From assembly GCA_907165135.1 (NCBI GenBank), contig OU015566.1, positions 10,106,001-10,170,000 of the forward strand: a stretch of 64,000 nucleotides of DNA, written 5' to 3'. The position numbers and the translations under genes were made by a program. The DNA comes from Oikopleura dioica (lineage: Eukaryota; Animalia; Chordata). Under the pieces are notes generated by a model. The model was given only the letters and a program-made list of their open reading frames with translations, was not told the origin of the DNA and searched no databases. Positions 1-64,000 of the stretch are shown piece by piece (positions within the stretch are counted from its first letter, which is position 1; each line of letters opens with the position of its first letter).

Positions 1-1219
1 ACGATCGGTGGGAGAGTCGAAAAATCTGGTTCCATATCATTCAACAATTTTGAAATGAATGATTGAATGTCGATAATGAGTGACAGTTCTTCGCTTGAAA
101 GTGAATCCAGTAGACCAGCACTGCAGCGAAGAATGAATGAAAAGTTTCCTTTTGAGAAGATGCTGCCGAACAAATCGAGATATTCGCTGCTCTTTGAGAT
201 TCGTTCTTTCTTTGGCACGACCGAAATATCTTGAGGGTGGACGTTTTCGTATGATCGGCAGTAGCAGAGCAAATCGAAGAGATCTTTTTGGAATGCTTCT
301 ATCAATGGATACAGCTCATTTCCCAAGGAACTTGCCTCGATCAAAACTGGTGGATCCTTGAAGCCGATGATTTTGGACAAAAGTGGAAGAATTGCTTTTG
401 AAATTGCTTCTACGTGATTTTTATCGAGCTTTTCTGATGGCACTGATTTCAGAAAAGTAATGACGACTGTGCGGAGGAGACTGAGCCATGATTTGAATTC
501 CTTTGAATTCAGGTTTCCGGGGCGCATCATTGTCTAATCAGAACTGTTTTGCATATGAATGTAGAGAAGGAAAGCTTACCTGAACTATGAAAGTGAACAA
601 TCCAGGAAATATGGATTCGATGAGCTTCTTGTTTTCCTTCATCGCAAGCGTTTCAATCACATGATGGCAGTTATTCAAGATCGTTTTCGTCGATGACTTC
701 TTCCCAAGAGATATTGTGTGAAAAATGACAGCAGATAAAAACTGGATTGCTTTTTCATCTTTTAGATCTTTCCTAAAATCTTTTTGAGATCAGAAATGCA
801 TTGATAAATTACCTGTAAGCCTCAGAATCGGGGCACTGTATTGTAAAAAGAAATTTCAAATAGCTTGTGAGAGCTTCTATCACTGGTTCATCTTTTTGGC
901 CGATCTTCTCGGAAAAGCTGGGAATCCAAGCAAAATGAGAAATAACTTCCCGGGGACTTTTGAATCGACACTTTTGAATCAAAGACGTGTAAAGTTCAAT
1001 GCTGTCCAAGACTATCGTCGATGATTGTGAATTCTGATTGATCACTGCTTGAAAGGGCTTATTATAAATGAAGGCTAGCTTCTCCGCTCCAAAATCTGAT
1101 GTTTCATTCACTTGCTTCAGCTTGAGCGATAATACTTTTGTAGAATGAAGAATTTCATCCTTTTCGTTTCTCTTTATCCCATCAAACAACCTCGCTAACT
1201 CAGAAAATATACCTTCCAT
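1..1219 (-). CDS. Probable TTI1 (TELO2-interacting protein 1)-like HEAT protein, 5' part; runs off the left edge
   Basis: ATG at 1219 after an acceptor-like ttttttag. Two short GT-AG introns join open exons down to position 1. Segments PVIEALTSYLKFLF...FLSAVIF and ESIFPGLFTFIVQ resemble my recollection of the TTI1 N-terminus in spacing. Family call is unverified. Confidence 0.5.
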
Positions 1220-1562
1220 ACTAAAAAAGCACCTTGACTAAAACCCTAAACTCACCCATAAAACCCTGCCTGTGATTCAAAACGAGGCTTAAAACTATCG
1301 ATTGCTGGCTAAAACTCTTTGTAAAAGCCAGAAATGCTAGTCGGATCATGAAAATCGTAGAATTTTTATTGACATGATAGAATTTTAAAAGAACTATAAG
1401 TGCAAGAAATAGCATTTTGAATGTTGAAGAAAACTTTGGGAACACTTGCCAAAGCTAGTTTACAGTTAGGTTTACAGTTTGAAAGTCCTATTGTCACGAA
1501 AAACATATTTGCGGAGGGCATTTTTGATTGACGAAGAAGCAGCGATTTTCACTGCGAATATT

Positions 1563-2018
1563 CTATTGCCCGGAATCGCTGGACGATGAGGAAGTAGAAG
1601 ACGAATCACTGGAATGGGGTTGAGACTGGTGCGAAATTTTCGTTGTAACGCGGCGCATCATTTGACGATTTGAGCCCAGGAATGTTCCCACCGGGTAGTC
1701 TTTGCAAAGCTGGATGAAGCCGTCGTATTTTTTATTCAAATATTGAGACCAATCTAGATTTTATAATTATACTTGAATGGCGTCTGTTTGAATACCTTCT
1801 TGGGGGTAGTTGCTGAGACTGTGCGACGGAGAAGGTGAATTAGACAACTCCCTGGATAGATTTCTCATCATCCGTCTATCAGACGAGAGGAACAAAGTCC
1901 ATGGAATTTCTTTCGGCTGACTTTCTGATTCTACATGCTAACGAAAAGATTTTGATCGCAAGAAATGATTGTTTGGCATTACCGAAATTATATCGGCAGG
2001 ATTTCGAGATCGTCCCAT
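1563..2018 (-). CDS. Small 3-exon orphan protein (about 122 aa) with an internal FLxSxRxMMR repeat and a Ser-rich tail
   Basis: Exons 2018-1983, 1937-1796 and 1753-1563, joined by GT-AG introns of 45 and 42 nt, keep one frame to a TAG at 1565-1563. Not in the ORF track because it is split. Confidence 0.6.
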
Positions 2019-2801
2019 CCGTTTTTGTAGACTGCGCTTGTATTCTGTTGTTATTCGATAACTTGATAACCGTCTCTCTCTCTCTTTCTCGATTTGTATT
2101 TGTTTTATTTTCACAGTGAGTCTTCGTTGTTTTCCTGGGCGACTGTGTGTGTATTTTTCGGATGGTCTCTCTCCTCGCTCGCTCAACGTGTGGTGTTTCC
2201 GTTTTGCCCTGTCAGAAAAGAATCTTCTTGATTGGGTGAAGTTCCCCAATTGAGATACTGATCACAGCAGTGCGTGTTTCACCCCAGTCCGAACCAAATA
2301 AACAACCCGATTTCTGAAAAGGAAAGTGTCAGCTGCAGGTAGAGTAGGGCTGCGTTGGACGTTGTAGCGCGTGACGCAACTAGTGACGCTCACAGGTCAT
2401 GAGAAAAAGTCTGCACAAGACATTTACTTGCTCGAAAATATTCATTTATAAATGAGAATTAAAAACAATAGGTGAGAACTCTTTACATTTGGCGACTCTT
2501 GGATCGCTTTTATGTTCAAAGTAACTATGCGTAAGGTCCGGTAATTAAAAAGAATTAATGGGCTAACTATCGTAAAAAGAATTGTTAACCAAGATGGTCT
2601 AAAATTCAGACTTGAAATATTCTGAAATAGAATCTGCTGACATGTGCATATTGAAAACAACGAGAAAACTCCACTTGTAAAATTTGCTTTATTGAAAATG
2701 TGTAGAGTGGGAATGTGAAAGTGGGGCAGTTAAGTGAACAGTTAGGGGAAACGTGAAAAAGGGGTAAATAAGGTATTTTTTGGTGAGGTGATTGATGACG
2801 T

Positions 2802-5226
2802 TTATTTTACAATCTAAAGCAAAGTTAGTTCGCTGTTTGAAATTGAAGAAGTGTTACCTTTTGGGCAGTACCGATATTGGTACTATTGACTTTCTGGGCG
2901 AAGCGCAGCGTGTTGAACGACTCGTTCGCGAACAACTTGCGCGGGTTGACGTGCATGATCATCAACGTCTTTGAGTTGCCACCAAGCGAGTTCTGGAGCA
3001 AGTGAGTGAGCTAAAAAGGAATTGAATAAGTCTAAGGGTAATCGTCTTTGCAATACCTTGGAGTTTCTGTACGGAACGTGCTTGCTCTTGCTGCCCAGTG
3101 CAGCAATGCAATCACCAAGCGACGAGAGAGAACCGTTGATTTTCTTCGCTTCTTCAAATCGCTGTCCGGTGGCTCCTGATTCTTTGACGCGCTCAGAACC
3201 TGCCAGGTCGACGAGATTCAGGCAGGACTCCACTTTCATTCCGTTGCGGGTGTTTTCGCCAGAGACGTAAAGAATGAAGACTGAAGCAATGATTGAAAAG
3301 TCGTTTCCGATAAGATTTTTGATTACCGGAGTGAGATCGCGATGAACGCTCGTTACAGTTGGTGGAGGCAGTTTTTCGTCGCTTATTCGCTCGCTTGACG
3401 AGGTTGGAGAGCTGATGCTTGGAAGTTATTTCGTGGCGGCTCAAGTTGGCAACGTTGATGTGCTTTGAACCTGTTCCCTCGATCTTGAGCTTCTTGTCTC
3501 CACCTAGAGACGAAATAGGACTCAATCAAGGAAATGAACACTCACCTTCAAGAAGATCATTGAGCTCTTCGCAGTAAACTTCCAAATAAGAAGCTTCAAG
3601 CTTGTAGATCCAGCCTTTTTCTTTCGATTTCTCGACAGCGTCAATGAGAAATTCGAAAGATCTCGGGATGATGCCCTGCATTTCCTCGTTCTCGTAGACA
3701 TCTTCCGGCCCTTCCATTGAGAAAGTTTTGCCAGATCCTGTTTGTCCATACGCAAAAATGGTGACATTGTATCCGTCAAGAGAGCTTCTTACGAGCTGGC
3801 TCACTAAAATAAATAAATTTCTTGAAATTTGAGAAAGAAAATACCTTCGCCGAAAATCTGCATCTGCGTCGAGCCAGGCTGGAAGACGGCATCGAACTCA
3901 AACTCTGCCTTTTCGCCTTTTTTGTCTTCTCGGGTAATTTCAATACCCTTGTCGAGCGCGTTTTCGAAGCTGATATGATCAGCGGTGTGGTTCTCCTGGA
4001 TTTCTTTCGGAAGAAGAGGTCGCACACGGACGAAGACTCGGATATTTCCCTGAAGAAAATTTAGAAAAGAAAAAGAAGACTGTATTTTACCTTGAGTTGC
4101 TGAATAGTTTCGTGCAGCATTCGGCGCTCATCGTCCATCGAGTCCATTTTTTCTCTCATTTCGGATTTGTCTTGGAGCAAGCCTTCTTTCTCGTTCTCAA
4201 GCTTCTTGAGATCATCTTCCTGGAGCTCTACTTTTCGCTTGAGCTGGTCAATCTTCTTCCCAGCTCCCTCATAATCTTCCTGGAGTGAGTCACGCTCGAG
4301 TTTCACTGATTTCAATCGCTTTTGCGTTTCATCAAGTGTATCTTGTGTGCTGTCCAGGTCGTTCTTCAACTTTCGAAGCTCTCGTTGGGCACTGAAAAGA
4401 TTGATTAACTACGGTAGATAATTTAAAGACTTACTTTTGTAGGCGCTCCTCTAAATTGTCATATTCAGCTTCCTTCATCATCTTGTACTCTTCAAGACCC
4501 TTGGCGTGAGTCTGAGCCTGTTGCTTTTCGCCTTTGATGCTCTCGACGGCCTCTGTGAGCATTTTTAGATGCTGCTCTGTCTGCCTTGCTGAGGTGATCT
4601 TCTCTGCGAGGACGATCTCGAGGACGTTGCATCGCTCCTTCAAGTCGAACTTTTTGACTCCTTTGACGATGATTTTTCCTTCAGAAGTCAGTTTGACTCG
4701 ACTATAGATACAATTAACGCGACGTAATCACCAATAAGCATTACCTTGAAGGGCCAGCATCTTCATCTTCCTCAGGGACTTTCTCAACAGGAGCTTTTGT
4801 CGCCTTGACTGGTCCTCTTGCAGTTCCAGCGCGCGCTCCGACTCTAGAAGACGTAGCCGCGGTGAGGGTTTTTGTCCTCAGCGTGCTCGCTTCTCGCTTT
4901 AGCCCTGGTCTCGTTGTAGCAGCTGCTGTTCCGACTGTCCGTTTCACAGCAGCCGTTGCGCCTCTGCCGGGCATCTGCGATCGTCTCTTCGCCTTCGCCA
5001 ACGACTTTCGCGCCGAGAATGTTTTCGATGTTTTCGTTGGGCGCATGTAAGATGGCGGCGCGGCAGGAGTTTTGACGGTTTTCTTTGGAACAGAGGGAAC
5101 ATTCTCCTTGTCTGTCTCCAAAGGGCGCTTGCTAGCCGCGGTAGGTTTCTGCTCGTTTGCCTTCGACGACGATCGCAAGTTCCCGCTCGTGGGAAGCTTG
5201 CTTTTGAAGCCAAATCTATCGCTCAT
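2802..5226 (-). CDS. KIFC1: Kinesin-14 (C-terminal motor, KIFC1/Ncd/Kar3 type)
   Basis: Basic N-terminal tail, coiled coil, then a motor domain with [27 protein letters not shown] and LVDLAGSER. All introns are GT-AG; last exon IVK-stop at 2813-2802. Confidence 0.93.
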
Positions 5227-5511
5227 TTCTACCGATTTCTAAAACATCACTCGTTAGCATCCAAAAATTACATTTTCGTTCTATTCTAGAGAACAGTTCA
5301 CAACTCAGTCTTTCGTTGAACAACTGGTGGTTTCAGCCCGTTTTTCTTTCTCTTGTCTTTTCGCCGTTGGATTTCATCTAATTTCTTGTCGCGGCGCATT
5401 TCTGCGTGGCGCTCTGAAAACTCTGCCTGCGTTTCGTTTTCTCAATTAGGGGTTATCGAAAATCTTGAAAACAAGGACCGGTTTTTCATCAGATAAAACC
5501 CGGTTCAGCAA

Positions 5512-6246
5512 TTACGTAATTTTCAGAATTTCGTTGACCGTTCCTGGAAGGTCTCTAATCGCTCTATACAAGTTTATGTATCCATCTTCTCTAGGGCCAA
5601 AGAGCTCTAGTTCTTGGGACAGAACATAAACAGGAAAGGCAACCATCGAGCTTGTTTCGTTTCGAAGCGCATTTTCAACCATTTCACTGTCGAATCTGTA
5701 CAAAGAAGATTCCTTCGTCTTTTCTGTTGCCCAGAGAATCAAGTCCTTATCTTCAAAGCCTTCCCAAAGAGCGTCAATTTGCTTCGGAACTCGTCGAGCA
5801 AGATCACCAAGAAGAGCTAAAAAGGGAGTAAGAAAAAATTTGGAGAAGTTAGCTACCGATGTTTTCGAAGATGCTCGACATCGAGTTTCGTTCATCACCA
5901 AGTTTTGATGTGTCGAAGTCTTTTGCAGTGAATTCCGATAGATTCGACTTTTCAAGAATTTCTTTGCTGCCGGAAATCTTCGAGGTGATGCTGTTGAATG
6001 CGAGTTCTACCAATCGGGAGCTCTCCTTTGACCTGGCCCAAACTTCCACAGCTCTAAAAATTATGATAATAATTCTTTTGATCATTTTTTCGAATAAACT
6101 TACTGCCTATGCTCTTTTCTCTTCACTCCATATCCAATAAAATACTCTTTCATTCCTTTGAATGAATCATCGACATTTTCTTGACTAGAATTTTCCTCTG
6201 CAGAAATTTGACTAGCGAGAATAAGCAAGGGTGCCCAGATTTTCAT
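5512..6246 (-). CDS. Hypothetical secreted protein; 3' end uncertain
   Basis: ATG at 6246 gives a signal-peptide-like MKIWAPLLILASQISA. Two short GT-AG introns join it in frame to ORFs 5849-6085 and 5512-5955. No recognised domain. Confidence 0.55.
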
Positions 6247-6434
6247 CCTGTGTAAATTTTCGTAGGAAACGCAGAAAGTTTTCTCATCATTTTCTCGATT
6301 TTCTGGTGAGAAACGGTTTTCTTTCCGAGTGGCAGCGCTTGATTGGAGCGCGATCGGCGCGCGCTTTTTTCAAAACGAACCAAAAGGCGCGCAAGTGAAG
6401 ATTCTAAAAGTCCTTGGTCTCGAGTCATCAATAA

Positions 6435-6507
6435 GTTCCTGTAGTGTAGTGGTTATCACGCTCGCTTCACACGCGAGAGGTCTCCGGTTCGAACCCGGAC
6501 AGGAACA
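6435..6507 (+). tRNA. tRNA-Val(CAC)
   Basis: GTTCCTG/CAGGAAC acceptor stem, D arm TAGTGGTTA, anticodon arm CTCGC-TTCACAC-GCGAG, and GGTTCGAA T loop. 73 nt, closely matching animal tRNA-Val. Confidence 0.97.
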
Positions 6508-6509
6508 TG

Positions 6510-6514
6510 TTTTT
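6510..6514 (+). terminator. RNA Pol III oligo-T terminator of the tRNA
   Basis: TTTTT begins 3 nt after the discriminator base. Confidence 0.7.
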
Positions 6515-6764
6515 GAGACATTTTATTGATTCTCGCTCTTCAATGAGCCTGACTCTTCCAGCTGAGGTCCTCCAGGTCACGTGACAGTGGCCCGTGAGGT
6601 CTCATGCTTGGCTCGGATCTGAGCCAAGTTATTGAATTTTCGAAAAGCTTTGAAATAAAAAAAAACTTTTGATCTTTCCTTCGAATTTCGATTTTAAAAA
6701 TCAAATTGATCGAGATATTCCTTTGACAAGAGGCCTATAAAAACTCACGAAAAAAGAGAGCGAA

Positions 6765-7896
6765 ATGCTAGGCGGCTATAGAGCCAGGTATCGTTCTGTA
6801 TAAAAATAATTTTTAACTATTTTGTATCAAGACTAGCAGCACAAGACGTAGTAGCAAATCCAACGAAACATGAAGAACTTCCTGAAGTCCAAGCCCAACG
6901 CCAAGCCGAGCAATGCTTCGTCAGTGATCTCACAAACCTAGGAAAGGTAAAAGCCTCTCAGATCAAGCGAAGACTTCGAGTGGCAGACACTTTCGGAAAA
7001 GGTCAGCGAGAACTACAGATTGTGGTCACGACTGACTACAAGGTTTTTGTATTCTTAGGAATCGTTCTAAAAGTTTCGCTGAAATATTTTTCTTTTGAGC
7101 AAGTTTTGAACAAGACAAAGTCAAGCCATGGTCGGGAAAATACAAGCCAGGAGCAGATGCGAAGGACTGGATGAAGATAACTGAAACAGAGGAGCAGACA
7201 ACGATCAAAATGATGAAATCCCCACTTCTCGAAATTGAGCAACAATGCAAGCTTCTTCACAGCCACCTTGTTTCAACCGGTGCTCCCGTAAAATCGAACG
7301 CCGTCGAGGGATTCCTTATCTTCTCCGATTCTTCCATAGAACTACCTGAAGATATTCTCGAACTAGAGCATGTCCTGACAGGCTCAAAAATCAAAGCGTT
7401 CTGTCGAAAACTCGAGAAAACTTGGACTCAATATTTTACTGACCCTCTGAAGCCATCGTTTTTCACTGGCGCACTTTCTTACAAGCAACTTTCTGCTGCT
7501 TCTGTCGGTCTTTCCAAGGGAGGATCTTATGATAAAATACAACTAACAGGAGGCCGCTTGATCGAGGGCGATTTCAAGGTAAAAAATACCTAAATAAACT
7601 TTATTCAGCCCTTTTAGGCTTGCCCGATGACCTCGTTCGACCGATCTGAAATCGGTCGACTTGATTTCATCCACAATCGAACAACCTGGTTTGGCTCTGC
7701 GAAAGCTCTTCTCGGCGCTCAACCCACCGTTACAATCCGGCTTTATAAGCGCGGCCAAACTCCTGGTTGGATATCAAGCGGAATCTTTTCTACAAACGAG
7801 ATTCCTTTCAACGTCTCTGTCGACTTCCACGCTGCTGGTGAAACTGCCGTTGCGAAAATTCCAGTCAACGAAATTGAATTTATCACACTTGCTTGA
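6765..7896 (+). CDS. NERD (nuclease-related domain)-like protein
   Basis: Spliced model MLGGYRARLAAQD...ELQIVVTTDYKVFV...VKPWSG...SPLLEIEQQCKLL...YDKIQLTGGRLIEGDFK...IEFITLA. The xKxWSG motif and overall layout resemble NERD-family proteins (from memory). The second intron boundary is ambiguous. Confidence 0.6.
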
Positions 7897-8125
7897 TGTG
7901 TTTTCTATCCTTCTTTTCTTGCTTCCGAATTTCTTATTCACCTTCCAATAAATTCACGATAAACACTCGCCATGGAGCAAATATCAATCAACTTTCGAAA
8001 TCGTACGTGACCAAGCCCCAGGTCAATAATATCCATATAAGATAGAGTAGTGGCAGAAATCGAGTTCGAACCAGAGAATCTGTTGAGAACGCGGAAATCA
8101 CTGGTCATTAACACTTCATCAAATC

Positions 8126-9675
8126 ATGGGTAAAGTAAGTACTCATCTTCAATTCTGATCAAAACATAACCAAGAGCGTTACTTGACAAAAATTGGTAAT
8201 TTAAAAAGTGTTACGTTAACATGATGTATTTAGGGATTTTTTCCATGTAATTGATTAATAGGGAGTATTTCTTTATGCAAGGCTCATCTACAAATATTGA
8301 GCATTGAGTACAAAATTTGCCTGTTTGCGCAGTACACTTTTACGGCAGTGCATTTCCTCAATGTAACAGAACAGATTGTTTCTCTATTGATTTCAGGATC
8401 TTTTAAAAAGAGTTTTCAGCTAACGAGAGCAATGAGTGGACGGTTGAAAGGAAAGGTTCAAGACTTAATTTTGCGATTTCTTTCCGAAAAAGCAAAAAAT
8501 ATCTAACCTAAATAAAGTCTTTTCGTATTTGATGACTTTTGGGTTCCTGGCTGCACTTGGCTGCGCATTGTACTTCGGACTTTATGACGACGCGGAAGAT
8601 ATTGCTGTTTTCAACTTCAAGAAACCAACAAATCATGAAGTCGAGCTCGATGAGCCTAACGGCCTCATTCAACCCTTCAAGTACATCGTCTTTACTGACC
8701 CACAGCTTGGCCTTCGAGATGCTGTCGAGGGAAAGTGCGTTACCAAGTCTCTCGCTGAGGAATTGTATTCATGAAATTTTAGTGATGGAACTGACTGGCG
8801 AAAAGATTTGGAAGCAATTGAATTATTTGGCGAACTGAGCAAGAATCTTGAACCTGAGTTCATCGTCTGTGACGGAGATCTAAATAATGCCTATCCAGTT
8901 GTTCGTAATCCTGACGATGATCCAGCTTTCAAACCTCTCTATCGACCTCCACAGGTACAGATTATTTTCGGCTTGCGCTAACTTGAATCAAGACTTTTGA
9001 CTTGCAAACTGCCTTTCAAAAATCACTCGCTAATGATATCCCAACTTTTATGCTCGCTGGAAACCACGACTTGGAAGAACCAAACCCCGACATTATGGAC
9101 GCATATCAAAAAGTCTGGGGAGAGAGCTACTTCTCCTTCTGGAATCGAGGACACTTATTTGTCTCCGTCGAAACTCAGTTTTATCGATCAGAAGATCCAG
9201 AAACTGTCCCTCTTATGAACGAACACAACAAATGGCTTGAAGATACTCTCGCCTCAACGGATGCATTCAAGACAGTGTTCCAGCACGTGCCTCTCTTCAT
9301 CGACAATTCCGAAGAAACTGACTCGGAGTTCTTCGAAAAGTCCGTACCGCTCGAGCACCGGAAATACTTGTTGGATCTCTATTGTCAGAATAATGTCAAA
9401 GTCGTTATCTCTGGACACACACATTTCACCCACTTTCCAGCGGGTAGAGTATATTCGCGGTCTGCAATTTGCTAATGCATAAAAATTCAGAATACGAATG
9501 TGCAAATGGGCAAACTGTGAAACAAGTGATCATAACATCGATTAGTGCTCAGTTGGATTGGGTAAATGAAGCCGGAAAGCATTTTCCCGAAGGGCTTGAT
9601 GGACATGGTGAGCCTGAGTTCCTGCTAGTCACTGTAAACGGTGATATAATGGAGTTTCAGATGATCAAAATGTGA
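8126..9675 (+). CDS. CPPED1: Calcineurin-like metallophosphoesterase (CPPED1 family) with an N-terminal hydrophobic segment; start uncertain
   Basis: Motifs DPQLG, GDLNN, GNHD, VFQHVPLF and SGHTH with CPPED1-like spacing. The 5' model needs a GA-AG intron at 8451-8517. Confidence 0.82.
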
Positions 9676-10156
9676 ATAAATACTTGACTGATAAGATTCG
9701 AAATTGAACAGTATAGCTGCATCTACGATTGCTTTACAAAACACGCCAATCACGACAGACTCATTCCAGTTTTATCTCCAGCATTCGGCATTTATTAAGA
9801 TGGAAAATTACAACAACCAAATACATGGGGCATTGGTACGCCAATTCTCAGCAAATTTTTTTGATTTTTACGCCATGAATTCAGCTTCAACAGTAACATG
9901 TAGGGCAAAATTAAACAATCTAATAACGGCGTCAAAGAACGCGAAAGTGGCATTATGTGTAGTATTTTTTTGTATGGAACATATTTGACAGTTACGCGCA
10001 TTCGTTTTGGAAAATAAAGTATTTATAAATCTAGATGTCAGTTGAATAGGGAGTTACATAAACTAAAAGGGTATGTATTGAAGATTGCTGATGTTGGGTA
10101 TCTCGTGGTTTTTGAGGATTGATGCCAGCGGGATTTTCGGTGGAAGATGGGCGTTT

Positions 10157-11736
10157 TTACTGCTGTTGGCATCGAACGCCGCCGCCGCCCATGCCTTCAT
10201 CGTCGTCGTCGTCACCGTGGTCGTAGGCGTTTCGGGCGCCGCCGCGTCCACGGCCAGAGTGGAGGTGCGCATCGAAGTCTTGCAGCATGACTTCTTCTCT
10301 GTCGCGGACTTCAGCTAAAATTTTCCTTGAGCGATTGAAAAGGCAGCGGATTGAATTACCTTGATCCGCTTTGTTTGGAAGGAGGGCGGAAAGAGCGGCA
10401 ATATTTTCAGTATTCGAGAACCATTCCTTGTCTGGGTACTCGACTTCAAACTGGATAACGAGAGCGCCCTTTTGGAAAGGATCGCGATGGACGGGCATAC
10501 CTTCCCCATCCGCAACTTTGAGTCCTAATATGACATTTGAATAAACAGGTCGTATTCACATGCCCTACCTTCATGCTGAACAAACTCGCCAGGGAGTTGT
10601 GTAATACAGATTTTGCGATTATCGAGAGTCGTAACTTCCCTGGTGAAACCAGTGAGCGCTTCGTTCAGACCGATCTTCATCTTCATCAAGAGATTGTTAC
10701 CTTTGATTTTTTAGAGGGGCGAAAATGACATTGAAAGAGTACCTTTTCGTTGGAAAACATCGTGATCAGCTACTCGTAAGATAATAACGATATCTCCGGC
10801 TTCAACTCCAGGCTCTTCGTCAGCTTTTCCTCGGAATCGGATCTTTTCTCCGTCTTGCATACCCTTCTCAATGTGTACTTCGAGGATTTCCTTTGCTACA
10901 AGAACTCATGATCATCTGAAAGCTGGGAAGGACTCGTACCTTTATCAATCTTTCTACCGTTACAGTGCTTGCACTTATCCTTGGCCGACCACATTTCTCC
11001 TTCTCCTCGACAGTCGCCGCATGGAGACTGGACCTGCTGAATCATTGGGCCCATTCGATGAACTCGAACTGAAATCAATTGAGGCTTCTGAAGATGAAGG
11101 CTTGATCTTACCAGTCATTCCTGTACCCTTGCAGACAGTGCATCTAGTTGGAGCTCCTTGACCGCCCTTGCCGTCGCACTTGCAGCAGATAACTTGTCGC
11201 TGGATGGCAAGCTTCTTGGTCTTGCCGTTGTAAAGATCTTCGAGCTGAACTCGGAGCTCGTGGCCGATATCTAAAACGATGCTTAGAGCACAGTGGTTTT
11301 ATCGGTCGGTCGTACCTTGGCCGCGTCTTGGGCCACGAGATCGTCCGCCGCCGCCGAATGGTCCTCCACCACCACCGAAGAACATGGAGAAGATGTCGTT
11401 TCCGTCGAATCCTCCTCCGCCGCCTCGGCCTTCCTTCAGTCCTTCCATGCCATATCGATCGTAGGTCTCTCTCTTCTGTTCATCAGAGAGCACTTCATAA
11501 GCGGCAGACACCTCTGATTAACTCATTGATAACTGCCAACATTGTGATAATTATAAATACGTTTCTATATAGGATGGATAGGGATTGGAACCTTTGAACT
11601 TTTGCTCAGCCTCTGGACCGGGGTTCTTGTCGGGATGGAGCTTCAAGGCAAGCTTACGGTAAGCCTTCTTGATCTCGGGTCCTTGGGCATTTGGGCTGAC
11701 ACCGAGAGTGTCGTACAGCGTCGTATCCGCTACCAT
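10157..11736 (-). CDS. DNAJA: DnaJ/Hsp40 class A co-chaperone (DNAJA family)
   Basis: J domain with HPD (KLHPDKN), G/F-rich linker, CxxCxGxG zinc repeats, and a C-terminal CQQQ CaaX-like end. Introns are GT-AG. Confidence 0.95.
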
Positions 11737-12960
11737 TCTGAATTGCAAAGGTGGTTTTTAATGTAGGAAAAGTAATGATGAGCTTATAGGAACAGGCACA
11801 GAAACTTTTAAGTAAAGATCACATCATATGTTAGTCAAAGCGTATTGTTTCAAAAACGAACGAGCTTTAAATTGATCATCAGTTACAAAACTAAAAGAAG
11901 TTCGATTAGTAGTGCTCATGCGACCGTGAAATAGGTATCCTTATTCAGAATCAACCCGCCAATCCTGTATCCTGATCAGGAGCTAATTCTGTTTTTACTG
12001 CCCCATAAAAACATATATCTCCACCGATATAAGCCTGATTGAAGCCCTTTTTTGAAAAGAGACGATTTCGTCTGATTGAAAATGAAGACAAAATAACTGG
12101 TTTCATCACAAGAACAAAACACCGTTGTTAACTTCGTCTCTAGAGAAAACCTCTAAAATCACAGCAAAGAAAATACAAGAGTATCTGAGTTTTTGGTAAG
12201 CTGAGATTTGAAAAAAACTGGGACGGGAGAAAGAGTGAAAATCGACACGCAAAAATCGATTTGGAAAACACTCACTTTTCTAAAGAAATTTTTGAACAGC
12301 TCTCTCTATTTTTCGACAGATGACTCTTTTTGTCTGCTAGTCAGGAGGGGGTGGGTACTTGATGACATTTATACAGTCAAATTGTAAATATTGATTATTC
12401 TGATTCAGACTTTTTCCTGAATAGATTTTACAAAAGCTTATCAACTAAGTGACTAATTATTTTTGGAGGATCACTTCTTTGGCTGTAAAAAATTCGTCAT
12501 GACGACGTAAAGTAACGATGAGATCTTTCTCTTGAAAAAAACACTAATTTTTCTCACGAAAATAATTCTCTAGCAAAATGGCGTTCTCATGTTTGAAAGA
12601 GCTGATTTTTGGTTGGTTTTATTTGGATGAATCAGATGATTGTACTAGAATATTCTCGAATTATAATTGTGGTGGAAAGACTGGAGGATTTCTTCCGAGG
12701 AGATTTCTGATTCGCGTTTTGGAGCTGCGCGGGCGCAGTTTGCTGAGTAATTTGACAAAGCAGGCTGGCCCTTTTTCCGTTGGGCCGATGGATGGCGCCC
12801 GGGCTACGGAGAAATTTCAGGCATCCAAGGCCACCTTCGTTATCATTTCGATACAGACGATGAATGAAATAATGTATTTTTAAAGGAATGCTTATCGGAT
12901 GATTTTAGAGTTGAGTCGAGGTCGAAAAACCGAAGAAAAGCGGCCAGAAAGCGGCGAAAA

Positions 12961-16928
<3,968 letters not shown>

Positions 16929-32676: not shown

Positions 32677-35256
32677 CCCTCTGCTGCGTACTAAGAAAAC
32701 TTTTAATTTGAACAGCAAAAATCTAAACTCTATCATTGCCTTCCAATGCCTCTTAATTCTCTACTTCCACATACTTCCTTAATCCTCGTTTTTAAACAAG
32801 CTGTACATATGTTTATTTTCTTCTTCGTTCTTTCAATGATTTCAAACCTAGTTTACTAAGAATCGCAATATCAAAAGAAAACTTCGTTCCAACTTCTATC
32901 GCTCGAGTTCAACTTGTATCTTTTACTTTTGACCTATTGAAAAATCCGGACGCCCAAAACAAGAATCAATTTATACCATATCAACGATCAAATAAAACTC
33001 TTATCAAAACGAGCTTATATTTCCAAAACGAAAGCTCATCAGGCCGACCACTCTGACGTTATTCCTTTTTCTAGTAGGAAATTCTACAGTAGCACTAAAC
33101 TTCAGAAAAGAGAAGGTCCTGGAGCAAGGTGTCTTTGTTGAGCGCCTCTCTTGGGATTGAATTTATTTCTTTCTTGGCACGTTTTTTGATCCTAGTCGAG
33201 ACTCTTTTCAAGACTTCAAGTGCTCTCCAAAGCCGTATTGTTAACAGGGCTCAGAATACTACGAATGCAGGCAAACTGGCAACAGTTTTTTAAACTAGAA
33301 CTATCTTGATGATCCTATTAGATACAAATTGTCGAAATCCTTAATCAAAATCCAAGCTTATTAGTAATAAGTTATTACCTTTCAAACAACAAAAAATACT
33401 GCAAGATGACTTCCGCACTGTACCTTGTATCCCTCAAACATGACCAATGGGTTGGAAAAGAACCCTGCAACAAAATATAATCCTGACGATGCCGGTGATC
33501 ATCCCCTTTTCACGCGAGAGTGATCCTTTCTCGCGGGAAATAAATATTCCCCGGGAACATCTGATCGTCACGGGCATCTGACGGTGCACCTGTCTATGTC
33601 TGGTGCAAGAAATATTTGTTTACGAGTGCTTCTTCTTTGTATAATTCGCAGGCGAGCTCACTAAAATCGTTTATTAGCAATTTTTGGCCTGGAAACAGGT
33701 GCATTTGTCATTTTGTGATTATCTGGGAACGGATTCATTATCCGCGGGGCTCAGCAATATTCATAACTGTCAGCTAATTCATCTTCAAAATTACCGCAGC
33801 CTTTAGATTTTTAGGGCGTTAATTTGGCAAGTTATTTTGGCTTCGACGCTTTTTAGGAAAGTTTAAAATGTCCAATTACTGTAGCAAGATTGAAACTAAA
33901 GGAGCAAGTTATTGTGTTGAAGTTCCACTTTAAAAAACTTGCCTAATGCTAGTGCCAACAAAGCGCCAATACGTTTTTTTTGTGTTGTTATTGTTTGATG
34001 AAGAATCAAGCACAATGGGGTGCCTGACATTGTCAAACTACAGTCAGATTTGCACCCAGGATTTGAGCGCACTTCCAAGGCATTTTCCGCATGGGTGCCC
34101 TTTGACCTGTATCGAGGGCGATTTTACGCGAGACTCGGATTTGATCTTGTTATTCCGAGATCTGGGTCGCGCGAGGGGCCGGGCTGAACCTGTTAGCCGA
34201 TCGATGGTGCCGCTGATGAAGGGCCTAAGCCTATTTGACTTCCGTTTGAAAAGCAAAGACGGTCGATATTCAACGGACATTCCGTATGGAGATCGAGAGA
34301 TTTAAATATGCAATTATTTCGCCCCTTGTTTGAACCTCTTCAAAATTTGAAAAAGATCTTTCGTAGCTGATTTTTATGAGCGAAATCAAAATTTCGAATC
34401 CTATTACATCCAAGAAAGTTGTCATAAAGTCGATAAAATCAGTTTTTGAGTACTAAGAAATAAGTTAAAAATTATCGATTCTGCTAGACGCCGTCATTTA
34501 AATCTGTCGGTTGTGTTTTCACGGGGCAGAGTGCGAGACAATTGAACTCAAGAATTGGAGCTTGAATCACACAGCTCGAGTGTGTAGTGATTTTGGAAAG
34601 CTGGAGAACAGAGACCCTTGAACTTGACTGGGCAACAACAAAAAAAGCTAACGAGAGCCCAGCATGTTGTAGCAGCATTAGCAGTCGTCGTTTCGGAGCG
34701 CCCTCTGGCGCCCGTTTGTTGCATTTGACGGTTTACTACGTCGCCTGGTCTTCAAGGCAGCCTTTTCTTTGAATCTTCTGAAGACGGTCTGTTCTAGTGG
34801 AAGTTTGATTGAGAGTAACAGACAGAGAAGAAGTGGCGCAACACTCGGCGCGCTAGGGAGCAGCGGGCGCGTGGTTCAACGCGTTACACTTGGACGAAAA
34901 GGTTGAAGAGCGCGCGCGCACCACGCAAAAAAACTCACAACAGTGAGCGCTACTGCCACTGCTTGAGATAGAGATTCGACGCCCTGCGGCTGCGCACGGA
35001 GCCTTATTGCACAAAACAGCGGTGACCTCCCCTCAAGTCAAAATTCGAATATCGCAGTCACTCCGAGTCACTCTTTCACTGCGTCTTACCAAACCGAGTA
35101 GTGAATAGGCCCTGCCGAGCGATAAGGACCCCCACTAATCGAGAAAGAGAGAAGACAACCCAGTGACAAAAACCCTAAACAAGAGACACGAAGAATAGAG
35201 ATTTTCCTGAACGAAGACGCTCAGTAACTTTCTGACGAAGACAGACCGGCACGAAG

Positions 35257-38200
35257 ATGGGCTGGAAAAGTATAGCCTTATGGCTACATTTAGCGAACAG
35301 TTGGACCTTGACGACCGAGAAAATCAGCGAAAACGAACTCTACGACCAGTAAGTTGATGAATTGGGAGGGGATGAGTCGGTTAGATTTACGATTAATCGG
35401 AAATACGGTTTGATTCCTCGCGACATATAAAATGATAGTTACTTAGAATCCTGTTTCCGGGCCCGCCTTCCTTTCCGGGGGAAATAGTTATAGAAAAACA
35501 GATGATCGATAAAATACGAATCGATCAGTGGTCCGTCAGCTTTCGGGGTAGGGCTCCTCACACCCGAGCATAGTTTTTGATGTGCGATTTTGTCACCCCG
35601 ACCCCCTGCCATGTGCGGATGGATTTGCGGCTTTCTGAAGGTGATTTGGGCGGCGTTTTGGTGACGATTCTGATTGAAAATTTTGACCGAGACATTTTTC
35701 GGGGAGGAAACTCGAGCTTGATCGAAAAGTAGCTAGGTCAAGCGTGGCGAATTCAGTTCCAACCGGTTGCCCGCCTAGACCGAAGCAAGTTGAAAGTCAG
35801 CCATCCGGAACGACCTTCCAAGTGTTCGCTCTTTTCGTGATAGCGATCTTTAATCGCGCCCAATTATTTCAAAAAAGTATTAGCTACAGTGAATTCCTTT
35901 GTTGAGAGCTTTAATAGGGCTATCATTAGTTCCATTATATACTCGATGTCATTAGTTATTTATTGAAAAATATGTGATGTCGGAAAACGAAACGCGTAGG
36001 AAAAAAAGTTTGCTTGAAATCCCGGACAGGAAATAAACAAAATCGACACTTCAAAGTACCCAAATATGTTGTTTACCGGGCGGCACTTCAACCCCAAAGT
36101 GGTTTGCCTTTCCTTTTTCCTAAATCATGGTTGCCGCGTTTTGCAATTCTAAATGCAATACAGCTTCATAACATCGCTTTTAGGGACTCTGGCGAATACA
36201 TAAAAATCTTCTCGTCGAAAGGTGCTGATCAATACAAAATTTCTGGAGTCGATTCTGGACCGTTCTATGTCGAATCAAGGAGAGATGAAACTTTGTGCAG
36301 TGACAATGTCTGCGGAATCCTGTGGCTCAAACGAGGAATCAGGCTTGATAGAGAAGAGAAAGACTCGTATAAAGTTACATGTGAGTTAATTACGAGTTTA
36401 TTGCTGTCTTTAGCGCTATAATTTGCTCCTGCAGGAGTTATTGCAAGACTTGATTTTTGCTTTTTTCAAGTTTGAAAAAGGCAGGATTCTCGTCGCCTGT
36501 AAAATGATAAGCGTTTTTCTATTGCCCCTCACGCTTTTGATGAATAAAAATCAATCGCCAAGCAAGCGATAACGCTTCAATTTAGTGACGGCATTAGACA
36601 GAAACGGCAACCAGGTAGAAGAGGACACCCTTACTATCGAAGTTCTTGATGAAAACGACAACGCTCCAATCTTTACCGCTGCATCTTCCAAACTTCAATG
36701 CGATGAAAGCACTCGAACTGGCGGCAGCTGTGGAAAAGTCGAAGCAATCGATGCTGACGCTGGAAACGCTGGCGAAGTCGAATACAGACTTCTGCCCAAC
36801 CAGGAGACATGGAAAAGACGAGGCGGCGATCTGGAGACCAAGAGCATGGGAATCTTCAACATCAACAGTGAAACTGGTGAGATCACGCTGAACAATCCCG
36901 GCCCTTCTTATTGGGACGCTGAATCGTACGAATTCGTCGAGATCGAAGTAACTGCTCAGGAATGGCTCACAAATTGGCAACTTTGATCGATCGTTTGTGT
37001 TTTATATATCGTGACAAATTTAATGTAATCGGAGCGTGGCCATCGCCGCCCGTGGAACCCTTCATCCCCTTAATTTTGGATCTGAGATCGATGACACGAT
37101 CTTATTTCCCAAGCTCTCTAAGCTGGGACAGTAGGCATATTTTTAAGGCCGAGCTTAGACAGCTGTCCATGTCTTGTAATCCCCTACGCGGCCTGTTGTC
37201 CATTCTCACCTATGATTTGAAACTTCAGTTTAGTCATTACACTTAGTGAGCCAAATTAGGATGCACCTGGTAAATCAGCGCGAAATCCTCCAGTCACCGA
37301 AAAGATCACAATCTACATCAAAGACGTCAACGATAACCCTCCTCGAATCGTTGACTATGAAAAGGTCATCAAAGTCGGCGAGCTGAAACCAGTCGGTTCG
37401 GCGATTGGAACCGAAAATTTCGGCGGCAAGTACTCTTTCCGAGCTACTGATGCGGTAAGATATACAAGCAGTCGAATTTCAGGCTAACATAGAATTAAGG
37501 ATGTCGACCCAGAAAACAACCGTGTTACCTTCCGGCTCAAGTCTGAATCTAGCCCCTTTGAGATTGTGAACAAAGATGATAACACAGCCTTTCTCCAAAT
37601 CGCGAAACCTGGTCTCGACTTCGAAACCCAGAAGCAATGGAACATCGAGGTCGTCGCTGAGAACAAAGATGCTGCTGATCGTGGCAAAGATGCCAACTTT
37701 GCTATCACGATTGATGTTTTGGATGAAAACGAGCCCCCAATTTGGGACGATACTAACATCATCTTCAAAGAAGGAGACACGAACGGAGCCAAATCGCTGC
37801 GAGACAACCCACGAGCGAAGGATTTAGACTTTGGTGGAAAATCTCCTGTTACTTATCGAATCACCAAGGACCCTCTTGGATTCTTCGATGTTGATCGCAA
37901 CTCTGGCACTCTTACATATGTCCACGTTAGTTCAAAATAAAAGGGTCAGGTATAATACTTTGCTTCAGGCTGCTCCACTAGATCGAGAATGTGAATCGCC
38001 AGCTTGCAACTACAGGAATGGAACCTACGCTCTCGAGCTCGAAGCCTGCGATGATGAGAACCTCTGTGCCAAGAAAACCCACTACATCTTCATCGAAGAC
38101 ATCAACGACGAGGGACCACGAATCGAATACAACGAACCCGTCTGCAACATCCTCGATTCTGGCTCCTATGTCGTTATCAAGGGCTCCACCGACGTAAGTC

Positions 38201-40764
38201 TAACTACAGTATTAACGGAAACAAGATCGCACTACTTGAGTAGTTACGATCGCGTCCAGTTTTATATTTCATCCAAGTTTGTTTTTATCTGGAAATCTGA
38301 CTAGTAAATAGACCAATTTAAACCTTATGAAAACTCAAATTCTGCTTTTAGCTGAAAGCTATCGACCGTGATGACTGCAAAAAGGACCACTGTGGTCCTT
38401 TCAATATCAAAATCGTTGGCCAGTATAGCAAGAAGTTCGACTTGTACAAAAAGGACGATGACACTTATCAACTTCGGTAGGACACGTTCAGTGGTTTTCG
38501 TATACTAAATGTTGTTAACAGATACATTCCGCAAAAGTCCCTCCCTGTGGGAGAAACGATGCACATCCAAGTAAGCGGCACCGACCACGAAGGAAACAAG
38601 CAAGACTCCGTCATCACTCTCAACGTCTGCAGGTGAGCCTTTATACAAATTGGGTTAATCCCTACTGGACAGGGGTGGACTTTCATTTATTTTTGTTCGG
38701 CCATGCATAAATTTCTCCCGCCAGGGCCGTGGTGGTGGCGGTGTAGTAAGGGGGAAAGATCACCGAAGCGTGACTCAACGGGCGGTAATCTGCGGTCTTA
38801 TTCACCACCACATGATGAGGCTTGTTTCGGAAATAGCACCCTTCGAAATGCGATTTAGATAGTTTTTTCTACCAACAAATAATTGAATTTTGCTCTTTCC
38901 ATTGATTTAATTTCCGATAGCGTGTTAATTTTGGCAAGTGGCAATGCTTTCTTTCTGAATATCGCCACCCCATCGCGCTCAATAATTCATTTTATCACTG
39001 GGACTCGCTGAAACTTGCCAATTAGGATTATAGCTTGAGGAAATCAGGCCTAGAAGCTTATCCGGATAGACGCTTGACGAAAGCAACAGGGTGTAAAATC
39101 GGTGAAATTTGAGCCCGCCTAAATTTAGAAAGCTAATCTTATTCCCGTTGATTCCTTGACACATCTCTCCCTGCTGTTCTCAGGGGAGCTGACTGAGCTG
39201 GATCGCACCGATATCGGAGCTAATCTTTAGATCTGTCAACCTGTCGGGGGCATATGGCTCTTCTTGTCGATAGAAACCAACGTCTCTCCAAAAAATTCCA
39301 CATGTTTTCCGTATCAATTTTTAACCAGCTCAATGTCGATAAATTCCATGGTTCATTATTACTAGTCACGGTTGAATATTTTCTGTAAGGATTTTAATAA
39401 CAATTAGACTCACAAGCTCTGACAGGGCTGTTTTCAATTCGCCACAAAAGGGCAACCCGCTGTGTTAGACAAATGAATCCCTGACAGTGATCCCATCGAG
39501 TTTATCTTGTCTTGGTGCGGAAAGGGGTTATAATAAATTAAAATATTTCACCCCAATTTCTTTCAACAAAGGCGGAATGCCTCCCTTTTACCAAATCCGG
39601 ATGAGAGCTCAAAGGCGTTTTCTCACGGGCGCATAATTTGGGTGGCTTCGAGGAATGTCTATAGCTTTTCCTCTAAAAAATGTTGAACGTTCTAATAAAC
39701 TACCGTAGTTGTCAAAAATCGAGTGACTCGCCAACCGTGGCTTGCCCTGTCGTTGCGACGTCGGGCTTTCCATGGTGGTGGTTCTTTGTTATGGCCGCGC
39801 TTCTTATCATTTTGGGTAAAAACCAGTTTTGCTTTTTGCATTTTAGTTCCTTTACTAACCCTCTCAATCGAGTGCTTGCTGTGATTCACTAACTAACCCT
39901 AATCCTAGATGCAAATCTGCTTTCGACGAAGCTGATTGTGGCTTTGACGAGGCCATCGCTGCAGGAGGAGGCGTTGTCGGCCCCTTCTTGGCCATTGTTA
40001 TGGCAGTTATCGTCATTACCTGTGAGTGTAATTACTAAAATCTCTTAGCTCTTCACTAAACAAAGGCTTTGCATGATTTATTCTTTTACTTTGAAACCAG
40101 TTCTCCTTGTTAATTTTAATTTTAGCAATCGTCGTTTTGCTCATCTTCATCAAAATGAGACGACAGCCTGAAAAGGCTGATGCTCTTATCGATGACGTCG
40201 ATGATGAACGTGCCAACATCATGGCTTACCACCACGAAGGTGGTGGAGAAGAGGACCAGGTAAAGATTAATTACTTTAACTTTACTTTGTTTCGCGACTT
40301 TTCATCTCTAACATCAAAAATTAGACCGATTACGATCCTGAATCCCTCGTTCGCGCCAAGCACCAGAAGAACTCGTTAATGAAGACTCGTCCCGTCAAAC
40401 CCAGCCTCCTCGGCCCTGGAATTCCTCCAGAAGACATTGGTCAATACATCAACGCGGTTAGTTGGCCCCTTGACCCGCATATATTTGACACATGTTTTAG
40501 GCAAAGGGTCAAGCAGATGAAGATCCAAGTTCACCTCCATATGACTCGCTGCTCACCTTTGACTACGAAGGAGGCAACTCCATCTGTGGCGATTTATCCG
40601 AAATTGCTTCGAATGCTTCTGATTACGACGATGTAAGATAGAATCATCAAAACTGATTCTAACTTTATTTTTAGGACATGAACCTGGACAACTGGAGCTC
40701 GCCGAAATTCCGCAAATTGGCAGATCTTTACGCCGGCCGTGAAAATGATGCCTACGATGGATGA
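35257..40764 (+). CDS. Classical cadherin (five EC repeats, TM, catenin-binding tail) with two alternative TM exons
   Basis: Ca-binding motifs LDRE, DENDNAP, DVNDNPP, DENEPP and DINDEGP. Cytoplasmic [11 protein letters not shown] (p120 site), [13 protein letters not shown] and [10 protein letters not shown] (beta-catenin site). Confidence 0.93.
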
Positions 40765-41413
40765 ATACCCTATCCGCCCAAAAACCTAATTAAATGAATA
40801 TAAAGCTGAACCGGTCGAATACCTGATTACCAGTGTGCCTTCAAAATCGTCAAAAACAACGACCGCAACAATCCAACAACCACAATGCGCCAGAAACAAA
40901 CAAAAACGTTTCATTGTGATTGCATAATCTATTATATTGTGAATAGCCAGTCGTTACCTTTCATTGTTCAAAAACTTCTACCCCACAATATCGTACCCCC
41001 ACTCGAACCAACCAAAAGCTCCTTCTGAATTCCGATCCACAAAATCTGCTTTCCTCATGCTCAGAAAACGAGCGAAATGAGGCCTTTCAAATAACAAAAT
41101 TCTGCTTTCCGTATTTTTTCAATTACCAATAATACTTCTGCTATTTGATGCATCATTTTGCATCCAAAATGGTGCCAAAATATTTTTCCTTACTACGCTG
41201 AGTTCAAGCCACCTGATATTTTGTAAGCTTTACTTGCTTGAAGGTAGATTTTTATTGAATATATTGACGAGCAAGTCGAGTTTTATTTTTAGAAATAATT
41301 CTCTGTACAAAGCATTAAAGTCCTTTATTTCTGCGAATTTCGCATAAACAGTCTTTCAAAAAATTGAATAAACAGCATAAAGAAAACATTGACGTCGTAT
41401 TTTATTCGTTTGC

Positions 41414-42313
41414 TTATCGCGCCATTCGTCGGCCAATAACTGCTCCAGCGAGAGCATTATCGTTTCTAGCACCGATAGCTGCACCCAGAAGAGCACCACG
41501 GTTAGATCTCTGAGCTTCGGCGGCTTCAAGCTCAGCTTGACTTGGCCCTGTTTGGACGATGACTGTTTTGGGTTAACGAAAATTCACGAAAAATATAATT
41601 TCACTTGCTTTTATTTTAACCCTTTCCTATGTCGCCAGCTTGCTGAGGAGGTGCAGGCTGTGGTGGAGGAACTTGTTGGTAAGTCTGCTGGTAACCTGGG
41701 TGTGGTGGGTAGCCAGGATAAGGTTGGGCAGGAGGTTGTTGATATCCAGGATGAGGAGGATAGCCTGGCTGAGCTGGTGGATAACCTGGGTAGCCAGGTT
41801 GGTGAGGAGGATAACCTGGTTGCTGAGGAGGATAGCCAGCATGCTGAGGTGGGTAGGGTGCTGGAGCAGCCTGTGGAGGAGTCTGTTGCTGAATAACTGG
41901 AGCACAGACTATCACGTTGGGCTCCGCAGGTGGAGCAGATGCAACTTCAGCTTCTTGAGCTTCAATTTGTGAGGCTTCGAGGGCCTTTCTAGTGTCCTCT
42001 TCGAATTGGCGATCGGCTTCTTCCTGGGCCTTTCGCCGTTCTTCTTGCTCTTAGAATTTTGTGAGTTGAAGTTTCAAAATAATAGAAAACCTTGAGCCTC
42101 CTTTTCCTCTTGTTCCTTTCTTGCTTGTTCCTCGGCCTCCTTCTGAGCTTGTTCTTCTGCTTCTTTCTGAGCCTGCTCTTCGGCTTCAGCTTTCTCCTGC
42201 TCTTCACGAGCAGCCTCGTCTTTCGCAGCTTTCTTTTTCTCTTTCTTGTCTTTTCGTTTATCAAAAACAGCCTTGGCGGCACCACCAACAGCTAATGCAC
42301 CGAGAAGACCCAT
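41414..42313 (-). CDS. Orphan protein: charged AQKEAEEQ repeats, GYP-rich Pro repeats and a Gly-zipper-like C-terminus
   Basis: Three exons joined by GT-AG introns in one frame, from MGLLGALAVGG to GALLGAAIGARNDNALAGAVIGRRMAR-stop. Confidence 0.7.
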
Positions 42314-42608
42314 TTTTAGTAAAGTGAATGTATTAGATTTGAATGAAAGATCATGCGATGGGAGGTGGTATTTATACAAAATTGATAGCAAATTTGCATA
42401 GAATGATTACTGACGGTCACAAGTATGCATTAAAGGAATTAGTCATTATTTTTACGTCGTAGGACGAGTTCGTTTGTTTTCTGACATTGAGAAATGCTCT
42501 CAGATTTGTGCCTTACTCAGTGATTTTCCGTTATGAAATATATATTTATTGTACTTAGTAGACATAGTGAAGTAGTTTTGCAGGTTAGGTTTGGATAAAA
42601 TACGGTAT

Positions 42609-44372
42609 TTATCGGTAATCAGAGTCATCATCCTCATCTTCAGAATCTTCATCACTGTTTTGGTCGGAAAAGTCGTTTAGGTTATTTGACGGATATCCTT
42701 GGGAGATCTTCCACTGGTAAACTCGACATTGAGGCAAAATCTCATTTTTCAAAAGCTGAGGAAAGTTAATTTAGTCAGTAGATAATGACGTTTTACCGAT
42801 CCAAAAGTGCCGTAAGGGCATGCTCCTCCAGCATCAGCCATGTATTTGGCGAACTTTGGCCAGTCGATATCATTTGGCCAGTATTTTCTGTCATCTTTGC
42901 CACTGTAAGTGAACCGAGTCTTATCCGCTTGGTTGATACACTCTTTGATATTTTCTTTCTTGTCACAATAAGATCGGATTATTTTTAATCTAAAGTCAGC
43001 ATTAGCTTTGTCTACTGCTAAGAAAGTGTTACCTTCGAGTGTCGATTTCCATATTATTCTTTCCATAAAGTTTTTCAACTTGCTCATCAAAAGAGCTGTT
43101 GAAATGGTGATACATTTCCATGTCGTAATTATTGAACTGGTAGAATCGTGCTTTCTGTTTTGTCGAAAATTGAACTTCGTCGTGTGTTTTACTTTTTCGG
43201 CTGGACGTAGAGATCCATAAAGTCCATGCAGAGTAATTTTCTCATAACTAGAATACTCTCTGCGAATTTTTCCGTTATCATGACGAAATCCATCGCCTTT
43301 GTAAACTGATCAAGGTCAGAGTTGAAGTTCGGCCCAGCATCGAGTCCCATTTCGAAGGTCTGAAAGTTTCGTGCTCGGAAGCTCCAGGGAAGTGAAGCGT
43401 TGTAGCATTCTATAAAAATGACATCATGATTGGGTCCTGAAACACGTGTAAGTCCCACCTGGTATACAATCCATGTACTTTTCGAAATGCTCGCCGGCTT
43501 TTCCGAGCATCGCGAGAAATGGCTGACCTTCACAGGCCAAGTTACAAGCATGATCAACCATTCCACTTTCTCTCTTGTACGATCCGTAAAAGAAGTCGAA
43601 TACAGATTTGTAATGACTAAGAGGCTCGCGAATCGAGGTCAGGAAAATTGTATCATCGTGCGTTACTGATCGAACTGCAGACTCATCCCAGCGGAAATGG
43701 TTGAAAATGATGTCGTATTTGTCGGTCTGAAAGAATATTTAAGGTCAGACGATTAGCTAACCGGATAATGCTAATAGCAATTGAATCCTATTAGCATCAG
43801 AATATCTCATCGTTTCTAAAACTTTACCTGTGGTGGAGCAACAAACTCAGGCTTAAACTTTCCAGGATATCCTCCAACAAAGGATGCGAGAGGCTTTGAT
43901 GCGGCATAAAGTTTATGCTTCTTCTTGAATCGATTGAGGATTTCAAAGATAGTTGAGCTCGCACATTTGTGCTTTTGAGAAAGACAATATGACGATGTGG
44001 CCTGCATGTTCGCGCTGATTCTTCGTGGGTTATTCCGAGGTTGGAAAGAAGCTCTGGGATTGTATTGAAAAACGATGAAAATGATTATGTCTGACCTTGA
44101 ATAGAGCTAGCATCTAACAACAGGTCTTCAATAGACCGGCCGTACCAAGCTGGATAGCCTTCAGAATCTACTTCGCCTTCTACAGCTACTGGAATCGGAT
44201 CATTCAGAAAATACTTATTCTTTCCATTGTCTAGTCGAAGAATATCAGGGTCAAAGTTTGGATCATCTTCTACTGCTCTTTGAAGGTTGCCGATCAAAAG
44301 GAAGCTAAACATTTTTGACTGAAAATTCTAGCGCAAAGTAACAAACCATAAAAAGCACCAAAAGCAGGACAT
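42609..44372 (-). CDS. Galactose-3-O-sulfotransferase (GAL3ST)-like protein with two apparent 1-nt frameshifts; start uncertain
   Basis: CRPHRHIVFLK plus HKCASSTIFEILNRF (5'-PSB motif, split by a frameshift at 43973-43976), FLTSIREP, and NNYDMEMYHHFNSSF (needs another base at about 43193-43197). Confidence 0.72.
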
Positions 44373-44799
44373 AATTTAGAACTGGCCGTTTCTCTACGTT
44401 CTCCATCAGCATAAAAATGTTTCTCTGAACTTATTCCAGCTCTTGTAACGAGTGAGTCAATATGCGTATCGGGTTCTCATTTAGCGGTCTTTTGCAAAAT
44501 CCACCGGTCGTTTAGTGTTTCCCCGCTGATCGCAACAGTGTGACGCTCCCCTGGCTGTTTAGTGGGAAAGTGCGCAAGCAGAAGGATGAAAATTTTCCCT
44601 TCTGTGTCGTTTCAGATATCCGAGCGTATTAGATTTCTTATATTAAAATTTAGGGCTCGTCTGTTTTTAATTTGAGTATTTTATTTACAGTTCGAAAAAA
44701 TAGCTGTATAAAAATTTTCAGTAAATAAATCAGCACAGAAATTTAAGTTATTACATGATATATTATTGCCAATAAATTATTTTGCTTTGTAGCCCGTTA

Positions 44800-47700
44800 T
44801 TAATTTTCATCTGAGAAGTATATTCCAATAAAGTCTTCTGATCCTTCATGGTCGGTAACCCAGCCCGCTTCGTCCGACGGGTCCATGTCTTTGTTGCAGT
44901 TGTTTGTATGACAGCATTGATGACAAGTGGACGTAGTTCGCAAAGATGGGAAACATTGTTGGGCTGCTCGAACGAGGAAGTTCTGCTTTTTATTATTGTA
45001 GCAAGCAACAGCAGCCTTGCAACCCATATTGATTGTTACGACCTTAATTAATTCGTAAAAATACCATGAGCAGAGCTGGATTTACCTGGAAAGCTGGGTT
45101 ATCTGGATCTGGTTTAAGGTTATCTGGGCCGGAATAAACATTTCCGTCGAGATAAACTTCATCTTCGAAGGCAGACATATTCATAAAGTTCTTTTGCGTA
45201 GTGATGAAGCATGAGTCCTGCTCCTTGGCGCAGAATTGTTCCTTACCCTGAGATCTGCATTCTTCGTAAGTTTTGGCATTCACACACTAAACATTTTTTT
45301 GCTGAATGAAATTGACTAAAAAGACTTACGCTCCAGCAGCTTGTCTGTGGCTCGCCAGTTCGCTCAGCAAAACGCGGGAAGGCCCATTTATGCTGAGATG
45401 GTTCGAGCTCATCGATGATGATCTTGCCAGTATCTGGGTCTCGCTCGTAGAATGTTCCACGGTCTAAAACGCTTATAGCATCAGCAAATAGAGAATAAAA
45501 CTAACCATATTCCATATCGTCATCGTCCATGAGAATAACAGCTCGTTGCTTGCCCCAGTTTGCTCGGACATTGTGTTCGGACTCAACTCCAAGAGCTTGC
45601 TTGAGCAAAGCATACTTAGCCTGAGGCGTGAGATATTTGACCAGTTGAGGGGGCACACCCTCGAATGGTTTGATCGATGTGACCCATTCTGGCGAGTCGA
45701 AAGCCTCAGTTCGATCTTCGTTGAAGTCAAATCCGGTTCCGCGGAAGTCATCGTCAGATGTCTCAAATGCTGGTCGATTTTCAGAGAATGAGGATGAGAA
45801 TGAAGAGTCAAATTCAGGAGCGTTGTTGACGTAATTGTCTGTGAAAAATGACACAGCGTCCTTGTGAATAGGCGAAACAGATCCTTTCACGAGTTATATT
45901 TTCAAATATTTGGGTAAAAAGTCCAAAAAGTCGATTGGTATCAATTTATGAATAAAAACTCATTCCTGTATTGAAGTCTTCTTCCTCGGCAACTGGCATC
46001 ATCTGCTTCCACTTCTGATCAAAGTCTTCATAAGTGAAATAGAACTCAGTGTACCACTGCTCGACTTCCTGTGCCATAGCGCTCAAGTAATTTCCATATT
46101 GAAGTGCGGCTTCAATCGGGGCAATATCTCGGATAACTGGCATCGATGGGAAATTGATCTGCTCTGGTTTAATAGGAACGAATCTATCCTCTGTCTTTGC
46201 AAGCTCATCGTTGATCATGTAAGAGACTTTCTCTGCAACCAGATCGTAGATTCCTTGCGCTTGAGCCTTGATATCCTCCTTCCATGCTTGGATGGCGCCA
46301 TAGTTGTAGTGAATTTGTTGGAAATCGGGTTGTTTTGGAAGTTTTTCGAATTTGATATCGCCGATAGGTTTGCGGGTTGTTGTAGTTGTCGTTGTAGTCG
46401 TCGTTGTAGTTGTAGTCGTTGTGTATGGTACTCGAGTGGTGAAGATCTGATATCCTCTGGAATTCTTGTATTCGGTTGGATTGAAATCGATCTGCACGCC
46501 ATGATCTCGCTCGTAATCGAGAACTGCTCTGAGATAAATATCCATAGTAGCATCGATTCGTTGCTGCTGGATTTTCAAACGGTTGTTGAAAAGCATTTTG
46601 TAATGCTCGTATTGATAATGTGGTTCGTTAGGTCTCTGAGGGCGCATTTGGAATTTAGGTGGGAGGAATGGCGGCTGAAGGTCATCAGGAGGAGCGATGA
46701 TTCCCGTATCAAATTCAAACACGAATGATTCCTTTTCGTCTGGTCTTTTTGGACGAGTGGTTGGAGCTTTAGTTGTTTTCGAGTTCTGGTACTCGATCTG
46801 TGCATGATAGTAAACCTGCATATCCTCTTGGTATTTGAGCTCAGCTTCTTGCTTTGCCGCCATCCATTGTTGAAGTTTTTGAGAAAACTCATTCAAATAA
46901 GAGCTGTATCGGCTCGGAGATTCTCCAGCATACTTTGGTCTTCTTGTCGGCTGCGGTGGAAGGTTCAGTGTTGGCATTGGCATTGTAAATGGCTCTCGAG
47001 TTGTTGTAGCGTAACCTTCAGTTGTCGTGTAATCGACTGTAGGCGAGAGATTAGTTGTGTAGTCCCCTGTTGTTGTGATAATAGTCGTTTCAAAAGCAAT
47101 GGTAGTCGCAATAGTCGTTGTCGTATAATCTGGGAACTCAAAGTTCATCTCTTGGAGAAGCTCTCTCCATCTACTGAGCATCTCTCGGTATTTCTCAAGG
47201 TATTCTCTGTATTCTTTACGAGATTCAGATTTCTTCTTTCCACGGCGGACTGGTCGAGGAGGAAGAACAGATACAGCATCATCATCAAGTCCCGAAACAA
47301 GCTCGTCAAGTTCACCGAGCTCAAGGTCGATCAAATTATCAAGCCAGTCATCGGAGGCATCTTCAGAGTTAGCACTTGAGATCTTGTCGAAGTCTTCAGT
47401 TCGCTCAGCTTCGTCAGTTGGATCATAACATGAAAGAATCTGCTTTTCGTCAACCTCGACAAAGCTCTCTTCAAGGCCTTCTCGGCACTGACATGTGTAG
47501 GAGCCAGGAATATTGACGCACAGCACTTGATAGATGTCATCATGCCGGCAATCATCATCGAGAGCAAGTGCGCATTCGTCGATATCCACACATTTGCCAC
47601 TAAACATCTCGTAGCCTTCCTCGCATTGGCACTGGTACGATCCAGGCAAGTTGACGCAAATTTGATTGTCTCCCAAACATGAAGTCGTGAGATCACACTC

Positions 47701-50700
47701 GTTGATATCTTCACAATTGAGACCATCTCCCTCAAAGCCATCTGGACACAGGCACGAGTAAGAGCCGATAGTATTCGTGCAAATAGCATACTGATGGCAC
47801 TCATGATCGAAAGATTGACATTCATCAAGATCTTCGCATCTTCCATTCTTAAATTCCTGACCTTCTCCACAATCGCAAATATAAGAACCAGGGCTGTTGA
47901 CACAAACAGAGTCGAAACTGCACTCGTCGTAGCCAATCTCACATTCATTTAGGTCTGAACAGGTCACACCATCGCCATAGAATCCTTCGATGCAAGAGCA
48001 CGTAAAGCTTCCGTCAGTATTTCTGCAAATAGACCCTTCAGAAGCGCAGTTATGAGTTCCAGTAGAGCATTCGTCAATATCAGCACAGTTAACACCGTTT
48101 CCTTCGTAGCCAGCGTCACAGCTGCACTCATAGCTTCCATCTGTGTTCGAACATGTTGCTCGATAATGGCAGCTTGCAATGCCATAAGCACACTCATCAA
48201 TATCTTCACAAGTCATTGCCTTTCCAAGTTTGTATCCTGAGCTGCAGACGCATTTATAGCTGCTGATGGTGTTTAGGCAGATTTCATTGTCACCGGTGCA
48301 TTTGTTTCCGCCAAGGCATTCGTCAATGTCTTCACATTGATCACCAGCAAAACCACTCAAACAATCACATGTAAATGAGCCTTCAGTATTTCTACAGACA
48401 CCATTCGGTGGACAGATTGTTTCTGTCGTCATACACTCGTTGATATCAGAGCAATGAGTTCCTGAACCAGAGAAGCCGCTGTTGCAAGAGCAGGAATAAG
48501 AGCCAAAAGTGTTCGTACAAGTCGCATCCGCATGGCATTCGTTAATTCCGGAACATTCATCAATATCGACACAGTCACCATTCTTGCTTTCGAAGCCAGT
48601 GTTACAGATGCAGTTGTATCCTCCTTTAGTATTCTGGCACCTCTCAGTAGCAAGATCGCATTCATGTGTGTCCTTCTTGCACTCGTTGATATCTTGGCAA
48701 TAAGTTCCAGAGCCCTCGAATCCGTCAGAGCATTCGCACTTGAAGGATCCAGGAAGGTTAACGCAAGTTGCATCAGAGTCGCAATTGTCGATTCCAACAG
48801 CACATTCATCGTTATCAACGCAATCTCCATCAGAATTTTTGACGAAGCCGTGTTTACAAGTGCACTTGTAGGTACCAACTCGATTAAAGCAATCAGAATT
48901 GTCGCCACAGATAGATGCATCTTCACATTCATTGATGTCAACACATATACCATCATTGTCAACGAAGCCATCATCACAGCCACAGACAAAGGAACCATCT
49001 GTATTTGTACATCCAGCGTTAATATCACAATAATGTATGCCACTGATGCACTCGTCGATATCCTCGCATGACTTGCCGCTGTCGCCAAAGAATCCAGGTT
49101 TGCACTGGCAGGTGAAGCTTCCGTCAGTATTCTCACAAGAGGCATTTTCGGAGCAGTCATGGGCATCATTAGCACACTCGTCAATATCAACACACTCTCC
49201 ATCATTCATTTTGTAACCGTTGTCGCAGAGACACTCGAAAGTTGATGGCAGATTGTTACAAGTCGATTGAGCAGGGCATCCGTGAGTACCATCTCGGCAC
49301 TCGTCGATATCGAAACATTTCTTGCCGTTTCCGAATGAACCATCAGGGCACGTACACTTGAATCCTCCTTCAGAATTCACACAATCAGCTGTTGAATCGC
49401 ATGGGTTGTCAGTAGCACATTCATCAATGTCTACACAGACTCCATCAACCATTTCAAAGCCAGATTTACAGTCGCAGATCTCATCACTGCCTTTCTTGTA
49501 GCAATAAGCGTTATCACCACAGTCCGTCTTTTTGCACTTCTTTTTAGGTGCACAGTAAAATCCGTTTCCTTTGTGTCCGGCGAAACAGTCACACTGATAA
49601 GCTCCTTTGTTATTGGAACAGTAACCGAGGTCGCTGCATTTATGAGCTCCGAGCATACATTCGTCTTCATCCATACAGTTGAATCCGTCACCAGTGAACC
49701 CCTCATTGCAGAAGCACTTATAACTGCCTTGAGTGTTCAAGCATCGGCTATTTTTATGACAGCTATCGATTTTCTCCGCGCACTCGTTGATATCAACACA
49801 CATGAATCCATCGCCAGAGTAGCCAGATTTACATTCGCACTCATAGCTGCCGTCAGTATTGAGGCATTTAGAGTCTTGCGAGCATTGATGAGTTCCAAGA
49901 GCGCACTCGTTGATATCGGAACAGGTGAATCCGTCTCCAGTGTAGCCACTGCCGCAGCGACAGTCAAATCCTCCGTTGTTATTGACACAGTCTGCTGACG
50001 GGGCGCAGAAATCAATGCCAACAGAGCACTCGTTCACATCAACACAAGATCGCCCATCACCAACGTATCCGTTAGTGCAACTGCATGAAAATCCTCCAAA
50101 TTCATTCAGGCATCGGCTACCAATCACAGCGCAATTATGAATACCAAGAGCACACTCATCAATATCCTGGCATGAATAACCATTTCCTCGAAGGCCTCGT
50201 TTGCAGTTACAGATGTAGTTGCCAACAGTATTTATGCATTCTGCTTCAGGGTGGCACTTATGCTGAGACGTGCTGCACTCATCTTGATCTTGCATTTACC
50301 ATCAACCATAATGTATCCGGAGACGCAAATGCACGCGTAGCTACCGTCAGTGTTTTTGCAAATGCTATTTTTGCCACAGTATTTTTATCTTGTGAGCACT
50401 CATTAATATCCATGCATTCGCCTAAAACAGACTCGTATCCCGCAGAACACGAGCATTCATAAGATCCAGGAGTGTTGGTACAGTCGGAATTGTCGCCACA
50501 TGGATTGTTAGCACACTCATCAATGTCATCACAATTTTTAAACCCATCACCTTCGTATCCATCTGGACACTTGCATTTATGATATCCGTCTCTATTTTTG
50601 CACTGAGCAAGTTTATGACACGAATCTTCTTCTTCGCATTCATCGATGTCAACACATTTCGAGTCGACAAGCTCATGACCTTCTTCGCAAGTGAGTTCAA

Positions 50701-53700
50701 ATCCTCCGAGTCTATTTTCACAACTTCCACCTTTTGGAATGACGAGATCGTCCGCCTGACATTCGTTGAAATCAGCGCAAACGAACCCGTTTCCGACAAA
50801 ACCATCTTTGCAGGCGCAAGAAAAGCTTCCTTCTGTATTCTTGCAAGAAGCATTTTCGTGACAAGAGTTAACAAGTGAGCACTCATTGATATCGGTGCAA
50901 GTGAAACCCGAGCCCTCGAAGCCTTCATTGCACATGCAGTCGTAAGATCCATCTGTATTAGCGCAAGAAGCGTTCTTATCACACTCATGGCTTCCATCAG
51001 AGCATTCATTATTATCGACACAGATTTGACCGTTTCCTTGGAATCCTTGTTCGCACTTGCACTTAAACGATCCTTCAGTATTTTTGCACTTCGCATTCTC
51101 GTCACAATTGTGAGAGCCATTTTTGCATTCGTCGACGTCGCGACATTTACCCTTCTTGTCCATTTCAAGACCGTCAACGCATCTGCATTCGAAATCCTTA
51201 TCGTTCAAATCGACGCAATATGCGGATTTATGACAATCAGCCTTTTTGGTCGCACACTTTCCAGTTGGTTTGCAGTTGGTTACTCCATCGCCAGAGTATC
51301 CGACGAGACAAGAGCAAGAATAAGAACCGATGGTATTAGTACACTGAGCAAACTCAGCGCATGGATTTTCATCGCATTCATTGACATCAACGCAGAAATC
51401 ACCATCATTTCCACTATCGGCAAAGCCTCCTTTACACGTGCACTTGAAGGAGCCTTCAGTATTTGTACAGATAGATTGGCCAGAACAAGCATCTTCAAGG
51501 CATTCGTTGACGTCGACACAGGTAAAACCATCACCACTGTAACCAGTATCGCACTCGCATCTGTAATTTCCAGAAGTGTTGATACAGTTTGCATAAGCAG
51601 AGCATTCATTATCACCGGAAACACACTCGTCGATGTCAGCGCAATCAATACCGTTACCGGCGAAACCATCCGAGCAAGAGCAAATGAAAGAGCCGCTTGT
51701 ATTCTCACAATTTGCATTGTTGCCACATGGATGAGAGTCACACTCGTCGATGTCAATGCATTCTCCGCTAATCATTGAGAAGCCCTCAGAGCAACTGCAC
51801 GAGAAACCGCCAAAGAGGTTAGTACACTCCTGGTTGTTTCCACATACAAATGGCATTAAACATTCGTTGATGTCGTCACAGGATTTTCCATCGACTGAAA
51901 GGCCAGAATCGCACGTGCATTTGAAAGAACCGAAAGTGTTAACACAATCAGCATTTCCGTCACATAAATTAGAGATGTCACATTCATTGATATCCGTGCA
52001 AGAACCGTCAATCATCTCGAATCCAGCTTCACACGTGCATTCGTAAGATCCTCGGTATTTCGGCAGTTTGCAAAGAGACCACAAACATCAGCATCTTCAA
52101 CACACTCGTTGATATCATCGCAGTTAGCTCCAGCGTATCCAGCAAGGCATTCACAGTTGTACGATCCTTCGCTATTAATACATCTCTCACGATTAGAGCA
52201 AGTATTAACATCAATACATTCGTTGATGTCATTGCATTGTTGACCATCTCCGGCGTAACCATCTTTGCACCTGCATTTAAAGCTACCGTATTTTTTCATC
52301 TTGCAATCAGCGTTAGAATCGCAGTCATGATTGCCAGTGTTGCAAAGATCTTCAAGCTCACATCCGCTTCCAAAGTCTCGGAATCCCTCGACACAGTCGC
52401 ACTCGAAAGAGCCTTCAACGTTCGAACACATACTGTCATTGCCGCAGACATTGTCGATCGCGCATTCATCGATATCGATACAAGCGTTGTCTTGTTTCTC
52501 GAATCCAGGAGGGCAGAAACATTCGAATGAGCCAATATTGTTGACACAGTAAGCTTTGTAACCACACTGAGAGTTTTCACATTCGTTGATGTCTTGGCAA
52601 TATCCGTTATTGTCCTCGTAACCGGTGACACACGCACAAGTGTAGCTTCCTGGGGTGTTTTTGCACACGCTATTGACACCGCAGAAGAGCTCAGACTTAG
52701 CACACTCATCAACATCCTCGCAAGAACCGTCATTGTTTTCGATAAATCCTTGGGCACAGACACAATCGTAGCTTCCGAAAGTATCAGCGCAAACTTCGTT
52801 ATCGCCACAAACACTATCATTTTCTCTACATTCATCGACATTATAACAATTGAATCCGTCTCCGGTAAAACCGTCGGTGCAAGTGCAATCGTAGCTTCCG
52901 GCAACGTTGGAGCAATCCGCATATTTGCTGCAAATGTTTTCACCGGCACATTCATTGATGTCCTTGCATTTCTCACCATCACTTTCGAATCCGGTTTTGC
53001 AAGTGCAGTCAAAGGATCCGATTGAATTAGAGCAGACTGCGTGTGCTTGGCAAGCATTCTCTTCAGAGCATTCGTCAACATCTTCGCAGGTAACTCCGTC
53101 ACCCGAATAACCCTTTTTACAGACGCATTTGAAACTTCCTTCAGTATTCTCGCATTTCGCGTTTTCATCACAGTTGTCTGTTTGAGCATTACATTCATCA
53201 ATGTCAAAGCACTGTAGTCCATTACCGCCATAGCCATCAGAACAAGAGCAAACAAACGAGCCGACTGTATTTTTACAAGAAGCATTGCTGTCGCAAGGAT
53301 CTTCAGAACACTCATCGACATCTTCGCAGTTTTCACCGCCATAGCCAGGATGGCAATTGCAATTATAAGATCCGGAATTATTCTCGCAACTGGCGTTTTC
53401 TGTGCAGGAGTCAAGTCCAAGTGCACATTCGTCGATATCTGCACATGAGCTGCCTTCTTTCTAAATCCAGATGGACAGACGCATGTAAATCCTCCGTCAG
53501 TGTTACTGCAAACTAAATCACCGGTGCAGTTATCCTCTTGAGTTGAACACTCGTCGATATCATCACATTCATCGCCTGCGTATCCATTTCTGCAGGAGCA
53601 GACAAATGATCCTTGGATATTTTCACAATCTGCATGCATGGGGCAACTGCTATCAACTGCGCATTCATCGATATCTTCGCAAGCGTATCCGTCGCCAGTA

Positions 53701-56700
53701 AAACCAGCATTACAGGAACAAGAGTAACCACCAGACGTATTTGAACAAGCTCCATTAGACGAGCATTTATGAGTACCATCATCACACTCATTAACATCCA
53801 CGCAATCACTATTTGAAAGAGTGTAGCCATCGTGACAAATGCACTCGATATTTCCATCGATTTCGGAGGCATCCGAATGTGTTGGACACTCAAGAACAGC
53901 TCTGTTGGAAGCAGCGGGATTAACACAGGAGCCGTCGATTTTCTGCCAGTAGTCCTTGCAGACACACTTTGACCCACCTGCGAAATTTACACATTTTTCG
54001 CCAGATGCACATTCCGATAGACCAAGAGCGCACTCATCGATGTCGATGCAGATTTCTCCGTCTTTTCTGAATCCTGGGATGCACTGACATGAGAAAGATC
54101 CGATTGTATTTGAACAGACTGATTGGGGAACGAGAGAACATGGCTGATCGACAATGCATTCGTTAATATCAGCGCAGATGCCGTTCACTCTCTTGAAGCT
54201 AGCTTTACAGCTGCAAGAAAAGCTGCCAACTGTATTTTCACAGTTTTCTCGAACCTTGCAGTCAGCAAAACCTTCGTCACACTCATTGATATCTTGACAT
54301 ACTCCAGCGATCATTTCGAAGCCAGCATCACAGCTGCAGTCGAAGGATCCAACAGTATTAGTACACACGCTATTATCTGGGCAAGCATCAGCTAGAGAGC
54401 ACTCGTCAATATCTGAACATGTCAATCCATTTCCAGTGAACCCTGGTTTACAAGCACACTCAAATCCAGGGCTTGTATTTTTACAAATAGCCTTGGCGTC
54501 ACATGGATTCTCTTCGCACTCATTGATGTCGACACATTCTATTCCATTTCCAATAGTTCCATCGGGGCAAATGCAGTCATGTGATCCAGGAGTATTGAAA
54601 CAATCATTCCCGTTGCAGATATTTTCGATCTTGCATTCGTCAATATCGGTACATTTTCCATCGACGAGCTCGTATCCGTCAACGCAGGAGCACTCGTAGG
54701 ATCCAACCGTATCGGAACAGATGCTATTTGATCCACAGATATTCTTTGGAGAGCACACTCGTTAACGTTGTCACAAGATTGTCCATTGCCAATGAAACCA
54801 CTCATGCAGGTGCAAGAGAAAGAACCTGGAGAATTGTTACAGACAGCGTTTGGACTACAGTCACTTTGTGCTTCGTCACACTCATCAATGTCGATACACT
54901 GAAGAGCGCCAAGTTTTTGGTATCCATCATCGCACTGGCAGTCATATCCACCAGCAGTATTGACACACTGAGAATTCTCGCCACATTTGTTTTGCCCGTT
55001 CTCACACTCGTTTATGTCCTCGCAGTAAACGCCATTACCGGAGAATCCATCATCACAAAGACACGAATATGAACCCGCGGAATTCGTGCAGCTAGCATGA
55101 GCCGAGCAGGGGTTGTTCTCACACTCATTGATGTCGTTACATTTTCCGTCATCGAGGACAAAACCATCTTTGCAGATGCACTCATAACTACCGGGCATGT
55201 TCAAGCAATTAGAGTTATCTTGGCATGTTGATGAATCCGTACACTCGTCAATATCCGAGCAAGAAACGCCATCTCCTTGATAGCCATCGTTACATTTGCA
55301 CGAGTATGATCCATTATCGTTAATGCAGTTTGCATTTTCATGACAGTTGTTGACTCCCTTGCATTCATCAATGTCATTGCAGACTCCGTCAATTTCTTCA
55401 AATCCTTTCGCACATTGGCAGAAATAGCTACCTTTTGTGTTTTGGCAGTCGAAGTTTTTGCCGCAGTCACTTGTTTTTGTCGAGCATTCATCGATATCAT
55501 TGCAGAAAAAGCCGTCACCTTCAAGTCCTGGAAGACAAGAACATTCATATCCTCCCTGAAGATTATTGCAAGAAGCCATTTGGGAGCATGAGTTTTCTCC
55601 AGATTCACATTCGTCAATATCAGTACATATTTCGCCTGAACCGGCATAGCCTGATCTGCAGTTACATTCGTATCCACCGTTAGTATTCACACAGGCAGCA
55701 TTGACATCACATCGATGATCGCCGTTACTACATTCGTCAATATCTCTGCACTGATCACCAGTTTCCATGAATCCAGGTTTGCAGTGACAAATGTACGAGC
55801 CGAAAGTGTTATGGCAGTCTCTCTGGCCACAGATACTACCGTTGCCACATTCATTGATGTCGGTGCAGTGTTGCCCGTCACCGGTAAAACCATCTCTGCA
55901 GGTACACGAATATGAACCAACTGAATTTGTGCAAGAAGCGTTTTCATCACAAGGATCAAACGTGCATTCGTCGACATCGAGGCAATTTTTACCATCGCCA
56001 TCGAATCCAGATTTGCATTGGCAGCTGTAAGATCCGTCAAAGTTCTGGCACTCCGCATTTTTATGACAAGAATTTTTTCCAGTAGCACACTCGTTTATAT
56101 CGGTACAGAAAGTTCCGTCACCAGAGTAGCCATCTTTGCAGGTGCACTTATGACCACCGAAAGTATTCTCGCAGTCAGCATTGAAATCGCAACTGTGAGT
56201 GTCAAGCAAGCACTCATTCTGGTCCATGCAGACAAACCGTCGCCACTGAATCCATCTTTGCAGATGCAATCATATGTTCCAGCGGTATTGAAGCAATCAG
56301 ATTTTTCGTGACAATTGTGTCTGTTGGATTCGCACTCGTTAACATCTTGACAAACTTTTCCATCGCCAGAATAGCCCAATTTACATTGACATGCATACGA
56401 ACCAAGGGTATTTAGACAGTTGGCATTTTTGTCGCAGCTGTCAGTTCCTGCTTGGCATTCGTCGATGTCGATGCATTTTCCAGAAGAAGACATTCTGAAG
56501 CCAGAATCGCAAATGCACTCATGACTTCCGATAGTGTTTTTGCATGTCGCATGCGATCCACAAGTCGATGGAGAAGCGCATTCATTAATATCAACGCAAG
56601 AAAGCCCGTTTCCAGAGTATCCAGAATTGCACTTGCAGCTAAAAGAGCCTTCCAAATCGGTGCACTTCGCATTCGTATGACAGTCGTCTAAGTTCAAAGC

Positions 56701-59325
56701 GCATTCGTTGACATTGTCGCAGCTCTTTCCGTCACCGACAAAGCCAGATTTGCAAGTACAGGTGAATGATCCCTGAGAATTGTCGCAGTAGCGTGCTCGG
56801 AACAATCATGTAGACCCATTTTGCACTCATCTTTGTCATCGCAACTGTACGAGCCAAAAGTATTGAAACACGCAACATCGCAATCATGAGTGCCGTTGCT
56901 ACATTCATCAACATCTCTGCAATTTTCAGGATTTCCGAAGAATCCCTCAGAACATTCGCATTTAAATGATCCATCTGTGTTGACACAAGATGTGAGTTTC
57001 TGACAGTTATGTGAGCCCTGAAGACATTCATCATCATCAAAACAGCTGAGTCCACTTCCATCGTATCCTTCGTTACAGGAACAAGTGAAACTGCCTACGG
57101 TATTAGAACAGGATGCGTTTTCATCGCATAAATTAGCGTCGCATTCGTTGATATCCGAGCATTCGATTCCGTCTCCTTCAAAGCCGTCCATGCAGTCGCA
57201 CTCAAACGAACCGTGAATATTGATGCACTCTGCATTTGCCGCGCAATTATTTTCACCAGTAGCGCACTCATTGACGTCAGAGCACATGAATCCATTTCCT
57301 TCAAAGCCAGCTGAGCAAGAGCAGTAATATGATCCGATAGAGTTCTCACAAGAAGCGTCTGGGCTGCATTCGTGAGTTAGAGCTTCGCACTCATTTGTGT
57401 CTCTGCAAGTGAAACCGTCACCAGTGTAACCGGATTTGCAAGTACAGGTATGAGACCCATCAGTATTATCACAATTTGCCTTGTCGCTGCATTCATGTGA
57501 TCCAGTGGTGCATTCATTGATGTCAACGCATTTGCCGTTTTTCTTTTCGTAACCGCCAAGACAAGCACACTGGTAAGAGCCAACAGTATTGACGCAGTCA
57601 GAGTTTTTAGGACAGAAAAATGAATTGATGCTGCATTCGTCAATATCCGAGCAAACCTTTCCATCTCCTTTATAGCCAGCTTTGCAAGAACATGAGTAGG
57701 AACCAAAAGTATTGAGGCACATTGCATCCTCGTGACAGACATCAACTTCAGTGTCACACTCGTTGACGTCCGAACAACTCTGGCCATTTCCATCAAAGCC
57801 CGCGTTACAAGTACAGACATACGACCCAGAAGTATCCGAGCACGTCGCATCAGCATGGCAATCGTGTTCGCTCGTGATACACTCGTTGATATTGTTACAG
57901 ATTTTGCCACTTCCAGAATAACCGGCTTGACATTGGCAACTGTATGATCCTCCGTTATTGATACAATCAGCGACTTCATCACATCTGTGTGTATCATCAG
58001 TACATTCGTTATTATCAACGCAGGTCTTTCCATCGCCAGAATATCCATTTAAGCAAGAGCATGTAAAGCCTCCTTTGTTATTTATACATCTGGCATTGTC
58101 GTCACAATTGTGTTTTCTAATATCAGTCTGAATACACTCATCGATATCCTTGCACTCGTATCCGTTGCCCATGTAACCAGAGTTGCAGTGGCAGAAATAA
58201 GAACCGTCTGTATTGTCACAAGTTGCATCTGCAGAACATGGCGAAAACTGGCATTCATCAATATCTGAGCATGAGAAACCATCACCTTCATAGCCAGTGG
58301 GACAAGAACAACTATAGCTTCCGATTGTGTTCGTAAATCTTGCGACGGCGTGGCAATTATCAAGTCCTTCGGAGCGCTCGTTAATGTCATCGCATTCAAT
58401 TCCATCGCCTCTGAACCCAGTTTTGCAACTGCATTCAAAAGAACCAACAGTGTTTTTACAATCCGCTGAGGCATGGCAATTATCTGTATTCGCAGTGCAT
58501 TCGTCAATATCTCGACAAGTTTTTCCATTTCCGCTGAAGCCTTCGTTACAAGAACACACAAATCCAGGAGAACTGTTAGTACAAGATGCGTTACTGTCAC
58601 AATCATGATCGCCAGTATTACATTCGTTGATATCAGCACAGTTTTGACCATCTCCCTCGAAGCCATCATCGCAAGAGCAGCTGTAACTTCCATCAAGATC
58701 AGTGCAAATGGCATTATTGCCACAGACCTTTGCCTTCAAGCATTCATTGATGTTATTACAGGTTTCGCCGTCACCAGAATAACCGTTGTTACAGGTGCAG
58801 GTGAAGCCCCCGTAAGTATTCATGCAAGAAGCATTTTCATGACAATTATTAGTTCCTTCGAGACATTCATTGACATCGACGCACTTATCTCCATTCATCA
58901 CAAATCCCTCATTACAAATGCAGTCGTAAGAACCCTTTGTATTAACACAGGATGAATTTTCGTCGCAGTTATCTTGCTTGTACATACACTCGTCAATATC
59001 GAGGCAATCTCCTGCTGCACGAAGGAGTCCATATTTGAAGAAGCCAGGCTTACATTTGCAATTGTAGCCGCCTTTTTCATTCACACAGATTGAATTTCTT
59101 CCACAATTATGCATTGAACCAGCGCACTCGTCGACATCATCACAAGTCTCACCGTCGCCTTTGAACCCTGGAAGGCAAATGCATTCGTAAGAGCCAAGGG
59201 AGTTCATACATCTAGCATTTTTATCACACGAATTTGTGTTTTGTGCACACTCGTCCACATCAGAACACGTTTTTCCGTCTCCAATGAAACCTGGTCGGCA
59301 GCTGCAAGGTAGCTTCCAACTGTAT
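44800..59325 (-). CDS. Giant extracellular EGF-array protein (about 90 mostly Ca-binding EGF modules, Thr/Pro-rich region, C-terminal Cys domain); 5' end missing in the gap; at least 7 one-base frameshifts
   Basis: Continuous DxDEC...CxNxxGSYxCxC repeats from 59325 to about 47400; count estimated from length at about 42 aa per module. No TB domains seen. A GA-AG intron (45965-45884) and short GT-AG introns lead to the stop at 44800. Confidence 0.85.
46378..46422 (-). repeat. Coding ACN triplet run encoding 15 Thr (mucin-like)
   Basis: [19 protein letters not shown] in ORF 45946-50295. Confidence 0.85.
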
Positions 59326-59825
59326 NNNNNNNNNNNNNNNNNNNNNNNNNNNNNNNNNNNNNNNNNNNNNNNNNNNNNNNNNNNNNNNNNNNNNNNNNNN
59401 NNNNNNNNNNNNNNNNNNNNNNNNNNNNNNNNNNNNNNNNNNNNNNNNNNNNNNNNNNNNNNNNNNNNNNNNNNNNNNNNNNNNNNNNNNNNNNNNNNNN
59501 NNNNNNNNNNNNNNNNNNNNNNNNNNNNNNNNNNNNNNNNNNNNNNNNNNNNNNNNNNNNNNNNNNNNNNNNNNNNNNNNNNNNNNNNNNNNNNNNNNNN
59601 NNNNNNNNNNNNNNNNNNNNNNNNNNNNNNNNNNNNNNNNNNNNNNNNNNNNNNNNNNNNNNNNNNNNNNNNNNNNNNNNNNNNNNNNNNNNNNNNNNNN
59701 NNNNNNNNNNNNNNNNNNNNNNNNNNNNNNNNNNNNNNNNNNNNNNNNNNNNNNNNNNNNNNNNNNNNNNNNNNNNNNNNNNNNNNNNNNNNNNNNNNNN
59801 NNNNNNNNNNNNNNNNNNNNNNNNN
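59326..59825. other. Assembly gap of 500 N
   Basis: Run of n. The round length suggests a placeholder of unknown true size. Confidence 1.
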
Positions 59826-60818
59826 GTTACGCGGTATAATATTGAACGCAATATGGAGGATAACATTGGTACGCATGAAGAGGCAATCAGCTGCTTGGTA
59901 AAGTCCAAAGAAAAGGGCTGCATTATTAGTGGTAAGTATTGGGTTTTGATTTTGAACGAGGTTTAATGGGTTCTAGGATCATGGGATCAAGAAATCACTC
60001 TCTGGGATCCTCGACAACGATCGCGAATCGTGAGCAGACCGCAGAATGAGAGAGTTTATTCTATGGATACAGTCGACAATCAACTTGTTGTCGGAACTGC
60101 GCAACGAAAAATACTCATCTGGGATCTGCGAAATTTGGGTAAAACTTATTCCGTAGACCAGCGTAACGAGGATCTTTAGATATTTGCGAGCAAAAAAGAT
60201 TCGAACTTGAAATATCAAACAAGATGCATCAAATGCTTCCCAAGCGGAATTGGCTTCGTCATGGGTTCCATCGAGGGTCGAGTGGCTGTCGAGTACTTTG
60301 ACGTCGACGCTGAAGTTCAGCGAAAACGGTAGGAGAGACTAGGAGTCCTTGTCTAGGACCTATTCAAAGATATTTGACATTTGCCCAGCTACGCTTTCAA
60401 ATGCCACCGCCAGAAAAACGAAGATATAGAAGAAATATACCCCGTCAATGCTCTAGCCTTCCACCAGAAAGTATGGCGATCGAATTTAAGTCTTCATTCA
60501 TTATTAAAAATTCTAGTACCAAACATTCGCCAGCGGCGGCTCAGATGGATTTGTTTCAACTTGGGATGGATTCAACAAAAACGACTGGCAATTTATCGAC
60601 GCTACCCAACAAGTGTTTCTGCTCTTGCTTTCAGTCCTCAAGGCGACCAGGTACAAACAGATAAGATAAACAACCCTTCAGTCTTTTTCTAGCTCGCCAT
60701 CGGATCCTCCTTCTTGGACGAAATCGACGTCCAAGGCGACCGCTACATTCCAGAACCTCAACTTTTCGTTCGCCAAATGGCCGACGCAGAAATCAAACCC
60801 AAGAACATGTCAACTTAG
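59826..60818 (+). CDS. BUB3: BUB3, partial duplicate copy (5' truncated, two frameshifts)
   Basis: Same sequence as 20242-21238, but AG is lost in the QKRDS codons (about 60196) and A6 becomes A5 in the NKKR codons (about 60577). Confidence 0.8.
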
Positions 60819-60910
60819 GAGAAACTTTAGGCCCTTCTCACTGCCCCTTTTGAAAATAAATAAACTCACATTTTCTTTAATAAATACATTTCTTGTTTAT
60901 TGTAAATAAG

Positions 60911-61398
60911 TCACTTCTGGTCAGATTCCTTTTTCTGAATGGGAGAGCTTCGTCCGCAGGAATAGACGTACAAATCGTAGGGGACCAGTTCGGGCTTTAC
61001 GAAACTCTTCTTTGGCACCGCAAGTTCCTGTATTTTTTATTTATTTGTTACAGGAAAGGGAGTCTTACCTCGATTCTTTTAGACGGGATAGCCTTGAGTG
61101 TCGCGGAAGTAATGGGCTGGAGGGGTTCTTGATTTCCCCATGGAACGATGGGAATTGGGCGGGTGTCGTCTTCCATTTTATCAGACTAAAATATTTCAAT
61201 TTTTCAACATTCATTCTTCGTTACTTTTGGCTGTGAAAGCTCCTCAACTCGAATTCTGCTGTATCCGCACTTCGGTCTCAAGATTGGCTTTCGAAGCATC
61301 GCCGTTTTCATGTCTTCTTTACGCTCCTTTCGCTGCTTTCGGAGCCGAGCTTCATCAGCACCAGCGTAAATTGACTTTCTTGGTTGAGGGTCGGACAT
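60911..61398 (-). CDS. THEG-like protein, duplicate copy with an intact frame
   Basis: G4 restores [31 protein letters not shown]. Confidence 0.62.
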
Positions 61399-61708
61399 AT
61401 TTTACCGTCACGGGCTCCTTTTAAACTGACTTTCTTTTGAGAAAACATCGTTTTTTGCAGATAGTTCTAGAAATTATTAGAATTTGTGAATTTCAAAAGG
61501 CTTCAGCCTGATTCAAATCAGCGTAGAGGATATTTTCATACATAATTTACGTATATTCTTCGTAAATGAAGGAAAATGACCTAAAAGGAAAGTTTTTCCT
61601 TTTATGAAAAAAGGAAAATTTTATGATTACCCCAGCTTACTGCTGAGAAAATGATCATTAGCCAGAGAGAAAATTGATTTTCGCGACTTGAGACTTTAAA
61701 ATTTTTGG

Positions 61709-61758
61709 AAAAGTTTGGAACGCTTCACGATTTTGCGTGTCATCCTTGCGCAGGGGCC

Positions 61759-61790
<32 letters not shown>

Positions 61791-61815
61791 ATATATGTAG
61801 GGCCGAAGCCACTAC
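61709..61815 (-). ncRNA. RNU6: U6 snRNA, duplicate copy
   Basis: Same sequence as 22128-22234. Confidence 0.93.
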
Positions 61816-62368
61816 GTTGTTGCGTCAAGTTTTGCGCGTTTATAAATGAAAGTCGGGCTCGTCCCGGCGCCCCCACCCGTTATGGTTTCTCCTTTTTCGC
61901 CTTGAGCGCTCTCGCTCAAAGAAAAAAAAAATCGATCTTTGCCTGTTTCGAACGTTCCACTACTCAACCCACAAATCTCCATTTTTGACTCATCCTGTGA
62001 CTCTATCTGTCATCCCTTTTTTCGCTTATTAATTATTTCTTTCTGTACATTTTTCTTTAATTTTGATCTTTTATTTTATTTTTGATTTTTGGGAATTTTT
62101 TCCAAGCTTTTTCTTTTCGGCGCAAGGGATTATTCGTCAAATCCTGGAGTGGTGACGCAGCTCAAAAATGAAGCAAATCAATTGTCGCCCGCCTGGGACC
62201 ATTTTTGACTTTTCGGCCCTTTTTCCCTCATTGTTGACACAACATCCAAACATAATTAGATAGACATGTTAATTTTATAAATAATGACAGTTGAACCAGA
62301 AAAAGGCTGGCTGTTCTTTTCAACTTTCTTCAGCTTTTGAACTGACCATTTTTCGTTTTTAGAAGAGA

Positions 62369-63726
62369 ATGCAGCACGACGAATTGATCTGGTCGAATAT
62401 TGGAAACAAAGTAAATTTAAAGATATATGATTCACATGAGAACGTCTCTTTCAGAATTTTTGTGCGTTCAAAGCGTCTGCAAGAACCCAAGGGACGTCCA
62501 AGTTCTGTAGAAATGAATACAATCTTACTGGTAAGCTATTTTAGGGCATTTTTCTAAAGATAAAATGGGCCTTTTTGTTCTTATTCTCCCCCAAATGAAC
62601 CCATACGATATTTTTCGACGAGTGGAATTTCCTTTTTCGACGTATTTTGTCAAAATTCTTGTCGACTTTTTATAGACTTGATCTTTAACTTTATTGTTTT
62701 TCACTCCTCCTGAGCGATTTTTGTTTCTAGGTATCTGCGCCCGACAGACCTGTCCTTTGGCGAACAGCCAGTACGCAACGATCAAGGAAGAGAATGGCGT
62801 CTGCTATCTTTACCAGAAGACGATTGAGGTAATTTTGTTGCGGTGGACCGATTGAACGGGATTCTAGCGCGCCGCGTTTCCAGCCAGATTGTGGGAGAAG
62901 ACCAAATTGAGCCGCAACTACAAAACAGGTACAGACGAACCGACCCCTAACCTCGGCCTTGTTGGACCAGTTATGTATATAATCAATTGTTTCATATTCG
63001 ACCCACATTTATCTGGAAAATTCTAGCGCTCGAGCAAATCGACGAAAAGCTAATCTACTGGCCTTGGTTCTTGCGCCACAAGTGCAAGCAGCGATTCACG
63101 AAAATCTTTCAATACCTGATCCGAATGCGAAAACTGGTGTTGAAGGGAGACAAGGAAATCGTACCGCTAAGTCGGAAACAAGAGAAGAGAGACACGAGGT
63201 TATTGCTGAGCACGATCCTCATTTACAGCTCCCCTTTGGGAGTTTTGACTTTTTATCACACAGATGATTTTCAATTTTTTAAATAAACAATTCAGACGAG
63301 AGAAGAAAGCGCTGGTTGCAGCTCAGCTCGAGACTGCAATCGAAAAGGAACTGCTTGATCGACTGAAGAAAGGAACGTACAACGATATTTACAACTTCAA
63401 CAATGCCAGCTTCGATAAAATATTGAAAGAAGGCGAAGAGAAAGAAGATGAAGACGAGAGCGAGGACGATTCAGACGTCGGCGAGACGACTTTTGTTGAA
63501 GACTTTTCCGACTTTGAAAGTGTTAGTAAATGAGTATTGTTTTCCAACAAACTTAGAATATTTTCCTTACTGTTGAATTCAGGACGAAGAGCAAGATATT
63601 GAAGATTTGGAGCTAGAGCAAGAAACAGAAATCGAAGCACCAGCCAGAAAACGAAAGCATTTGAAGATCATGAAGGAGAAAGAAATCGAATTAGCTGGAC
63701 CAAGCAAGAGAAAACTCAAAAATTGA
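62369..63726 (+). CDS. MAK16: MAK16, duplicate copy
   Basis: Same exons as 22798-24155; the indels I saw fall in introns. Confidence 0.88.
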
Positions 63727-63828
63727 CTGTGAAAAGACTGAAAGATTGTGGACTACTTTTTTGATCATTTAATCATGAACAAGCCATCTTAGAGGAAAAA
63801 ATTGAACGGAAATTTTTATTTAGAAAAA

Positions 63829-64000
63829 ATGGAAAGAAATAACGATGGGATGGAAGTTGTGATGCAGCATCATGAACGACTCGAAATTCCAGAGGGCTTT
63901 TATTTGGAAACGATTTGCCACTCGGATTGGGTGATTCCAGAGCGATATACGGATCTTCAAAACGTCGGATCTGGTGCTTACGGATCAGTCTGCTCTGCGA
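63829..64000 (+). CDS. MAPK14: p38 MAPK exon 1, duplicate copy, truncated by the window edge
   Basis: Same sequence as 24258-24429. Confidence 0.85.
   Translation, partial: MERNNDGMEVVMQHHERLEIPEGFYLETICHSDWVIPERYTDLQNVGSGAYGSVCSA

What the first reader, a model, noticed from the sequence alone, without database searches (positions are those of the whole stretch)
39709..40021. Classical cadherin with two mutually exclusive transmembrane exons
Seen: the EC5 exon ends ...LNVC-AG at 38632 (phase 2) and the next constitutive exon starts CA-ATC at 40126 (needs phase 1). Two cassettes lie between them. Exon A (39709-39815, 107 nt) encodes [35 protein letters not shown]. Exon B (39909-40021, 113 nt) encodes [37 protein letters not shown]. 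Each has AG/GT ends, supplies the conserved CxC...C cysteines and most of a TM helix, and restores the frame alone; including both frameshifts. Known: Drosophila Dscam1 and CadN switch TM-region exons this way; I do not recall it for chordate classical cadherins. Inference: two membrane-anchor isoforms (Trp-rich versus Gly/Val-rich) may differ in sorting or lateral dimerisation.
Basis: partly seen in the sequence, partly recalled or inferred. Interest (0 to 1): 0.85.

Follow-up and report, generated by a model that had tools for sequence, protein, structure and literature searches.

The report
Alternative membrane-anchor exons in larvacean cadherin
The classical cadherin gene of this larvacean tunicate has two neighbouring exons, only one usable per mRNA, that give the protein either a tryptophan-rich or a glycine/alanine-ladder membrane anchor; both have been kept by selection in at least four larvacean lineages, a design so far described only for insect N-cadherin.

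Summary
Exon A (39709-39815, 107 nt) and exon B (39909-40021, 113 nt) lie between the last EC5 exon (ends 38632, phase 2) and the exon that starts at 40126. Each alone keeps the frame. Using both, or neither, gives a premature stop.

Frame and AG/GT ends alone are not special: 24 such open cassettes exist in this interval. Content and conservation are.
- The same A-then-B pair is present in a sister lineage (L009, 71% nt identity) and in two distant larvaceans from marine metagenomes (L002, L005).
- All copies have AG/GT ends and lengths of 2 mod 3.
- dN/dS is 0.12-0.17 for A and 0.20-0.25 for B, close to the constitutive neighbours.
- A always has FPWW(W/L). B always has a small-residue i+4 ladder.

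RNA evidence shows B in use: a metatranscriptome contig joins 40021 to 40126, and a cDNA-like contig of a fifth larvacean joins EC5 directly to B. No RNA junction for A was found. Its use rests on purifying selection plus a few reads from a divergent lineage.

No paper in the library describes this. The closest known case is arthropod N-cadherin exons 18a/18b. The scan had already noted the same feature on other DNA of this genome (s1-330362).

The parts
36185..38476 (+). Upstream constitutive coding exons of the cadherin (EC1-EC5): 36185-36380, 36586-36959, 37260-37454, 37500-37925, 37969-38193, 38352-38476. The signal-peptide exon near 36066-36137 is not resolved.
   Evidence: tblastn of P0156 against the window, then a splice-site search that keeps the frame open; Pfam Cadherin hits on the pieces. 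Intron 36960-37259 has to be GA..AG to keep the homology.
38522..38632 (+). Last EC5 exon. It ends ..LNVC plus AG (phase 2), with donor GTGAGC.
   Evidence: 77% nt identity and dN/dS 0.10 against L009.
38633..39708 (+). Unusually long intron (1076 nt; most other introns of this gene are 42-45 nt). It holds non-coding blocks at least 91% identical to the sister lineage: 38779-38814, 38953-38997, 39079-39110, 39209-39261. The 10-mer AACCTGTCGG at 39238-39247 is shared with the homologous intron of distant larvaceans.
   Evidence: Poly(A) RNA reads of a divergent lineage land on 39028-39579. Function unknown.
39709..39815 (+). Alternative exon A (107 nt): Cys linker (C-x10-C), then FPWWW and the outer half of the TM helix. 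Donor GTAAAA.
   Evidence: Orthologous exons are L009 3895-4001, L002 5608-5717 and L005 3382-3491. dN/dS is 0.12 (W-L009) and 0.17 (X-Y). Six RNA reads of a divergent lineage carry a synonymous GGC>GGT change at 39766.
39816..39908 (+). Intron between A and B (93 nt), with two CTAAC branch-point-like motifs. It is about 49% identical to L009 except for the block before the B acceptor.
   Evidence: (D4). The last 45 nt are retained in RNA contig X2 record 2.
39909..40021 (+). Alternative exon B (113 nt): Cys linker (C-x8-C), a Gly run, and a TM half with small residues at i, i+4, i+8, i+12. Donor GTGAGT.
   Evidence: The 40021>40126 junction is in a metatranscriptome contig. Orthologues are L009 4085-4197, L010, L011, L002 6719-6828, L005 4311-4417 and L012. 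dN/dS is 0.20-0.25.
40126..40259 (+). Constitutive exon: inner half of the TM helix, a KMRR stop-transfer motif, and the juxtamembrane region ending EGGGEEDQ.
   Evidence: dN/dS 0.06 against L009.
40325..40764 (+). Cytoplasmic exons 40325-40456, 40501-40632 and 40675-40764 (stop codon at 40762-40764): the catenin-binding tail.
   Evidence: PF01049 scores 44.8 bits on 40501-40632 and gives a partial hit on the last exon. The 40632>40675 junction is in an RNA contig.

Best explanation
This is a pair of mutually exclusive exons in the 5-EC, catenin-binding classical cadherin of an Oikopleura-like larvacean. Each exon supplies the last two cysteines of the membrane-proximal CxC..C motif and the outer half of the single TM helix; the inner half lies in the next, constitutive exon. 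One gene therefore makes two proteins with the same ectodomain and tail. They differ only at the outer membrane leaflet. Isoform A has an aromatic FPWWW belt and no small-residue face. Isoform B has a Gly run followed by a GxxxGxxxAxxxA-type ladder.

Shown: the anatomy; frame exclusivity (both exons, or neither, gives a premature stop in all four taxa); conservation and purifying selection on both exons; and use of B in RNA.

Inferred:
- A is spliced to the EC5 exon in some cells or stages.
- The choice is regulated. Supporting this, the donor types differ and are conserved (A GTAAA[A/T], B GTGAGT), and the long intron before A holds deeply conserved non-coding elements.
- The two anchors differ in lateral helix packing (cis clustering or partner choice) or in membrane positioning, and so tune adhesion, as reported for the two TM isoforms of Drosophila N-cadherin.
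For: Coordinates, frames and stops.

Same A-then-B arrangement, canonical sites and lengths of 2 mod 3 in all four taxa (107/113, 107/113, 110/110, 110/107 nt): sister lineage L009, species X (L002, also L003 and L004) and species Y (L005).

Nucleotide identity W vs L009: A 70% and B 81% without gaps, against 48-49% for the flanking short introns.

Selection: substitutions in A fall 10/2/20 by codon position. dN/dS for A is 0.12 (W-L009) and 0.17 (X-Y); for B 0.20 and 0.25; for the neighbouring exons 0.06-0.10. The excess of synonymous change has P = 3e-4 for A and 2e-3 for B.

Diagnostic residues are kept: FPWW(W/L) in all four A copies, and the i+4 small-residue ladder in all six B copies.

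RNA:
- Contig X2 joins 40021>40126.
- L012/P0156 runs from 5'UTR and signal peptide through EC5 directly into the B-type exon. It lacks two introns that are present in the genomic contig of its sister species.
- Reads of a divergent lineage join the EC5 exon to B, and also cover A.

Classical cadherin identity.
Against: No read or contig with an EC5|A or A|next-exon junction was seen.
- A protein search with the exon A reading frame was blank.
- The A|next-exon 24-mer is absent from JGI metagenome contigs.
- The six RNA reads on exon A come from a divergent lineage and match only about 20-60 nt. They are no more numerous than reads on a conserved block of the intron, so they could come from unspliced RNA.

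The functional difference between the anchors is inference from sequence only.
Confidence: 0.8

Rival explanations
1. Exon A is a decaying or never-used duplicate of the TM exon. Only B is ever incorporated, and A is an intronic relic.
For: Only B junctions were found in RNA. The searches for A in proteins and in metagenome contigs were blank. In the window's lineage the A acceptor has a poor polypyrimidine tract and the donor lacks +5G.
Against: A keeps an open frame, AG/GT ends and a length of 2 mod 3 in four taxa whose cadherin ectodomains are only about 50% identical. Its one length change is in frame. dN/dS is 0.12-0.17 with a strong third-position bias. The flanking short introns are at the unalignable level. 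The FPWW motif and the two cysteines are invariant.
Confidence: 0.05
2. Both exons are used but not strictly one per mRNA. Double inclusion or double skipping is a regulated unproductive or truncating outcome: NMD-coupled dosage control, or a secreted ectodomain ending shortly after LNVC.
For: A+B and skip both give early stops in every taxon. Partly spliced intermediates exist around the cluster: X2 keeps the A-B intron while B is already joined downstream, and L012 keeps the intron after B.
Against: The out-of-frame tails are not conserved between taxa. No A+B or skip junction was seen. Retained introns in contigs are equally explained by slow splicing.
Confidence: 0.1
3. Exon A belongs to a different transcript that starts inside the long intron, from an internal promoter marked by the conserved blocks. 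That transcript would encode an N-terminally truncated, ectodomain-less cadherin.
For: There are conserved non-coding blocks and poly(A) RNA reads inside the intron.
Against: In all taxa A begins, like B, one base before a Cys codon, so that joining to the EC5 exon recreates the CxC motif. No conserved ATG plus signal-peptide exon was found in the intron. The blocks show no 3-base periodicity.
Confidence: 0.05

Closest known systems
Arthropod N-cadherin (Drosophila CadN) mutually exclusive exons ME-18a/18b (PMC2655722)
   Same: It is a cadherin with a beta-catenin-binding tail in which a tandem pair of alternative exons encodes the membrane-proximal extracellular segment plus the TM domain. 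The pair is conserved over long evolutionary time. The two TM isoforms are reported to give graded homophilic adhesion.
   Different: CadN is a 16-EC non-chordate-type cadherin with EGF/LamG modules. Its ME-18 exons are 68-70 aa and cover the whole TM; here the exons are 35-38 aa and cover only the outer half of the helix. The gene structures are not homologous, so the origin is independent (inference). CadN has two further exon pairs (7a/b, 13a/b), and none was seen here.
Vertebrate type I/II classical cadherins (E-, N-, C-cadherin; PDB 3q2v, 3q2w, 1q55)
   Same: Five-EC ectodomain collinear with the solved structures. CxC..C cysteines before the membrane, a single TM, a GGGEED juxtamembrane motif and a PF01049 catenin-binding tail.
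   Different: To my knowledge, and in the searched library, vertebrate classical cadherins have a single TM exon. In the larvacean transcript L012 the signal peptide is followed directly by EC1, with no prodomain and no Trp2; I did not follow this up.
Dscam1-type mutually exclusive clusters governed by docking/selector RNA pairing
   Same: Tandem alternative exons of which one is chosen, with a long upstream intron containing conserved non-coding sequence.
   Different: There are only two variants. Frame incompatibility alone already enforces exclusivity. Conserved complementary stretches were not above a fair null, and the conserved motif shows no better-than-shuffled duplex.

Membership tests
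Mutually exclusive exon pair | Two adjacent internal exons between the same constitutive exons, with the same phase and compatible lengths | tested here: met
   Both enter at phase 2 and leave at phase 1. Lengths are 107/113 nt here and 107/113, 110/110 and 110/107 nt in L009, L002 and L005.
Mutually exclusive exon pair | The alternatives encode homologous or equivalent protein segments | tested here: met
   BLASTP finds no alignment. Even so, both give C-x(8-10)-C plus a hydrophobic half helix, and they share ..VMA.. and a 10-nt identical stretch (39786-39795 and 39995-40004).
Mutually exclusive exon pair | Including both or neither is non-productive | tested here: met
   Premature stops in all four taxa.
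Mutually exclusive exon pair | Each exon is found, alone, in mature mRNA | tested here: inconclusive
   B is confirmed. For A there are only short RNA read matches from a divergent lineage and no junction.
Mutually exclusive exon pair | Both exons are under purifying selection as coding sequence | tested here: met
   dN/dS is 0.12-0.17 for A and 0.20-0.25 for B; P = 3e-4 and 2e-3.
Chordate-type classical cadherin | Five EC repeats directly followed by a TM, with no EGF/LamG module | tested here: met
   P0156 is collinear with the E-, N- and C-cadherin 5-EC ectodomain structures. Pfam Cadherin matches in 4 stretches. The window gene model is collinear with P0156.
Chordate-type classical cadherin | Catenin-binding cytoplasmic domain (PF01049) and a GGGEED juxtamembrane motif | tested here: met
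   PF01049 scores 44.8 bits against a cutoff of 24. EGGGEEDQ closes exon 40126-40259.
Chordate-type classical cadherin | Prodomain and a Trp2 strand-swap residue in EC1 | tested here: not met
   In L012 the signal peptide is followed by ILPVTVDEN.., with no prodomain and no Trp at position 2. The window's first exon is unresolved. This lowers the label 'type I/II' but not 'classical, catenin-binding'.
Docking/selector RNA-structure control (Dscam-like) | Conserved intronic site complementary to a sequence next to each variant exon | tested here: inconclusive
   Candidate pairings I1 and I2 are at chance level and are not kept in L009. Conserved complementary runs could not be separated from block conservation. 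The motif duplexes are no better than shuffled ones.

The most novel reading that the evidence does not exclude
The two anchors are a conserved binary adhesion switch of larvaceans. A deeply conserved intronic element upstream of exon A (core AACCTGTCGG, about 470 nt before A in three taxa) binds a tissue-specific factor that selects A or B. The small-residue ladder of B drives cis-dimerisation or clustering of the cadherin within the membrane, and the Trp belt of A prevents it. Cells with an identical ectodomain would then differ in junction strength or sort from each other. Arthropod N-cadherin would have reached the same solution independently.
Probability: 0.2. Interest if true: 0.8.

Novelty: new member of a known kind. 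Interest (0 to 1): 0.62.

Why it matters
The TM segment of a cadherin is usually treated as a passive anchor. Two very distant animal groups, arthropods and a chordate lineage, have independently kept a pair of alternative TM exons under selection. This argues that the TM helix itself tunes adhesion, through lateral packing, clustering or membrane positioning.

Oikopleura is a convenient system to test this:
- It has a tiny genome and a fixed cell lineage.
- DNA- and RNA-interference methods are available for it.
- A cadherin is already known to be needed there for early cell adhesion (PMC5345011; whether it is this gene was not checked).
- The change is confined to about 36 residues, which makes isoform swaps and dimerisation assays straightforward.

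The conserved non-coding blocks in the long intron offer a rare handle on splice-choice regulation in a genome that has otherwise shed most of its intronic sequence.

Tried and rejected
- Read laying (one call allowed). The three raw RNA runs carrying the species label turned out to be a divergent lineage (reads 90-99% alike and only partly fitting), so junction counts for this lineage could not be obtained.
- Protein search with the open frame through exon A: no candidate.
- Exact 24-mer across the A|next-exon junction in JGI metagenome contigs: none. No positive control with the B junction was run, so this absence is weak.
- The search for related loci with the exon after B: one locus, L008. 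It matches only from 40195 onward, with unrelated sequence upstream, so it says nothing about A or B.
- Exhaustive representative search with a 150-aa EC exon and the word-index search with the exon after B. They returned only genomic reading frames and no full-length annotated protein or spliced isoform. They were still useful as handles to fetch L001-L011.
- BLASTP of A against B: no alignment.
- Rfam on 35500-41500: nothing.
- Inverted repeats I1 (intron to exon A) and I2 (intron to the B donor): expected by chance at E of about 0.1-0.4 and not preserved in L009. Rejected as evidence.
- A PGPWWW-like stretch at 38727 in the intron (D11): not conserved in L009. Rejected as a third cassette.
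- Steric hindrance as the exclusivity mechanism: rejected. The A-B intron is 93 nt here, twice the usual intron of this gene, and 819-1001 nt in species X and Y.

Full report
**Observation.** The region was read directly and translated. The last EC5 exon ends at 38632 as ..LNVC plus the two bases AG, followed by GTGAGC. Exon A (39709-39815, 107 nt) is preceded by AG and followed by GTAAAA. Exon B (39909-40021, 113 nt) is preceded by AG and followed by GTGAGT. The next exon begins with CA at 40126.

Either exon alone restores the frame into ..[13 protein letters not shown].. Both together run into a stop inside the next exon, and skipping both stops after 15 codons. One detail differs: the exon starting at 40126 ends at 40259.

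**Is it more than chance?** Frame and splice dinucleotides alone are not. I counted 24 open AG..GT cassettes of 60-200 nt with length 2 mod 3 in 38640-40120. Only the A and B families begin with a Cys codon and end in a strongly hydrophobic half helix. The decisive evidence is comparative.

**The gene.** I used a spliced larvacean homologue (P0156) as a guide, together with a frame-preserving splice search.
- The gene has 12 resolved coding exons from 36185 to 40764, plus an unresolved signal-peptide exon near 36066.
- Intron 36960-37259 has to be GA..AG to keep the homology.
- Most introns are 42-45 nt. The one before exon A is 1076 nt.
- The isoforms have about 749 and 751 residues, without the first exon.
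- The tail matches PF01049 above threshold and carries EGGGEEDQ.
- The homologous ectodomain is collinear with the solved five-EC ectodomains of E-, N- and C-cadherin.

This is a chordate-type classical cadherin. The organism was not identified independently.

**Conservation.** An exhaustive protein search with a 150-aa EC exon and a word-index search with the exon after B gave reading frames on metagenomic and genomic contigs. I fetched these with their flanks.

| Taxon | Locus and source | Exon A | Exon B | Similarity to the window |
|---|---|---|---|---|
| Sister lineage | L009 (NCBI GCA_977009715.1) | 3895-4001 | 4085-4197 | 71% nt |
| Near relative | L010 (Logan) | partial | present | 94% nt; identical protein in both exons |
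| Species X | L002, also L003 and L004 | 5608-5717 | 6719-6828 | EC region about 50% aa |
| Species Y | L005 | 3382-3491 | 4311-4417 | EC region about 50% aa |

- In every case the order is A then B, between the EC5 exon and the same downstream exon.
- All ends are AG/GT.
- All lengths are 2 mod 3 (107/113, 110/110, 110/107), so the length changes are in frame.
- A+B and skip give stops in all four taxa.

**Selection.**

| Segment | nt identity, window vs L009 | dN/dS, window vs L009 | dN/dS, X vs Y |
|---|---|---|---|
| Exon A | 70%, no gaps | 0.12 | 0.17 |
| Exon B | 81%, no gaps | 0.20 | 0.25 |
| Neighbouring constitutive exons | 77-79% | 0.10 and 0.06 | not given |
| Two short flanking introns | 48-49% | not applicable | not applicable |

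Differences in exon A fall 10/2/20 by codon position. The excess of synonymous change has binomial P = 3e-4 for A and 2e-3 for B. An unused exon would not behave like this, so A is translated in its frame.

**What differs between the anchors.**
- All four A copies have two cysteines, then V-A-[ST]-[ST]-x-FPWW(W/L), then a run of large aliphatic residues.
- All six B copies (window, L009, L011, X, Y and Y2) have two cysteines, a Gly-rich turn, and small residues at i, i+4, i+8 and i+12. These are G-G-A-A in the window and L009, G-A-A-A in X and Y, and S-A-A-A in Y2.
- The inner half of the helix is constitutive.
- A and B share only traces of common origin: the position of the cysteines..VMA.., and a 10-nt identity (D17). 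BLASTP sees nothing. An old tandem duplication is the likely origin; this is inference.

**RNA evidence.**
- Runs. The two run searches listed marine metatranscriptomes holding near-identical sequence, and raw RNA runs with the species label.
- Contig X2. In the single read-laying run, metatranscriptome X2 gave a contig with no mismatch. It contains the last 45 nt of the A-B intron and exon B, with the 40021>40126 junction. Another contig has the 40632>40675 junction.
- Raw runs. These proved to be a divergent lineage, with only short partial matches. Three reads link the EC5 exon to exon B. Ten reads cover B and carry P>S and V>I changes that match L009. Six reads cover A with a synonymous GGC>GGT change. 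Seven reads lie on a conserved block of the long intron, so the A reads cannot be told apart from unspliced RNA.
- L012. A protein search around EC4-EC5 of species X returned P0156, on JGI contig L012. It has a 5'UTR, a signal peptide and all five EC repeats, and its EC5 exon is joined directly to a B-type exon. It lacks two introns that are present in the genomic contig of its sister species Y. The intron after B is retained. This is B use in another larvacean, assuming the contig is cDNA.
- Exon A. No A junction was found anywhere.

**Regulation.**
- The donor of A is GTAAA(A/T) and the donor of B is GTGAGT in every taxon.
- The long intron before A contains 32-54-nt blocks at least 91% identical between the window and L009. 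Species X and Y also share blocks in that intron.
- The 10-mer AACCTGTCGG lies inside the best block in all four taxa, 470-477 nt upstream of A in three of them. Two other 8-mers are shared in the same order.
- I found no support for Dscam-like RNA pairing and no Rfam family.
- A hairpin at 38733-38812 (z = -3.9 on the minus strand) overlaps one block.
- These elements may be splice-choice sites, an enhancer or a small RNA. Which is unresolved.

**Comparison with what is known.** The library search found no report of alternative TM exons in a chordate classical cadherin, or in Oikopleura. The closest known case is arthropod N-cadherin. Its ME-18a/18b exons encode the membrane-proximal and TM region, are conserved for about 290 million years, and give isoforms with graded homophilic adhesion (PMC2655722). 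The larvacean pair is much shorter, covers only the outer half of the helix, and sits in a non-homologous gene structure. It is therefore best read as an independent case of the same solution.

s1-330362 describes the same feature at a place 39.57 kb further along this genome. Its spacing to the neighbouring p38 gene is almost the same as here, which suggests a second copy or an uncollapsed haplotype. I treated that note as a lead only. My conservation results agree with it. Its statement that the pair is 'used' in another appendicularian I could confirm only for the B type.

**Verdict.** This is a real, conserved and selected pair of frame-exclusive TM-region exons. B use is shown, A use is inferred, and the function is inferred. 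It is a new member of a known kind, of solid interest to cadherin and splicing specialists.

Noticed in passing
window 38633-39708 (blocks 38779-38814, 38953-38997, 39079-39110, 39209-39261): The long intron before exon A holds non-coding blocks at least 91% identical to a lineage whose short introns are unalignable. The 10-mer AACCTGTCGG (39238-39247) recurs in the homologous intron of two distant larvaceans, at a similar distance from exon A. Poly(A) RNA reads of a divergent lineage land on 39028-39579.
   Followed up: partly
window 39060-39067 and 39595-39602: Two perfect copies of the palindrome ATCCGGAT lie 535 nt apart, both inside blocks identical in L009. They can form an 11-bp stem that would loop out the middle of the intron, or they could be sites for a dimeric DNA-binding factor.
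   Followed up: partly
window 38733-38812: A hairpin of -29.5 kcal/mol (z = -3.9) on the minus strand. One arm is the conserved block 38779-38814. There is no Rfam match. It could be an intronic small RNA, but the other arm is poorly conserved.
   Followed up: partly
window 36960-37259: Homology with the spliced larvacean protein requires an intron with GA..AG ends here (..VTAQ|DAPGK..). No GT donor keeps both the frame and the homology.
   Followed up: partly
window 36066-36184: A signal-peptide-like reading frame ([16 protein letters not shown]) is out of frame with the first clear EC1 exon. Only a 26-nt GT..AG intron would join them. The 5' end of the gene model is unresolved.
   Followed up: partly
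L012 112-200 (and window EC1): In the larvacean transcript the signal peptide is followed directly by EC1, with no prodomain and no Trp at position 2. Vertebrate classical cadherins have both. The first 58 residues or so do not align to solved EC1 structures.
   Followed up: no
beyond the window's end (earlier notes s1-330362, s1-330426): Earlier notes place a p38 paralogue and the same cadherin exon pair 39.57 kb further along the genome, spaced 12797 nt apart against 12803 nt here. This is a second copy or an uncollapsed haplotype. The 94%-identical contig L010 may represent it.
   Followed up: no
L002 5718-5739 and L005 3492-3513: The first 21 intron bases after exon A (GTAAATTGATTTTATTGTGAA) are identical in species X and Y, while the exon itself is 78% identical. 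This is a candidate intronic splicing element.
   Followed up: no
L008 1-1715: JGI contig Ga0209092_10032804 matches the cadherin only from window position 40195 onward (74% nt). The sequence upstream of that point is unrelated, so the contig is a chimeric assembly or carries a rearrangement.
   Followed up: no
window 29000-32300: The upstream neighbour on the same strand is a MAGUK/DLG-like gene; PDZ, SH3 and guanylate-kinase-like reading frames are visible in the translations.
   Followed up: no
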